64,000 nucleotides of DNA from Cyanobacteria bacterium P01_A01_bin.123 (lineage in GTDB: Bacteria; Cyanobacteriota; Cyanobacteriia; Phormidesmidales; Phormidesmidaceae), in the NCBI GenBank assembly GCA_039815185.1, contig JBCBZT010000001.1:1-64000 (forward strand). Reading direction: 5' to 3'. Position 1 is the first letter of the stretch; the number at the start of each line of letters is the position of its first letter. This document shows positions 1-64,000 of the stretch, one piece after another. A program made the translations under genes and the position numbers. The notes under the pieces were generated by a model that had not been told where the DNA came from, did no database searches, and worked only from the letters and a program-made list of their open reading frames with translations.

Positions 1-610
1 AGAACCTCTCCCTCCAGGCTCCACAGTTTCACAGTGTCGTCAGCGCTGGCCGAGGCCAGGGTGTTGCCATCGGGCGAAAACGCCACACTAAGGACAACAT
101 CGCTATGACCTTCCAGGGTGTTTAACTCCTCCCCCTGGCTACTCCACAGCTTCACGGTGCCATCAGCACTGGCAGAGGCGATAGTGTTGCTATCAGGCGA
201 AAAGGACACACTATTGACACCAGCGCTATGGCCTTCCAGAGTGTTTAGTTCCTCTCCCTGGCTACTCCACAGCTTCACGGTGCCATCAGCACTGGCAGAG
301 GCGATAGTGTTGCTATCAGGCGAAAAGGACACACTCCAGACAGCAGCGCTATGGCCTTCCAGAGTGTTTAGTTCCTCCCCCTGGCTACTCCACAGCTTCA
401 CGGTGGTGTTAGCGGTGGAGGAGGCGAGGGTTTTACCATCGGGCGAAAACGCCACACTTGTAACCCAATTGCCATGGCCTTGGAGGGTGTTCAGTTCCTC
501 CCCCTGGCTGCTCCATAGTTTCACGGTGCCATCAACACTGGCAGAGGCGATAGTGTTGCCATCGGGCGAAAACGCCACACTCAAGACAGTAGCGCTATGG
601 CCTTCAAGTT
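1..610 (-). repeat. 123-bp tandem WD40-coding repeats (about 5 units visible)
   Basis: Units at 125-247 and 248-370 are near-identical; neighbouring units are similar. Confidence 0.9.
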
Positions 611-3600
611 GATTTTTCTTTCGAATTGAGTAGAGCACTGTCTGAAGTTGACCAATCATCCGGACACGATTGGCCGTGGGCATGTTCACCTCACCCAACG
701 CTGAAACAGCTCTCACACTAGCCACCAAGGCTTCCAGCTGATTATTCGATAAAAAAAGCGCTCGCGATGCTGTGCTGAGCGCTTCAATCTCACTGCGTTC
801 GGCTCGTATTCGTTGTCTATTGCGCGATTGGGCGATGAAAAAAGTTGATATCCCAAATATCAAAGCGACTGATGCCAGACCCAGCGACAGCCGAGTCGCT
901 TTTTTTTGTAAACTCAGCCGTTCTTCTAAGACTTCGGCCTTCTCTTGCAAGGCAACATTCAGCTTTTCTTCGGCTTCTTGCTGGCGTCGCTTAGCCGCTT
1001 CTAGCTCCCGCAAAATTTCTGGCGGATGTCTCAACCGCACATAATCCACCAAATAATCATGCACCAACTGATACCGATCATCCGGCTCATCCGGTACCTC
1101 AAACACCAACCCCGACCCCACTAAAATCTCCAACACCAAATCCAGCTGAGTCTCATCAAAGCCCATGCCCAGCCCCGTCAACGCCTCCTCAACCTCCTCT
1201 CGCGTTTTCAATGGGCGATAGAGCCGCTTATCGGTATCCTCTTCGGTGAGCACATACAGCACAATCCGGGCCAAATCTTCATTGGGCGGCCCACAATCCG
1301 CCACCGTATAGGCCAAAAACTTCTGCACCAGCGTTTGCTTCGGCGTTTCCCCCAAATCTCGGTACTGATCCAGCGTGGTAATCTCTTCCCGCTGCAACTG
1401 TGCCCCCACCACCTGCAACTCAATGGGTCGCACATCCCCTGTCTCCAGCGCCAAATCTTGCACCAGCACCGCAATCAGCGCATCGTCTAGATAAAACTGG
1501 GCATCCCTCGTCAACTTGCGAATCACCGCTTCCGCATCGGTCAGCGAAAAATTGTCTAGCCGATAGCGAATATCTCGACTGAGGATGTCGTTGTCCCTAT
1601 GATTGCTGCTTTGATCAAGACTGCTGCTCAGGTCGACAACCTTTTCAACCTCAAGCAAATGGTGCAAATAGTCTTCCCGTAACGACAACACCACCTTGAC
1701 AAACGAAAGTTCAAGGCGATTTAAGCACTGGCCTAAAAATTCATAGAACAGCCGCCGTTCTTCCAGAGTCGGCTTTTCAAAGAAGAATTCTTCAAACTGA
1801 TCGAAGAGCAGGACGATGAAGTAGTCCTTTTGATTGAGGGCTTGGAGTTTGGAAAGTAGTGAGTGAGTGGGGGAGTGGGGGAGTGGGGGAGTGGGGGAGG
1901 CTAGAAAAGGCGGGGCGGAAGGTGAAGGGGACTTGTTGAAGGCGCGGAGTTTGCCTGGGATCTGTTCAACGCTTTGGTCTGAGTTTGCTGGAGGGGGGGA
2001 CGCGGTGAATCGCGTCCGTACGGCGGTGGGGCGTGTGGGTAGCTCGGTCAGGGCTTGGTCTAGGGCCGTTTCGATTGCTTGTTGCCAGTTGACATAGGTT
2101 TGAATCAGGATGGGTAAGCTGTTGCGGCCTTCGGGGGTGATGCGGCGGAGGGCCGGGGTGAGTCCGGCGTTGACGATGGAGCTTTTGCCGACGCCGGAAG
2201 GGCCGTGGATGACGATTAGCTGATTGTGTTTTGCCTTGAGCCGTTGAACCAATCTTTCAATGTCGTGTTCCCGACCGGAGGCGGCAATTTCAGCCGCGAC
2301 GGCCGTTTGGGTTTCCGTATCGAGGGGGCGGGCATAGGCGCTGCGTTTGTGGGGTTGCACCGCCCCCGCACCGATAAAGGCCCGCAGGTTGTAGCGAAAT
2401 TCCACCGCCCGCCGTTCTTGCTTGATCCGAAAGGCTTCTCGGTATTGCCCGGCCTCAAAATAGTGGTGAATTAGCTCATCCAAAATCTGACGATAGAGGG
2501 TGAGGTCAAGCTCAGGGTTAGTTTCTGCCTGGGCCTCGGCCAACAGCGCGATCGCGTCCTGAGGCGTACCCAAATGCATTTGTGCCTCGCCGAGCAAAAA
2601 GCGATACCAGCCCCGCTGAAACCGATTGGCGATCGCTAGCGCCACCGCCAACGGTTCATCCGCTGGATTTTGATCTAACTGTCGTTCTGCTTCTGTCAAC
2701 AGGTCAAGGGCGTTCAAAGCTTCAGCCCGGGCCGTTTGCCAGTCTTGATTTGCTAGAGCCACTTCGGCCAAAAAACCGCGATCGCGGGCCTGCCTAACCC
2801 AATCCTGAGTTTGTTCGTGCAGGGCTAAGGATTCTTGGGCGATCGCCGCTAACGCTCGCCAGTCCCGCTGCTTTTGCAACACTTCTGCCAGCGCATGGAT
2901 AAACTGTGCCTGCCGCTGCGGTTGATTCAGCACCTTAAAGATCGCCAAACAGGCCGCAAAATTCTGCTGCGCCTGCCGCAAAGAAGCCTCGTAGGTAACC
3001 CGCTGCAAGACTGCATTGCTGCGCCACCAGAGGCCGAGGTAGAAGTGGAGGATAGCGGTTTTTTCGAGAGGGGAGGGTGATGGGGGGATGGGGGGATGGG
3101 GTGATCGAGTAGAAGCGTTGACGAATTCCTCCCCACCTTCCCCATCTCGATTCCTAACACCTAACGCCTCTCCCCCACTCCCCAACTCGATCACACCATC
3201 ACTTCCCACGTCCCCACGCCCCCGCGCTGCCCGCTCCTGCCAATAGCCTAGGCTCCGCTGATAGCCCGCCCTGGCTGCTTCCATTTCGGTGTGGCTGTGG
3301 GCATCTCGGCCCCGTAGGAAGTCGAGGCTGGCGGTGAGGTCGGGGTCGAGGGGTTGATCGGGGCCGAGATCGTTGAGGGCGGCTTCGAGTTCGTTGCGCA
3401 GGCGGGAGGTGCCATTGAGATTGAGGGCGGTTTCGGGTAGGACATCGCTGCCAAACTCAAGCACCTGCTGAAACAGCTGATTGGTGCCTTGGTGCAAGGC
3501 ATAAATCAGTTCATCGAGGGGATAGTCAAAAGGAATCGTGGGCGGGGCCTGGTTTTTGAAATCTTGGGCGTAGCGGCTGATGAGGCGGACAACGCGATCG

Positions 3601-3980
3601 CTCAACCAGAGGATGAGCGGACAATCCATCAGCGATCGCAGTTGGTCTCTGGCTAAATTGGCATCTTTGAGTGCTTGGTTGAGATTAGACAACGCCCACA
3701 ATTGGGTAACGACCAACGCGGTGGGGGGAGTCGTTGTCGTTTGTAAATGGTGGCGAATGGCCATGACCACACTCGGGGTATTGGCTTCTAGCGCTAGCAC
3801 CTGCACGCCGTCAAACTGGCTTTGCAACTGCTCAATCACATAACCCTGCAACCGTTCGTAGTCGCACCGCACCAGCACGACTGAAAATTGGCCCACCGAC
3901 AGTCGCACCGCCCGCTCCAACCGCTGCAGCGACTCGCGATTGTGCGCCAGAATTTCGGCTTTAGTGTGTGACCGCATCAT
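1..3980 (-). CDS. STAND-type (nSTAND1-like) NTPase with TPR-like helical region, one TM helix and C-terminal WD40 repeats; 3' end beyond window
   Basis: Manual translation from ATG at 3980 (MMRSHTKAEILAHNRESLQRLERAVRLSVGQFSVVLVRCDY). Walker A VIHGPSGVGKSS at ~2180-2215, Walker B FIVLLFDQFEEFF at ~1785-1825, hydrophobic LSLGLASVALIFGISTFFIA at ~830-890, then repeats like GHSAGVNSVSFSPDSNTIASASADGTVKLWS. Start and the last WD40 codons are in the same frame; absent from the ORF track presumably because the stop lies outside the window. Confidence 0.9.
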   Translation of the reverse strand, partial: MMRSHTKAEILAHNRESLQRLERAVRLSVGQFSVVLVRCDYERLQGYVIEQLQSQFDGVQVLALEANTPSVVMAIRHHLQTTTTPPTALVVTQLWALSNLNQALKDANLARDQLRSLMDCPLILWLSDRVVRLISRYAQDFKNQAPPTIPFDYPLDELIYALHQGTNQLFQQVLEFGSDVLPETALNLNGTSRLRNELEAALNDLGPDQPLDPDLTASLDFLRGRDAHSHTEMEAARAGYQRSLGYWQERAARGRGDVGSDGVIELGSGGEALGVRNRDGEGGEEFVNASTRSPHPPIPPSPSPLEKTAILHFYLGLWWRSNAVLQRVTYEASLRQAQQNFAACLAIFKVLNQPQRQAQFIHALAEVLQKQRDWRALAAIAQESLALHEQTQDWVRQARDRGFLAEVALANQDWQTARAEALNALDLLTEAERQLDQNPADEPLAVALAIANRFQRGWYRFLLGEAQMHLGTPQDAIALLAEAQAETNPELDLTLYRQILDELIHHYFEAGQYREAFRIKQERRAVEFRYNLRAFIGAGAVQPHKRSAYARPLDTETQTAVAAEIAASGREHDIERLVQRLKAKHNQLIVIHGPSGVGKSSIVNAGLTPALRRITPEGRNSLPILIQTYVNWQQAIETALDQALTELPTRPTAVRTRFTASPPPANSDQSVEQIPGKLRAFNKSPSPSAPPFLASPTPPLPHSPTHSLLSKLQALNQKDYFIVLLFDQFEEFFFEKPTLEERRLFYEFLGQCLNRLELSFVKVVLSLREDYLHHLLEVEKVVDLSSSLDQSSNHRDNDILSRDIRYRLDNFSLTDAEAVIRKLTRDAQFYLDDALIAVLVQDLALETGDVRPIELQVVGAQLQREEITTLDQYRDLGETPKQTLVQKFLAYTVADCGPPNEDLARIVLYVLTEEDTDKRLYRPLKTREEVEEALTGLGMGFDETQLDLVLEILVGSGLVFEVPDEPDDRYQLVHDYLVDYVRLRHPPEILRELEAAKRRQQEAEEKLNVALQEKAEVLEERLSLQKKATRLSLGLASVALIFGISTFFIAQSRNRQRIRAERSEIEALSTASRALFLSNNQLEALVASVRAVSALGEVNMPTANRVRMIGQLQTVLYSIRKKNQLEGHSATVLSVAFSPDGNTIASASVDGTVKLWSSQGEELNTLQGHGNWVTSVAFSPDGKTLASSTANTTVKLWSSQGEELNTLEGHSAAVWSVSFSPDSNTIASASADGTVKLWSSQGEELNTLEGHSAGVNSVSFSPDSNTIASASADGTVKLWSSQGEELNTLEGHSDVVLSVAFSPDGNTLASASADDTVKLWSLEGEV

Positions 3981-3986
3981 AGACAC

Positions 3987-4036
3987 TAATATTAGCGCTA
4001 CCGAGTGGATGTACTCACTCAGTAGCGCTAATATTA
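3987..4036. promoter_or_regulatory. Inverted repeat, 21-bp arms (1 mismatch), 8-nt loop, just upstream of the STAND-WD40 start codon
   Basis: taatattagcgctaccgagtg-gatgtact-cactcagtagcgctaatatta. Confidence 0.6.
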
Positions 4037-4126
4037 AACCGTTTCCAGGTTCAGAACTGGTGTTTTGCTAACGGAAAACAGCATATCCTCATCTGAACGG
4101 GATTGATTCCGAAGGAGTCGCATATC

Positions 4127-4303
4127 CTAATGCTGCCCGCCTCGAATCCTTCTCCAAACCCAACGGGCGGCATTTTCCACGCTCGTGCCAATTCCCGCTT
4201 GCTGTAGGGAATTTCCAGTGGCGGAAAACCCTGAAGTAGAGTTGCGGTTAGCCTCGGATTGATCAGCGTTATTATTCAGGTCAGATGGATTGAAATCAGA
4301 CAT
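4127..4303 (-). CDS. Small hypothetical protein, 58 aa
   Basis: MSDFNPSDLNNNADQSEANRNSTSGFSATGNSLQQAGIGTSVENAARWVWRRIRGGQH; AAGGAG Shine-Dalgarno 8 nt upstream of the ATG; below the ORF-track length cutoff. Confidence 0.55.
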   Translation of the reverse strand: MSDFNPSDLNNNADQSEANRNSTSGFSATGNSLQQAGIGTSVENAARWVWRRIRGGQH

Positions 4304-4352
4304 GGGGCATTCTCCTTGGGGCTGTGCTATCGATTCAAATGAGTTCTAGAGG

Positions 4353-4505
4353 TTATTTGCGTCTGCCACGGATTAAGTCCCGAAGCTTACGACCAACGTT
4401 CATCGTTTGATCCGTTTTTGAGCGTGTTTTACCTTGAGAATTTTCCTTTGCGGTCGAAACTAAAGTTTCTAGAGCTTCGCGCACCTTCAAGCGTGTATTC
4501 GACAT
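4353..4505 (-). CDS. Small basic hypothetical protein, 50 aa
   Basis: MSNTRLKVREALETLVSTAKENSQGKTRSKTDQTMNVGRKLRDLIRGRRK; AGGGA upstream; co-directional with neighbours. Confidence 0.5.
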   Translation of the reverse strand: MSNTRLKVREALETLVSTAKENSQGKTRSKTDQTMNVGRKLRDLIRGRRK

Positions 4506-4768
4506 GACTTTATCCCTGATTCAAACAACAATCATCGCCAAACCCTTGATATTGGCCTGATAAACCAAGTCAAGCTCGGGATACGGAGTTCGCCCATAGG
4601 TTAAACTTCAGGTCTGGACTTGGACAAGGTTTAGAGAACCTTTAAGCTTGGCTTCCACTGGTTAATAGACTTGGATTCGTTAGGTTATGCAGTTTTGCCA
4701 ATTCACCCTGAATGCTTCATGACCGCTTGATACAATTCGGGATGTTTTTTTCAACTTGTTAGAGTTCG

Positions 4769-7258
4769 TTAACGGTTCAGGTTTGAGTTGATTGGATTTA
4801 TCTTGCGATCGCCTCTGATGGCGCTCAATACCAACAGCCAAATCGTCAGCAAGGGTAATGCAATTGGCACCAACGTCGCGGTTGAGGTGAACAGTTGAAC
4901 CATCCCCAGGGCATATAGGACAGAGGCGGCAGCTAATCGGTATAAACCCCTCGAGCGCTGTTTCTCTTCAAGGGAAATAAAGCGAATGCTTAAGGCTTTA
5001 GCCAATCCAATCGCTAGCCCAATCACCCACCAGTCAGATACTTTCCAAGCTCGGTACTGGGTGAGCAAGTGGTGAACGTTATAAGCTTGTAATTCGCCTC
5101 GAGTAATAAAGTTTTGGCACGGATACTGTTTTAGCAAGCAGCCAAAAAAGTCGTGCGATAAAGGTACTGAAAAGAAATCTTCCTCAGCACTGTAGTCTCC
5201 TGGGGCGATGATGACCACGCGATCGGCAAAGTAATCGGGTGGAAACTGGTCGGAGAGCAACTCATGGGCTGGAATCGTTTCATAAACGTGATCGGGGGGC
5301 AACGAGGTATCAATAATATACTGTCGACGGCGATCGCCTCCCATCGCCCATCTTTGCCTGCCGCGATCGGCCCACTGTACCAGTTGACTAACTGCTGTAT
5401 CGGATTGTTGTTGCCAGGTTCTCAGGTGGAAACTCAGCTCGGTTTGCAAGTTTTGACTGCGACCGGGGTCTGGTTTAAAGGTTTGTTGAAATGGGGCGTA
5501 GTTTTCAATGGCTGCCGATAACGCTAGCAAGTAGCTAAACGTGCAGTCTTGGGCACAGGTGCCGTCTTGAGGCAAGTCGAGTTCCCAAGGATAAAACCGC
5601 TGATCACCGTTAAAGCTCCAGTGGTCTGAGGCAATGCGATCGCGCACAAACAGCTCGCCCTCAGTATCGCTGGCAAAAACAAACCAGGTTCCCTGGGCCA
5701 CAGCCGCCTGGATCGAATCAGCCAGCAGGACTTCTTGGGGTTCTTCGGTGTAGAGCAGATAGCTAATCCCCATGGTTTTTGCGCCAAAGCTAGACAGCTT
5801 GCGAATCAAGCCAGACAAATATTCCCGATCGATTTCGTGGGGGTCAGCAAACTGAAAACCTGGCATGTTTTCGCTGGCGCGATTGAGCGAAGTTTGATCC
5901 ACGGAAATCAGCGCCACTGGGGGGAGATCCTCTGGGGGTAAGGGTTGGGTGTAATACCGATAAACGGCTTGCAACAATAACCGGGTATCGAGCAACACGC
6001 CAATGCGCAGCGGTTGAATTAGACAAATCACGGAGACTAATGCAATCAAGGTCAGATCTTTGCGGGTCAGTCCCCACTGGCGTACCCCCTGACGCCAATC
6101 TGAAGGTTGAATGCGGTAAGGAGTGCTGCCGGGGGCTAAAAATAATGAGGACACCAGATGCGCCGAGGGATAGGCAAATCTTTCGGTTTCCGCCAGCGAT
6201 CGCTGGGCGATCGCCAATGCCTTCCCCACATCTAGCCCTTGGGCAAGCTGTTGGCAAAAGGGGCTCAAAAAACGGTGGGCAGGGGCGCTAGCCACGGGTT
6301 CACGCATGACCAAGGCTTGTATCCCTAACCCGGCTAGGGATTGGGCAATGCTGAGGCCATTGCAAGAGTTAAACAGGGCCAATTGCAGTCCGTTTTGGCG
6401 GGCTTCAGCTAGGGCTTCTTCGGTTTCGCTCAAGGAGAGTTGAATGTTGGCAGACAGGGCAAATTGCCCGCCGCTGATAGCAGTATCGTCGCTATGGCCA
6501 CCGAAGTAAAGCACGTCCCAACCGCGATCGTCTTTGAGAGTTGCCGTAATTTTGGTTTTAACGGCGGCAACCGTATCTTCAGGAGACCAAGTCAGTCGCT
6601 GTACCTCGGCCACGCTACGCAGCGATCGCAGCACCTGCCAATCCGTTTGCAAGGCTAAAGTCGGATCATCGGCCAAAATCGCTAAAATTCGAGTTTTGCG
6701 ATGCCGTCGCGATCGCCCTATAGTCGCCCCCGCCTGCTCCCGCTGTGGCGCACTGCGAAAAATGCGAATGGTATCTGCTGGGGTTCCCTCTGGTGCTAAA
6801 TCCCACTGTTCCCAAGGTAACCGCGCCAGGTCAGCAGACTCGCACGCGACAAACACGTCAATGCCCACTGCCGCCGCAGGGCCACCTGCATGCATGAGCC
6901 GCGTCAGCTGATCGCGAATTTTTTGTTGAATTACGCGCCCCTCACCTTCTCCCAACCACCGTCGAAACGCCTGGATCAACGCTTGTTCGGCTTCCATCAA
7001 ATCGTGGGCCGGATCGCTAGAACCGGGGTTGAGTCGGCCACTGCTGCTAACTGGGGCGGCAGAACTCAATTCATAAAAGCGAAAGTAGCGTTTGCGCCAC
7101 AGGTCATAGTGTTGGGTCAACTGGGCCGATTCAGGCAGGGGAACCGACAGGTGTTGGCTCCGCTGGTTCCACAGCAGCAGCAAAATACAGTTTGCACCTT
7201 GCTGCAATACCCGCAACTCAAAGGGATAACGCTGCTTTTCTACGGCCTGATTCACCAT
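4769..7258 (-). CDS. CHAT (caspase/HetF-like) protease - TM - CHASE2 sensor - 3 TM receptor
   Basis: LARLPWEQW, ILAILAD, WDVLYFGGHS (His) and LALFNSCNGL (Cys) CHAT motifs; TM segment; CHASE2-like PPVALISVDQTSL...DREYLSGLIRKL...RVVIIA...GELQAYNVHHLL; three C-terminal hydrophobic helices. Start placed at ATG 7258 (ORF open to 7306). Confidence 0.88.
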   Translation of the reverse strand: MVNQAVEKQRYPFELRVLQQGANCILLLLWNQRSQHLSVPLPESAQLTQHYDLWRKRYFRFYELSSAAPVSSSGRLNPGSSDPAHDLMEAEQALIQAFRRWLGEGEGRVIQQKIRDQLTRLMHAGGPAAAVGIDVFVACESADLARLPWEQWDLAPEGTPADTIRIFRSAPQREQAGATIGRSRRHRKTRILAILADDPTLALQTDWQVLRSLRSVAEVQRLTWSPEDTVAAVKTKITATLKDDRGWDVLYFGGHSDDTAISGGQFALSANIQLSLSETEEALAEARQNGLQLALFNSCNGLSIAQSLAGLGIQALVMREPVASAPAHRFLSPFCQQLAQGLDVGKALAIAQRSLAETERFAYPSAHLVSSLFLAPGSTPYRIQPSDWRQGVRQWGLTRKDLTLIALVSVICLIQPLRIGVLLDTRLLLQAVYRYYTQPLPPEDLPPVALISVDQTSLNRASENMPGFQFADPHEIDREYLSGLIRKLSSFGAKTMGISYLLYTEEPQEVLLADSIQAAVAQGTWFVFASDTEGELFVRDRIASDHWSFNGDQRFYPWELDLPQDGTCAQDCTFSYLLALSAAIENYAPFQQTFKPDPGRSQNLQTELSFHLRTWQQQSDTAVSQLVQWADRGRQRWAMGGDRRRQYIIDTSLPPDHVYETIPAHELLSDQFPPDYFADRVVIIAPGDYSAEEDFFSVPLSHDFFGCLLKQYPCQNFITRGELQAYNVHHLLTQYRAWKVSDWWVIGLAIGLAKALSIRFISLEEKQRSRGLYRLAAASVLYALGMVQLFTSTATLVPIALPLLTIWLLVLSAIRGDRKINPINSNLNR

Positions 7259-7326
7259 CACAGTTAACCTAGATCTAAGACATAAGGCGATCCTTGATCG
7301 TGGCATTGACTCATAGATCTCCGATT

Positions 7327-7413
7327 TAGCCCCCCAATGCTGGGAGGAACTAATCTCTCAAAATCCCCCAGCATTTGAGGGCTTAAAGCCCTCCGGGCAT
7401 AGATGAAAGGGGG
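7327..7413. repeat. Short dispersed repeat family D, copy 1
   Basis: caaaatcccccagcat...cttaaagccctccgggcata...aaaggggg shared with 13035-13147. Confidence 0.6.
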
Positions 7414-7463
7414 ACAATGCAGCATGTATTGGGTTGGTTTATTCATCTCTGTGGCCCAGCACT

Positions 7464-8849
7464 TTAGCCATCATCACTTTCATTGTCATAAACAAAAGGC
7501 AGGGAAACCCAGTTTGGTCCGTTAATGGGCGTCAGCGTGATCACAAACGGGGCTTCGGTGTGACCGTCAACCTTGGCGTAGAGAAACGGATCGTTAAATT
7601 CAGACACTGGGGCTGCCATTTCTTGGTCTGGGGTGCTGATGGCCATCCGGACACCATTGGGCAGGGAGGTGCCCATTTGCATGCCTAGCAATGCCAGCAG
7701 TGACCAGCTGGGTGCTTCATCGGGAGAGGACAACCAGTGCACAGTGCATAGTCTCACGGGCACCCCCCGCAAATCAATGTCTTGATAGGCGTAGACTGCC
7801 GATTCAGGAATGAGCATGCCCTGGCGTCTTAACTCTGCGATCGCGGCTTGAAATTTATCAATTGATCGCAGACCGCTGGTCACGGGCGTCAGTTGGGGTA
7901 AAAAGAGCCCAGCCCCCGCTGCCGCCGTATCCACTTCACCCCGTAGCCAAGTCGCCACGTTGATAGCAGGTTGGGCCAAGGTTTGAAATAAGGTAGACAG
8001 TTGAGCCGGAGCAGATCGCCAGCGTTGATTTGCCGCCTGATCTACAGTTTGGCTTGCCGTGTGCCCAAAAAACTGGCCCGCTTGAAACTGTCGCCGCCAG
8101 CGATAAAGCTGTTTCAGTAGCGGTGAATTTTGCAAAATGGCCCGGCCTTGTTCCCAACTCAGATGATCGGTGAGAGCGTCTTCGGGCGATCGCAGCCAGG
8201 TTTGAATCATTTGCCAACAGCCTGTCTCCACCGCCTGTTTTTCATTTGAAAACGAGGGCAAGGCAACGGCGGCAGGTTCGAGCTGCTGGAGTTGCACCAG
8301 TAAATGGTTGGGTTCACTATCAAAGGCCGTCAGCGGCAGGGCATAGTGCCAGCTTTCGGGTTCAGGGTTGACCTGGGCGTGGCAAGCTTGGGCCAGCGTG
8401 GCGTAGCGTTCATGGCCCCGCACAAGTACCTGTCCCCATTCTTCTTGAACCTCTAGCACCACATAAAAGTGGGCCGCAAACTCGGGTAACTCAATGATCG
8501 CCTTGGGCAACAAGATTTCCTCGGCAAATAAGTTTTCAACCACCAGTAAGGCCAAGCGAAATGCCCCGACGCGCAGATTGCACACGCTGTCGATGACGCT
8601 CGCGATCGCGGGTTGGTGCAGCGAACAGCGCCTTCCCATTACCGTTAAACCTGGGTTTTGGCCCCGCTCAGTTAACCAATCGACAAATCCACTGTAGGCC
8701 AACCCTTGTAAATAGGTCTGCCACTGCCACGACTCCCCCACCATGGTTTGGGCAATTTGCTCAGACCAATCAAATTGTTCTGATTCCAGGGCGATCACCT
8801 CTGGTGAAGCCAGCCGCCAGTCCGTCATTTCAGATGTGGTGTGGTTCAT
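7464..8849 (-). CDS. DUF1822 family protein
   Basis: WQTYLQGLAYSGFVDWL, VCNLRVGAFRLAL, LPKAIIELPEFAAHFYVVLEVQEE and INVATWL motifs; overlaps the upstream gene's 3' end by 20 bp. Confidence 0.85.
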   Translation of the reverse strand: MNHTTSEMTDWRLASPEVIALESEQFDWSEQIAQTMVGESWQWQTYLQGLAYSGFVDWLTERGQNPGLTVMGRRCSLHQPAIASVIDSVCNLRVGAFRLALLVVENLFAEEILLPKAIIELPEFAAHFYVVLEVQEEWGQVLVRGHERYATLAQACHAQVNPEPESWHYALPLTAFDSEPNHLLVQLQQLEPAAVALPSFSNEKQAVETGCWQMIQTWLRSPEDALTDHLSWEQGRAILQNSPLLKQLYRWRRQFQAGQFFGHTASQTVDQAANQRWRSAPAQLSTLFQTLAQPAINVATWLRGEVDTAAAGAGLFLPQLTPVTSGLRSIDKFQAAIAELRRQGMLIPESAVYAYQDIDLRGVPVRLCTVHWLSSPDEAPSWSLLALLGMQMGTSLPNGVRMAISTPDQEMAAPVSEFNDPFLYAKVDGHTEAPFVITLTPINGPNWVSLPFVYDNESDDG

Positions 8850-10299
8850 GACACCCCTCCAAATAACGCTGTAAATAACGCCGATAAAGGTTTTCCATCA
8901 TCCGCCGATTTGACAGACGCGTGTTTGAATCCCCAGCCATCAAGATTTCCTCATCCACAAACTGCTCAATCTTCTGAGCCACAGTAGACAAGTAGTCAGG
9001 GTCGGTGGCGCAACGGTCAGCATCTAGGCTAGGGTGCAGCAAGTTTAGCACCTGGGCCACAGTGGAGTCGCGAACTCGGCTCAGCAGGTCTTTGAGATCC
9101 AACAGGCGACTCACTTGAGACTGGTTAGTCAACGCCAACAGGTCTGCCACCTCACTTTGAGACTTACCCTCTCGGTAAATCAAGCGCAGGGCGGGTATCA
9201 CTTTAGCAGCCAGGGCGCGGTAACGGGGTCGCTTTTGCAGGTGATTGATGTAGTCTTTTAAGCCTGCGACAACGCCCTGTTCCAGACATTGGGGCATCTG
9301 AGCTTGCCACTGGGTTTGAATCTCTCGCCAAGCGATCGCCTCAACCGTGTTGATCTCCTTTAAATCAGGCAACGCTTGCAGTCGATCGTCTCCCGCTTCA
9401 TTCCCCCGATCCAAAGAGTCCCAAACGGGCATGCCCCGCCGCTGCCAAATATCAAGCTGCCGCAGGGCTTTGGCAATCCGCCTGAGATCGCGCCGCAGTT
9501 GCTCTGGACTACTGACGGCAATGTGCTGGGTTGCCAGCCAAGCCACCATCTCTTGGAGCTGGGCCAGGGTTGGATCGGGACATTTGCCATGTTGGCGTTG
9601 GCCCTGTTGTCGGCGATCGCGGCGATAGACTTGATGGAAGGCTTTGATCAGGGCGCGATCGCAATCGTTAAAATTCTCCCACTGCCGTTTTCGCACCTGG
9701 TTAAGCAGTGCCCAGTCGGTCAAAAACGAAAACCCGCGTTCTGACAAAAACCGCTTAATCTCAGGTTGCTGACGGGTTTGATAATGCACCCAGCTATTTA
9801 AGTTGAGACTCCCCTGGGCATTGGGGTCAAACCGACGCAGTACCTCAACTGTAAACCGGGCATAGGCCAATGGCGTCATCTGCCCCGTTGGATCAAGGCA
9901 AAGTTGGGTTTGTCCCGCTGGGTTCAAGATGATGTATGTCATACCATCGTCGTCCAACACAAAGGGCAAAAGGTCTTGATAGGTAAACGCTTTTGCCGCA
10001 CTAAACACGCTAGCCAGTTGCCGACAGGCCACCAGAATACCGTGGGAGACATAGCACCGTAGGCAAAGCCCAGCTTCCGCCAGCACCAACAATTCAGCCG
10101 TCGCTCCCCGACGCTGAAAAATCGTCAGCAGCAATCGTTGAACGGCTTGATGTTGCGCCATTGTTAATGGCGTGTGGGGTTCCAGCGTCGAAAATTGCCC
10201 CTGAAAAAACGCACTCGCCGGGGAAATCGCTTTTTTCTCATAGCCCCCGCTACGGGGATCGAGTCGAAGCATCTCCCAATAATTAGATAGAAGACCCAT
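8830..10299 (-). CDS. Cyanobacterial sigma-70-like / HTH protein of the type found upstream of DUF1822 genes
   Basis: LCLRCYVSHGI, DLLPFVLDDDG, LTDWALLN and C-terminal region-4-like HTH LRLIYREGKSQSEVADLLALTNQSQVSRLL. Confidence 0.7.
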   Translation of the reverse strand: MGLLSNYWEMLRLDPRSGGYEKKAISPASAFFQGQFSTLEPHTPLTMAQHQAVQRLLLTIFQRRGATAELLVLAEAGLCLRCYVSHGILVACRQLASVFSAAKAFTYQDLLPFVLDDDGMTYIILNPAGQTQLCLDPTGQMTPLAYARFTVEVLRRFDPNAQGSLNLNSWVHYQTRQQPEIKRFLSERGFSFLTDWALLNQVRKRQWENFNDCDRALIKAFHQVYRRDRRQQGQRQHGKCPDPTLAQLQEMVAWLATQHIAVSSPEQLRRDLRRIAKALRQLDIWQRRGMPVWDSLDRGNEAGDDRLQALPDLKEINTVEAIAWREIQTQWQAQMPQCLEQGVVAGLKDYINHLQKRPRYRALAAKVIPALRLIYREGKSQSEVADLLALTNQSQVSRLLDLKDLLSRVRDSTVAQVLNLLHPSLDADRCATDPDYLSTVAQKIEQFVDEEILMAGDSNTRLSNRRMMENLYRRYLQRYLEGCHEPHHI

Positions 10300-10526
10300 G
10301 ATTCAATGCTTTCGCAAGCGTAACCAAATTATTGCATGGACGATTTAGCCCAGTAGGTACCCGTGCGGGTAATGTTTCCGTTCCGGTTTAGCGATATCTC
10401 CAATGTAAAAAGAGACGACAAAACAGCGCCTCCGTTTTTAGGGGCGTGTAAAATCTCCCTGATTAGCGGGAACGCAAAGCATCTGCGGGGTAGTCTAAAG
10501 GTCAGAAGCATCTTTAATGCATCAGC

Positions 10527-11492
10527 ATGGATAAGAAAACGATCGGCATGGTTTCCTGGTATCGCGGGTTGAAACAGTGCGACTGGCTTTGGAAACAGAC
10601 GCCCCATCCCTTTGGGGTGTGGGGCAATATTCAGCTCATCGCGCCTGCACCCAAGCCCGACTTTTTGCTGATGTATCAATATCAGTTTCCGACCCCAGCC
10701 AAGCGCAAAATGCCCAATTGGGTGCCGCGATTAGGTCGCAAAGGCAGGGGCAGCGATCAGGTTCCGGCTAGAGTGTTTCGTGACGTACCCAGAGAGCGGG
10801 TGATCTTTCAGATGCGAGAACCCCCCCTCGAAGAACTGATTAATAAATACACCCTGCAATATCAACTGGCAGATCGACACTGTGGCTACGTCACCGGCCC
10901 CGACGATGTCGCACCTGTGCCAGGATATATGCCGGCAATTTGGTACGTTGACACCTCGTTTCGAGAGCTTGATCAAGGCCCCGTGCCCGAGAAGACTAAA
11001 GCCTGTAGCTGGGTTACTTCCGGCGTTAACCGCACAGAAAACCACCGCAAACGACTCGCCTTTTTGCGGCAGACCAAAGAAATTTGCCCCAACATCGATA
11101 TCTATGGCCGGGGACTGCCCGACTGGGCGCAGGGGGTAGGCGAGTTGCAAAACAAGTGGCACGCCATGTCGCCCTACCATTACAACCTGGCCATCGAAAA
11201 CTACGCCGACAACGCGTGGTACGTTAGCGAAAAGCTCTGGGATTCACTCCTGTCCTGGTGTTTGCCCATTTACTACGGTGGCCCAGCGGCAGATAAACTC
11301 CTTCCCCCAGAGAGCTATTTGCGATTGCCCAGCATGGACGAAAAAGGGCTGGCCTACGTTCAAGACGTGATTTCGTCTCCCGACGCTTGGTATGAGCGCA
11401 AAGACGCGATCGCCGAAGCCCGCCAAATCATCCTCCACAAACTCAACCTGCTCAACTGGCTGTCAGACTATGTCGCCGAATTTGAAGCGTGA
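10527..11492 (+). CDS. Glycosyltransferase family 10 (fucosyltransferase-like)
   Basis: YHYNLAIENY...YVSEKLWDSLLSWCLPIYYG GT10 signature. Confidence 0.85.
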   Translation: MDKKTIGMVSWYRGLKQCDWLWKQTPHPFGVWGNIQLIAPAPKPDFLLMYQYQFPTPAKRKMPNWVPRLGRKGRGSDQVPARVFRDVPRERVIFQMREPPLEELINKYTLQYQLADRHCGYVTGPDDVAPVPGYMPAIWYVDTSFRELDQGPVPEKTKACSWVTSGVNRTENHRKRLAFLRQTKEICPNIDIYGRGLPDWAQGVGELQNKWHAMSPYHYNLAIENYADNAWYVSEKLWDSLLSWCLPIYYGGPAADKLLPPESYLRLPSMDEKGLAYVQDVISSPDAWYERKDAIAEARQIILHKLNLLNWLSDYVAEFEA

Positions 11493-11557
11493 GAGAGCAG
11501 TCAGAATCTAAAATCTAGAATCTAAAATCCACCCCATCCCCATTACCCCCCAAATCC

Positions 11558-12490
11558 ATGACCCGCGGAGTATACATCGTTGCCAACGATAAGGTCGCCG
11601 ATAACGCGATCGCCCTGCTCAGTAGCCTACGCCTGCATGATCCAGATTTGCCTGTGGTGATGATTCCTTTCAACGAAGCTCACCACGAGGCAGCGGCGAC
11701 ATTATCTCAAAATTATGGGGTAACGGTATTTCCTGATTTACCCTTCTTAGATGAGTTAACCCGCACGATTGGCGAAATTTTCCCGCGCGATTTTTTAGCC
11801 CTGCCTAACAAAATGCGTAAGCTGGCAGTTTGGTTTGGCCCATTAAATGAATTTCTCTACATTGATACCGATATCCTGCTATTTGAATCAGTAACCACTA
11901 GTCTCGATTACTTTGCCCAAGCAGATTTCCTCTGCTGCGATTACCACTTTAAGGGGCGGGGCTTGAGCGACGTCTTTTCGCCCTTAGTGCTTGAGCAGGG
12001 CATCTTTAGCGAAACTGAGGTGCAAGACGTCTTTAACAGCGGGTTTTGGGGGTCTAAGAAAAATGCCCTGACCCTGGATGGCCTCTACGATCGCCTGCGG
12101 GAATGCGCTGCCCATCGGGAATATTTTGACTTCTCTAGCGGCACCACCGATCAGCCGATCATGAACTATCTTGTGCTCAAGTCCATTGCCCAACGGTTAA
12201 ATATCGTCAAGGTCAACCCGGGTGAACCTGGCAGTTGGGGCGGCACGTCCCACTTCAAAGAACGTGATCATAAGCTTTATGATGGCGATCGCCCGTTGCG
12301 CTATCTCCATTGGGCCGGCACCCCCATGCGCCCCGGTGGCCCCTACCGTGACCTCTGGGAGTATTATCGCTATCTCAAGCATCCCGAAAGCAAACCCATC
12401 CCCCAGGCTTCACCAACCCCACCATCGCCTTGGGAAAAAATGATGCGGCAAATGAAGGGCAAGGTGAAAGCTACGTTTGGCAAGCGCTAG
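11558..12490 (+). CDS. GT-A fold glycosyltransferase (Npun_R2821/R2822-like, GT8-related)
   Basis: FLYIDTDIL DxD motif, FNSGFW, DQPIMNY, YLHWAG. Confidence 0.75.
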   Translation: MTRGVYIVANDKVADNAIALLSSLRLHDPDLPVVMIPFNEAHHEAAATLSQNYGVTVFPDLPFLDELTRTIGEIFPRDFLALPNKMRKLAVWFGPLNEFLYIDTDILLFESVTTSLDYFAQADFLCCDYHFKGRGLSDVFSPLVLEQGIFSETEVQDVFNSGFWGSKKNALTLDGLYDRLRECAAHREYFDFSSGTTDQPIMNYLVLKSIAQRLNIVKVNPGEPGSWGGTSHFKERDHKLYDGDRPLRYLHWAGTPMRPGGPYRDLWEYYRYLKHPESKPIPQASPTPPSPWEKMMRQMKGKVKATFGKR

Positions 12491-12555
12491 GCAGAGTAAT
12501 CGTCATCTTACTTGAAGTAGTCATGACAAAGTCAATACATTCCTAGCTTAGAACC

Positions 12556-12597
12556 AAGCCATCACATTCACTTAGAGATCGAATGTGATGGCTTTTT
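12556..12597 (+). terminator. Intrinsic terminator after the glycosyltransferase pair
   Basis: aagccatcacattc...gaatgtgatggcttttt. Confidence 0.7.
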
Positions 12598-12648
12598 AAT
12601 GTCTAAAAAATAAGCATGCAGTCTAAATTGGAACCGACTTCTGTATTG

Positions 12649-12750
12649 ATAGCCCTGGCCAGATTGCTTAATGCCCCTAGCACCGCTGCAATACTCAGCA
12701 CACAAGCAATCTAGCTCACCGTAACGCACAAAGCTTTGTGGCTACGGCTA
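12649..12750. mobile_element. MITE-like dispersed repeat family A, copy 1
   Basis: ~100-bp element with imperfect terminal IR (atagccctggcca / tggctacggcta) and internal IR ccagattgctt / aagcaatctag; also at 14776 and 18175. Confidence 0.7.
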
Positions 12751-12867
12751 AACATGCGTCGCTAAAGTCGATACAAAATCAATACAAAGTCAGTCCGTTC
12801 TCAGTTTAGAACTCGGTCATCGAGTTGCCAAAGTAGACCTATTCCCAATTTAAAGTAAGGAATTTGT

Positions 12868-13062
12868 ATGCTTAACCGAATGAAGGATTCACCCGCGGTG
12901 GTGATTCACCCCGTACAGAATGAAGCAGACTATAAAGCAACCCTAGAGCGTCTAGTGGCAAAACAGCCTCTGGCTACAACACCCAAGTTAATCTCTACTG
13001 CAACCCTCAGAAAGTGGTGCATTGGTGGAGTGCCCCTCTGCCCCCCTTCTAGGGGATTCTGA
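12868..13062 (+). pseudogene. Probable 5' fragment of a HigA-like antitoxin / HTH regulator
   Basis: VIHPVQNEADYKATLERL resembles the IxPIxxExDYxxAL N-terminus of HigA-type proteins; no HTH follows and the ORF runs into repeat D. Confidence 0.45.
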
Positions 13063-13147
13063 ATTGCAAAGTCCCCCAGAATATAGCCCTCCGGGCATAC
13101 CAGAAAGGGGTCTTAAAGCCCTCTGGGCATACCAGAAAAGGGGGCGA
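13035..13147. repeat. Short dispersed repeat family D, copy 2, with internal duplication
   Basis: gccc(c)tc(c/t)gggcataccagaaa(a)gggg occurs twice; shares core with 7327-7413. Confidence 0.6.
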
Positions 13148-13660
13148 AGCGCATTTGGGACTTCTCAGCCAACCTCTTCAGCAGGATTAAGAGTCGATCG
13201 TGCAACTCAATCACTATCGGTTGATTTTCAACGATGCGATCGCCGCTTAGATAAATAGTCAATCGTACGATCGCCCTCAAGTTTGTGTTGAGAACGATCG
13301 CATTTTCGTGCCTGAAAAATCTCCAGAATATATGTCATAAAACAAAGGAGTTGAAGACAGTAATAAGCATTCACTTATGAAGCAATAGAGATAGCCTCAG
13401 CACCAATATAAATTTGCTCTAGAAGCAGAATAACTCCAAAATTCTTCCCGATTTCTTCTCGATTCATGCATATGCTAACAGTGCATAAAAAGCAAAATTC
13501 AAGACTCCGACTCATCTCTACCTCAGGGAGACAGTGAAAAAGTAGCTGATGTCATTTTTAGCCCGGTTAACAGCCCAGTAGAGCCCCCATAGTTTGGATC
13601 AACACAAGTTGTATTGATGAACAAACTTGCCCCCAATACTTGCATTCAAGGAGCTGTAAC

Positions 13661-14740
13661 ATGTTTACCCGTAACCAATTTAGCCCCCTTACTCGGTCTG
13701 CTTCACTCGCCGTACTGATGGTAGGGATGGCAGCCTGCACCTCTCAAATCTCCTCTAAAACTCCACTCAATGGTGCTGGAGCTAGCCTACCTGCCCCCCT
13801 TTATGAACTATGGTTTTCCCAATATGAACAGCAGAACTCTGGGATTCGGATTGACTATGAGTCTGTCGGCAGCGGCGCAGGCATTGAGCAGTTTTTAGCT
13901 CAGGAAGTTGATTTTGCCGCCACGGATGTCCCTCTAAATGCTGATGAAATAGCCCAGTTCCCTGAAGAACGGGGCGACGTGATTCAGGTGCCTGTAGTCG
14001 GTTCTGCAGTTGTCTTAGCCTACAACCTAGAAGGCATCAAAGCACTGCAACTCTCGCGAGACGCCTATTGCGGCATCGCAACAGGGGAGATTAGCAATTG
14101 GAATGACCCAGCGATCGCGGCCGACAATCCCGACATCGACTTACCCAATCTGCCCATCACTTTTGTTCATCGGGAAGATAGCAGCGGCACAACCTACATG
14201 TTCACAAACCACATGAATGCCGCCTGTGACAACTGGTCTGCCGGGATAGGCAAAACCGTGGATTGGGCAACCGCAATGGCGGCCCCAGGCAATGGGGGAG
14301 TGACTGCCACCATCAAACAAACTGAAGGTGCAATCGGCTATGTCGGCTTCGCCCACGCCGAAAAAAACTTCCTGTCAATGGCGAGTCTAGAAAACCAAGC
14401 AGGCTTTTTTGTCGAACCCTCTCCGAATTCTGCTGAACTTGCGATAGAGCTTTCAGAGACTGCCCATGACCTGACGGCTACGATGCCCGATCCTTCTCAG
14501 GTAGACGCCTATCCTATTGTGGGATTAACCTACATGCTGCTGTACGAGAACTATGAGGACGCAGCTACAGCAGAAGCGATTTGTAATGTCATCAAATGGG
14601 CGCTGACTGACGGCAGACTGATGGCAGATGCCCTGGGTTATGCACCTTTATCGCCAGAGATAGCACTCCAGGTCACAGAGATGCTGGATACGTTAGAGAT
14701 TGATCAAGTTGCCAGCAGTCAGGCAGTCGCCTCTCGTTAA
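13661..14740 (+). CDS. pstS: Phosphate ABC transporter substrate-binding protein (lipoprotein), no adjacent pstCAB
   Basis: Lipobox MAAC; LNGAGAS, YESVGSGAG, VHREDSSGTT, GAIGYV, YPIVG PstS motifs. Confidence 0.93.
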   Translation: MFTRNQFSPLTRSASLAVLMVGMAACTSQISSKTPLNGAGASLPAPLYELWFSQYEQQNSGIRIDYESVGSGAGIEQFLAQEVDFAATDVPLNADEIAQFPEERGDVIQVPVVGSAVVLAYNLEGIKALQLSRDAYCGIATGEISNWNDPAIAADNPDIDLPNLPITFVHREDSSGTTYMFTNHMNAACDNWSAGIGKTVDWATAMAAPGNGGVTATIKQTEGAIGYVGFAHAEKNFLSMASLENQAGFFVEPSPNSAELAIELSETAHDLTATMPDPSQVDAYPIVGLTYMLLYENYEDAATAEAICNVIKWALTDGRLMADALGYAPLSPEIALQVTEMLDTLEIDQVASSQAVASR

Positions 14741-14775
14741 CCCATCCTTCCCCATGCCTAGCGACCTGCTTAAAT

Positions 14776-14886
14776 ATAGCGCTGGTCAGATTGCTTAATG
14801 CACCAATGCACCGAGTATCACCAAGATACTGAGTCCACAAGCAATCTGGCTCGCGGTAGCGCACAAAGCTTTGTGGCTACCGCCAT
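14776..14886. mobile_element. MITE-like dispersed repeat family A, copy 2
   Basis: atagcgctggtcagattgcttaatgc...cacaagcaatctggctcgcggtagcgcacaaagctttgtggctac. Confidence 0.7.
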
Positions 14887-15009
14887 AACATCCAGTTGGC
14901 GACCTTGAGCGTTTAGCTTAAAGAGAACGACAAGTCTGGATGTGGCCGAGGTTTATATCTCCCCAACCAGTAGCTGACTTCCCCAGTGGCACTTGCTGGG
15001 GATTTTATT

Positions 15010-15170
15010 TTGCAGAATTAACCCTAGCCCTCTCAACCGTTAGCCGCTTCTTTACCGGCAAACCCGTTGACTATGCCACGTTTATTGACATCTGCGATCG
15101 CCTCGGGTTGGCCTGGCATGACATCATCACATCATTTTTTCTCACAGACCAACTTATCAATTCCCCCTAG
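15010..15170 (+). pseudogene. Remnant of the N-terminal HTH domain typical of cyanobacterial NB-ARC/NACHT-WD40 proteins
   Basis: AELTLALSTVSRFFTGKPVDYATFIDICDRLGLAWHDII with no plausible start and no downstream domain. Confidence 0.55.
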
Positions 15171-15657
15171 ACTGATCTTGGCTCAATGATCCATCACTCA
15201 CTGGAATAACACAGGTTTCTGATCAACATGACTCTTTGTTTAAGATGTAATTAGCTTGGTGACCTTATTGGCAAAGACTCACTAAGTCTAGTTATCAAGC
15301 TTCGAGATATTCCTGCATACCTAAGCAGTATTTCGAGATTTATCTTTTCCTGGGCTAAAATCGTCATCTACCCTCCCCAGTGAACCTGGGGGAATGTCAA
15401 CTGATACACCTAGGTCTTGTTTTCTACAGGTGTGTCGTAAAGGATCCATCATCTCCTTTGACCTTAAGCATGACCAGCAGCTCGTAACTCAAGGAGTTAT
15501 CGATTTTGATAGTTTCGGTGTTGATAGTTTCGAACTTTTTGATCCTCTATTTTTGGCTCTACCCGAGCTTTTGCCATACTTCAGGCAGGAAACGCTGTCT
15601 TAGCTAAACCCTTGATACAAGCTGCACTTCTTCAAGCTTCCCGATTAAAGAACTACC

Positions 15658-15735
15658 CCACATCCGATTTGAAACTTGAGTAGAGCTCAAGGCCTTGTGC
15701 TCCTGCGAGGAGAATTTATGGATCTGGATGTAGAC
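15658..15735. repeat. Dispersed repeat family B, copy 1
   Basis: ccacatccgatttgaaa...gtagagc...ccttg...tatggatctggatgtagac; second copy at 61678-61756. Confidence 0.7.
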
Positions 15736-15881
15736 GAAGCTTAAGTGTTGCACCAAAATTTTTTCCTATTCACATAACACTTTGTTCCACAGGATCAATT
15801 GCTTCATAGGGGCAGCGTTTTTTTAGCGCTATTCCCATAGCTTGATGCCAATAACTAAGGAATCTACTTGGAGGTATACCT

Positions 15882-18011
15882 TTGAATTCTGATCAAAGTA
15901 ACACGCCTAATCCTGCAACCCCTAATCAGGAGTCTAGTCCTCTCAATCTCGATAATCTGAAAGACCCTACAACATTAGAAAACCTGGCTTTTAGCAAAAA
16001 TCCTACCGCGCTAAATGCCTGGGAAGAAGATTACGTCAGTCAGAATCTTAATCGGCAGAGCGTCAGTGGGGATACGCCACTGGTAGGTCAGAAAAGTGAC
16101 AACTTGCTAGAAGGTGGAGATGCTGAAGATCTGATCGCAGGCGGCCTGGGAGATGATGTCATCTTTGGGTTTAAAAATGATGATGTTTTGCGTGGCGATC
16201 TCAACAGTCGTTCTCCAGGGGGCCCTGAGGGCGGAGACGACATCATCTTCGGGGGTGAAGGAGATGACCGAATTGGCGGTAAGGGCGGTAATGATGCGCT
16301 CTTTGGCGAAGACGGTGATGATCAAATTTGGGGTGATGCTGGAGACGATATCCTGCGCGGCGGTCTTGGCAATGATCATCTTGTTGGCGATAACTTCTCA
16401 GGCGATCGCGGCAAAGATATCTTCGTTCTGGCAGCAGGCGAAGGCACAGACACGATTAAAGATTTCCGCATCGGAGAAGATCTCATTGGTCTAGCAAACG
16501 GTCTGACCTTTGAGAAATTAAATATTGTTCAGGGAACTGGTGATGAAACGGGCGATACCGTGATCAATGCTAGCGATACGGGTGAGAAGTTGGCGGTTCT
16601 CAAGGATATCGATAGCAGCGATATCGACAGCAATGACTTCACCGAATCAACTGAGTTCGAGCCCGAACCTGAGCCAGAACCCGAACCTGAGCCAGAACCC
16701 GAACCCGAACCTCAGCCAGAACCTGAGCCAGAACCAGAACCAGAACCCGAGCCCGAGCCTCAGCCAGAACCTGAGCCAGAACCAGAACCAGAACCCGAGC
16801 CCGAGCCTCAGCCAGAACCTGAGCCAGAACCCGAACCTGAGCCGGAACCCGAGCCTCAACCAGAACCTGAGCCAGAACCTGAGCCGGAACCTGAGCCTCA
16901 ACCAGAACCTGAGCCTGAGCCGGAACCCGAGCCCGAACCTGAGCCGGAACCTGAGCCTCAACCAGAACCTGAGCCTGAGCCTGAGCCGGAACCCGAGCCA
17001 GAACCTGAGCCCGAGCCTGAACCAGAGCCGGAGCCGGAGCCAGAACCCGAGCCCGAGCCAGAACCTGAGCCGGAACCCGAGCCAGAGCCTGAGCCGGAAC
17101 CCGAGCCGGAACCCGAGCCTGAGCCCGAACCAGAACCAGAACCAGAACCAGAACCCGAGCCGGAACCAGAACCTGAGCCGGAACCCGAGCCGGAACCCGA
17201 GCCAGAACCTGAGCCGGAACCCGAGCCCGAACCTGAGCCGGAACCTGAGCCAGAACCCGAGCCTGAGCCAGAACCCGAGCCTGAGCCGGAACCAGAACCT
17301 GAGCCTGAGCCCGAGCCGGAACCCGAGCCGGAACCTGGGCCAGGACCGGGAATGGACACCAATATCAGAAATCCAAGCAATGTGCCGAATTTCACACCCA
17401 ATACGAGTGAAGCTGAGCTTATAGCTCGGAATGCACCCAATATCACTATTGGCACGCAGACCATCTACTTTGGACAGCAGCAAGTTTCAGCCATCAATCA
17501 AAACCCAATTATTGCTAGCTTTGACAGCAGCAATCCCGGCAATAACTGGGTGCGTAACGATTACGAAACGACTCCACCCGATGGTCGTGCCTATGGTCTG
17601 TACTGGGATGGTGATGACTTATACGCTGCTTTCAGCATCGTAGGGACTGGCGGTAGTCCTAGCGAGGACTTCCGACGGGCTAGCTCTGATGCTGAGACTG
17701 CCTGGCTAAGAAACTATGGCCGGGGAGGGGGTGCCCGCGTCGGTGTTATCGGCAGAATCGATCCTAGGACAGGGAATTTACTGGATGCTGCTTACATCAC
17801 GGCACAACTGCCTAATGGCAATACTAACTCTGTGAATATCACGGGGCTCTCTACCAACAGTGCAGGGAACCTGGTTGTGACGGCTGATACGGCTTTTAGT
17901 CCTCGTAAATCCAACGGAGAACCCGCCGATATTGGTGGAATCGATGGCTATCAAATCGTATTGACTCCAGATTTGAGCAGGGTGCTCAGTACATCGGTAG
18001 ATGACCTATAG
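15882..18011 (+). CDS. Calcium-binding RTX (hemolysin-type repeat) protein with long Pro-Glu spacer and unknown C-terminal domain
   Basis: GGxGxDxxx nonapeptides ([36 protein letters not shown]), DTIKDF; GGAGG upstream of a TTG start. Confidence 0.88.
16659..17336 (+). repeat. (Glu-Pro)n coding hexamer tract, 678 bp = 113 dipeptides, with occasional Gln
   Basis: GARCCN repeats using mixed synonymous codons. Confidence 0.97.
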
Positions 18012-18072
18012 TCCTAGCCTGTTAGGGTTGGAAGTCGATCTCAGATCGACTTGATATGACCGCTGAAAATGC

Positions 18073-18106
18073 ATCCCCCTGTATTTATATACAGGGGGAT
18101 TTTTTT
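18073..18106 (+). terminator. Intrinsic terminator after the RTX gene
   Basis: atccccctgtat-ttat-atacagggggat-tttttt. Confidence 0.85.
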
Positions 18107-18174
18107 ATCATCACTCGATTTGAATCGCAGTCACAGGCGTTGAAAATATTGCGTCCTTTCTCGTGACTAGAAAT

Positions 18175-18277
18175 ACAGCACTGGCCAGATTGTTTAATGC
18201 ACCTAGTATCGCTGGGATGCCCAGTACACAAGCAATTTGGCTCGCCGTAGCGCCCAAAGCTTTGTGGCTACGGCTAT
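18175..18277. mobile_element. MITE-like dispersed repeat family A, copy 3
   Basis: acagcactggccagattgtttaatgc...cacaagcaatttggctcgccgtagcgcccaaagctttgtggctacggctat. Confidence 0.7.
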
Positions 18278-18315
18278 ATAATCTTTGAGATCCTGACACT
18301 GATAGGCAAGTACCC

Positions 18316-18870
18316 ATGACACCAGAATTATTAATCGCTATCGTGTCAGGAATACTAACCCTACTGGCATCATTTTTTGTGGCGATGTATCAAGCTCGGG
18401 TTGAGTCTCGAAAACTGGTTAGGCAGCTTGAGCAACAATACACAACATCACTGTTTGATAAACGTCTAGCGGCTTATACGGTGCTCTTTCAGCTGTTGCA
18501 TGACTTCAATGCCGTTATTGAATATGGCACACCGAATCGACAACAGCTAGCTGACTTTCGCAAACACTATGACAGCTGGGTGTCGGCCCATGCGATTTTG
18601 CTGACCCGAACTACGGCAAAGTTAGTTTGGGGATATCACAATTATTTGATTAATCTGCTGGGCCAATCCACTGATGTCCCATTACCCCAAGAGCAATGGG
18701 TTGAGATTCGCAATATCCACGTTTTGCTCGGTAAGGCGCTGAGGGCTGAGGTGGGTATATTTGATACCACAGCAGCAGGTATTCCTGAATTTGACAAACC
18801 TCACGTCAGGGCACTGGTTGAGAAACTGAAACAAAGTTCAAAGCAGGTGCGGCGTCGCTTTGGATATTGA
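18316..18870 (+). CDS. Hypothetical protein with N-terminal TM helix
   Basis: 184-aa ORF; hydrophobic N-terminus followed by the helical segment LFDKRLAAY. Confidence 0.7.
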   Translation: MTPELLIAIVSGILTLLASFFVAMYQARVESRKLVRQLEQQYTTSLFDKRLAAYTVLFQLLHDFNAVIEYGTPNRQQLADFRKHYDSWVSAHAILLTRTTAKLVWGYHNYLINLLGQSTDVPLPQEQWVEIRNIHVLLGKALRAEVGIFDTTAAGIPEFDKPHVRALVEKLKQSSKQVRRRFGY

Positions 18871-18880
18871 CATCGTGGGT

Positions 18881-19165
18881 TTATGAATCGTCCGATTCAC
18901 CCAAAAGACGCTTTAAACTGTTGCTGATATTGCCCATCAATTGATCAATTGCTTCTCTGAGCTCGTGCCAGGCATCTTCTGCAGCCACAGATAATCCCTT
19001 GAGATTCACGTCGGCCTGTTCAAGGTACTTTTCTAAATTCTCAATTTCTTCATGCTGGATAGCCAGCATGATCTCTTTCCGCTCAGCCTTCAGCTTTGCG
19101 AGCGATGTTTTTGTCGTCGCAATCTGCGTCTCCAGTTGTTGAACGTAGTCAAGTCGTTCACTCAT
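18881..19165 (-). CDS. Small coiled-coil hypothetical protein
   Basis: GAAGGAG before MSERLDYVQQLETQI...AEDAWHELREAI; directly downstream of the Na/Pi symporter. Confidence 0.7.
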   Translation of the reverse strand: MSERLDYVQQLETQIATTKTSLAKLKAERKEIMLAIQHEEIENLEKYLEQADVNLKGLSVAAEDAWHELREAIDQLMGNISNSLKRLLGESDDS

Positions 19166-19201
19166 GGCAAAATCTCCTTCAAGACAGTCAAGTATCACAG
19201 G

Positions 19202-20353
19202 CTAGGTGAGGGCAGTTATCCCTAGCAAAATGCCAGGTACTAGGAAAAACACTGCAAGGATGTACGCAAAGGCCAGATACTTGCGCTCAGAGGCTACCGC
19301 TGCCAGAGTTTCAGCCCCCTTGAGCGGTAGCTTGCAGGTGAAAGGAATGCCGTAAATGATGATGACGCCCAACGTATTGTAAATCAGGTGCACCATTGCA
19401 ATTTCTAGGGCAGGTACAGCTTCTGCACCAGAGACAGCCGTAGCTGCCAGTAGCGCGGTAACACAGGTGCCAATGTTAGCGCCCAGCGTGAAGGGATAGA
19501 TCTGGGCTAGCCCAAACACACCGGCTCCGGCTAGTGGCACCATCAAACTCGTGGTGGTCGATGAAGATTGCACCAAAATCGTAATCAGTGTGCCTGCCAG
19601 AATGCCGGCAATGGGGCCCCGTCCGATAGCGGTATGCAAAATATCCTTAGCCCGACCCACCATCAACACCTTAAGCAACTTACCGATGAAGGTAATTGTC
19701 AAAAAGATGAGTCCAATGCCAAGCAAAATCAGCAAAATACCATCGAATGGGGCTGGCAAGATGTGGGTTGCCCCTTTAAAGACATTGACAACAGGTGCAG
19801 TTGCTGTTTTGATCACGTTCAGATTCTTCATACTCATCGAACCGCCGCCCGCAACTGCGTTTGCGATGAACAAACCCATCCTCTCTAGCGGGTGAAACAG
19901 AATTTCGAGGGGCAAAAAGATAATGACGCTGAGTAGATTAAAGAAGTCGTGTACAGTAGCAGCAGCAAACGCCCTTTTGAACTCGGTTTTATCGCCGACG
20001 TGTCCTAGGCTGACTAAAGTATTCGTAATGGTTGTCCCGATGTTCGCACCCATGATCATAGGCACAGCAGTAGCCACGGGTAAACCACCTGCAACCAAGC
20101 CAACAATAATCGAAGTCACCGTACTAGAGGATTGAATGAGGGCTGTTGCAACCGTCCCCACAATCAGCCCCATAAAAGGATTGGTTGCAAAGGCAAACAG
20201 CTCTTCGGCTCGTTCACCGGTAGCCGACTTAAAGCCTGCCCCGATCATGCCAACGGCAACAATTAATAGATAAACTAATAAGACAACACCAAGCCACTGC
20301 AGGACTGGCTTTTTTTGTTGAGTTTGACTGACTTGGTCTGCGACTTGACTCAT
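19202..20353 (-). CDS. Na+/phosphate symporter (NptA/NaPi-II family)
   Basis: Two QSSS repeats and two GANIGT motifs; AATVHDFFN. Confidence 0.93.
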   Translation of the reverse strand: MSQVADQVSQTQQKKPVLQWLGVVLLVYLLIVAVGMIGAGFKSATGERAEELFAFATNPFMGLIVGTVATALIQSSSTVTSIIVGLVAGGLPVATAVPMIMGANIGTTITNTLVSLGHVGDKTEFKRAFAAATVHDFFNLLSVIIFLPLEILFHPLERMGLFIANAVAGGGSMSMKNLNVIKTATAPVVNVFKGATHILPAPFDGILLILLGIGLIFLTITFIGKLLKVLMVGRAKDILHTAIGRGPIAGILAGTLITILVQSSSTTTSLMVPLAGAGVFGLAQIYPFTLGANIGTCVTALLAATAVSGAEAVPALEIAMVHLIYNTLGVIIIYGIPFTCKLPLKGAETLAAVASERKYLAFAYILAVFFLVPGILLGITALT

Positions 20354-20525
20354 AACATAAATGCTCCAATGCCACTAGAACAGGCAGCTCTGAGCAAGAA
20401 GCTCAAATTCAGTGTAAAGTTGAACTTTTTGCTGAGCATCCCTTACAGGAACGCGATCGCTTCGGTTTTTGGATAGCGTTGATGTAGAGATGTTAGGGAA
20501 ACCAACTTAACTCCAGATAGTGGGC

Positions 20526-20569
20526 AGGTTAAGTTCTCCGTAAATAGAGTTAAGTTCTCCGTAAATAGA
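20526..20569 (-). promoter_or_regulatory. Pho-box-like (SphR) element formed by a perfect 21-bp tandem duplication
   Basis: Minus strand TTTACGGA-gaa-CTTAACTC-ta-TTTACGGA-gaa-CTTAACCT, ~175 bp upstream of the symporter; cyanobacterial consensus PyTTAAPyPy(T/A). Confidence 0.6.
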
Positions 20570-21330
20570 TATTTCTCAATCCTTAATGCCCATACGCTAA
20601 CCCATCAGTCAGGCATTCATTAGAGAGCAGAAAGTATCTGCTAATGCTAGGAGTCTGTCTGGGGGGAGCGAGTAGCCTGATCATGGCTGAGTCCAGGTTC
20701 TATCTCTCCTGCAAGTAAACTGCGGGCTAATGTATAGAAGTTGCGTGAGGACTGTAGTCTTTTGGCTGTCAGGCTAAAAGCGCATTGAACTTCCTGGTTC
20801 GCAGTTCACTTGCAGACGGCAGGGGTAGATTCACACAATGAGAAGAGCTAATTTGAAGAGAATTGCCGATTTGAACCTTGGTTGAGAAGACAAAAATTTG
20901 TATATCAAAAAACAATTCTCAGGGTTGCGTTGGTAGCTTTTCATACTTTTATGATGCGCGATAAACCTTAAGAATTACCGATACGCTCACCGTTGAGACG
21001 GTTTACTCGCTAAGCTACTAATAAATCTGCATGTCTTGACTATAATCTTTGATAGGCAAAGCCATTTATCTATATTTGACAGCCTGTCAGTTGACGTGAT
21101 ACCGCGTCTGTCACAGAATTAGTCGACTATTGGCGTTTAAAGCAGGGTATAAAAGGATGGCGATGAACCTGAATAACATTGAAGGTGAGCAAATCCATAC
21201 CATTTTAGTATTGGTAATCCTCAACTTGACTGCTTTCTTCGCATTAGCTTCAAGACTTCAAAATGATTTCTCAATGTCGTGCTGGTGTAACTTTTTATAG
21301 CTAGTTATCGGATCACTTTTTGACTGGAAT

Positions 21331-21831
21331 ATGTTCAACTATCTGCCTCCACTCAACGATCACAACTTGCCCTATCCGGATACGATCCATCCGATTGTGG
21401 TTCATTTTGTGATTGCGATGGTTTTGTTCTCTGTCCTGTGTGACGCGATCGGTTATTTCACCCGTAATTCTCGTCTCTATGAAGTCAGCTGGTGGAATTT
21501 ATTTTTCGCGACAGTTTCTATCTTTATTGCAGTGATCTTCGGGCAAGTTGAGGCCGGATTAGCCAATCCTTACACTGCTGCAGTAGAGTCAACCTTGAAT
21601 CTGCATACGCTGATTGGCTGGTCTATGTCTGGAATTCTTGCCGGTGTAACGGCATGGCGATATATTCTCAGGTCTCGCGATCCCAAGGTTTTGCCGATGC
21701 CCTTTCTGGGTATGGGGGCTTTGCTGGTCGGACTGGTGTTTTTCCAGGTTTATTTGGGTGACTTACTGGTTTGGGTTTATGGGTTACACACCGTTCCGGT
21801 GGTCGAAGCAGCTCGAGAGGGAGTTTTGTAA
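21331..21831 (+). CDS. DUF2231 membrane protein 1
   Basis: IHPIVVHFVIA, four TM segments, further His in LNLHTL and YGLH. Confidence 0.85.
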   Translation: MFNYLPPLNDHNLPYPDTIHPIVVHFVIAMVLFSVLCDAIGYFTRNSRLYEVSWWNLFFATVSIFIAVIFGQVEAGLANPYTAAVESTLNLHTLIGWSMSGILAGVTAWRYILRSRDPKVLPMPFLGMGALLVGLVFFQVYLGDLLVWVYGLHTVPVVEAAREGVL

Positions 21832-22436
21832 TGGGTTCAAGCCTAATTGACCAACTCGGTGGACAACTTGGATCAAATGGATTGCCTTATTCGGTACCTA
21901 TCCACCCCAATTTAGTGCATCTCACCCTGGGGCTGTTTATCGTCGCGATCGCATTTGATATTGTCGGAGCTTTGTTTCCGTTGGAAAAACCCATCTTTAA
22001 GCTGCTGGCTATCCCAGCAACCCGCTCCAACTTTTTTGACGTGGGTTGGTACAACATGCTGGCAGCCGCCATCATCACCTTCTTCACGGTTGCAGCAGGT
22101 TTCTATGAAATTATGCTGGCAGCACCTCCGGCAACGGTGCAGAGTGTTTGGGGTCTGCAAGCGATGGAAACCATGCTCTGGCATGGGGTTGGTGGCGTCT
22201 TGTTGCTCGTATTGATCGTCGCTATGGCTGTCTGGAGAGGATTTCAACGGTTTGTTTGGCGTCAAGATCGGGCTCGGCAAGTGCAGTGGGGCTATCTACT
22301 CGCTGGGCTCGGAATTTTCGCGCTGATGTTTGTCCATGGCACCTTGGGCGCCCAACTGGGGGCAGAATTTGGGGTTCATATCAGCGCCGATCGCCTGTTG
22401 CGATTGGGTGAAGACCCAAACTTGATTCTAAAGTGA
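21831..22436 (+). CDS. DUF2231 membrane protein 2
   Basis: IHPNLVHLTLG, LWHGVGG, GAEFGVH; TAATG stop/start overlap with the previous gene. Confidence 0.85.
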   Translation: MGSSLIDQLGGQLGSNGLPYSVPIHPNLVHLTLGLFIVAIAFDIVGALFPLEKPIFKLLAIPATRSNFFDVGWYNMLAAAIITFFTVAAGFYEIMLAAPPATVQSVWGLQAMETMLWHGVGGVLLLVLIVAMAVWRGFQRFVWRQDRARQVQWGYLLAGLGIFALMFVHGTLGAQLGAEFGVHISADRLLRLGEDPNLILK

Positions 22437-22458
22437 CGGCTTTTGAAGTGATGACGTT

Positions 22459-23382
22459 ATGAAGATACGCACGATTTTTACTTTGATTGCGGTGGCGATC
22501 GCTCTAGCAGCAATCAGCCTCTGGATGGGCCAAAAGGCTTATAGCTGGTTCCCACCCCAAGCCTCAGCTGAAGCCCTCTTGATTGATAACTTGTTTAGTT
22601 TTTTGGTGACCATTGCGACGTTCATTGTCTTGGGCGTCACCGGAACCGTTATCTATGCGGCCTTGTTCCAACGGGCAGGCAAGTACGATTCTAGCGACGG
22701 CCCCCCGATTGAGGGCAGTGTCACCCTAGAAGTGGTGTGGACCACAATTCCTTTTTTGCTCGTGATTTGGATTGCTACCTACAGCTATCAAATCTATGAT
22801 CAAATGTCGGTTTTAGGACCAATGGAGCATGTCCATTTGGGCATGGCCGCGGCTGAGGCAGCCCCTATGGAGGCTGGAGCAGCTGAATCAGAACCAATGG
22901 AGCGCATTGAAGTGCTCTCTCGCCAATGGGCTTGGGAATTTCGTTATCCCGATCGGGATGTGACCAGTACGGAGTTGCATCTTCCCAATAATCAACGGGT
23001 AGCGCTGGCCTTGACCTCTGAAGACGTGATTCACGGGTTTTATATTCCGGCCTTTCGGCTTAAGCAAGATGCAGTGCCCAATGAGGTGATCAACTTTGAG
23101 TTGACGCCCATTCGCGAGGGCACCTATCGCCTGCGGGATTCTCAATACAGCGGCACCTACTTTGCGGCCATGCAGACCGATGTGGTTGTCGAGTCGCCAG
23201 AAGCTCATGAGCAGTGGTTGACAATGGCGGCAGCTCAAGCCCCCCAGGCAAGCTACAACCGAGCCTTTACAGAGTACCAGCGGAAATATGAGCAAGATAA
23301 TCCGGCTGGCTGGCAGTCTGTTGTGCCTGCCGCACCGCCTGTTGTGAACTATTCCAGTGACAACGAGCCCACCGAAAATTAG
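22459..23382 (+). CDS. coxB: Heme-copper oxidase subunit II lacking CuA ligands (ARTO-type)
   Basis: LEVVWTTIP, QWAWEFRYP, SEDVIHGF; DSQYSGTYFAAM in place of CxExCGxxHxxM. Confidence 0.9.
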   Translation: MKIRTIFTLIAVAIALAAISLWMGQKAYSWFPPQASAEALLIDNLFSFLVTIATFIVLGVTGTVIYAALFQRAGKYDSSDGPPIEGSVTLEVVWTTIPFLLVIWIATYSYQIYDQMSVLGPMEHVHLGMAAAEAAPMEAGAAESEPMERIEVLSRQWAWEFRYPDRDVTSTELHLPNNQRVALALTSEDVIHGFYIPAFRLKQDAVPNEVINFELTPIREGTYRLRDSQYSGTYFAAMQTDVVVESPEAHEQWLTMAAAQAPQASYNRAFTEYQRKYEQDNPAGWQSVVPAAPPVVNYSSDNEPTEN

Positions 23383-23425
23383 CAGTCTCTGCGCTATCTC
23401 ACTTGCGAGGTGAAGGACAAGTTAC

Positions 23426-25108
23426 ATGGTTACTTCGATCGAAGAAATGACGCCGAGCGGCGAACAGCCATCCCCAGGTACCCCTGAAAACTGGCGGCGA
23501 TTTTTTAGCTTCAGCACCGATCACAAGGTGATTGGCATTCAATACATCGTTACGGCCTTTGTGTTCTTTTTGATCGGTGGCATCTTTGCCATGATTATTC
23601 GGGGTGAGTTGATTACCCCCGAAGCTGATCTAATCGATCGTACGGTCTACAACGCCATGTTCACCATGCACGGCACCGTCATGCTGTTTTTGTGGACGTT
23701 TCCGGTGTTGGCCGGGTTGGCCAACTACCTGGTGCCGTTGATGATCGGGGCGCGAGACATGGCCTTCCCTCGATTGAATGCCGTGGCCTTTTGGATGGTG
23801 CCCATCTTCGGCACAATTTTGATGGCAAGCTTTTTGGTGCCCGGTGGGCCATCCCAGTCTGGGTGGTGGGCTTATCCACCCGTGAGTTTACAGAACCCGA
23901 CGGGCTTATTGCTCAATGGCCAGTTTCTCTGGATCTTGGCCGTGGCATTGTCCGGGATCTCATCGATTATGGGTGCGGTCAATATTGTGACGACGATCTT
24001 CCGGATGCGATCGCCGGGGATGTCCTTCTTTCGCATGCCGGCCTTCGTTTGGACAGTGATGAGCGCTCAGATTATTCAGCTATTTGGTCTACCCGCCCTC
24101 ACCGCCGGAGCCGTGATGCTGCTGTTTGACTTAAGCGTCGGCACTAGCTTCTTTGACCCCGCCGAAGGGGGCGACCCGGTTTTGTACCAGCACTTTTTCT
24201 GGTTCTACTCCCACCCGGCAGTTTACGTGATCATCCTGCCCATCTTCGGCATTTTTTCTGAACTCTTTCCCGTCTATGCCCGCAAGCCACTGTTTGGCTA
24301 CAAGGTCGTTGTGCTTTCGTCCCTAGTGATTGTCGCACTGAGTGCTGTGGTCTGGGTGCACCATATGTATGCCAGCGGCACCCCTAGCTGGATGCGGATG
24401 CTGTTTATGTTCTCAACGATGCTGATTTCCGTACCGACGGGCATCAAGGTGTTTGCCTGGGTGGCAACGATTTGGGGCGGCAAAATCAAACTCACCAGCG
24501 CCATGCTGTTTGCCATGGGGGGCCTGATCATGTTTGTGTTTGCCGGCGTCACTGGCATTATGCTGGCTGCGGTGCCGGTCGATATTCACGTTAACAATAC
24601 CTATTTTGTCGTGGGCCACTTTCACTACGTCATCTATGGCGCTGTGGTGATGGGGGTTTACGCTGCCATATATCACTGGTTCCCTAAGATGACGGGGCGT
24701 ATGTACAACGAGGGGCTGGGCAAACTCCACTTCGTCCTGACATTTGTTGGTGCTAACCTCAACTTCTTCCCCATGCATCCTCTGGGTCTACAGGGCATGC
24801 CGCGCCGGGTGGCCTCCTACGACCCTGAATTTGCCTTTTGGAATGTGCTGGCCAGCCTTGGTGGATTTCTGCTGGGTATTTCCACGTTGCCGTTTATCTT
24901 GAATATGATTGGCTCCTGGATCCAGGGTGAAAAAGCACCGAACAATCCTTGGCGGGCAATCGGACTTGAGTGGCTTGTTTCTTCGCCGCCGTCCCATGAA
25001 AACTTTGAATCGTTGCCCGTGGTTGTGGCTGAACCCTACGGCTATGGCAAATCTGAACCCCTCGTGTCTAACCTTGATGCCCTAGAGGTCGCCCATGAAT
25101 CCAACTGA
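23426..25108 (+). CDS. coxA: Heme-copper oxidase subunit I (A2 type)
   Basis: TDHKVIG, MHGTVM, WFYSHPAVY, VWVHHM, GHFHY. Confidence 0.97.
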   Translation: MVTSIEEMTPSGEQPSPGTPENWRRFFSFSTDHKVIGIQYIVTAFVFFLIGGIFAMIIRGELITPEADLIDRTVYNAMFTMHGTVMLFLWTFPVLAGLANYLVPLMIGARDMAFPRLNAVAFWMVPIFGTILMASFLVPGGPSQSGWWAYPPVSLQNPTGLLLNGQFLWILAVALSGISSIMGAVNIVTTIFRMRSPGMSFFRMPAFVWTVMSAQIIQLFGLPALTAGAVMLLFDLSVGTSFFDPAEGGDPVLYQHFFWFYSHPAVYVIILPIFGIFSELFPVYARKPLFGYKVVVLSSLVIVALSAVVWVHHMYASGTPSWMRMLFMFSTMLISVPTGIKVFAWVATIWGGKIKLTSAMLFAMGGLIMFVFAGVTGIMLAAVPVDIHVNNTYFVVGHFHYVIYGAVVMGVYAAIYHWFPKMTGRMYNEGLGKLHFVLTFVGANLNFFPMHPLGLQGMPRRVASYDPEFAFWNVLASLGGFLLGISTLPFILNMIGSWIQGEKAPNNPWRAIGLEWLVSSPPSHENFESLPVVVAEPYGYGKSEPLVSNLDALEVAHESN

Positions 25109-25742
25109 GCCCATGAGTCCCACTGAGCTTGATGCATCCCTAAATGCTGGGACGGTATCAAGCCATAGCCAAGCAGCTCATACCGACCATGAGCACGATG
25201 CGGAAGGCAACAGCATGTTTGGCTTCATCGTCTTCTTGCTGTCTGAAAGCGTTATCTTCCTGAGCTTTTTTGCGGGGTATATCGTCTACAAGACTAACGC
25301 GACTGACTGGTTGCCCTCAGGCGTGGAAGGCCTAGAGATTCGAGAGCCTTTCATCAATACGGTGGTCTTGGTGTCGAGCAGCTTTGTGATTTACTTCGCC
25401 GAACGTTTTCTCCATCGCGAAAATTTGTGGGGCTTTCGGGCCTTTTGGTTGCTGACGATGGCCATGGGCAGCTACTTTTTGTATGGTCAGGCGGTGGAAT
25501 GGCTCAGCCTTGACTTTGGCTTTACCGATGGATTGTTTGGCGGTACGTTTTATTTGCTCACCGGGTTCCATGGGTTGCATGTGCTGACGGGGGTTTTACT
25601 GCAATCCCTGATGCTGGGTCGTTCGTTTATTCCCGGCAACTATGAGACGGGTGAGTTTGGCGTGGCGGCGACGTCTTTGTTTTGGCATTTCGTTGATGTC
25701 ATCTGGATTATTTTGTTTATTCTCATTTACGTCTGGCAGTGA
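25095..25742 (+). CDS. coxC: Heme-copper oxidase subunit III
   Basis: FLLSESVIF, TGFHGLHV, FWHFVDVIW. Confidence 0.95.
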   Translation: MNPTEPMSPTELDASLNAGTVSSHSQAAHTDHEHDAEGNSMFGFIVFLLSESVIFLSFFAGYIVYKTNATDWLPSGVEGLEIREPFINTVVLVSSSFVIYFAERFLHRENLWGFRAFWLLTMAMGSYFLYGQAVEWLSLDFGFTDGLFGGTFYLLTGFHGLHVLTGVLLQSLMLGRSFIPGNYETGEFGVAATSLFWHFVDVIWIILFILIYVWQ

Positions 25743-25751
25743 GGCCGCGTC

Positions 25752-27263
25752 ATGATCATTGATGACCAATATTACGACCTGATCATTGTCGGTACGGGTG
25801 CAGGGGGCGGCACGCTGGCCCAAAAACTGGCCCCCACTGGCAAGAAAATTTTGATTCTAGAACGCGGCGATTTTATGCCACTAGAAGAGCAAAATCGTAG
25901 CAATGTCGATATTTTCAAGCGCGAACGCTATCACGCCCCTGAACAGTGGTACGACAGCGCCGGAGAACCGTTTTCGCCCCAGATGAATTACGCCGTTGGC
26001 GGTAACACCAAGATTTATGGGGCAGCGCTACCCCGGTGGCGGGAAAAAGATTTTGAAACGGTCAAACATCAAGATGGCACGTCGCCCGAGTGGTGTTTGA
26101 AATATTCCGATTTTGAACCCTACTACACCGAAGCAGAACAGCTCTACAAGGTTCACGGTAAGGTTGACGGCGATCCGACAGAGCCCCCCCATAGTGGGGA
26201 ATATCCCTTTGAGGCGATCGCCCATGAGCCTCAAATTGCAGAAATCTACGACGCGATCGCCCAACAAGATCTACACCCCGCCCCATTACCCCTGGGGCTT
26301 ACCCGTCAAGACGACGATCCCACTAACGATTCCGAGGTTAGCGGCATTACACCCGCGATCGCGCATCCCAACGTCACCCTGAAAACGAGTGCCAAAGTCG
26401 TTTGTTTGCACACCAACCCGTCTGGGCGAGTGGTTAAAGCCATCGAAGTTGAAATTGGCAAGCAGTGCTATTTGTTTTTTGCCGATATTGTGGTGTTGGC
26501 CTGTGGTGCCGTCAACTCAGCGGCCCTGCTCCTCAAGTCTGCAAATGACAAGCATCCCCAAGGGTTAGCCAATAGCTCTGAATTAGTCGGGCGCAATTTG
26601 ATGAAAACCCTGATGACATCCGTGGTTCAACTCAGAACCAAGGCCAACTCAGGGGCGTTTCAAAAAACGGTTTGCGTCAACGATTTTTATTGGGGCGACA
26701 CCGAGTTCCCCTATCCGATGGGCCACATTCAAAACTCAGGCGGATTGCTGGCTGATGTGATCTTTGCCGAAGCTCCCCCGCTGACGTCGGTGCTGGCCAA
26801 GTTTATGCCTGGGTTTGGCCTCAAGCAGTTGGCCACTCGCTCCATTGGCTGGTGGGCACAAACCGAAGATCTGCCCAAGCTCGACAACCGAGTCCGTATT
26901 GAGGGCAAAAAACTGGTCATCGACTACACGCCTAATAATCTCGAAGCCCACGATCGCTTGGTTTATCGCTGGATCGATGTACTCAAGACCATCGAAAAAC
27001 AGGTCGGCGGGTTTCAATCTGGCGTCATGCATCCCCGTGCTGAAGCGCCACTCCAGGTGATGGCAAACCAGTGTGGCACCTGCCGCTTTGGTGACGATCC
27101 GGCAACTTCAGTGCTCGATCGCAACTGTCGCACCCATGAGCTAGACAACCTTTATGTGGTAGACGGTAGTTTCTTTCCGTCGAATGCCAGCGTTAGCCCG
27201 GCGTTAACGATTATCGCTAATGCGCTTCGGGTGGGTGAGCATTTGATTCAGCGGCTGTCGTAG
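25752..27263 (+). CDS. GMC family FAD oxidoreductase
   Basis: DLIIVGTGAGG Rossmann motif, VGGNTKIYGA, VGRNLM, GTCRFG, NLYVVDGSFFP, PALTIIANA. Confidence 0.92.
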   Translation: MIIDDQYYDLIIVGTGAGGGTLAQKLAPTGKKILILERGDFMPLEEQNRSNVDIFKRERYHAPEQWYDSAGEPFSPQMNYAVGGNTKIYGAALPRWREKDFETVKHQDGTSPEWCLKYSDFEPYYTEAEQLYKVHGKVDGDPTEPPHSGEYPFEAIAHEPQIAEIYDAIAQQDLHPAPLPLGLTRQDDDPTNDSEVSGITPAIAHPNVTLKTSAKVVCLHTNPSGRVVKAIEVEIGKQCYLFFADIVVLACGAVNSAALLLKSANDKHPQGLANSSELVGRNLMKTLMTSVVQLRTKANSGAFQKTVCVNDFYWGDTEFPYPMGHIQNSGGLLADVIFAEAPPLTSVLAKFMPGFGLKQLATRSIGWWAQTEDLPKLDNRVRIEGKKLVIDYTPNNLEAHDRLVYRWIDVLKTIEKQVGGFQSGVMHPRAEAPLQVMANQCGTCRFGDDPATSVLDRNCRTHELDNLYVVDGSFFPSNASVSPALTIIANALRVGEHLIQRLS

Positions 27264-28005
27264 TTTTGTCTGAGGTTAGCGGCTTTTCCCAAACTGATAC
27301 ATGATAACGACTGGTGTTTGTAAAGGGTTCTTTTTGCCAACCTCCCCACCGTGCTTTCAGCCTCAGGTTGGCAATTCTTGCCATCAAATCGAGTTCTGAG
27401 GGCCAAACATAGCGAAAAGGGGTTGAAGAGAGATCCACTTTTTGGTTGTGGACTTTCAAATGATGTGACGTTAAAGATTGAGAGACGACATCATAGGTAT
27501 CAACTCCCCAATGATCATCGCGGAGATCAAACACATGGTTGGTTTCGCCAGGGGGTATTTGCTGGAGGGCAGGCACCATGACCTGGATGACAAAATTCCC
27601 ACCCGGGTTGAGGTGTGAGGCTGCGTTTTGGAAGCACCTCACTTGTGCCTCCTGAGTTGTGAGATTCATGATGGTGTTGAAAATCAGGTAGACGAGCGAG
27701 AATGATCCGCTGCATGACGTCGTGGCGAAATCACCTTGCGTCACAGAAATGCGATCGCCCCCAGTCTTCTCGGCAAGTTTGGTGAGCATGGCCTTAGAGA
27801 GATCGATGCCATGAACGTTGACACCTTTCATTGCCAGTGGCAAAGCGATTCGGCCCGTACCAATGCCAAATTCAAGCGCACTCCCACTACCGACGAGTTT
27901 TGCCAGAAAATCTACGACTGGATCGACTGCTTCGGGATTGAAGGAATCGACATCATCGTCGTAGGTTGAAGCAACACTTTCGTCAAAATATCCATCACGA
28001 TGCAT
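27217..28005 (-). CDS. Class I SAM-dependent methyltransferase
   Basis: ALEFGIGTGRIA, GIDLS, FNTIMNL, RYVWPSELDLMA. Confidence 0.9.
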   Translation of the reverse strand: MHRDGYFDESVASTYDDDVDSFNPEAVDPVVDFLAKLVGSGSALEFGIGTGRIALPLAMKGVNVHGIDLSKAMLTKLAEKTGGDRISVTQGDFATTSCSGSFSLVYLIFNTIMNLTTQEAQVRCFQNAASHLNPGGNFVIQVMVPALQQIPPGETNHVFDLRDDHWGVDTYDVVSQSLTSHHLKVHNQKVDLSSTPFRYVWPSELDLMARIANLRLKARWGGWQKEPFTNTSRYHVSVWEKPLTSDKTTTAAESNAHPPEAH

Positions 28006-28167
28006 AGCTCAGAGATGAGACGAATGAGTCCCAGAAGAACGGATGCTTAAAGTGCTCTACTAGCATTGTAGATTGCTAGTGAGGATCTATTGAAGTGTGA
28101 CTCCCAGGCTGTGCGGCGTTTTGCCCCAGAAATTGTGGGTGTGTTCTATCCAGAATCTGAACAGCCC

Positions 28168-28243
28168 TTAGGTCGTTTGATTGGGTCGGGCGCGGCAAGA
28201 CTTAGCCATAAAGCTTTTCGCGTTTAATTGATGATGACCCTAG
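28168..28243. repeat. Dispersed repeat family C, copy 1
   Basis: tgattgggtcgggcgcggcaag...ccata...gcttttcgc.tttaattgatga...ccctag; second copy at 54640-54720. Confidence 0.7.
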
Positions 28244-28429
28244 GCGTCGGTTCTATATTCCCTGTTTTTTCCCGATTGATCAATACAGTATGCAGTAAGT
28301 CGATAGAACCACATTCCTCTCGACTCTGCTCAAGGGGCGCTGACTTTGTATGTGTGAGCGCCAAGCTTCTTAAAATGTGTGCCAGGTTATTGGCTACAGC
28401 AATCCCCTTTATCTCACTGAGTGCTTACC

Positions 28430-28978
28430 ATGATCAACGCCGTTTCTCAGCAATCGAAAATTTTATTTAATGAAGTTGCGATCGCCGATCTCCATCCATT
28501 TCAAATCGCAGTTTTAACCACCACTAGGACTGTTGGTCAAAATGCTTTATCCGCGAAGACATCAGGTCTGAAAAGGACTTATCAGTCCCAAGGTTGGCTG
28601 ATCTATAACGAGCAAGAGGTTGCCTGTTTTGATGGGCTTAAGATCGGCACAAATAGTTCAGAAATATCCCCTTTCAAACCCATCCAACGATTAGCACCGT
28701 CCATACCCATTTCCTTTGTGGTTAAGGGAAGTCAACCGTTGCCTCAACCCATCTCCGCCCAGGCAGTGTTAGCCTGTCAACTCCCCGACGTGGATTTTCC
28801 ACACCACACTATTTTTTGTCAGTTACGCCCCAGATTTGTCAGAATATATTCCCTCGATGCCAACTTCTCCTTACTCAGCAAAGTTCAGCAAATGTTGGCA
28901 GACGAAACTTTGTTCATTTCTCAAAACCATGAACAGCTCAAGCAGGTGGCTTTCTATCAAGAATATTTTGGACTCTAA
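28430..28978 (+). CDS. Hypothetical protein
   Basis: ~182-aa ORF filling the gap; no motif recognised. Confidence 0.55.
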   Translation: MINAVSQQSKILFNEVAIADLHPFQIAVLTTTRTVGQNALSAKTSGLKRTYQSQGWLIYNEQEVACFDGLKIGTNSSEISPFKPIQRLAPSIPISFVVKGSQPLPQPISAQAVLACQLPDVDFPHHTIFCQLRPRFVRIYSLDANFSLLSKVQQMLADETLFISQNHEQLKQVAFYQEYFGL

Positions 28979-29031
28979 GCTAGCTAGTCTGCCAAAAATG
29001 CTTTGAAGATATAGCGCTGGCCAGATACCCA

Positions 29032-32000
29032 CTAAACTGCGGCACCAGCCAGTTTCCCTGACAGCCCTTCCAGTGCCAAAAAGGAGACGGCTTCGGTGGT
29101 GTGGTTGAGTTCACTATCAAGCGACTGCTCCTCATGCACCCTCACCCCAAAGCTGGTCGCGCTGATGTCATCTAGCCTCAGGTTGGCCGTGTCTGAGCCC
29201 TCAAAAGACCCCAACTTGGCAATCACAGCGGGGGCGACATCAAAGTCTGCTGCAAAACTGACTTTAGAGCGACTGTCGTCATGGCTTTGACCTGTGGTGT
29301 TGCTCTGCATCAGGGTGTCGCCATCGAAGGCTGTTCCCGATTCAACCGCTAACCAGCCGATGGTTTCTGGGGCATGACTCCCCGTATTGAGGGCTTCTTC
29401 TTCCTGCATAGCCAGCTTGAAACTGTCGGCGGACTGGTCTGTCGTCCGAGTGGTGACCCAATCTCCACCATTGAAAGTTTGCACTTGAGACAACACTGTC
29501 GGAGCTGACTCAAAGCCCGTGATGTCAACAGACTCAAAGCCTTGAGTAGTGAGTTGATCACTGTTGCGGGTACCTGCTGAAAGGCGAGTGCCATCTGCGA
29601 GTTCCCAGTCCCCAGCCTCCATAACAAGATAGGAAACCGATTCGTTGGTGTGGCTATCGTCTTTGTACTTGGGTTCCTGGAGGCGTACTTGGAACGTGTT
29701 ATCAGTGATATTGCGGAGGCGAATCGCCGCTGGGTCTGAGCCGTTGAAAGTAGGGTCGGACACGATCACGACCGGATTGCTATAGGTGTCATCGAGGGCA
29801 ATCGTTTGCCAGTCGTGGTTGAGATTGAGCTTGCCGTATTCACCAATCGCATCGCCTGCGGGTTGGGGTTGAACGACATCCCCTCCACTGGCATCCCTTC
29901 CATTGGCATCCCCTGTTAGTTTGACATTGTCAATCGCGACTGAATCTCCCTGATCTAGCGTCTTTGAAGACTTAACCTGGAACATCAGGAACTGATAGCC
30001 ATCACCCAAGTCAACATCGCTCTTGAAGGTCTTCCAGTCAAAGAACTGACCGTCTTCACCACCAAACGTTTGCTGATCAAGTAAAGTGCGAGACATCGGT
30101 AGCGCCCCGACTTGGGTAGGGCCAGTATTTTCCCAATGATTGTTGTCAAACTGGCCATTAACGCCCCACAGCTCAACGGTAATCTCATTGGCACGCCAAG
30201 GCTTATCGCTGCCTTCTAGATTTTTAAGCCGAAAGCTAAGGGTCTGCTGCCCTTTATGAAGCGCGTTATTTTGAACGACCTGACCAATTGTGTTTTGCCA
30301 ATCATCGACCTTTGAAAGCTGAGCCACACCGTTGCTGCGTCTGACACCATCGGTGGCGAACCAGCCTTCATCCGACCACTGGCTATTGTCTTGCCACGCT
30401 GCTAAGAACTGCTCAGAGCTACTAAAGTTACCATCCTTAAAGGCATTGGGATAAACCGTGGGTTTGACTTCCACCGCTTTGGTTAAGGTTTGGGCCGCCC
30501 CCTGATTGTCTAGCACTTGTAGCGTGACATCATAGGTGCCTGCCTTGTCAAACTGGTGGGTTGCCCGCCGTCCAAAATCGTCGAATTTGCCGTCGCTGTT
30601 AAAATCCCAGGCGTAGGCGGCAATCCCTTTACTGTCGATGGGATAGGTGGGTGATGTCGCATCAGGTCGAAGCGGATCGCTGTCGTAGGATGCCCCTGCG
30701 TTAAAGGCAACAGCAAGGCCACCAGCAGCTTTCTCGTTAAATTTGGCAACGGGGCCTTTGTTGCCATCCTTAGCGTCAAAGATGGTATTTTTGATCGCAA
30801 AAGCTTCTGGAAAGTCTTCGGGGCGATCCATGTGGGGGGCTTCGTCCCCAATCTTCCTGAGGTTGTAGGTGTTGTCGCTAAAGCTGCTGTTTTCAATGGA
30901 AGATCGGGTAAAGTCTTTTTCTTCATTGAGAAACTCAACCCTAAGACCTTCATTGAAGCCTTTGACGTTTAGATTTTTGTAGCGGGTGTTGAAGGTTGCA
31001 TGGTTATGAAAGAGCCCATCCCCTCCCTTGGGTTTTTCAACATCGCCGACAATCAGACCATTCTCAAAGTCAAGATTGCTGCTGTAGGCCACCCGCAAAC
31101 CCGCCCAGCGATTGCCCCAAAGCATAAAGTCATCGATCAACCCCCGAACTTCGTGGGCAGTGCGTGGCTCCGGACTGCTGAATTCAAGTTGACCATCGAA
31201 GTTAGTCATTTGCGCCCAAATGCGCATGCCGAAATTGGTGTTATAGCTCTCGAAACCTGAAAGTTGGCGCAGGGGCACATCGGTGACATCGACCTCTTCC
31301 TGACCAGGTTTAGCAACCTTGTTACGAATGCTGGCGGGTAAGTTTTTGACTTTAATGGTTTCTTTATCGCGGAAGTCATTGTCCGGATCGAGGGTATCGC
31401 CAAACACGGTAATCCCCGTTTCATTGGCGCTAATCGCCACATTATCTTTCATCGCAACTTGGGCCGCGCCCTGCACCCAATAACCTTCACCGCGAAAGCC
31501 CAGGTCAAATTTGCGATTGCGGGCATCCCCCTGGTTTTGTGCCGTTTTCCAAGGAATCCCGGTGGTTTTAATGGTGATGTTGTTTTCCCATAGCCCTAAT
31601 TCATTCCCTGATTCGGCGACAATGCCCGAGCCCGCTACGTCGAAAACCACATTATCCTTGATAATCGCATGGCTGTCGTGATGCACGATGCCCCAGCCCG
31701 GTGAGCCTACGACTGCATTACCTTTGAGGACAGCGGCCTGACCATTGATGTCTTCTGCCCCGGTGCGATGGGTATGTAGGGCATAGCGACCACGAATGTT
31801 TTCGCCAGATCCCTTAGATCCATCCACATTTTGACCAATGTCGTCTACGAGTTTGGTTTTGTCAGAGCGGCCTAGGTTATAGAATCCAGCATTGTGAACC
31901 TGCACATCTGGATTGTGCATAAACATCACGTGCCCCCGTTGCTGAGTCGGGGTACTTTCGCCGTCTTCGCTCTCAATCACAACATTGCGGCTGGTATTGG

Positions 32001-32808
32001 CGACGTAAAGCTTGAGCTGATCCTTCTCAGCAATATCAGGGCGTGTGTGGTCAAACCGGAGGACAGTATTGTCTCCCTCAGTAACGTCGTTGTTTGTAAA
32101 TTGAACCCGATCACCATCAATCTCGGTGATGGTCAATTCCTCATCCCGGAAGCGGCTATTATCGCTATCTGAACCATTCCAGCCATAGCTAGTACCGCCA
32201 AGAACGAGTTTGTCACCAACTTTCCAGCCAGTAGGTGCCTGCTTAAGCACCAGTTCGCGATCGCCAGCCACTGCATCTTTGGCCAGGGCAATGAAGTCTG
32301 TTTTCTCAGCACCGTGAATATTAACCTTCCCATGGGTAATCACCCCCCGACTGAGCTGTGTCGGGTCCCAATTAGTATTGATGTCGCCTTCGTTGGCGAT
32401 GACGATTTGGGCCGTTTTGTCTGCTTGAATCGGATTGTTAGCGGTACCGATATTGAGGGTTCCTGAGGCGGTTTCAACAAAGGTATCGACCACTAGCTTG
32501 GTGTTTTTGTTGTGGGCAAAGGTGAGGGTCCCATCCAATCGAACGGTTTTAATGCGGGTATCGCTTTCGCTGTCGTAGCGGACACTTACCCCTTCTGCAA
32601 TCCTAACTTTGGCTCCATCACCGGGGACTTTACCCCCTTGCCACGTGCTGGGGGCAAACCAAGAACCGTTGTTGATAGCAACATGGGTGGCTTTATCCTT
32701 GGGCACCAGATCCATGAGCGCCTGGTGTTCCTTCATCTTGACCGGATCGCCTGCATGGGGGGTATGACCGGCCATGGGCATATGGGTAGTCATCATGGGG
32801 GTATCCAT
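29032..32808 (-). CDS. Large G8-domain / beta-helix / PKD protein with C-terminal triple lectin-like module
   Basis: NGSWFAPSTWQGGKVP G8 start, GWKVGDKLVL, RGRYALHTH, PKD motif YAWDFNSDG...HQFDKAGTYDVTLQV, C-terminal WQTIALDDTYSNPVV repeats. Confidence 0.85.
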   Translation of the reverse strand: MDTPMMTTHMPMAGHTPHAGDPVKMKEHQALMDLVPKDKATHVAINNGSWFAPSTWQGGKVPGDGAKVRIAEGVSVRYDSESDTRIKTVRLDGTLTFAHNKNTKLVVDTFVETASGTLNIGTANNPIQADKTAQIVIANEGDINTNWDPTQLSRGVITHGKVNIHGAEKTDFIALAKDAVAGDRELVLKQAPTGWKVGDKLVLGGTSYGWNGSDSDNSRFRDEELTITEIDGDRVQFTNNDVTEGDNTVLRFDHTRPDIAEKDQLKLYVANTSRNVVIESEDGESTPTQQRGHVMFMHNPDVQVHNAGFYNLGRSDKTKLVDDIGQNVDGSKGSGENIRGRYALHTHRTGAEDINGQAAVLKGNAVVGSPGWGIVHHDSHAIIKDNVVFDVAGSGIVAESGNELGLWENNITIKTTGIPWKTAQNQGDARNRKFDLGFRGEGYWVQGAAQVAMKDNVAISANETGITVFGDTLDPDNDFRDKETIKVKNLPASIRNKVAKPGQEEVDVTDVPLRQLSGFESYNTNFGMRIWAQMTNFDGQLEFSSPEPRTAHEVRGLIDDFMLWGNRWAGLRVAYSSNLDFENGLIVGDVEKPKGGDGLFHNHATFNTRYKNLNVKGFNEGLRVEFLNEEKDFTRSSIENSSFSDNTYNLRKIGDEAPHMDRPEDFPEAFAIKNTIFDAKDGNKGPVAKFNEKAAGGLAVAFNAGASYDSDPLRPDATSPTYPIDSKGIAAYAWDFNSDGKFDDFGRRATHQFDKAGTYDVTLQVLDNQGAAQTLTKAVEVKPTVYPNAFKDGNFSSSEQFLAAWQDNSQWSDEGWFATDGVRRSNGVAQLSKVDDWQNTIGQVVQNNALHKGQQTLSFRLKNLEGSDKPWRANEITVELWGVNGQFDNNHWENTGPTQVGALPMSRTLLDQQTFGGEDGQFFDWKTFKSDVDLGDGYQFLMFQVKSSKTLDQGDSVAIDNVKLTGDANGRDASGGDVVQPQPAGDAIGEYGKLNLNHDWQTIALDDTYSNPVVIVSDPTFNGSDPAAIRLRNITDNTFQVRLQEPKYKDDSHTNESVSYLVMEAGDWELADGTRLSAGTRNSDQLTTQGFESVDITGFESAPTVLSQVQTFNGGDWVTTRTTDQSADSFKLAMQEEEALNTGSHAPETIGWLAVESGTAFDGDTLMQSNTTGQSHDDSRSKVSFAADFDVAPAVIAKLGSFEGSDTANLRLDDISATSFGVRVHEEQSLDSELNHTTEAVSFLALEGLSGKLAGAAV
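29081..29810. repeat. ~730-bp duplicated C-terminal module, copy 1
   Basis: Colinear with 33055-33785 at constant offset 3974; long identical blocks. Confidence 0.92.
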
Positions 32809-32860
32809 GGGTGCGTGTCTCCGTATTTTGAATTCTGCAACGCTGCTGAAACCTGGGAAT

Positions 32861-32982
32861 GGCTGAGGACAATCGTCAGTCCTCAGCCTGATGGAGCGCT
32901 TCGCAGATTACTCAATCTGCGAAGCGCTTAGTTAACGAGACGATCTGCTCGCAGCCGCCACAATGCTTGGTGGTGGCTGCGA
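32861..32982. other. Three consecutive stem-loops in the intergenic spacer
   Basis: 32861-32888 (10-bp stem), 32895-32928 (15-bp perfect stem), 32949-32982 (12-bp stem). Confidence 0.75.
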
Positions 32983-33005
32983 TACCTATTCAAGGGCTGT
33001 GGGGG

Positions 33006-35639
33006 CTATACCGCTGAGCCAGTCAAGCTTCCCGATTGCCCCTCCAGCGCCAGGAAGGAGACCGCTTCGGTAGTGTGGTTGAGTTCACTATCAAGCGACT
33101 GCTCCTCATACACCCTCACCCCAAAGCTGGTCGCGCTGATGTCATCTAGCCTCAGGTTGGCCGTGTCTGAGCCCTCAAAAGACCCCAACTTGACAATCAC
33201 AGCGGGGGCGACATCAAAGTCTGCTGCAAAACTGACTTTAGAGCGACTGTCGTCATGGCTTTGACCTGTAGTGTTGCTCTGCATCAGGGTGTCGCCATCG
33301 AAGGCTGTTCCCGATTCAACCGCTAACCAGCCAATGGTTTCTTGCGTATGACCGCCATTGTTGAGTGCTTCTTCTTCCTGCATGGCGACTTGGAAGTCCG
33401 TGGCGGACTGACCTTTGGTACGAGTCGTGACCCAATCTCCACCATTGAAAGTTTGCACTTGAGACAACACTGTTGGGGCTGACTCAAAGCCAGTGATGTC
33501 AACGGACTCAAAGCCTTGAGTAGTGAGTTGATCACTGTTGCGGGTACCTGCTGAAAGGCGAGTGCCATCTGCGAGTTCCCAGTCCCCAGCCTCCATAACA
33601 AGATAGGAAACCGATTCGTTGGTGTGGGTATCGTCTTTGTACTTGGGTTCCTGGAGGCGCACTTGGAACGTGTTATCAGTGATATTGCGGAGGCGAATCG
33701 CAGCGGGATCTGAGCCGTTAAAGGTAGGGTCGGACACGATTACGACCGGGTTATCGTAAGTCTCATCGAGGGCAACCGTTTGCCATTGGTCATTGAGGGT
33801 GAGGCTACCATATTCGCCAATGGCGTCGCTTTGGGGTTGCGCCCCATCCACAACGCTGTAGTCAAGGTCAGCAGCCCCAACAACCTGACCTTTAGCGCCC
33901 TCTTGCGTGTAGGCAGTGGCCTTGAGGGTAAAGTCGCCTTCGCTCAGGGGTTTACCGTAGAAATCACCGTCTATATCGCCAAACAGGGCGTAGGGTTTGA
34001 TGTTTTCGGTGCGGTTCCCCAGAGGAGACTCAAATTTGACGCTCTTAACTGATTGGGCATCGGGATGGTCAGGGTTAATTTTAGCCACCACGTTGTACTG
34101 AGTGAGATCCACCTCATTTAGATTGATGGTGTCATTAGCCCCGAGGTCTTCAAAGCCCTCAACAAATTCTTCAGTCTCAGGGTTGACTAAAGCAAACGTT
34201 ATCAGGTCTTTTCCAGGGGTGGGGTTAGGCTCCGGTTCTGGTTCCGGTTCCGGTGGTGGATTTGGATTACTCCCTTTGATCGGTGATTGAGGGGCATCTG
34301 CATCCTTTAAAAATCCGTCGTTACTCAAGGTCACGCGATCCAGGGCGTATCCATCCGAGCGTCCTGAAATCTCCAAACGATATTGGGTGTCAGCTTGGAG
34401 GGTAACTTGAGCCTGAGACTTGTTATGGTTGGCATCAAATGTTGTGCCCCACTTCAATTCCCTGTCTGAACTCCCTAATCCAGTGAAGAGTTTGGTGGGT
34501 GACTGAACGACTGCGCCAGTTTCAGCATTAATGATAGAAACGTAGGCATCATTGCCTGTGTCTGTACGTTCTGGCCCACTCTTGCCATTTTCATAGCGAT
34601 CGCTGGCGTTCATGGCAGATTTGATCCGCCCTGAATGCATGGCAATGCTATAGGTACCGGCCTCATCGGTTTCAAATTGGTAAGCCAGCGTTTGACCGTT
34701 GGGTACCTTACCGTAACTGCTTTGAGCCGCATCCCAAAGCAAAGACGCTTCACCCCCAACAGTCACTTTCTGCCAGTCACCCGTGGGATTAGCTGACTCC
34801 GCCTCGATGACCACTTGTCCGTTTTGCGCCAGGAATACCGAACCACTTGGATTTGGGGTAGGGGGTTCCGGTGGTGGTGGTATCGATGGGTCAAACGATG
34901 GTGGATTGGCATCAAAGAAGGCTTTGGCATCGAAGGGGTCAGCCGTTTCTTGGCCGGTAATGGCATAGAACAGCATCCCGGCATCCGAGGGGTCATTCAC
35001 TTTCCCCTGGGCGTTTTGCATCTTCTCCCGGGCTTCTTGCAGCACTGGATTATTGGTGGTGTCTAGCCAGTCCCATTCAAAGCTGTTGAATCCCTTATCG
35101 TTGTTGCTGCCGTTGTTTTGGTCTTGGATATCGATCTGCTGAACCTCTGGAAAATCTGCGGCGATGTCACTCCAGGTTCTGGGTTTGCCGCCGCCGGGGC
35201 GAGTGCCAACAGCCCGATTTTCGTTCCAGCTTGAGTGGGAGAGCGCCACAACATTGCCACGATTGGCGGGGCTGGTTTGCTCAAGTGCCCGATATATGGC
35301 CTCCATCGGGCCACCCTCAATGGCTAAAACCTTCTTGCCTGAATTGAGAATTTTGACTAACTCATCGGTTGTCTGTTGAATGCCGTCTTGATAGCTGTGG
35401 GTAGTAATGCCAAGCTTGTCAGCAAAGGCCGCACTTTCGCGCATGGCAGCGACTTGAGACGTGCTATCGGGTTCACTCAAGTTGTTGCCGTAGAAGAACG
35501 TGATCTTGTCTGCTAGTCCTGCTGATTGGGCAATGGACGCAGCAATCGGTAAAGCCGAGATATCATCCTTATCGTTGTTGTTGCCATCAAAATGAAACGT
35601 AATGGCGTCGAATTCAGAGAGATTAATATTTGACTGCAT
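33006..35639 (-). CDS. Multidomain, probably extracellular protein: DxDD hydrolase-like N-terminus, CBM-like domain, shared C-terminal lectin-like module
   Basis: FDGNNNDKDDISAL, IEGGPME, DPSDAGM; NGQVVIEAES; Pro-rich linkers. Start placed at ATG 35639 (ORF open to 35804). Confidence 0.8.
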   Translation of the reverse strand: MQSNINLSEFDAITFHFDGNNNDKDDISALPIAASIAQSAGLADKITFFYGNNLSEPDSTSQVAAMRESAAFADKLGITTHSYQDGIQQTTDELVKILNSGKKVLAIEGGPMEAIYRALEQTSPANRGNVVALSHSSWNENRAVGTRPGGGKPRTWSDIAADFPEVQQIDIQDQNNGSNNDKGFNSFEWDWLDTTNNPVLQEAREKMQNAQGKVNDPSDAGMLFYAITGQETADPFDAKAFFDANPPSFDPSIPPPPEPPTPNPSGSVFLAQNGQVVIEAESANPTGDWQKVTVGGEASLLWDAAQSSYGKVPNGQTLAYQFETDEAGTYSIAMHSGRIKSAMNASDRYENGKSGPERTDTGNDAYVSIINAETGAVVQSPTKLFTGLGSSDRELKWGTTFDANHNKSQAQVTLQADTQYRLEISGRSDGYALDRVTLSNDGFLKDADAPQSPIKGSNPNPPPEPEPEPEPNPTPGKDLITFALVNPETEEFVEGFEDLGANDTINLNEVDLTQYNVVAKINPDHPDAQSVKSVKFESPLGNRTENIKPYALFGDIDGDFYGKPLSEGDFTLKATAYTQEGAKGQVVGAADLDYSVVDGAQPQSDAIGEYGSLTLNDQWQTVALDETYDNPVVIVSDPTFNGSDPAAIRLRNITDNTFQVRLQEPKYKDDTHTNESVSYLVMEAGDWELADGTRLSAGTRNSDQLTTQGFESVDITGFESAPTVLSQVQTFNGGDWVTTRTKGQSATDFQVAMQEEEALNNGGHTQETIGWLAVESGTAFDGDTLMQSNTTGQSHDDSRSKVSFAADFDVAPAVIVKLGSFEGSDTANLRLDDISATSFGVRVYEEQSLDSELNHTTEAVSFLALEGQSGSLTGSAV
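33055..33785. repeat. ~730-bp duplicated C-terminal module, copy 2
   Basis: See 29081-29810. Confidence 0.92.
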
Positions 35640-36489
35640 GGTTTTAGAGTAGTCTCTACTACTCAGTGTTGGTTCTGAATGGTCTTCACGACTAGGTATC
35701 GATGGAGTTGGGTTAGGCGTTGACTCTACAAAAGAGGCAAGTTCTGGCTTGGGTTGCAAACTGGCAGCAGATGCCCAATGCGATCGCCGAAACCCTAAAC
35801 CCAACAGTGATGGTCTTAGTTGACTTGTCTGATAGCGTTCTTCAAAAGAAAATGGCTTGCACCAATTTCTGTGACATTAGAGTTGAGCAAATGAGCCTAA
35901 TAGCCAGAATCATCGGTTTCACCACAAGGTCACGTATGGCTAAGCCGCAAAGTCTTGATGAGTTGTCGATCAGAATGCGGTTCAGCATCTAAGAAACTTC
36001 TGAATGAAGCGTTCTAGGCTGAACATGAACGAGGTGAATCAATTGACACCGCAACAAAACTTTGGGGCATGGCTAAAAGGCAAACATCAATCTAGAGCAT
36101 AGTTCCTGAAGGTAGGGAGAATGTTAACGATAGCGAGGGTAGATGGGTAGCGCATATCAGCACATAAGATAGGCAAAAGCTCAACTCACTTCACAAGGCT
36201 TTCTTATCTGTGCCACCACTAAAGTACGAGGTTGGGAAACACTCGTCTGTGAGAAAAAGGAGCCAGATAAATCCTGATAATTTCTGGTATTCCGCAGCAA
36301 GAAAAGAATCAGAAATGGACGATTTAGATGCGATCGCCCCATTATTAAAAGTAAATTTTCATATCAAAAAGTTTCTAAATCAAGGGGGATACCATTTAGA
36401 AAAAATAGTGAATAATGCTTCTTAATAAGTGAGAAGCTAAAAAATGCCCCTCCCCCCGCAGGAGGAGGATTGGAAGACGAGGTTTGCGC

Positions 36490-37992
36490 CTAGACGGCTA
36501 CTGGCTGTTCACCCAAAATCGCCGTTGCATTAGCTTCACGGAACATGTGATTCGCCCACTGCTGCACATCGTAACGGCGAATCGCCTTATTTAATCCGGT
36601 CATACGTCGCTGTTGCTCTTCTGCAGACATATCTAGCGCCCTATCGATGCACTCGTCCATACTCTTGTCTGAATAAGGGTTAGTTAACACCGCATCCGGC
36701 AGTTCCACTGCCGACCCAGTAAACTCTGACAACACCAGCACCCCATTCTGGCCTTCATGGGCTGCCACATATTCCTTGGCAACTAGATTCAATCCATCTC
36801 GCAAGGGACAAATCCAGGCGATATCGGCAGCTTTGTAGACTGCCATTAGATCGTTAAAGGGGACAGGTTCAGTAAACAGCTGAATCGGGGTCCAATTGAG
36901 CTTAGAAAAGCGCCCGTTGATCTGCCCCACCAACTGCTCAATCTGGCTTTGGGCTTCCCGATAGACCCGCATTCCCGATGCCGCCTTCACCGCCGTCATA
37001 ATTAGATTGACTTTGCCCAAGCGCTCAGGTTGACGCTCTAGGAGCCGCTCATAGCACAGCAGCATCTCTTTGGCACCCTTCACATAATCCACCCGTCCAG
37101 CAGAAACGATCAGCGTGTTGTCACCGATATCTTCGCGGAGTTTGGTGATACGCTCTTTTACTTCCGGACGGTTGACTACGCTGACGATATAGTCGGGGCT
37201 AGTACCCACGGGGAAGGCATCGAGGTTGATCAACCGACCTTTATAGCTCAGTTGGGTCACCATCTCTGGTTCTGCTAGGGCCGACCCCACAGCAGTAAAG
37301 GATTCGGGCACAGGCACCCGGCGGGTAATGTCAACATGCCGACAACTGCGGGCCGCAGTAACAAAGTTTTGCACATAGCGGGGAATGTGGAAACCACAGA
37401 GGTCGCAACATAGCAAGCTGTCGATAATGGCCTCGCGCCAGTGCAAAATGTTGAAGACGTCAGCAGCGGGGAAGGGGGTGTGATGGAAGAAGGCGATCTT
37501 AACATCGGGCATCTGCTGCCGAATGTAATAGGGCGTTAGCCACAGGTTATAGTCGTGAATCCAAATCAGGGCATCATCAGCGGCGTCTTCGCAAGCAGCT
37601 TGAGCAAATAGACGATTGATGTTTTGAAAGTTTTCCCAGTCAGAGCTTTCGTAGGTGAAATGCTCAGGAAACGAGTGCAAAATCGGCCAGAAAGCTTCCT
37701 TAGAGGTGATGTGATAAAAGTTTTTCACCTGATCTTGCGTCAGGGGAATCCGCCGGACGACACAGCTGTCGCTGCCCCCTTCCATCGTCACCCGCTCTTC
37801 AAAGTTGACTTGTTGCTCATTCGACACCTGTTTCCAGGCCACCCAGGTGCTTTGCGCGGCATTGGCAAAAAAGTTTTTTAGCGTGGGTACGATGCCGTTG
37901 GGGCTTTTCTTTTCGCGGTAGTAAATCTTGCCGTTTTCTTTGACTTCGTCGTAGGGTTCCCGGTGATAAAGAATAACTAGAGAAGATTTCAT
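36490..37992 (-). CDS. ggpS: Glucosylglycerol-phosphate synthase
   Basis: MKSSLVILYHREPYDEV...KSPNGIVPTL, WIHDYNL, GRVDYVKG, PLRDGLNLVAKEY (GT20). Confidence 0.95.
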   Translation of the reverse strand: MKSSLVILYHREPYDEVKENGKIYYREKKSPNGIVPTLKNFFANAAQSTWVAWKQVSNEQQVNFEERVTMEGGSDSCVVRRIPLTQDQVKNFYHITSKEAFWPILHSFPEHFTYESSDWENFQNINRLFAQAACEDAADDALIWIHDYNLWLTPYYIRQQMPDVKIAFFHHTPFPAADVFNILHWREAIIDSLLCCDLCGFHIPRYVQNFVTAARSCRHVDITRRVPVPESFTAVGSALAEPEMVTQLSYKGRLINLDAFPVGTSPDYIVSVVNRPEVKERITKLREDIGDNTLIVSAGRVDYVKGAKEMLLCYERLLERQPERLGKVNLIMTAVKAASGMRVYREAQSQIEQLVGQINGRFSKLNWTPIQLFTEPVPFNDLMAVYKAADIAWICPLRDGLNLVAKEYVAAHEGQNGVLVLSEFTGSAVELPDAVLTNPYSDKSMDECIDRALDMSAEEQQRRMTGLNKAIRRYDVQQWANHMFREANATAILGEQPVAV

Positions 37993-38704
37993 GCCAGAGC
38001 CTCCTGAAGATATGCATCAACTTTTCAGCGATCGCTACCTATCCTATCTCTGCCTGTTGTCTAGGATGCTTTTGCCCAGACTCCTCTTGCCTACTTGCAT
38101 AACATCATAAGCAGGTTTGAGACGGGCTGTAGGTCGCTGGGGGTGGGTTTGGCATTAGGGCCAACATAAACGACTAAACAAAATCCGCCTCTATGACCAC
38201 CCCACCCCATCATCAAAGGGATAGCCCATCTCGTCAAATTCACCGCATGGGGCTGCTATTCGAGAATGGGCGGGCTTATAATTTCGGATAGTAGGATTAG
38301 AACCAGCGTTTTTTATTCAGTCTTCTTTATTCAATGTCTCTAAAGTCATTTAAACTTAATGCTTATTTAAACTGTGGTGCCCCTGCTTGGAATCAAGTAA
38401 AGCATCCAGTGTTTGCTTCGGTGAAGTTGCGCCGAATCCTTTAGATTTCAAGCGTTGGCCCGACCACAAGCCTCACGAAATCTTTAAGGCAAGTGGCTAG
38501 TCTGTACGATTGAATGAATGCTGATAGATCGCGATTGAATGCGAGTAGGGCGATCGCGATCGGGACGCGTTTTTCAAAATTTAGTCTGGTTCAGTTTGAC
38601 CCTTTAGGCATTTGTCGTCACAATCTTGGGCAATCTGAACGTGGCCAGGATTGATTTATGATGATGCACTGCTCCTTTGTAAGTAAGTTTGGGACTCAAT
38701 TGCC

Positions 38705-41440
38705 GTGGTAGCTAAGACCTTGCCCACTGTTCAACTGGTTAAAGACGAAACCCATGCCTTGATTAACTGGGCAAAAAGCATTTGGGCGTCAGAGGACACT
38801 TATTTTTCTAAAGGTAAGCAGCTCGCTAAACGTCTGGGTGCCCATTATCGTCGCGACGGGCTGGTGGAGTTTGGTTTTTGGACGCCAGAACTGGCAGGGG
38901 ATGTCATTCAGTCAGAACGCCAATTAGACCTGGAGGTATTTACCCCGCTAAAACCGATTCATTTCCGTGAGCCTGAGCAAACGGTAACCTTTAAGCGCGA
39001 TCGCATTCCAGTAATGCAGCGGGGAGAATTTGTCTGGGGAGTCGTGGCAGGGTTGCGACCGGGCACCCGCGATCGCGCCGGTTGCTTTTACTGGTTACGC
39101 CATGTTGATGCCGACGATCGGCTACACTACATCCGCGATCCGCTGGCCTATTCTTTACCCTACGGCGTATTCGCCCCCGCAGAGCTCTACGATATGCGGC
39201 GGCTCCAGCGCTATCGCAGCGATATGGCCTACTTCCGCCGCCACTGTGCGCCAGCCTCAAATCCTGAAGCGCCAGTGCCCCGCGTTAGCGATCCGGTCAA
39301 CATTTTGCAAATCCATGTCAAGACCGCATCTCCAGAAGGGACGCTAGAGGGCTTGACCCACATTTTTCAACGCATCTCCGACAAGCTCAAAGCCAAAGAA
39401 CCGCTGACGGCCTTCGAGCAATCCTATATGGGCTATGACTCGGTACAGCTGCTGCCGGTTGAACCCACCATTGAATATCGTCGGGAAGACGCCAACGTTG
39501 AACATGAATTTTTTGCCATGCAGTCAGATGACTCAGGTGAGGCAGCAGACCAGGAAACCGAAGGCGACAGGATAGAGATCATTTTGCGCCAGCCCAACAC
39601 CGATAACTGGGGCTATGACGTGCCGATCCTCGGTTCCTCTTGTACAAATCCGGCTGTGCTGAGCAGCCTCCGGCCTGACGAAATGATTGATTTCGTTGCC
39701 ACCCTCCACAACTTTTCTGCGGGGCCGATTAAGCTGATCTACGATCTGGTCTATGGCCATGCTGACAACCAATCCCTAGAGTTACTCACTCACCAGTTTC
39801 TCAAGGGGCCCAATATGTATGGTCAAGACCTCAACCACCAATCGCCCCAAGTGCGTGCCATTTTGCTGGAGATGCAGCGGCGCAAAATCAATACTGGGGC
39901 CGACGGCATTCGAGTTGATGGCGGGCAAGACTTCCGCTTTTTTAACCCGCTTTCGGGCCGGGTAGAGCAAGACGACGCCTATTTGCTAGCTATGAGCGAT
40001 GTAGTGCAAGACATTAACGGCTGTCGGCGGTTAATGTTCACTATTTTTGAAGACGGTCGCCCCTGGCCAAAACCCGGTTGGGAAGAAAAATCCACTTACC
40101 GCGAACTGATCGAACTCAAACCCGAGTCGTACCAGTGGGGACCATTGATTTTTGCCCATAACACCCCCACCCTTAAACGCTTTTGGGACCGCAAATGGCG
40201 GCGAGTCTGTGAAGTGATCTTTCAAGGCGACCACTGGATTACTGGATGCGGCAACCATGACACCGTGCGTCGGGGCAACCAAGTTGAACCCGAAAAGCCG
40301 ATCAACTGGAATTTGGGTAAAACGCTAGTCCAAGTGTTGACTAAAGCCTATAACAACGAGGCCACTCAAATTTGGGTACATGGGTTTAGCCCCGGGATGC
40401 CAATGGATTTTCTCAATGCCTTGGTTGGTACACCTTGGGGATTTTTCCGCAATACGGATGACCGCTACGGCGTTAAAGTGGTTGCCGAAGAAGTCGGCTT
40501 TTTAGACTGGCAAATTGAGCCTGAGATGTATGCCCAAGTCGATGCTTTTCCCCGCCTCAAAAAACTCGGGTTCGATGAGTTTGATGGTTTGCGCGACTTT
40601 GCCAATGCCCTGCGGGAGGCCATGATTGAAACCGACTATAACCTGCAGGCAGTCGCCGAAATCTGTCAGCACTGTTTGGGCGAACATGAAGACGGCGAGG
40701 TCTGTGAAGTGCCGCACATGGGCGATTTGAACCAACCCAACCTACCGCGCTTTTTGGCTACTTTGGACGTGCCTAAGCTAAAGGCCTTTGCCATGGCTTT
40801 TATGGAAGATGGCCACGACATGTGCAACGTGGCCCGCTATGCAGAAGATGTTAATCCTGCGATCGCCAACTTTGGCTATCAACTGCGTGAGTTTCGGCGG
40901 CAACGTCCTTGGCTGCGAGATAACCTCACCGGACGCGATCGCTTTAATCGCATCAGCGACGACGAACGCACCATTTTTTACGGTATTCGGATTAACCCAG
41001 CGCAAAGCAGTGATGCCCCTGACCAAGTGGTGGTGATTGCCCACATGGGCGGTGCCCCAATGAAAATCACCCCTGGGGATTGGCTACAGCTGGACATGGC
41101 TCGTTGGCAGGTGGCGGTCGCCACCCCAGATCTCGATATTGAGACCGATCTCAAAGATCTTCGCACCTTTGAACTCAAAGACAGTCAGGGTATTTTGCTG
41201 ATTCCAGCAGAGCCTAAACCCGAACCAGATCCAATAGTAGACACAACCCCTGTTGAGGTGCCCCAAGCCCCAGCATCAACGCCTCAACCCAAAAAAGAAT
41301 CTACACCCAAAAAGAAAACCACGACTCGGTCATCTCGCCGCTCGTCATCCACCAAAAAGTCTTCTAGCTCGTCGAGTTCTACAAAGAAAACGGCTCGCCG
41401 CCGTTCAACTAAAAAAACAGAGCCGTCTAAAGAAGATTAA
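38705..41440 (+). CDS. gghA: Glucosylglycerol hydrolase with Lys/Ser-rich C-terminal extension
   Basis: RLGAHYR.DG..EFGFWTPEL, NWGYDV, GADGIRVDGGQDF, CGNHDT; divergent from ggpS. Confidence 0.88.
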   Translation: MVAKTLPTVQLVKDETHALINWAKSIWASEDTYFSKGKQLAKRLGAHYRRDGLVEFGFWTPELAGDVIQSERQLDLEVFTPLKPIHFREPEQTVTFKRDRIPVMQRGEFVWGVVAGLRPGTRDRAGCFYWLRHVDADDRLHYIRDPLAYSLPYGVFAPAELYDMRRLQRYRSDMAYFRRHCAPASNPEAPVPRVSDPVNILQIHVKTASPEGTLEGLTHIFQRISDKLKAKEPLTAFEQSYMGYDSVQLLPVEPTIEYRREDANVEHEFFAMQSDDSGEAADQETEGDRIEIILRQPNTDNWGYDVPILGSSCTNPAVLSSLRPDEMIDFVATLHNFSAGPIKLIYDLVYGHADNQSLELLTHQFLKGPNMYGQDLNHQSPQVRAILLEMQRRKINTGADGIRVDGGQDFRFFNPLSGRVEQDDAYLLAMSDVVQDINGCRRLMFTIFEDGRPWPKPGWEEKSTYRELIELKPESYQWGPLIFAHNTPTLKRFWDRKWRRVCEVIFQGDHWITGCGNHDTVRRGNQVEPEKPINWNLGKTLVQVLTKAYNNEATQIWVHGFSPGMPMDFLNALVGTPWGFFRNTDDRYGVKVVAEEVGFLDWQIEPEMYAQVDAFPRLKKLGFDEFDGLRDFANALREAMIETDYNLQAVAEICQHCLGEHEDGEVCEVPHMGDLNQPNLPRFLATLDVPKLKAFAMAFMEDGHDMCNVARYAEDVNPAIANFGYQLREFRRQRPWLRDNLTGRDRFNRISDDERTIFYGIRINPAQSSDAPDQVVVIAHMGGAPMKITPGDWLQLDMARWQVAVATPDLDIETDLKDLRTFELKDSQGILLIPAEPKPEPDPIVDTTPVEVPQAPASTPQPKKESTPKKKTTTRSSRRSSSTKKSSSSSSSTKKTARRRSTKKTEPSKED

Positions 41441-41527
41441 ATTTAAAGCCCTGATAGATTCGTCAACCCTTATGCATCCGTAGACATCTATTTAACAGGA
41501 GCTACTTAACAGCGGCTACGAAGGCCA

Positions 41528-41857
41528 CTAAGCTGCATCGTAACCCGTCATTTTCTTCGACCCAATCTTTGGAAGAGTCGCAGGTGTTGGGCTACCTAAT
41601 ATTTTCTTGACCTTGTAGAGCTTCAGTAAGGCTTCTTCTTGGTCAGGGTATCTTTCGATCACAAACTGGATCAGATCATCCACAGTGCAGGGAGCCTTTG
41701 TACCGCCATTCCAAATATGAAACTCATGATGAACTTCATAGAATCTATCAGTAAATGTGATTAACAATAGGACCAATTTAGAGCGCTTTAAATTTATTAC
41801 TATGGGTTCAGTAACGGTTGACGAATCACCAATGAAGGGCATACTGAAAGCAGCCAT
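41528..41857 (-). CDS. Hypothetical protein, start uncertain
   Basis: AT-rich 109-aa ORF between gghA and dprA; no motif recognised. Confidence 0.35.
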   Translation of the reverse strand: MAAFSMPFIGDSSTVTEPIVINLKRSKLVLLLITFTDRFYEVHHEFHIWNGGTKAPCTVDDLIQFVIERYPDQEEALLKLYKVKKILGSPTPATLPKIGSKKMTGYDAA

Positions 41858-41869
41858 CAGGACACCGAA

Positions 41870-43000
41870 TTGACAAACGAAAGGGCATATTGGCTGGCCT
41901 GGTCAACCCTACATGGGGTAGGGCCAGTGTTGATCAAGCGCATTTATGAACATTTTGGCAGCCTCGCGATCGCCTGGGAGGCTGACTTACAGGCATTACT
42001 TGAAGTAGACGGCATTGGGTTTAAACTTGCAGACGCGATCGCATCGAACCGATCCACCATCAAGCCCACCGACTTACTCGAACAACACTGCGCCAAATAT
42101 CCCGACTTTTGGACCCCCGCCGACGTTGAATATCCCAGCTTGCTGTTTGAGATTGCTGATCCGCCCCCTGTCCTTTATTACCGAGGGCACCTGCACCTTG
42201 ATTTCAGTCGGGGTCACTGGCCCACCGTGGGTATTGTTGGCACCCGCAGCCCCTCAGAATATGGCAAACGCTGGACCCGAAATTTGAGTGTGGCACTCAC
42301 CCGTCAAGGGTTTACCATCGCCTCTGGATTAGCCAACGGCATTGATGCAGTGGCCCATCGCAGTTGCCTCAATGAAGACGGCTACACCGTCGCTGTTTTG
42401 GGGACTGGTGTCGATATCGTTTATCCACCTCATCATCAAACCCTCTACGACACTATTGCCAACCGGGGATTGCTGTTGAGTGAATATGCTAACGGCACCC
42501 CGCCAGATCGCACCCACTTTCCCCGCCGAAACCGGATTATTGCAGGGCTCAGTCGAGCCGTACTAGTGACCGAAGCCCCTCAAAAATCAGGCGCACTGAT
42601 CACGGCCCGACTAGCCAACGACTACGGACGGGACGTTTATGTACTGCCCAGTTCCCTAGACAACACGCGAGGACGGGGGTGTTTAGAACTGCTTAACCAG
42701 GGGGGGCATATGATTTTGGGAGAAGCTGCTTTGCTAGAGGCCTTGGGTAGCCTGCCCCAGATTCCCCAAGCACTCAACAGCGCGACTCAGCCCCATAGCA
42801 TCGCACCTCAACCCCAACTGCCTGAAGCCTTGAGTCAGGTCTATGCCCAAATTCCCGCCGATCCTGTTGCTCTCGACACAATCGTGCTTAGCGTCGGGTT
42901 AACCACAGGAGGTGTCCTGAGTGCCTTAGTTCAGCTCGAACTCATGGGCTTAGTCACCCAGCTTCCGGGGATGCAGTATCAACGCACCCACCCGTCTTAA
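41870..43000 (+). CDS. dprA: DNA-processing protein DprA
   Basis: IVGTRSPSEYG, SGLANGID, FPRRNRIIAGLS, SGALITA, C-terminal winged helix. Confidence 0.95.
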   Translation: MTNERAYWLAWSTLHGVGPVLIKRIYEHFGSLAIAWEADLQALLEVDGIGFKLADAIASNRSTIKPTDLLEQHCAKYPDFWTPADVEYPSLLFEIADPPPVLYYRGHLHLDFSRGHWPTVGIVGTRSPSEYGKRWTRNLSVALTRQGFTIASGLANGIDAVAHRSCLNEDGYTVAVLGTGVDIVYPPHHQTLYDTIANRGLLLSEYANGTPPDRTHFPRRNRIIAGLSRAVLVTEAPQKSGALITARLANDYGRDVYVLPSSLDNTRGRGCLELLNQGGHMILGEAALLEALGSLPQIPQALNSATQPHSIAPQPQLPEALSQVYAQIPADPVALDTIVLSVGLTTGGVLSALVQLELMGLVTQLPGMQYQRTHPS

Positions 43001-43096
43001 ACCATATCCAGGTGGAAATCTTGAGCGTTTATCTTGTATCTAAAGAAAACCGATAGGTCTGAATATGGCCCAGGGTTAAACCAAGTTCAATGACTA

Positions 43097-43666
43097 TTAA
43101 TAGTGAGTTTCATCTTCATCAATCACAGCGGGTTGTCCGACTCGGTCGATGAAAAATTCAATGCATAACTGCCCGAGTTCAATTAAGTCGCCATTCCGCA
43201 GCGATCGCCGCTGCAACGGTGCCAGCAAGCAGCGATTAACGCGGGTTCCCGTTTGACTCCCCACATCGGCAATGTAGAACCCGATATCGGTCAAGTAGCC
43301 AAGAACGGCATGACACCGATCGACCTCACGATGATCAATGGCAATCGGACAGTGGGGACTGCTGCCCATCAACCAATTGGCCGCACTTGGCAAAACCATA
43401 ATCTCTTGACTTTGATTGAGATTCGTCGATAAGAAGACGCGTTGTTCAATGACAACACCATGGACATAGAGCGTCGTCAATTGACACCGTTGTTGTGCCG
43501 ATAAAACCGGATCGATGACCTGATTAATTTGATCAAGGTCGTAATCACAACTCTCAAAAATCTGGTCTAACAGCATTGAGTCTTGTTGAACCAAAGGTTG
43601 AATGTTTCGTAATCCATAGAATGCACTGTCAATACTGACCTGATGGCAGGGAGAGGTGTATGTCAT
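43097..43666 (-). CDS. FHA domain protein
   Basis: VDRCHAVL...FYIADVGSQTGTRVN...LRNGDLIELG; FHA motifs partly degenerate. Confidence 0.8.
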   Translation of the reverse strand: MTYTSPCHQVSIDSAFYGLRNIQPLVQQDSMLLDQIFESCDYDLDQINQVIDPVLSAQQRCQLTTLYVHGVVIEQRVFLSTNLNQSQEIMVLPSAANWLMGSSPHCPIAIDHREVDRCHAVLGYLTDIGFYIADVGSQTGTRVNRCLLAPLQRRSLRNGDLIELGQLCIEFFIDRVGQPAVIDEDETHY

Positions 43667-44236
43667 AACTTTTCTACACAGGAAAAGGCAAGCGTCAAAA
43701 ACCGCTGCGATCGCGCGATCGCAAAAACATCCTTTGAGATGCAAACGGTTAAATTCCTAAGGAATACTCACCACAGATAGAGACTGCAAAAAGTTCTGTT
43801 GCAGTTGAAAACGCGATTGCGTCTCTAGAACTGTGATCAAATCGAAAATTCCTTACTTCGGCAATGCACCCTAAAAGCTGAGGAAGTCGCGGATATCCCA
43901 ATCAGATAAACCCTAGGATAACCGACCGTTCCAAAATGACACCCAGAAAACATTTGATATGCCACGCTAAAGCAAGGGACGTGCCCAAGCCGCCCGACAC
44001 AAAACGTTTACCTCAAAAAAATCGAAAATTAAACGGATATCGATTTCAGATAAATCTGTTGGCTGGCCAGGCAAAATAAACAAGTGTTAATAGTTAAAGA
44101 TATTAAAGCCAGGTCTGTGGATCTACGCAATCTACTCGTTCGACAACTTTATAAAGCCTTTATAATAACCCCGTGAATTGTAAAGGGTATTAACTTTCAT
44201 TGAAGTTAGCTGAATCTATCCCATCGCGATCGCCGT

Positions 44237-45715
44237 TTGTCGCATTTCCTCAATCGTCGTCTATCTCAAGCAAAAGTCGTGGCTCAAGCACTGACCCAGG
44301 CCCAACCCCCTTTAGATTTTATTGCCCCTGATTTTTCCCCTTGGGTTCTCCAGGGAATGCGTCGGATTTTGCCACTCTGGATGCGCTGGAAAACACCCCT
44401 GTCAAATATTCAGGTCGACAACTTAGAACGATTAGCTCGGCTTTATCAACAGTTTCACCAGGGCAACACGCGATTTCTAATTGCCTTTCGACACCCGGCC
44501 CCAGAAGATGCCTTTTGTATGGCCCATCTACTGTGGCACCTGCTGCCCCAAACGGCACATACTCAAAGCCTGGATCTACCCACCGTGCCCCATGCCCACT
44601 TTATCTACGATCGCGGCATCCCGCTTTGGGCGGGGCAACGGGTGGGCTGGCTTTACACCAAATTAGGGGGAACCCCGATTCAACGGGGCAAAATCGACAT
44701 TGCCGGGCTACGCTCAGCACGACACTTGTTTGCCAACGGTCAATTTCCCATGGCAGCGGCCCCTGAGGGGGCTAACAACGGCCATAACGAAATTGTGAGT
44801 CCCTTGGAACCCGGCATTGCCCAGATGAGCTTTTGGTGTGCAGAAGATTTGCAAAAGGCTCAACGCACCGAGTCGGTGCAAATCATCCCGCTAGGCATTC
44901 AGTATCGTTATGCCACTCCCCCTTGGGAAGCCTTAGAGCACCTGTTGAATCAACTTGAACAAGACAGTGGCTTATCTGGCGACGTTGCCCCAGCAGTCGT
45001 TGCTGCGCTGGCCAAACAGCTGCCTGATATGGATATCGCATCCGATCGGGCAGCGCACCTCTATGGTCGCCTCTATCAATTAGGCGAACATTTGCTGAAT
45101 TTGATGGAAACCTACTACCGAGATTTTTATCAAGTTGATTTGCCTAAACCTGATCACACAACACCCCCAGGTGAACCAGAGCTGTTTCCTAATGATCAAT
45201 TGGCCCAACGTCTGACACAGTTGCTCAATGCAGCCCTCACCGTCGCAGAAGCCTATTTCGGGCTTTCCCCCAAGGGGACGGTGATCGATCGCTGCCGTCG
45301 TCTAGAACAGGCGGGGTGGGATCGAATTTATCGCGAAGATTTAAAAGTTCAATCTAGCCTTTCCCCAGTGGAACGGGGATTGGCCGACCGCATTGCCGAA
45401 GAAGCCAGCTTGCGCATGTGGCACATGCGCATTGTAGAGAGCTTTGTTGCGGTCACCGGGCACTACGTGATGGAAAAACCCACTGTCGAACGCTTTGCCG
45501 AAACCACCCTGCTCTTAAAAGACATGCTGACCCGCATTCAAGGGAAAGATCCGTTCCCTCGACCCCAACTTGGTGCTCAAATCGTCCAGATGCGTGTCGG
45601 TGAACCGCTATCCGTTAGCGATCGCTGGGCAGATTATAAACAAAGCCGTCGTCAGGCCGTCGCTCACTTAACCCAAGCACTACAGCAGGCCCTCGAAGGA
45701 CTCATCTTGACCTGA
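44237..45715 (+). CDS. Phospholipid/glycerol acyltransferase (PlsC-like)
   Basis: AFRHPAPED (HX4D), AAPEG, IPLGIQY; true start may be a few codons downstream. Confidence 0.85.
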   Translation: MSHFLNRRLSQAKVVAQALTQAQPPLDFIAPDFSPWVLQGMRRILPLWMRWKTPLSNIQVDNLERLARLYQQFHQGNTRFLIAFRHPAPEDAFCMAHLLWHLLPQTAHTQSLDLPTVPHAHFIYDRGIPLWAGQRVGWLYTKLGGTPIQRGKIDIAGLRSARHLFANGQFPMAAAPEGANNGHNEIVSPLEPGIAQMSFWCAEDLQKAQRTESVQIIPLGIQYRYATPPWEALEHLLNQLEQDSGLSGDVAPAVVAALAKQLPDMDIASDRAAHLYGRLYQLGEHLLNLMETYYRDFYQVDLPKPDHTTPPGEPELFPNDQLAQRLTQLLNAALTVAEAYFGLSPKGTVIDRCRRLEQAGWDRIYREDLKVQSSLSPVERGLADRIAEEASLRMWHMRIVESFVAVTGHYVMEKPTVERFAETTLLLKDMLTRIQGKDPFPRPQLGAQIVQMRVGEPLSVSDRWADYKQSRRQAVAHLTQALQQALEGLILT

Positions 45716-45748
45716 TTGACCATTCCGATTGAGCCCGCAGTCGGGGCA

Positions 45749-46726
<978 letters not shown>

Positions 46727-46892
46727 CTAACTCCTAGCAACCCTTCAAGACTTCGGAGTATTAGTATATTTTGAATGGTTTGCACAATCAGAAGAATCGT
46801 CACATTGAGCAATGTTTTTGTTGCAGAGATTAATGATCTTCATTGAGTCGCCACGGGCATCATTACCCGTGGCGCATTCAACTGCGGCAAGA

Positions 46893-48872
46893 TTATTCCG
46901 TCGCGTCAGTAGGGGTACTGTCAACAGCAGGGCTATGATCAGATTCGTTGCTGTCTGATTCGGTCGTCTCTGGGGTGATCGCTGGGGTCGATACTTGAGG
47001 CGTAGAGGCTCCAGGTGTAGAAGCTGCTGCGGGCGTTGAGGATGATTCTGAACTGGGAGCAGTGGTGTCTACTCGCCGCCAATCGGCAATGTCCCAAGTG
47101 CTGGTGTCCCAAGGGGTTGGGGTTAACCCTGTGAGGGTACTGCTGATACCATTAGTCACGGCCCGGTTGACGAGTGGAATGACCGCCACATCTTGAGCTA
47201 GCAATTCATCCATTTGTTGGAACAGGGCAGTTCGTTTATCCGCATCGAGTTCGGATTGGGCAGCTTGCCACAGCGCATCGTAGTCTTCGTTGCAATAGCG
47301 AGCGTTGTTGGGTTCTTGCCACTGATTGACTTGGGACGCGATCGCATCACAGGTCCACCAACGCATGTAAGTGCTGGGGTCAGGGGTATCGTTGCCCGCG
47401 TTGTATTCTTGCATATCGGCATAGAAGTGATTGATGCTTTCGGTTTGAGCCGGATCGGCTGAGAAGAAATCATCCACCCGCACCCGCTTAATCTCAACCC
47501 GAATGCCCAGGGCAGCTAGGTTAGCCTGGACGATTTCCTGAGTTTTTTGCCGGACGGGATTAATCGACGTTTGGAACACCATTTCCATTTCGATACCGTC
47601 TTTGTCTCGGATGCCGTTATCATCAGTGTCTGTCCATCCGGCCTCTTCCAGCAGGGCTGCGGCGCGATCGAGATTGTACTCGTAGCCAATAGTGTCTGAG
47701 GCATATGCCTCTGGGGCGATCAGCAGTTGGGCGGTAGGGCGCGCCGTATCCCCATAGAGGTCTTGGGCAATCCCTTCGCGATCAATAGCATAGTTGATGG
47801 CGACCCTAACAGCGCGATCGCTAAGGAACGGATGGGGATTTTCTAAACTGGATTTTTCCCCTGACTCCGTGGGTTGATGGGGATCGGTGGGATTCAGCAT
47901 AATCCGCTCTACATAGGAGCCAAAGGTGATCAGCAGCCGTCCATTAGAGTCAGCTTCTAGGGCCTCAAGGGCAGCAGCTTCAATCTGCAAATTGTGGGCA
48001 AAGTCAGCTTCGTCAGTCTTTAGCACTGCCCGCGCCGCCGCATAGGGCGCAATCCCCCCCCGCAACACCACTTGCCGAAAGGCCAGTGGCCCACCGCGAA
48101 AGTTTGGGTTCGGTTCATAGCTTACCTGGCCCGGTTCATAGCTTGTGACTTGATAGGGGCCCGTACCCACTGGAGCAAGATTAGCCGCCGCCTCTCGGGC
48201 ATTAGCACCATTAAAATCTGCAAAGATATGCTGGGGCAAAATCACGCCGTTTTGGCCAGTAAACGGCAGCTGCCAAGCAGGATTAGGCTGGGTAAACGTA
48301 ATTTTGACCGTGTAGTCATCGATGGCTTCAACCGTTTCAATCGCTTCGTAGTTTTGGGCCGTTGTTGCCCCCACTTCTGGATTAGCAATGAATTCATGGG
48401 TAAACACTACGTCTGCCGCAGTGAAGGGTTCGCCGTCGGCCCAAGTGACATCCTGGCGGAGTTTCCAGGTCACGCTCATGCCATCTTCTGCGACCCCACC
48501 GTTGTCAACACTAGGAATTTCAGCCACAAGTAGCGGTACCAAAGCTCCTGATTTGTCATAGCTTGCTAGGGGTTCGTAGACAATACGTGCCGCTTCAAAG
48601 TCTTGAATACCAGTCGCCAAATGGGGGTTTAACGTGATCGGAATGCGGCTGTAGAGCAACTGCAATATCTCTGGATCAGACTGAATCGCTTCAGCCTCTG
48701 TGTTAGCAGTAGAAGCCTCGGTAACTGGGGTTGGACTGCTACAGCTCCCCAACAACGTTAACCCCAATAGCGATAGCCCTAAGAGCGCCGGTGCTATCCG
48801 ACTGGGCTGCCGGTGGAGTCGAGACTTCAATTGATATCGAGAATTCAACGGTAGGAACCCCATATATTTCAT
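46893..48872 (-). CDS. Peptide ABC transporter substrate-binding lipoprotein (family 5), orphan
   Basis: Lipobox LLGSC, LNPHL, WADGEPFTAADVVFT, PVGTGPY; S/T/P-rich tail. Confidence 0.9.
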   Translation of the reverse strand: MKYMGFLPLNSRYQLKSRLHRQPSRIAPALLGLSLLGLTLLGSCSSPTPVTEASTANTEAEAIQSDPEILQLLYSRIPITLNPHLATGIQDFEAARIVYEPLASYDKSGALVPLLVAEIPSVDNGGVAEDGMSVTWKLRQDVTWADGEPFTAADVVFTHEFIANPEVGATTAQNYEAIETVEAIDDYTVKITFTQPNPAWQLPFTGQNGVILPQHIFADFNGANAREAAANLAPVGTGPYQVTSYEPGQVSYEPNPNFRGGPLAFRQVVLRGGIAPYAAARAVLKTDEADFAHNLQIEAAALEALEADSNGRLLITFGSYVERIMLNPTDPHQPTESGEKSSLENPHPFLSDRAVRVAINYAIDREGIAQDLYGDTARPTAQLLIAPEAYASDTIGYEYNLDRAAALLEEAGWTDTDDNGIRDKDGIEMEMVFQTSINPVRQKTQEIVQANLAALGIRVEIKRVRVDDFFSADPAQTESINHFYADMQEYNAGNDTPDPSTYMRWWTCDAIASQVNQWQEPNNARYCNEDYDALWQAAQSELDADKRTALFQQMDELLAQDVAVIPLVNRAVTNGISSTLTGLTPTPWDTSTWDIADWRRVDTTAPSSESSSTPAAASTPGASTPQVSTPAITPETTESDSNESDHSPAVDSTPTDATE

Positions 48873-49138
48873 TGCGCTAGCCGCAGCTTAAATTTTGCCC
48901 ACATCCCAATGTCTGACTTTCCTGAGCTAAAAGCTCAATCATTTCCCTTGCAGGCGCGCAAGACCTTGCGTCCCTACCCAAGTTTTCAGTCGGATGGGTT
49001 TTATGTCGTCAGTATGGCAGTCGTGTTCCCGATCGCCTCAGTCCATCCTGCCAATTTTTTTCATAACCTGCTGAGAATTTTCCGGACTGAACACTTAATG
49101 ACCGCAATAAAGGAGTGGTAGATGCACCCTGAGACATT

Positions 49139-49167
49139 CCTCGACCCCCGGGTCGGGGATTTTTTTG
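49139..49167 (+). terminator. Plus-strand intrinsic terminator with no convincing upstream CDS
   Basis: cctcgaccc-cc-gggtcgggg-a-ttttttt. Confidence 0.55.
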
Positions 49168-49223
49168 TGTAGATCCTCAATGCTGACAAGGTTGATATTC
49201 CCCTCCAGCCAACCCCGGGATTT

Positions 49224-49258
49224 AAAAATAAAAGTCCCTCTGCTTCCGCAGGGGGACT
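49224..49258 (-). terminator. Intrinsic terminator of gltA
   Basis: Minus strand agtccccctgc-ggaa-gcagagggact-tttattttt. Confidence 0.7.
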
Positions 49259-49357
49259 GGAGTTCCTGAAAATCGTCACTGAGCCTATGATGACTGGGTT
49301 TCAAGGCATTGACAAGAGGGGTCAGGCCCATCACCTACCTGCCTGGGGAGCCGTCAG

Positions 49358-50566
49358 CTAGCGGTTTTGCACCAGTTCGCTTTGAACGGCTTCTATCGTT
49401 GGCGGTGACATTTGCTTATCCCAGATATGGATACGCTCGGCAACGGGGGCGTAGGGGGCATTATGGGGCCCTGTATAGATTTGGGTGGGTCGAAAGATCC
49501 GGTTTTCACTCAGTTGCTCCTTCCAATGGGCTAACCATCCGGCGACCCGCGCGATTGCAAACACCGGGGTAAATAAATCGGTAGGGATGCCCAACTTGCG
49601 ATAGACCAACCCAGAATAGAAATCGACGTTAGCGTAAATGCCCCGATGACCTAGCTTTTCAGACACAACCTGCTCAAGTTCTAGGGCAATATCGTAGTAC
49701 TCGTCTTGGCCAAACTTTTCGAAGAGCTGCTCGGCTAACTTTTGCAAGATTGTGGCTCGGGGGTCTTTGACTTTGTAAACCCGGTGGCCAAAGCCCATAA
49801 TTTTGGCTTTACGGGCGATGCAGTCTTCCACATAGGGGCGCACGTTGGCGATGGAGCCGATCTGACTCAGCATTTCGATCACCTCTTCGTTGGCGCCGCC
49901 ATGGAGCGGGCCAGCCAATGTGCCTACGGCTGAAGCCACCACCGCATAGGGGTCGGTCAGGGTGGACGCGGTCACCATGGCCGAAAAAGTAGAGGCATTA
50001 ATGGTGTGCTCAGCGTGGAGGATCAAACACACATCGAAAATACGAGCGGCTAAAGGGTCGGGTTCCCGTTCAGTCAGCATGTAGAGGAAGTTAGCAGAAT
50101 AGTCGAGGTCGTCGCGGGGCTGAATCGGGTCGTTACCCTTGCGCATCAGTTGAAATGCCGCCACCATCGTGGGGATTTTGGCCAGCAAACGCACGACTGC
50201 CGCTTGAATATAGGCTGGATTATTGAGGGCACGACGGGAATAGAATAGCCCTAAAGCAGCCGCACAAGCCTGGAGCGAGTCCATTGGGTGACCATTTTCT
50301 GGGAAACATTTCATCATGTCCCGGATGCGGTATTTGAGCCGCCGATGATAGCGAATTTCGTGCTCAAAGGCTGCAAGTTCTTGCTGGGTAGGCAATCCAC
50401 CCCAAATCAAGAGATAAGCAGTTTCCAAAAAAGTGCTTTTTTGGGCCAGCTCCTCGACTCGAATACCGCGATATTCTAGAACACCTGCCTGCCCATCGAC
50501 ATAGCTGATGCTCGATTCAGTCGCAGGAATGTTTTCTAATCCAGGCCTATACTCGCATACCGTCAT
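49358..50566 (-). CDS. gltA: Citrate synthase
   Basis: LHAEHTINAST, GPLHGGANE, MGFGHRVYK, ANVDFYSG. Confidence 0.97.
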   Translation of the reverse strand: MTVCEYRPGLENIPATESSISYVDGQAGVLEYRGIRVEELAQKSTFLETAYLLIWGGLPTQQELAAFEHEIRYHRRLKYRIRDMMKCFPENGHPMDSLQACAAALGLFYSRRALNNPAYIQAAVVRLLAKIPTMVAAFQLMRKGNDPIQPRDDLDYSANFLYMLTEREPDPLAARIFDVCLILHAEHTINASTFSAMVTASTLTDPYAVVASAVGTLAGPLHGGANEEVIEMLSQIGSIANVRPYVEDCIARKAKIMGFGHRVYKVKDPRATILQKLAEQLFEKFGQDEYYDIALELEQVVSEKLGHRGIYANVDFYSGLVYRKLGIPTDLFTPVFAIARVAGWLAHWKEQLSENRIFRPTQIYTGPHNAPYAPVAERIHIWDKQMSPPTIEAVQSELVQNR

Positions 50567-50788
50567 GATGTTACCGTTGCCTTGCGATATTCATATTCAA
50601 CGCGATCGCAGCCGTCGTCAGTCTGATTGACTACAGAACGGTGACTGCGAGACTTTCCCAGAGTATCAAAAAGCCAGTCCCAGGGAGACTCAGCAGACTC
50701 AGAAGTGCGATACCTGGAACCCTATTTCTAGCGTAGCGATGATTAATCCCGTTGTAGGTTAGTGCTATGGAAAAATTATTCTGAAGGC

Positions 50789-51310
50789 TTACTGGTGCGG
50801 CGATAACAGAAACCTCGGCGGACTGAGCCAAACCAGTTGACTTTGGCCTCGAGCCTGTCGCGCCTCAGGCACCTGCAAACCAATCACACCCGCTTTTTTC
50901 AACACCCAGCGATCGCTAATCTGCCCTTCTACCAGTATTTGAGCCCACCGACTCAAGTCCGGTTCATGACCAATCAGGGCGAGGCGACTCTGGCCAGTTT
51001 GCTGCCAACTAGCCAACCAAGTTAACCAGGCTGCAAAGTTGCCGTTTGGAGCGAGATGATCGCAAACGTCAACCGCTGCACTGAGTCCGACAGCACTCAA
51101 AATATCAGCAGTTTGTCTTGCCCTGACCAAGGGACTGGTCAGCAGTGTTTCAAAATTGAGTCCGAGGGCTTTTAATCGCTCGGCAATCTGATGGGTTTTG
51201 ACGTCACCTTTTGCGGTCAGGGGGCGATCGCAGTCGTTGTCATAGGTGCCTCGTTCTGCCGCAATGCCGTGACGAATTAAATACAGCTCAGTCGGTATTG
51301 ATAACGCCAT
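50789..51310 (-). CDS. sixA: Phosphohistidine phosphatase
   Basis: LYLIRHGIA, TSPLVRARQTA, GHEPDL, LKKAG. Confidence 0.93.
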   Translation of the reverse strand: MALSIPTELYLIRHGIAAERGTYDNDCDRPLTAKGDVKTHQIAERLKALGLNFETLLTSPLVRARQTADILSAVGLSAAVDVCDHLAPNGNFAAWLTWLASWQQTGQSRLALIGHEPDLSRWAQILVEGQISDRWVLKKAGVIGLQVPEARQARGQSQLVWLSPPRFLLSPHQ

Positions 51311-52472
51311 CTTCAGGATTGATCAGTCGCAGCAGTTTTTGTTTGACTTGAGTATCGAACACCTCCCATTTGAGGCGATTATATTCTCCATGCTCATAAA
51401 AGCCGGAAAGAAAGCCGATGGGAATTTCAAACCCCCCGGCCCCAGAACGACCGCCGCCAAAGAACCGCCCTTGGCTGTCTTGACCAAACGCTTCTTTGAT
51501 AAATTCGTCAGGGTCGAGGGTAAGTTTGCTGGTGCGTAGGGAGCCCACGACCACCTCCCGTTCTTCATCTTCGTCATGGAGAATGCCATAAACCACGGCG
51601 GTGTGGACGTTTTCCTCAGTGACCAAAAAGTCAGCTGCTTGGGGAATGGCATCGCGATCTTCATACCGTAGATAGCCCACGCCAGCCGTGGAGACGCTGT
51701 TTTGAATTTTGCGATTGCGCAGCGATCGCTCAATCACATCCATCACCTGTTTTGAACGGGAGGCTAGCAAGACAGCACTGAGCAACTGGGCATCGTAATA
51801 GCGACTCAAAAAGGCGGCCGCCATAAAATCATTCTCCGCAGCGTACATCAAACGATTCGTATCCGAGCGTAGCCCATGCATAAGCGCCGTGGCGCATTTG
51901 ACATGGCGGCTGTTACTGCGATCGAGATCTAACAATCCGGCCTGTAGATATTGGGCCAAAATCGTCGCCGTAGCTCGAATATGGGGACGGATGTCAGTCA
52001 CTTCAGCCTCTAATTTGCCCTGGGAGGCATGGTGATCAATCACCAGAGCCAAAGGGAGTTCTGCTGCTTGAGCCAGCGATGCAATTTGGCTGGTAGTACC
52101 CTGGCTGTCAATCAGGACATACGCTTGATATTGAGAGAAAGCTAGCGTTTCGCCGCCTTGGGGATTCCAGCGACGGGCGGGGAGTTCGGTCAATTTGACT
52201 AGGGCAATGTTTTCTTGGTGGCTGAGGGTGCCGGCATAGAGGATATCGCAGGTGATGTCGTAGCCTTTGGCAATCAACGTATAGGCCCAAGCAGAAGAGA
52301 GGGCATCGGGGTCAGGGAAATCTTGAATTAAAACCAGTTGGCGATCGCCCCTATGGGCTACTAACATCTGCCGCAGTGCCCCAATTAATTGCTCGTCAGT
52401 GTCTCCCCCTTTGAAGGGCGGGGATGATGATGACTGTTCTAGCGTATTTAACGGCGCTTGTTGAGTTGCCAT
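51288..52472 (-). CDS. DHH family phosphoesterase (NrnA-like)
   Basis: FPDPDA, VIDHH, GGGR motifs. Confidence 0.9.
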   Translation of the reverse strand: MATQQAPLNTLEQSSSSPPFKGGDTDEQLIGALRQMLVAHRGDRQLVLIQDFPDPDALSSAWAYTLIAKGYDITCDILYAGTLSHQENIALVKLTELPARRWNPQGGETLAFSQYQAYVLIDSQGTTSQIASLAQAAELPLALVIDHHASQGKLEAEVTDIRPHIRATATILAQYLQAGLLDLDRSNSRHVKCATALMHGLRSDTNRLMYAAENDFMAAAFLSRYYDAQLLSAVLLASRSKQVMDVIERSLRNRKIQNSVSTAGVGYLRYEDRDAIPQAADFLVTEENVHTAVVYGILHDEDEEREVVVGSLRTSKLTLDPDEFIKEAFGQDSQGRFFGGGRSGAGGFEIPIGFLSGFYEHGEYNRLKWEVFDTQVKQKLLRLINPEDGVINTD

Positions 52473-52571
52473 GGGTTTGTCCCGGTAAGGCTTGCGAACT
52501 TAAAATCGGGGATTGCCCCTCCACAAAATGCGGGCAATAGCTCGCCTTGATTGAGCCTATCTCTTTCCCAA

Positions 52572-53072
52572 TTAAGTCCCAATAACATACTTACGCCACT
52601 CTTGGTGAATGCCGCTGCGAATTTGGCGAGACACTTCAAAATATAGACTGCTGTAAGGTTTTCGGGGTGGATTTCGCAGTGGCATGCTTGCTTCTTTGGG
52701 GGTACGGTTACCCTTCCTGACGTTACAGCGAACACAAGCCGTGACAATATTTTCCCAAGTGTCACCGCCGCCTCGCGATCGCGGCAAGACGTGATCTAGG
52801 GTTAACCCATCGCTAGAGGTATACCCACAATATTGGCAAGAGTGAGAATCACGATGGAGCAAATTACGGCGGGTCAAGGGGATTTCCTTATAGGGTACCC
52901 GCACGTAATGCCTTAACCGAATGACGGTCGGTAAAGGAAAGTTTGCATAGATAACCTTGCCATTATGTTCAACCTGCTCAGCTTTGCCCTTAATAATCAG
53001 AACTACCGCCCGTCGCCAACTGGTAATGTTGAGCGGTTCGTAGGACGCATTGAGCACTAGAACCTTGCTCAT
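52572..53072 (-). CDS. HNH endonuclease (conserved cyanobacterial McrA-like)
   Basis: MSKVLVLNASYEPL, CQYCG, TLDHVLPRSRGG, CVRCN. Confidence 0.92.
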   Translation of the reverse strand: MSKVLVLNASYEPLNITSWRRAVVLIIKGKAEQVEHNGKVIYANFPLPTVIRLRHYVRVPYKEIPLTRRNLLHRDSHSCQYCGYTSSDGLTLDHVLPRSRGGGDTWENIVTACVRCNVRKGNRTPKEASMPLRNPPRKPYSSLYFEVSRQIRSGIHQEWRKYVIGT

Positions 53073-53208
53073 CAGGGTGAATACAAAGAATAATGCCCTG
53101 ATAGTAGCACAGTTGCCCAGTTGCAGGTCTTTTGCCCTGTTACACTGCACTTAATTTTGACGGTTACTATATTTGAGCTGATGTGGTGTTAGCCGTGGAT
53201 AAAAAACT

Positions 53209-54414
53209 ATGTTGAGTTGGGACCATACCCCGAGTATTGCGTCAATGCGATGCTGTCGCGCCTGGGTCGAAATTGATTTGGCGGCATTGACCCATAATGT
53301 ACGACAGCTAAAAAGCTGCTTAGCAGCCAACACTGACTTAATGGCTGTGGTTAAGGCCGATGCCTACGGCCATGGGGCTGTCACGGTCGCCAAAACCGCC
53401 CTAGCAGCCGGCGCAACTTGGCTAGGGGTGGCGACCGTGCCAGAAGGCATTGAACTGCGGCAGGCCGCTATACAGGCGCCGATTATGTTGTTAGGGGCCG
53501 TTAACAGCCCAGCAGAAGTCCAGGCAATTGTGCGGTGGCAACTGCAACCCACCCTGGTGAGCCCCAAACAAGCCCTGGTCTTTTCCGACGCGATCGCTCA
53601 GTCAGGATTCAGCGCCGCTGCGCCGCTATCAGTGCACCTCAAACTCGATACGGGGATGACACGCCTGGGGTTTAGTTGGGAACGAGCAGTCGAATTCTAC
53701 CAGTTTGTCCAGCAGCTCCCCCATTTAGAAATTGCCAGCGTCTATTCTCACCTGGCTACTGCCGATAGCCCTGATCAGCACACCATGCAACAGCAGCAGC
53801 AGCGCTTTGACACCGCGATCGCCCAGCTGCAAGCCCGAAAGCTGATACCACCCCGGCTGCACTTGGCAAATTCAGCAGCGATGTTAACTGACGCCACGCT
53901 TCACTATGATCTGGTGCGCACGGGGTTAGTCCTATACGGGTTATATCCTGCGCCCCATCTGGCAAAGCAGATTGACTTGCATCCGGTATTGCAAGTTAAA
54001 GCCCGGATTACCCACATTAAAACCATTGCTGAGGGCACTGGGGTGAGCTACGGACACCAATTTATCGCTGATGGCCCCATGCGCATTGCGGTCGTCGGGA
54101 TTGGCTATGCCGACGGTGTTCCCCGGCTACTGTCCAACCGACTCCAGGTGATTGTGCAAGGTACCCTGGCGAATCAACTGGGCGCAATTACGATGGATCA
54201 GATGATGATCGATGTTACCCATTTACCCAATCTGCAAACCGATGATGTCGTGACGTTAATTGGTCATGAGGGAACAGTGAGTCGGTCTGCGGAAACTTGG
54301 GCCGAGGCCCTAGGCACCATCAGTTGGGAAATTCTATGTGGATTCAAACACCGTTTACCCCGGATTACCGGAACAGGCAGTAAATCAGTGCAGGCGTCCC
54401 TCGATATCAGTTAA
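53209..54414 (+). CDS. alr: Alanine racemase
   Basis: AVVKADAYGHG, HLKLDTGMTRLG, GYADG. Confidence 0.96.
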   Translation: MLSWDHTPSIASMRCCRAWVEIDLAALTHNVRQLKSCLAANTDLMAVVKADAYGHGAVTVAKTALAAGATWLGVATVPEGIELRQAAIQAPIMLLGAVNSPAEVQAIVRWQLQPTLVSPKQALVFSDAIAQSGFSAAAPLSVHLKLDTGMTRLGFSWERAVEFYQFVQQLPHLEIASVYSHLATADSPDQHTMQQQQQRFDTAIAQLQARKLIPPRLHLANSAAMLTDATLHYDLVRTGLVLYGLYPAPHLAKQIDLHPVLQVKARITHIKTIAEGTGVSYGHQFIADGPMRIAVVGIGYADGVPRLLSNRLQVIVQGTLANQLGAITMDQMMIDVTHLPNLQTDDVVTLIGHEGTVSRSAETWAEALGTISWEILCGFKHRLPRITGTGSKSVQASLDIS

Positions 54415-54468
54415 TCTTAAGATCGGCATAGGGCAAAAAAATCTGCTATTATCGATTTCTATTGCCGT

Positions 54469-54558
54469 GGAGAGGTGGCTGAGTGGTCGAAAGCGGCAGA
54501 TTGCTAATCTGTTGATGGGTGTTTAACCTATCCGAGGGTTCGAATCCCTCCCTCTCCG
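54469..54558 (+). tRNA. tRNA-Ser(GCT)
   Basis: GGAGAGG acceptor stem, GCAGA-TT-GCT-AA-TCTGT anticodon arm, long variable arm, GGTTCGAATCC. Confidence 0.97.
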
Positions 54559-54639
54559 TTGTTTTAAGCGACTTTGCAAGACCAAGCCTTCGGGACGCAC
54601 CTATACAGCTCTGATGGGTAGAGACGCGCAGCTGCGCAC

Positions 54640-54720
54640 CTAGGGGCTATCATCTGATTAGGTCGGGCGCGGCAAGGCTCAACCATAGGCTTTTCGCATT
54701 TAATTGATGACACGCCCTAG
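54640..54720. repeat. Dispersed repeat family C, copy 2
   Basis: Terminal IR ctagggg...tcatc / gatga...ccctag; core matches 28168-28243. Confidence 0.7.
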
Positions 54721-54764
54721 TGCAAAGTGTGCAAAAAGTTGAACCCCTCCCATGAAAATTAGTA

Positions 54765-55307
54765 TTAAGGGATCTGCTGAAGCAGTTGCTCCGGTGATGC
54801 GTTGGGGTGGAGAAAAGAAAACAAATGGCGATCGCGAATCACACCCCCTGGATCAATCACAAACTGAGCCGGGAGGGGAGCACCCAGCGCCTGCCCCGTA
54901 CCATATTGCCGAAAGCTAATGCAGGTAGGATCACTCAACAGCGGCATTTTAAGCCCCAGATCGCGCACCACAATTTGACTTTGCTGGGCATCGGTGCTGG
55001 TTATCATAAGCAGCGCAACGCCGCGATCGCAAAATTGATCATAAGCTCCATTGATCGCCAAGATATGGGGAAAACACAACGGGCAGTACTGCTTTTCGGT
55101 AAAGATGCGGGTGAAGAGCAGCACCACTAGGCGATCGCCCCAGCATTGAGAGAGCTGGAGCTGATTTTGACCGTTAACATCCGGCAGCAGCAAATCGGGT
55201 GCACGATCCCCAGGATTGAGACGATTTTGGGCCGGGATAGGTAAGAAATTCCTAAAAAAACGCCGAGTCAACAACCCCGTAAAATCAGATGAAATGGCTT
55301 GAGTCAA
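54765..55307 (-). CDS. AhpC/TSA peroxiredoxin-like protein
   Basis: YCPLCFPH CxxC, LLSDP, PAQFVID. Confidence 0.85.
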   Translation of the reverse strand: MTQAISSDFTGLLTRRFFRNFLPIPAQNRLNPGDRAPDLLLPDVNGQNQLQLSQCWGDRLVVLLFTRIFTEKQYCPLCFPHILAINGAYDQFCDRGVALLMITSTDAQQSQIVVRDLGLKMPLLSDPTCISFRQYGTGQALGAPLPAQFVIDPGGVIRDRHLFSFLHPNASPEQLLQQIP

Positions 55308-55312
55308 AGCAA

Positions 55313-55924
55313 TCAGGCCTCAACTTCAGCAAAAAATTCCTTGGATTTCACCGGATCAGAGCTCATCGTCTTCTCTCCAGGCTGCCAGCCGGCAGGGCAA
55401 ACTTCATCGGGATGTGACTGTACATACTGAACCGCTTGGAGGACGCGCAGGGTTTCATCCACGCTCCGCCCAAAGGATAAATTATTGACCGTTAGGTGCT
55501 GAATCACGCCCTCTTTATCAACTACAAGTAACCCGCGCAGTGCTACACCCGCATCCGGATCAAGTACATTGTAATCGGCACTAATTTCCTTCTTAATATC
55601 GGAGATCAACGGATAACTTAAATCCCCAAGACCACCCATCTTACGCTCCGTTTGAATCCAAGCCAGGTGGGAAAATTCACTGTCAACTGAAACTCCTAAG
55701 ACTTCTGTATTCAGCTCTTTAAATTCACTGTAGCGATCGCTAAATGCCGTGATCTCAGTCGGGCAAACAAACGTAAAGTCCAGTGGATAGAAGAACAGAA
55801 TAACGTACTTACCCCGATAGTCAGACAGCTTGATTGTCTTAAATTCCTGATCAACAACGGCAGTTGCCATAAAATCAGGGGCTACTTGACCGACGCGAAG
55901 GCATCCTTCGTTTTGGTAAGCCAT
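55313..55924 (-). CDS. 2-Cys peroxiredoxin
   Basis: [30 protein letters not shown] before ATG 55924. Confidence 0.95.
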
Positions 55925-56145
55925 TTTGTCAATTCTCCTAAAACTCAACGTGCCGTGATCACTTGATCCAGCAATCGCCATGCAACGTTGCCTATGACAC
56001 TCAATTTAAGGCCAGACTACCGATGAATATATCACACCGATAGCGCAATCGATGGGAGCAGAGCACCTCGATATAAGGTGCACCACAAAGTAACGGCTTC
56101 TCTGAAAAAGCATGGTGGAAGCCCCCTATGGCCTGATTTTTAGGA

Positions 56146-56217
56146 TGGCTCAGACGTGATTTGAACACGTGACCAAGGGCTTATGAGTCCCCTGCTCTAC
56201 CACTGAGCTACTGAGCC
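56146..56217 (-). tRNA. tRNA-Met(CAT), elongator type
   Basis: GGCTCAGTAGCTCAGTGGTAGAGCAGGGGACTCATAAGCCCTTGGTCACGTGTTCAAATCACGTCTGAGCCA. Confidence 0.93.
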
Positions 56218-56396
56218 TGATGTGGACTAACTAGATACCAAAGCTGAATACTGACTCAGCTTAAAGCACAGTCAACAATATAAAAGACTAGCACATGATG
56301 GGAATCAATAGTTTCCATATGCGTCAAGACAAACATCAACAAGCTATTCGCAGCCAAGGACGTTTGACTTGCGAATAGCTTGTCTAAACGATTACC

Positions 56397-58607
56397 CTAT
56401 CGCCCGGGGAGATAAGATATCGGATTAACAGTTCCTTGACCCTGCAAATGCACCTCAAAGTGGAGGTGGGGCCCAGTGCTATAACCCGTGCTCCCCATCT
56501 CAGCAATTTGCTGACCCTGGGCAACCTGCTGTCCTGAGCTCACTAGCAGTCGACTATTGTGGGCATAACGCGTCATACTCCCATCAGCATGGCGGATATC
56601 AATCAGATTTCCATAGCCACCTGAGTTCCAGCCTGCGCGTTCGATCACCCCTGATGCAGCTGCAACAATGGGTGTTCCCACAGGACCAGCAATGTCAACC
56701 CCGTGATGCATCCTGCCCCAGCGACGTCCATACCCAGAAGTCAGCGTTCCTGTCGTTGGCCAAACATAGCCATTGAAGTAATTAGGCGCTTCTGGTAAGA
56801 ACTCGTCCGCGTTTGGCAACGCCGGCATATCGGGTGAAACAACTTGCCCGGCTGCAGGGCGATTAATCGGAGCATAGGCCTCTGAGCCAAGGGGTGCAGC
56901 CGCCAACAGCTGCGTCGAATCATCGACAACCGGAACAGGCCCACCTAAAGCAGAATCCGAAGCAGCACTCTGATAACTTGCCCGGTTCTCAAACTCTGGA
57001 TTAACTGCAGCAGATGACATCTCAGACAGATTTTCAGGTGCCTCCACCGCTGCGATCGAAGCAACAGACTGCTCTGATGACTGCAGTTCTGATATAGCAA
57101 GCTGTTGAGCTGCGTCAACATCTGCCATCAGATTGGCCATATAAGTATCAGCACTTGGATTATCTACGGCGATATCTGCTGAAGCAGGGTCAGCTATGGC
57201 TGGTTGGTCAGCATCCGGAGCTAGGGCGCGGCTGTATCGAGTAGGCAACATGGTTTGGCGTAGTTGCTGGAGGTCAGCCTCATTCTCGATCGGGTTGAGA
57301 ACAGTTGACTGAAGCTGTGTCAATCGCTCAAGTGGGCTATTTGCATTTGCCCCAGAGCTAAATACAGGACCATCAACAGCTGCAACGGTTTCCACACCAG
57401 CCGAACCCAAGGAGCCAGATTGTTGATTGACTTGTGGAATCAACAAACTCTCACCCGCGACAATCAAGTCAGGGTTTTCAAGTTGATTAATGCGGACTAA
57501 GTCGGCAGTCGAAATACCATAAGCCTCAGCAAGGTCAGCAATCGTATCACCCTCACGGATGTCATACGGTTGCTCTATCCAAGGGGGTGAAGACACGCCC
57601 TCGATCGAGGTTGAAATTTGTAAAGTCTCTTCCTGAACGACTTCCGCTTCGACCTCACCTTGATCGTCAGCGGCAGTTGGCAAACCAATCTCGACTTCGG
57701 GATTAACCGTTAACTCGGGCTTGGGTTCAGGTGACGCATTGAGTACTTGTGACTCAACTCGCTCAGCCTCAATCTGAACCGGAACAGCTTCGCTTGTCCA
57801 AGTCGCAGCTGACAAAGAGTCAGCCTCACGACCGTCTTGCAACAACTGAGGAGTAGGTTCGTTTTCGTCTAGAGCCGCCGCCACTTGAGAAGGAGCCACT
57901 CGACCCAAAAACTGAGGTTCAACCCCTGAATTTGTTGTCGGCTGCGCCTGATCAGACGCTTCAACTGAAAACTGCTCTGGTCTAATGCTGAGTTCAAGTG
58001 CCTGCTGAAGCTCTTGACGTTTCTGGTGAACAGCCTCCAAAGCCGCTGCCTGAGAAGCTTTTAACTGAGCATCAGATTGGTCAAAAGCTGCTTGCTCTTG
58101 TTGAGCAACTGCGAGTTCAGACGGTAGTTCAGAACTCGTGGGGACTGGTTCGGCCTCAACAGATACCGGGATTTTTAATACTTGTCCAACCTGCAACACC
58201 GTTTCGGCAGAAACCCCGTTAGCTTGCTCAACGGTGTTGACCTCAACGCTGTGAACATTTGCGATCTGAGAAAGCGTTTGGCCTTCCTGAACCGTGTGAT
58301 AAACAGTGTCGGACGCATCCAAGGTAGCCACAGGCATCATGCCAGCAGCGGGCACATCAAGACCTGAGGGCAACGTAGATAGTGTTGGATTAAGTGGGGC
58401 GGATGGAAGACCCGCCGCCGCCACTGCACCCTGACGGGAAAGAAGGGCACCGGATGCTCCCATAGAGAGTGCTAAGCCCAACATTGCAGCAGACGTCCGT
58501 ACTCTGCGTCTGTTTCCGGAAAAGCCTTGCTCTACCCGTTCAACAACGTCTTCAAGAGACGCAGGAACCAAGTCAGAAAAAGACTCCTGGGGAAATGCTC
58601 GTTTCAA
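56397..58607 (-). CDS. LysM / M23 metallopeptidase (NlpD-like)
   Basis: Two LysM motifs, HHGVD, YAHNS, STGPHLHFE; TTG start after AGGAGG (ORF open to 58685). Confidence 0.92.
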   Translation of the reverse strand: MKRAFPQESFSDLVPASLEDVVERVEQGFSGNRRRVRTSAAMLGLALSMGASGALLSRQGAVAAAGLPSAPLNPTLSTLPSGLDVPAAGMMPVATLDASDTVYHTVQEGQTLSQIANVHSVEVNTVEQANGVSAETVLQVGQVLKIPVSVEAEPVPTSSELPSELAVAQQEQAAFDQSDAQLKASQAAALEAVHQKRQELQQALELSIRPEQFSVEASDQAQPTTNSGVEPQFLGRVAPSQVAAALDENEPTPQLLQDGREADSLSAATWTSEAVPVQIEAERVESQVLNASPEPKPELTVNPEVEIGLPTAADDQGEVEAEVVQEETLQISTSIEGVSSPPWIEQPYDIREGDTIADLAEAYGISTADLVRINQLENPDLIVAGESLLIPQVNQQSGSLGSAGVETVAAVDGPVFSSGANANSPLERLTQLQSTVLNPIENEADLQQLRQTMLPTRYSRALAPDADQPAIADPASADIAVDNPSADTYMANLMADVDAAQQLAISELQSSEQSVASIAAVEAPENLSEMSSAAVNPEFENRASYQSAASDSALGGPVPVVDDSTQLLAAAPLGSEAYAPINRPAAGQVVSPDMPALPNADEFLPEAPNYFNGYVWPTTGTLTSGYGRRWGRMHHGVDIAGPVGTPIVAAASGVIERAGWNSGGYGNLIDIRHADGSMTRYAHNSRLLVSSGQQVAQGQQIAEMGSTGYSTGPHLHFEVHLQGQGTVNPISYLPGR

Positions 58608-59327
58608 GGAACGACCTCCTACACATAACCAGCGTTCAACTGCCTCAAAAGCATTTGGCTCTAAGAGCCGTGGCATTGTCCTCAAAACAGAAAATTAGAC
58701 TAGCCATGCTTGAGAAACAAAAATTGCGTAATTGCAAATCTAACCGAGCTTTATTGCTTCGGTTTATCTAACTTAGGCAAGTTTACACGAGTTAACTCAA
58801 AATTCAATCCCTTATTTCTTTCATATTGGTAAGGCAATAGCCGGAATAAAGATGCAGTAAGGCCACAATTTCTTTTTAGGTAATGGGGTTAGGCCTTCAA
58901 TTCAAATGTTCTGGTTGCCCTGCAAGATCCTCTATTTTTGCGGGTTTAGTGCTGGATTTAAGGCAATTTTCAATCCAATTAGGGCAGATGGTTCTTGATT
59001 TGAGACCGTTTGAGCTTTTTTTGAATCTTAAGGCGTTTTCACATGACTCCCCTGCCGATTGAGCGGGGGTAAACCTGAATCAGGTTCGATAAAGTACCCA
59101 TAGCTAATATCTATAGAAATTTCTTATCGGAAACGAAGGTTTTTGTATCTTGAACAACCAAATACGCTGGACTTACCGGCAGTCTTAAAGTGGGGGGCTG
59201 AGATTTGGATTAGTCCACATCCGTAATCGGCTTGAGGCAGCTTTCGAGTTAATTTCCCAGAGATAACACTGCGATTGAGGTGTGACTAGAAATGCATAGG
59301 TATATAGATATAGAACCGGGTTATGTC

Positions 59328-59792
59328 TTAAATAGACAACTGCCCCACCTGCCTAAGCGCTTCAAATAGACCGATTGAAACACTGACTGACAGGTTTAAA
59401 CTGCGAACTTGGGGCTGACGCATAGGAATATAAAGGGTTTGCTGACAGTGATCGAGAATCTCGCGAGGTAATCCCTGGGTTTCGCTGCCAAACAGAAGCC
59501 AGTCGTTATCTGCGAAAAGCATCTCTACATAGCTGCATCGTCCTGAAGTGCTGAAACCTAAAAGACGCCCCCCTTGTTGACATTGATAGTCTAAAAATGA
59601 ATCCCAGTCGGGGTGAACATGCAAATCGACGTTGGGCCAGTAGTCAAGCCCCGCTCGCTTAAGATGGCGATCGCTGAGTTCAAATCCCAGGGGTTCTACC
59701 AAGTGCAGCTCGACCCCGGTGGCGGCGCAGGTGCGAGCAATGTTGCCAGTGTTTGGTGGAATTTGCGGATAAACTAAGACGACTCGAGGCAT
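59328..59792 (-). CDS. trmL: tRNA (cytidine(34)-2'-O)-methyltransferase
   Basis: PQIPPNTGNIARTC, RAGLDYW, FGSETQGL, RSLNLS. Confidence 0.93.
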   Translation of the reverse strand: MPRVVLVYPQIPPNTGNIARTCAATGVELHLVEPLGFELSDRHLKRAGLDYWPNVDLHVHPDWDSFLDYQCQQGGRLLGFSTSGRCSYVEMLFADNDWLLFGSETQGLPREILDHCQQTLYIPMRQPQVRSLNLSVSVSIGLFEALRQVGQLSI

Positions 59793-60036
59793 CGGCCCTC
59801 TAAATCGGGTGGAAACGCTTAACATCATCCCACGGGGATGCGATCGCTACCGTAGTTTTACGGAATAACGATAGTTTTTTTTAATCTATGTTGCTCGATG
59901 GCGGCTAAATGCCATCTGAACCCCACCTGATTTGCGAATTTGGGCTTTGAGCTTAGGGAGAAACGCTTGAACTTTTAGCTGAGCTGAGCTGAAAATCTGG
60001 AGGTGGACGCCGTTTGATTCAACCCTTCGTTTAGGA

Positions 60037-61200
60037 TTAAGCGGCAGCAGGCTGGCAAAGATCTTGGGCCAGTGCCGCCTCTTGAATACGAACCGCTTGA
60101 ATAGCCGCTGTGAGAATCGCTTGAGGAGACTCGCCCTGTTGATATTGAGTAAGCCAGCGTTGAGCTTGATTGCCGTCCCGGAGAATTTTTTTCAGCGGGA
60201 CGAGGAAACAACTAATGCCTTGCTGTTTGGCGATGGGGGCAACTTCATCGTAAAGCTGGGCGATCCAGTCGGCAGCGCGAATGCTGCGCCCGTCTTGCCA
60301 ATGGCGCAGTTGGGCGTTAAGGCTCTGTTCAGCTACGGCGGTTTCGTTAGCATCAGTCAGGGTCACCAGGGTTTCAGCTCGCTCGGTAGCGGGTAAGGTG
60401 CTTAGGGTGAGGGGATCTAGGCTTGGATCGGTACAAAGCTGCAATAACCGAGCTTCGAGGAATGCTGTGACGGCGAGTAAAGCCAAGGGGTCGATGACCA
60501 GATCGCAAATCCGGAGTTCTAACCGATTGAGATTGTACGGACGGCGATCGCCGTTGGGGCGCACAGCACTCCAAAGATGACGGACATTTTGCATGGTGCC
60601 AGCAGCCAATTGCGCTTCTGTCCAATGAATATGGTGAGCATGGCTTTCAAACAGCGGCACATGGGCTGGAGTTTTGGGAAACATCTGCCAGCGAGTGGAG
60701 TGAAAACCTGTGGCTTGCCCATCCAGAAATGGGGATGATGCAGTTAAAGCCAGATATAACGGAGCTTCGACCCGAATGAGTCGGCAGGCCCGCATCAGCA
60801 ACTCTGGATCAGCGATGCCAACATTGATATGGATACTGGCCGTGACAACTTTAGTGCCATAGGTGCTCTCGATATAGCTGTGATAAGGGTTTTGTGGATC
60901 TGAACGATAAAAGCGATCGCTATCGCCTAAGGACAATGTGCTCCCAGGAAGCACAGTATAGTTGCCCAATCGCTTTAAATAAGCCCTCAACTGTTGGCGC
61001 GGACGCACCAGTTCGCAGAGTAATTGCTCGTAGCGGTAGAGTGGTGCGGTCGTGTACTCAACATTGCGGCTATCGGGTTCGCGGACAAACCCTGCCAAAT
61101 CTGCCACGATTCGATCGGAAAGCCCCACAATTTCACCTTCAGGGGTGCCGGTGTAGAGTTCGACTTCAAAACCTTTGGAAAGCAGCACAGATTTCCTCAA
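60037..61200 (-). CDS. gshA: Glutamate-cysteine ligase (cyanobacterial type)
   Basis: LLSKGFEVE, REPDSRNVEY, VTASIHIN, NRLELRICDL. Confidence 0.92.
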   Translation of the reverse strand: MRKSVLLSKGFEVELYTGTPEGEIVGLSDRIVADLAGFVREPDSRNVEYTTAPLYRYEQLLCELVRPRQQLRAYLKRLGNYTVLPGSTLSLGDSDRFYRSDPQNPYHSYIESTYGTKVVTASIHINVGIADPELLMRACRLIRVEAPLYLALTASSPFLDGQATGFHSTRWQMFPKTPAHVPLFESHAHHIHWTEAQLAAGTMQNVRHLWSAVRPNGDRRPYNLNRLELRICDLVIDPLALLAVTAFLEARLLQLCTDPSLDPLTLSTLPATERAETLVTLTDANETAVAEQSLNAQLRHWQDGRSIRAADWIAQLYDEVAPIAKQQGISCFLVPLKKILRDGNQAQRWLTQYQQGESPQAILTAAIQAVRIQEAALAQDLCQPAAA

Positions 61201-61305
61201 TAGTTGGGCTGATTGGCGCAGCGCACCGTTCCCTCCTATAGTATCGAGGATTGTTCCAACCCTGGACTTGTCCTATAACTTGCAGCCCCAGGCTGCAATT
61301 AAGCA

Positions 61306-61388
61306 TGCGGATGAAAGGACTTGAACCTTCACGCCACGAGGGCACTAGAACCTAAATCTAGCGCGTCTACCAATTCCGCCACATCCGC
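61306..61388 (-). tRNA. tRNA-Leu(TAG)
   Basis: GCGGATGTGGCGGAATTGGTAGACGCGCTAGATTTAGGTTCTAG...GGTTCAAGTCC. Confidence 0.97.
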
Positions 61389-61677
61389 GTGTCGAATCTG
61401 AATTGTAGCAACAAATGTCTCCCCCGTGGCGCTGGGAATAGGTTCTTGCCCCCTGTTTTCAACCATAGCCAAAAATTTCTCCTATATATAAGGACATAAT
61501 GGGTACAGACAGGCAAAGCAGATACAAAATGGAAGGGGAAAGCGTGATAAGCCTCCAGCCAGCTCAGCAGGCAGTCCACTGCCTAGACCAATCTAGGAGG
61601 CCGTCAGCGCACACTATGATTAATCTATGATGTTCATCCGTAGCAGTTCATAACTCAGGGATAACAGTAGATTTAAG

Positions 61678-61756
61678 CCACATCCGATTTGAAAACGTAG
61701 GTAGAGCCATAGCGCCTTGCACCCCCACAAGAAAAACTATGGATCTGGATGTGGAC
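61678..61756. repeat. Dispersed repeat family B, copy 2
   Basis: Matches 15658-15735; terminal IR ccacatcc / ggatgtgg. Confidence 0.7.
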
Positions 61757-61822
61757 AAGGGGTAAGACGCTATTATTTATCGTCAGCAGGGCACCGTTAG
61801 TACGCGAGGAGAAACCGACCGA

Positions 61823-64000
61823 ATGGGTAAAGTAGTCGGCATTGACTTAGGCACCACCAACTCAGTGGTTGCTGTGATCGAAGGGGGGAAGCCCGTCGTC
61901 ATTGCCAATGCTGAAGGCATGAGAACAACACCGTCTGTGGTTGCCTTTAGCAAAGAAGGGGAAAGACTCGTCGGCCAGATGGCCCGACGGCAAGCGGTGC
62001 TGAATCCTCAAAATACCTTCTATGGCGTCAAGCGGTTTATGGGGCGCAAGTATGCCGAACTCAGCGCTGAGTCCAAGCAGGTGCCCTACACAATTCGTCG
62101 CGACGAAGGGGGCGGCGTTCGAGTCAGGTGTCCTCGCTTGGAAAAAGACTTTGCGCCGGAAGAAGTTTCTGCCATGATTTTGCGGAAGCTGGCCGATGAA
62201 GCCAGCCGCTATTTGGGGCAGCCGGTGAGTGGGGCCGTGATTACGGTGCCGGCCTATTTTGACGATGCCCAGCGGCAGGCAACCCGTGATGCTGGTCGGA
62301 TTGCAGGCTTAGATGTCAAGCGTATTTTAAATGAACCAACATCGGCAGCGTTAGCCTACGGTCTCGATCAGCAATTTAGCCAAACTATTTTGGTATTTGA
62401 CTTGGGTGGCGGCACCTTTGATGTGTCGCTGCTGGAGGTTGGAGACGGCGTATTCGAGGTCAAAGCTACCAGCGGGGATACCCAACTGGGGGGCACCAAC
62501 TTTGATCAAAAGATTGTGAATTGGTTGGCAGAGCAGTTTTTAGAAGCGGAGGGGATTGATCTGCGACGCGATCGCCAAGCTTTACAGCGCCTGACTGAAG
62601 CCGCAGAAAAGGCAAAGATTGAACTCTCTGGGGTAGCCGTCACCGAGATCAACCTACCGTTTATTACGGCGACAAAAGACGGACCAAAACATTTGGAAAC
62701 GCGACTGGAGCGATCGCAGTTTGAAGCCCTCTGTGGTGATTTGCTGAGTCGGCTGCGCGGGCCGCTGAAGCGAGCGTTTATGGATGCGGGGTTAACCCCG
62801 GCTCAAATCGATGAGGTCGTCCTAGTTGGCGGTGCCAGTCGCATGCCCATGGTGCAAAACCTAGTGCGAACGCTGATTAAGCGCGAACCCAACCAAAATG
62901 TTAATCCAGATGAAGTCGTGGCGGTGGGGGCTGCCATTCAGGCAGGGATCCTGACCCAAGAAGTTCAAGACATTTTACTCCTGGATGTCACACCACTATC
63001 CCTGGGACTTGAGACCATTGGTGGGGTGATGAAGAAGCTCATTCCCCGCAACACCACGATTCCTGTCCGGCGATCGGATATTTTTTCCACTTCCGAGAGC
63101 AACCAAACTGTGGTGGAAGTCCACGTTCTCCAGGGTGAGCGGGAAATGGCTGCCGATAATAAATCACTGGGGCGGTTCAAGCTGATGGGTATTCCCCCCG
63201 CGCCGCGAGGGGTACCTCAGGTTTTGGTATCTTTAGACATCGATGCCAACGGTATTTTGCAAGTATCGGCTCTAGATAAAACGACGGGTCGAGAGCAAAG
63301 CATCACCGTGCAAGGGGCTTCAAACCTGGATGATTTTGAAGTGGAGCGGATGATTCAAGAGGCGGAGGAATACGCCGATGATGATCGCTTACAGCGAGAA
63401 CGGGTAGAAAAACGGAATCGAGCTGAGGCATTGACCTTCCAAGCAGAACGAGTGCTGCGGGAAGTGGCGTTAGACTTTGGTATGCAGTTTGCCCGCGATC
63501 GCCGCCGTCGGATCGAAACGCTGATTCAAGAACTACGGGATTATCTCGACCAGAGTGATGAGCGGGGGATTGATATCACCCAGGCTGATCTACAAGATGA
63601 AATCTATGAACTCAATCGGGAGGCTTACCTCTATGACGAAGATGATGAGGAAGAAGATCTCTTTAAGCAGATTGGCAGCAGTATAAAACGGACTTTCTCT
63701 GGCGATCGCGATCGTGATTTTGCCGATGACTATAGTTATGGCGGCTCAGCTTATGGGGGTTCGTCCTACGGCGGATCCGCCTATGGTAATAGTCGTTGGG
63801 AAGATGATGATTGGGGGCTTGGTGATCGCAATCGTAACCGTCCTAGCGAACCCTACGATCGGCGTTACGAGAACCGTCAACCGCCCTATCGGGATGCGCC
63901 CAATCCTTACAACGATCGTCAACCGCCCTATCGAGACACACCCAATCCCTACAACGATCGTCAACCGCCCTATCGGGATGCGCCCAACCCCTACGACGAT
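61823..64000 (+). CDS. dnaK: Hsp70 chaperone DnaK (DnaK3-like, long C-terminal tail); 3' end beyond window
   Basis: [60 protein letters not shown]. Confidence 0.96.
63875..64000 (+). repeat. 42-bp tandem repeat x3, in frame in the dnaK tail
   Basis: Encodes RQPPYRD(A/T)PNPY(N/D)D three times. Confidence 0.9.

What the first reader, a model, noticed from the sequence alone, without database searches (positions are those of the whole stretch)
4769..10299. Candidate protease-gated transcription system: sigma-like HTH + DUF1822 + CHAT-CHASE2 membrane receptor
Seen: three co-directional genes, the first two overlapping by 20 bp. The third has an intact CHAT His/Cys dyad (FGGHS, FNSC) N-terminal to a TM helix, a CHASE2 sensor and three TMs, with no kinase or cyclase output. 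Established: CHASE2 is an extracytoplasmic sensor normally fused to kinases/cyclases. CHAT proteases control regulators by cleavage in Anabaena HetF/PatU3 (with HetZ) and in type III-E CRISPR Csx29/Csx30 with its sigma factor. Inference: ligand binding activates the protease, which cleaves DUF1822 (putative anti-sigma) and releases the sigma-like factor. The gene trio recurs in cyanobacteria, but I know of no mechanistic description of it.
Basis: partly seen in the sequence, partly recalled or inferred. Interest (0 to 1): 0.8.

Follow-up and report, generated by a model that had tools for sequence, protein, structure and literature searches.

The report
Caspase-gated sigma switch, heterocyst-circuit cousin
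Three neighbouring cyanobacterial genes encode a membrane sensor fused to a caspase-like protease, a divergent sigma factor and a partner protein predicted to bind it; the gene set was catalogued by computer in 2021, and the protease likely switches the sigma factor on by cutting the partner at one conserved arginine, as HetF does to PatU3 in heterocyst development.

Summary
The trio is real: sigma-like gene (489 aa), DUF1822 (461 aa, 20-bp overlap) and EACC2-CHAT-TM-CHASE2-3TM (845 aa). The His/Cys dyad is kept in 120/121 and 121/121 homologues. It is not undescribed: Kaur et al. 2021 (PMC8195603) list EACC2+caspase+CHASE2 beside an ECF sigma and DUF1822 and propose autoproteolysis. This scan had also found it before (17 findings, at least 12 genomes).

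Added here: (1) The first gene models as sigma2 + insertion + sigma4. (2) A sigma:DUF1822 model scores 0.78 against a best control of 0.00, with invariant residues at the interface. (3) DUF1822 carries a conserved Arg (R328|S) at the edge of a low-confidence loop, like HetF's site in PatU3 (R117|S118). (4) Of 143 readable DUF1822-CHAT neighbour pairs, the three whose protease has His instead of Asp/Glu at position 222 all have Leu instead of Arg (one evolutionary event).

The best reading is CHAT cleavage of a DUF1822 anti-sigma in trans (about 0.6). Nothing is shown experimentally, and the ligand and target genes are unknown. Homology to PatU and HetZ is a lead only. This clade also has its own palindromic upstream site.

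The parts
10357..10372 (-). 16-bp palindrome (consensus GTACCC-N4-GGGTAC), candidate activator site upstream of the sigma gene
   Evidence: Found with at most 2 mismatches upstream of the sigma gene in L004-L013, L015-L017 and L126; the only 0-mismatch hit of the 15-nt pattern in the window. Function inferred.
10328..10336 (-). TGCAATAAT, extended -10-like element 20 nt downstream of the palindrome
   Evidence: Similar 9-mers at 19-20 nt spacing in L004, L005, L008, L013, L016, L126; the genome-wide spacing control showed no enrichment.
8830..10299 (-). Divergent sigma-70-family factor, 489 aa: sigma2-like domain (50-189), SANT-like helical insertion (193-292, invariant YRRDR 225-229), sigma4 HTH (334-411)
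   Evidence: AlphaFold model pLDDT 85; the top 30 Foldseek rows are all sigma factors, though E 0.015-0.24; VIA Z 7.0 to SigA domain 2; profile match 98.4%, E 6e-15 to a DUF1822-linked protein with Pfam sigma r2+r4 and TIGR02937 at 102 bits.
7464..8849 (-). DUF1822 protein, 461 aa: N-terminal PD-(D/E)XK-like domain without the nuclease motif (predicted sigma-binding, 8-195), helical middle, flexible loop 318-326, C-terminal Ig-like beta-sandwich (349-459); likely anti-sigma
   Evidence: Pfam E 2.7e-39; model pLDDT 87.6; VIA Z 8.4, rmsd 3.9, 132 aligned to D212 nuclease, and Ig-like matches at Z 5-6; complex score 0.78 vs control 0.00.
7866..7868 (-). Arg328 (SGLR|S), candidate P1 residue of the CHAT cleavage site
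   Evidence: R in 73 of 85 aligned rows; next to the pLDDT<50 loop; pair table. Cleavage itself not shown.
7325..7386 (.). 20-nt inverted repeat between the DUF1822 and CHAT genes
   Evidence: 85% complementary, 22 nt apart; role unknown.
4769..7306 (-). EACC2-CHAT-TM-CHASE2-3TM membrane protease, 845 aa as listed (probably 828 aa from Met18 at 7255)
   Evidence: N-domain homologous (98%, E 1.5e-13) to the clade containing L019's CHAT, which matches a protein listed as EACC2+CASPASE+nSTAND1 in Kaur's supplement.
6641..6643 (-). Asp222, start of CHAT helix 1, candidate S1 acid
   Evidence: D/E in 117 of 121 homologues; aligns with a Glu of the genome's HetF-like protein. The S1 role rests on recalled clan-CD structures, not on a call.
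6494..6496 (-). Catalytic His271
   Evidence: 120 of 121 homologues
6362..6364 (-). Catalytic Cys315
   Evidence: 121 of 121 homologues
5012..5992 (-). Divergent CHASE2 extracytoplasmic sensor domain (439-765)
   Evidence: Pfam 49 bits vs cut-off 26; flanked by hydrophobic peaks; ligand unknown.

Best explanation
This is an EACC2-caspase / DUF1822 / sigma gene module that likely works as a protease-gated transcription switch: DUF1822 is predicted to hold the divergent sigma factor inactive, and the membrane-anchored CHAT protease would cut DUF1822 after Arg328 when its CHASE2 domain senses an unknown envelope signal. Shown by the calls: the gene trio and its conservation, the intact dyad, the sigma2/sigma4 fold, the conserved linker Arg. 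Predicted: DUF1822's N-terminal degenerate-nuclease domain grips the sigma's insertion (YRRDR) plus parts of sigma2 and the region after sigma4. Inferred: the cut removes a 14.6-kDa Ig-like domain and leaves a 36.9-kDa fragment. That fragment is most likely destroyed by housekeeping proteases, as PatU3 is depleted in vivo by HetF, and the sigma is freed. The same protease module takes interchangeable sensors (CHASE2, nSTAND1-WD40, AAA_35), so the output is probably a stress or conflict response. The target genes are unknown.
For: Sigma:DUF1822 model score 0.78 (runs 0.79/0.71/0.78), best of 3 controls 0.00; that mark was reached by 116 of 157 solved and 2 of 215 mismatched pairs; runs share at least 48% of contacts; partner pLDDT at least 78. 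The lowest-error contacts join invariant residues (sigma N200, R226, R227; DUF1822 W43 invariant, Y46, E136, E137 at 90% or more), and the DUF1822 interface is more conserved than the protein overall (0.62 vs 0.44; for the sigma only 0.65 vs 0.61). No solved relative of either chain reached Foldseek E 0.001, so recall of a like complex is unlikely. Of 151 adjacent DUF1822-CHAT pairs, 143 were readable: 136 Arg+acid, 2 shifted Arg+acid, 1 Lys+acid, 1 with Arg a few residues upstream+acid (L351), and 3 Leu+His (L006, L007, L308). Four more Leu linkers pair with His/Gln proteases by equal contig length. HetF cuts PatU3 at R117|S118 and releases a 16.1-kDa C-terminal fragment (PMC9457339); PatU3 inhibits the sigma HetZ (PMC13342950). 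PatU keeps that Arg in 27 of 29 rows. The CHAT matches the genome's HetF-like protein at 98%.
Against: No experiment. The Leu/His switch is one event (DUF1822 clade support 96; monophyly of the proteases not rejected, p-AU 0.635), and the pairs are not independent, so it is a lead, not a statistic. The S1 role of Asp222 is recalled and was not modelled. The predicted sigma-binding domain lies wholly upstream of R328, so the cut alone need not release the sigma; in type III-E the Csx30 N-fragment stays on RpoE after cleavage. 24 of 60 sigma-DUF1822 genome loci have no EACC2-CHAT gene in the fetched flank. A complex score shows model confidence only, and close cousins also pass. DUF1822-PatU and sigma-HetZ homology did not reach significance (hhalign 12% and 5.8%).
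Confidence: 0.6

Rival explanations
1. Autopeptidase model (Kaur et al. 2021): the sensor triggers self-cleavage of the EACC2-caspase protein; EACC2 or a released fragment is the signal or effector, and DUF1822 is a scaffold rather than the substrate.
For: Proposed in PMC8195603. The EACC2 domain is constant and holds invariant residues. The related-by-analogy EACC1 is reported as a latent effector unleashed by site-specific proteolysis (search listing and start of abstract only).
Against: Does not explain the conserved linker Arg in DUF1822 or its matched change with residue 222. HetF, whose CHAT is homologous, acts in trans.
Confidence: 0.15
2. Cleavage happens but only untethers: the N-terminal DUF1822 fragment stays bound to the sigma as a cofactor or continuing inhibitor, and the removed Ig-like domain is the anchor or the switch (Csx30-like).
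For: All confident contacts are in DUF1822 8-223. Csx30-1 and RpoE stay together after Csx29 cleavage. CalpL releases a CalpT-fragment:CalpS subcomplex (discussion passage).
Against: PatU3 is depleted in vivo by HetF. The fragment covers sigma2 and sigma4-adjacent surfaces in the model, which suggests inhibition.
Confidence: 0.12
3. The sigma-DUF1822 pair is an autonomous unit; the neighbouring CHAT receptor has other substrates and is only co-regulated.
For: 24 of 60 loci lack the EACC2-CHAT in the flank. Several have TPR-CHAT or C14 caspases, kinases or unrelated genes next door. The genome's C109 pair has no CHAT neighbour.
Against: CHAT is the next gene in 44 of 56 DUF1822-selected loci and 151 adjacent pairs were collected. 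A protease elsewhere in the genome could serve orphan pairs: G000 has an unlinked EACC2-CHAT on C43.
Confidence: 0.08
4. The output is cell death or dormancy, by broad proteolysis or a toxic fragment, and the sigma is secondary.
For: Sister proteins carry STAND NTPase-WD40 sensors typical of conflict systems (PMC8195603). PCaspase cuts many substrates and gives abortive infection.
Against: DUF1822's nuclease-like domain lacks the catalytic acidic/Lys pattern (columns read). Sigma and DUF1822 are nearly inseparable (73/76), and many relatives have a promoter-like motif before the sigma gene.
Confidence: 0.05

Closest known systems
EACC2-caspase systems with ECF sigma and DUF1822 (Kaur, Iyer, Burroughs, Aravind, eLife 2021, PMC8195603; author list as given)
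   Same: Constant EACC2+caspase N-terminus, variable C-terminus including CHASE2 with TM helices, neighbours ECF sigma and DUF1822. The locus belongs to this set.
   Different: That paper proposes autopeptidase activation and calls DUF1822 a TPR protein. Here DUF1822 models as a nuclease-like domain plus an Ig-like domain, is predicted to bind the sigma and carries a candidate trans-cleavage site. I found no experimental study.
Anabaena HetF - PatU3 - sigma-HetZ (PMC9457339; PMC13342950)
   Same: Membrane CHAT protease with homologous catalytic domain (98%); sigma gene directly followed by its inhibitor; ECF-like sigma with insertions; Arg|Ser site about 130-140 residues from the inhibitor's C-terminus.
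   Different: Not orthologous: G000 has its own HetZ (619 bits, over cut-off), PatU and HetF-like genes elsewhere. HetF has a periplasmic TPR sensor and is unlinked. DUF1822-PatU and sigma-HetZ similarity is below significance; the reciprocal atlas hits are 0.82/0.83, leads only.
Type III-E Csx29 - Csx30 - RpoE; type III-B CalpL-CalpT-CalpS and SAVED-CHAT/PCaspase/PCc-sigma
   Same: Protease cuts a sigma-bound partner between an N-terminal sigma-binding domain and a C-terminal domain (passages).
   Different: Triggered by CRISPR target RNA or cyclic oligoadenylate. No homology of DUF1822 to Csx30 or CalpT was seen in the fold searches (inconclusive). No CRISPR link was examined or seen beside this trio.
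Myxococcus DdvA-DdvS (PMC11506125, abstract seen)
   Same: Membrane protein with a CHAT domain gating an ECF sigma.
   Different: There the CHAT is periplasmic, has an incomplete active site and is part of the anti-sigma itself. Here it is predicted cytoplasmic, intact and separate from the predicted anti-sigma.

Membership tests
EACC2-caspase system (Kaur 2021) | N-terminal EACC2 domain | tested here: met
   Kaur's supplement lists WP_017717001.1 (Oscillatoria PCC 10802, 829 aa) as EACC2+CASPASE+nSTAND1. L019 from that organism has a CHAT+nSTAND1 ORF of 841 aa, 829 from its Met13, after sigma and DUF1822; identity is inferred from organism, length and architecture. The window protein's N-domain matches that clade at 98%, E 1.5e-13. 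No EACC2 profile was available.
EACC2-caspase system (Kaur 2021) | Caspase/CHAT domain with His-Cys dyad after EACC2 | tested here: met
   Pfam CHAT E 5e-10; H271 120/121, C315 121/121.
EACC2-caspase system (Kaur 2021) | Variable C-terminal sensor (CHASE2+TM, STAND, others) | tested here: met
   CHASE2 here; nSTAND1-WD40, AAA_35, CHASE2 or none in sister loci.
EACC2-caspase system (Kaur 2021) | Neighbouring ECF-like sigma and DUF1822 genes | tested here: met
Sigma-70 family | Sigma2 and sigma4 domains | tested here: met
   Model residues 50-189 align to SigA domain 2 (Z 7.0, rmsd 2.9, 99 residues) and 334-411 to sigma-28 domain 4 (Z 5.6, rmsd 2.1, 64 residues). These Z values are middling, but sigma factors dominate both lists and the family links to a Pfam r2+r4 protein at E 6e-15.
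Sigma-70 family | Binds core RNA polymerase and initiates promoter-specific transcription | not testable with these tools
   Needs in vitro transcription.
HetZ family | Score over the NF037963 or NF037965 cut-off | tested here: not met
   No HetZ model hit the protein at E up to 1; the genome's three matches are other genes.
HetZ family | Remote homology to HetZ | tested here: inconclusive
   hhalign 5.8%, E 0.0065 over 203 columns.
PatU family | Homology of DUF1822 to PatU | tested here: inconclusive
   hhalign 0.3% full length and 12%, E 0.002 for the C-terminal part of the short clade, 0.2% for the window's long clade. With a PatU HMM, 30 of the top 108 non-PatU rows are DUF1822 but best E 0.14, and the reverse search did not rank PatU highly. 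Atlas reciprocal first outside hits 0.82/0.83.
HetF-type proteolytic pathway | Cys-dependent cleavage of the sigma inhibitor after Arg | not testable with these tools
   Only a conserved Arg and a matched change were shown.
PD-(D/E)XK nucleases | Catalytic acidic and Lys residues on the core strands | tested here: not met
   Fold similarity Z 8.4, but the columns at 84-111 show no conserved D...(D/E)xK pattern (judged by eye, no superposition).

The most novel reading that the evidence does not exclude
DUF1822 and PatU are one family of CHAT-cleaved anti-sigma factors sharing a scissile linker Arg. The heterocyst core circuit HetF-PatU3-HetZ is then a single domesticated member of a large cyanobacterial superfamily of caspase-gated sigma switches with swappable sensors, and one lineage has rewired the protease-substrate code from Asp/Arg to His/Leu, giving an orthogonal channel.
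Probability: 0.35. Interest if true: 0.78.

Novelty: new member of a known kind. Interest (0 to 1): 0.52.

Why it matters
DUF1822 was found in 29 of 46 sampled cyanobacterial genomes, up to 10 copies each, and has no function assigned. If the reading holds, cyanobacteria have a widespread third signalling route beside kinases and cyclases, in which a receptor caspase cuts an anti-sigma, and the heterocyst circuit has an identifiable origin. The predictions are residue-level (R328, D222, C315, the W43/YRRDR interface; the Leu/His pair as a natural specificity swap), so the question is directly testable with purified proteins. The gene set itself is not new.

Tried and rejected
Gene 1 as HetZ: rejected. 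DUF1822 as a TPR protein: not supported by the model. DUF1822 as an active nuclease: catalytic pattern not seen. Sequence searches of the PDB with the sigma and protease alignments gave nothing significant (best E 0.038 and 0.056). Foldseek gave no match at E 0.001 for either model. The CTGCATAA-N14-CATCTAT motif of relatives (33 of 109 upstream regions with at most 2 mismatches vs 0 of 327 background) is absent before the window's gene (5 mismatches), and a matrix scan of G000 gave only 3 weak hits. A palindrome regulon in G000 is not supported: 11 core matches vs about 8.3 expected, and the spacing control was flat (18 hits vs 11-22 at other spacings). A short PatU-like family did not bridge to DUF1822 (hhalign at most 2%). 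A search of 90 genomes for more His-type proteases found only the two already known. No sigma-70 consensus promoter or terminator excess in 4000-10600. No RNA holder listed. No paper held both PatU and DUF1822. Supplements not seen that may bear on novelty: the sigma-HetZ homologue tree in PMC13342950's SI, file 13 and the cut part of file 4 of PMC8195603, and all figures.


Full report
OBSERVATION. The three minus-strand ORFs are as described: 10299-8830 (489 aa), 8849-7464 (461 aa) and 7306-4769 (845 aa), the first two overlapping by 20 bp. Pfam gives DUF1822 for gene 2, CHAT (194-404) and a weak CHASE2 (439-765) for gene 3, and nothing for gene 1. In 121 homologues of gene 3 the catalytic Cys is invariant and the His present in 120. 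Averaged hydrophobicity gives one helix before CHASE2 and three after it, with a median tail of 13 residues. There is thus no kinase or cyclase, and the protease is predicted to face the cytoplasm. The real start is probably Met18.

PRIOR DESCRIPTION. Kaur et al. 2021 (PMC8195603; passages, section 8 and supplement searches seen) describe proteins with a constant EACC2+caspase N-terminus and variable C-termini including CHASE2. They state that most TRADD-N-independent neighbourhoods also encode an ECF sigma and DUF1822, and propose autopeptidase activation ending in sigma-driven transcription. Membership was tested through L019, whose CHAT+nSTAND1 protein fits a supplement entry by organism, length (829 aa) and architecture. 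The window protein's N-domain matches that clade at 98%. DUF1822 occurs in only two papers of the library, and my searches found no experimental study of the trio. This scan had noted the module in 17 earlier findings; a word search for a cleavage-site reading among them found none.

GENE 1 IS A SIGMA-70-FAMILY PROTEIN, NOT HetZ. The model (pLDDT 85) has a sigma2-like domain (Z 7.0 to SigA domain 2), a SANT-like insertion and a sigma4 HTH (Z 5.6 to sigma-28). The first 30 Foldseek rows are sigma factors, although none reaches E 0.001. A DUF1822-linked paralogue on contig C109 carries Pfam sigma r2 and r4 and passes TIGR02937, and matches the family profile at 98.4%, E 6e-15. The genome's true HetZ lies elsewhere next to PatU. 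Family-to-HetZ alignment is only 5.8%, though HetZ is likewise an ECF sigma with insertions, inhibited by PatU3 (PMC13342950; abstract, sections 8 and 9 and passages seen).

SYNTENY. Of the best 80 of 368 genome loci found with the sigma alignment, 73 of 76 with room have DUF1822 within 2 kb. The EACC2-CHAT gene is next in 32 of 60 loci with room and present in the locus in 36 of 60. Of the best 80 of 95 metagenome loci found with long DUF1822, 68 of 70 have the sigma upstream and 44 of 56 the CHAT downstream, 40 with CHASE2. Sister proteases carry nSTAND1-WD40, AAA_35, CHASE2 or no sensor; several loci without one have a TPR-CHAT or C14 caspase instead, others unrelated genes. G000 has a second complete trio on C78 and a sensorless EACC2-CHAT on C43. 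DUF1822 was found in 29 of 46 class-level genomes and none of 14 controls.

DUF1822 AS PREDICTED ANTI-SIGMA. Its model (pLDDT 87.6) has an N-terminal domain resembling PD-(D/E)XK nucleases (Z 8.4) without their catalytic pattern, a helical middle, a low-confidence loop at 318-326 and an Ig-like C-terminal domain; it is not a TPR protein. The sigma:DUF1822 prediction scored 0.78 against a best control of 0.00. That mark was reached by 116 of 157 solved and 2 of 215 mismatched pairs; the runs share at least 48% of contacts and partner pLDDT is at least 78. The best contacts join sigma N200, H222, R226, R227 and Q230 to DUF1822 W43, Q42, Y46, E136 and E137, mostly invariant or nearly invariant positions. 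This supports binding; it does not show it.

CANDIDATE CLEAVAGE SITE. Arg328 sits at the end of the flexible loop and is Arg in 73 of 85 rows while its neighbours vary. HetF cuts PatU3 between R117 and S118, releasing a 16.1-kDa C-terminal piece (PMC9457339; passages). PatU keeps a linker Arg in 27 of 29 rows, and a cut at R328 would release 14.6 kDa. The protease has Asp/Glu at position 222 in 117 of 121 homologues, aligned to a Glu in the genome's HetF-like protein. From recalled structures of clan-CD proteases, this helix-1 position forms the S1 pocket; I did not model it. Among 151 adjacent pairs (8 unreadable; duplicates and close kin not removed), all 140 with an acid have a basic residue in the linker: 136 Arg in column, 2 shifted, 1 Lys, 1 Arg a few residues upstream. 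All 3 with His have Pro-Met-Leu|Ser. Four further Leu linkers pair with His or Gln proteases by equal contig length. The dyad is intact in L006 and L007 and in the database proteases, and the new motif is conserved, which suits a specificity switch better than decay. Trees show it is one event, so it is a strong lead rather than proof. A separate PatU-like family (58.8% to PatU) has Arg in 26 of 26 readable rows and an adjacent CHAT detected in 19 of 27 loci, consistent with the same enzyme-substrate logic.

MECHANISM. Most likely: an unknown envelope signal at CHASE2 activates the CHAT, which cuts DUF1822 after R328; the sigma-bound fragment is then degraded or loosened and the sigma directs transcription (0.6). 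The weak step is release, because the predicted binding domain lies upstream of the cut. In type III-E CRISPR the Csx30 N-fragment stays on RpoE (bioRxiv 2022.08.17.504292, passages). Rivals are autoproteolysis (0.15), untethering without release (0.12), an independent sigma pair (0.08) and a death output (0.05). DUF1822-PatU homology is suggested by reciprocal atlas hits (0.82/0.83) and a weak C-terminal alignment but is not established.

UPSTREAM DNA. Relatives with short DUF1822 have CTGCATAA-N14-CATCTAT about 80 nt before the sigma gene, a likely autoregulated promoter. The window's clade lacks it and has GTACCC-N4-GGGTAC followed 19-20 nt later by an extended -10-like element. A LuxR-type gene follows the protease in 10 loci of this clade, though not in the window. 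The palindrome is enriched in genome G133 (55 strand matches vs 2 control) and less so in three others, but not in G000. An activator site is inferred, not shown.

VERDICT. A real, intact member of a computationally described but untested system. The gene set is known; the predicted sigma:DUF1822 complex, the candidate scissile Arg, the Leu/His switch and the parallel to HetF-PatU3-HetZ make it testable at residue level. Interest 0.52; new member of a known kind.

Noticed in passing
window 1-4067 (minus strand, open at the contig end): A reading frame of 1355 codons, missed by the default ORF list because it runs off the contig. By eye it has TPR-like repeats, a P-loop (GPSGVGKS), a hydrophobic helix and WD40 repeats, resembling cyanobacterial nSTAND1-beta-propeller proteins (no HMM run). 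It lies about 700 bp downstream of the protease gene.
   Followed up: no
G000:C92:144887-147331 (L094, L256-L282): A CHAT protease with intact dyad followed by a 203-aa PatU-like protein (hhalign 58.8%) with an invariant AMR/SLR Arg at the position of the HetF site. The PatU-like gene was found in 27 of 31 genomes, with the CHAT detected beside it in 19 of 27 loci. A candidate second HetF/PatU-type pair.
   Followed up: partly
G133 (genome of L008), about 30 sites; L215, L225, L229: The palindrome GTACCC-N4-GGGTAC is strongly enriched in G133. In the four genomes searched, some sites lie upstream of genes that look by eye like an iSTAND ATPase, a CHAT protein and a haemagglutinin-like exoprotein. 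Possible conflict/secretion regulon; may instead be a repeat.
   Followed up: partly
L006-L009, L011-L013, L015-L017; G000:C43:99194-99796 and C56:9431-10210: LuxR/GerE-type genes follow the protease in the window's clade. In G000 one homologue lies about 11 kb from the sensorless EACC2-CHAT, with TPR and TPR-CHAT genes between.
   Followed up: partly
L204, L205: DUF1822 proteins whose linker reads VVFL|G without Arg are followed by a kinase-like gene rather than a CHAT.
   Followed up: no
L070, L082, L091, L126-L128, L014: A fourth gene of about 250-280 aa often follows the protease. It is DUF928 in L070 and L082 but had no Pfam hit in L014, L091, L126-L128; it is absent from the window.
   Followed up: partly
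window 15882-18011: 709-aa ORF with calcium-binding-like GGxGxD repeats and a very long Glu-Pro tandem tract (by eye).
   Followed up: no
window 10527-12490: Divergent glycosyltransferase pair (GT10-like; Npun_R2821/R2822 family) sharing the 227-bp intergenic region with the sigma gene.
   Followed up: no
L127 / P0336: One homologue has Leu in place of the catalytic His, a likely inactive copy.
   Followed up: no
P0256: A 951-aa protein carries the sigma family domain in its C-terminal half (450-948), a possible fusion.
   Followed up: no
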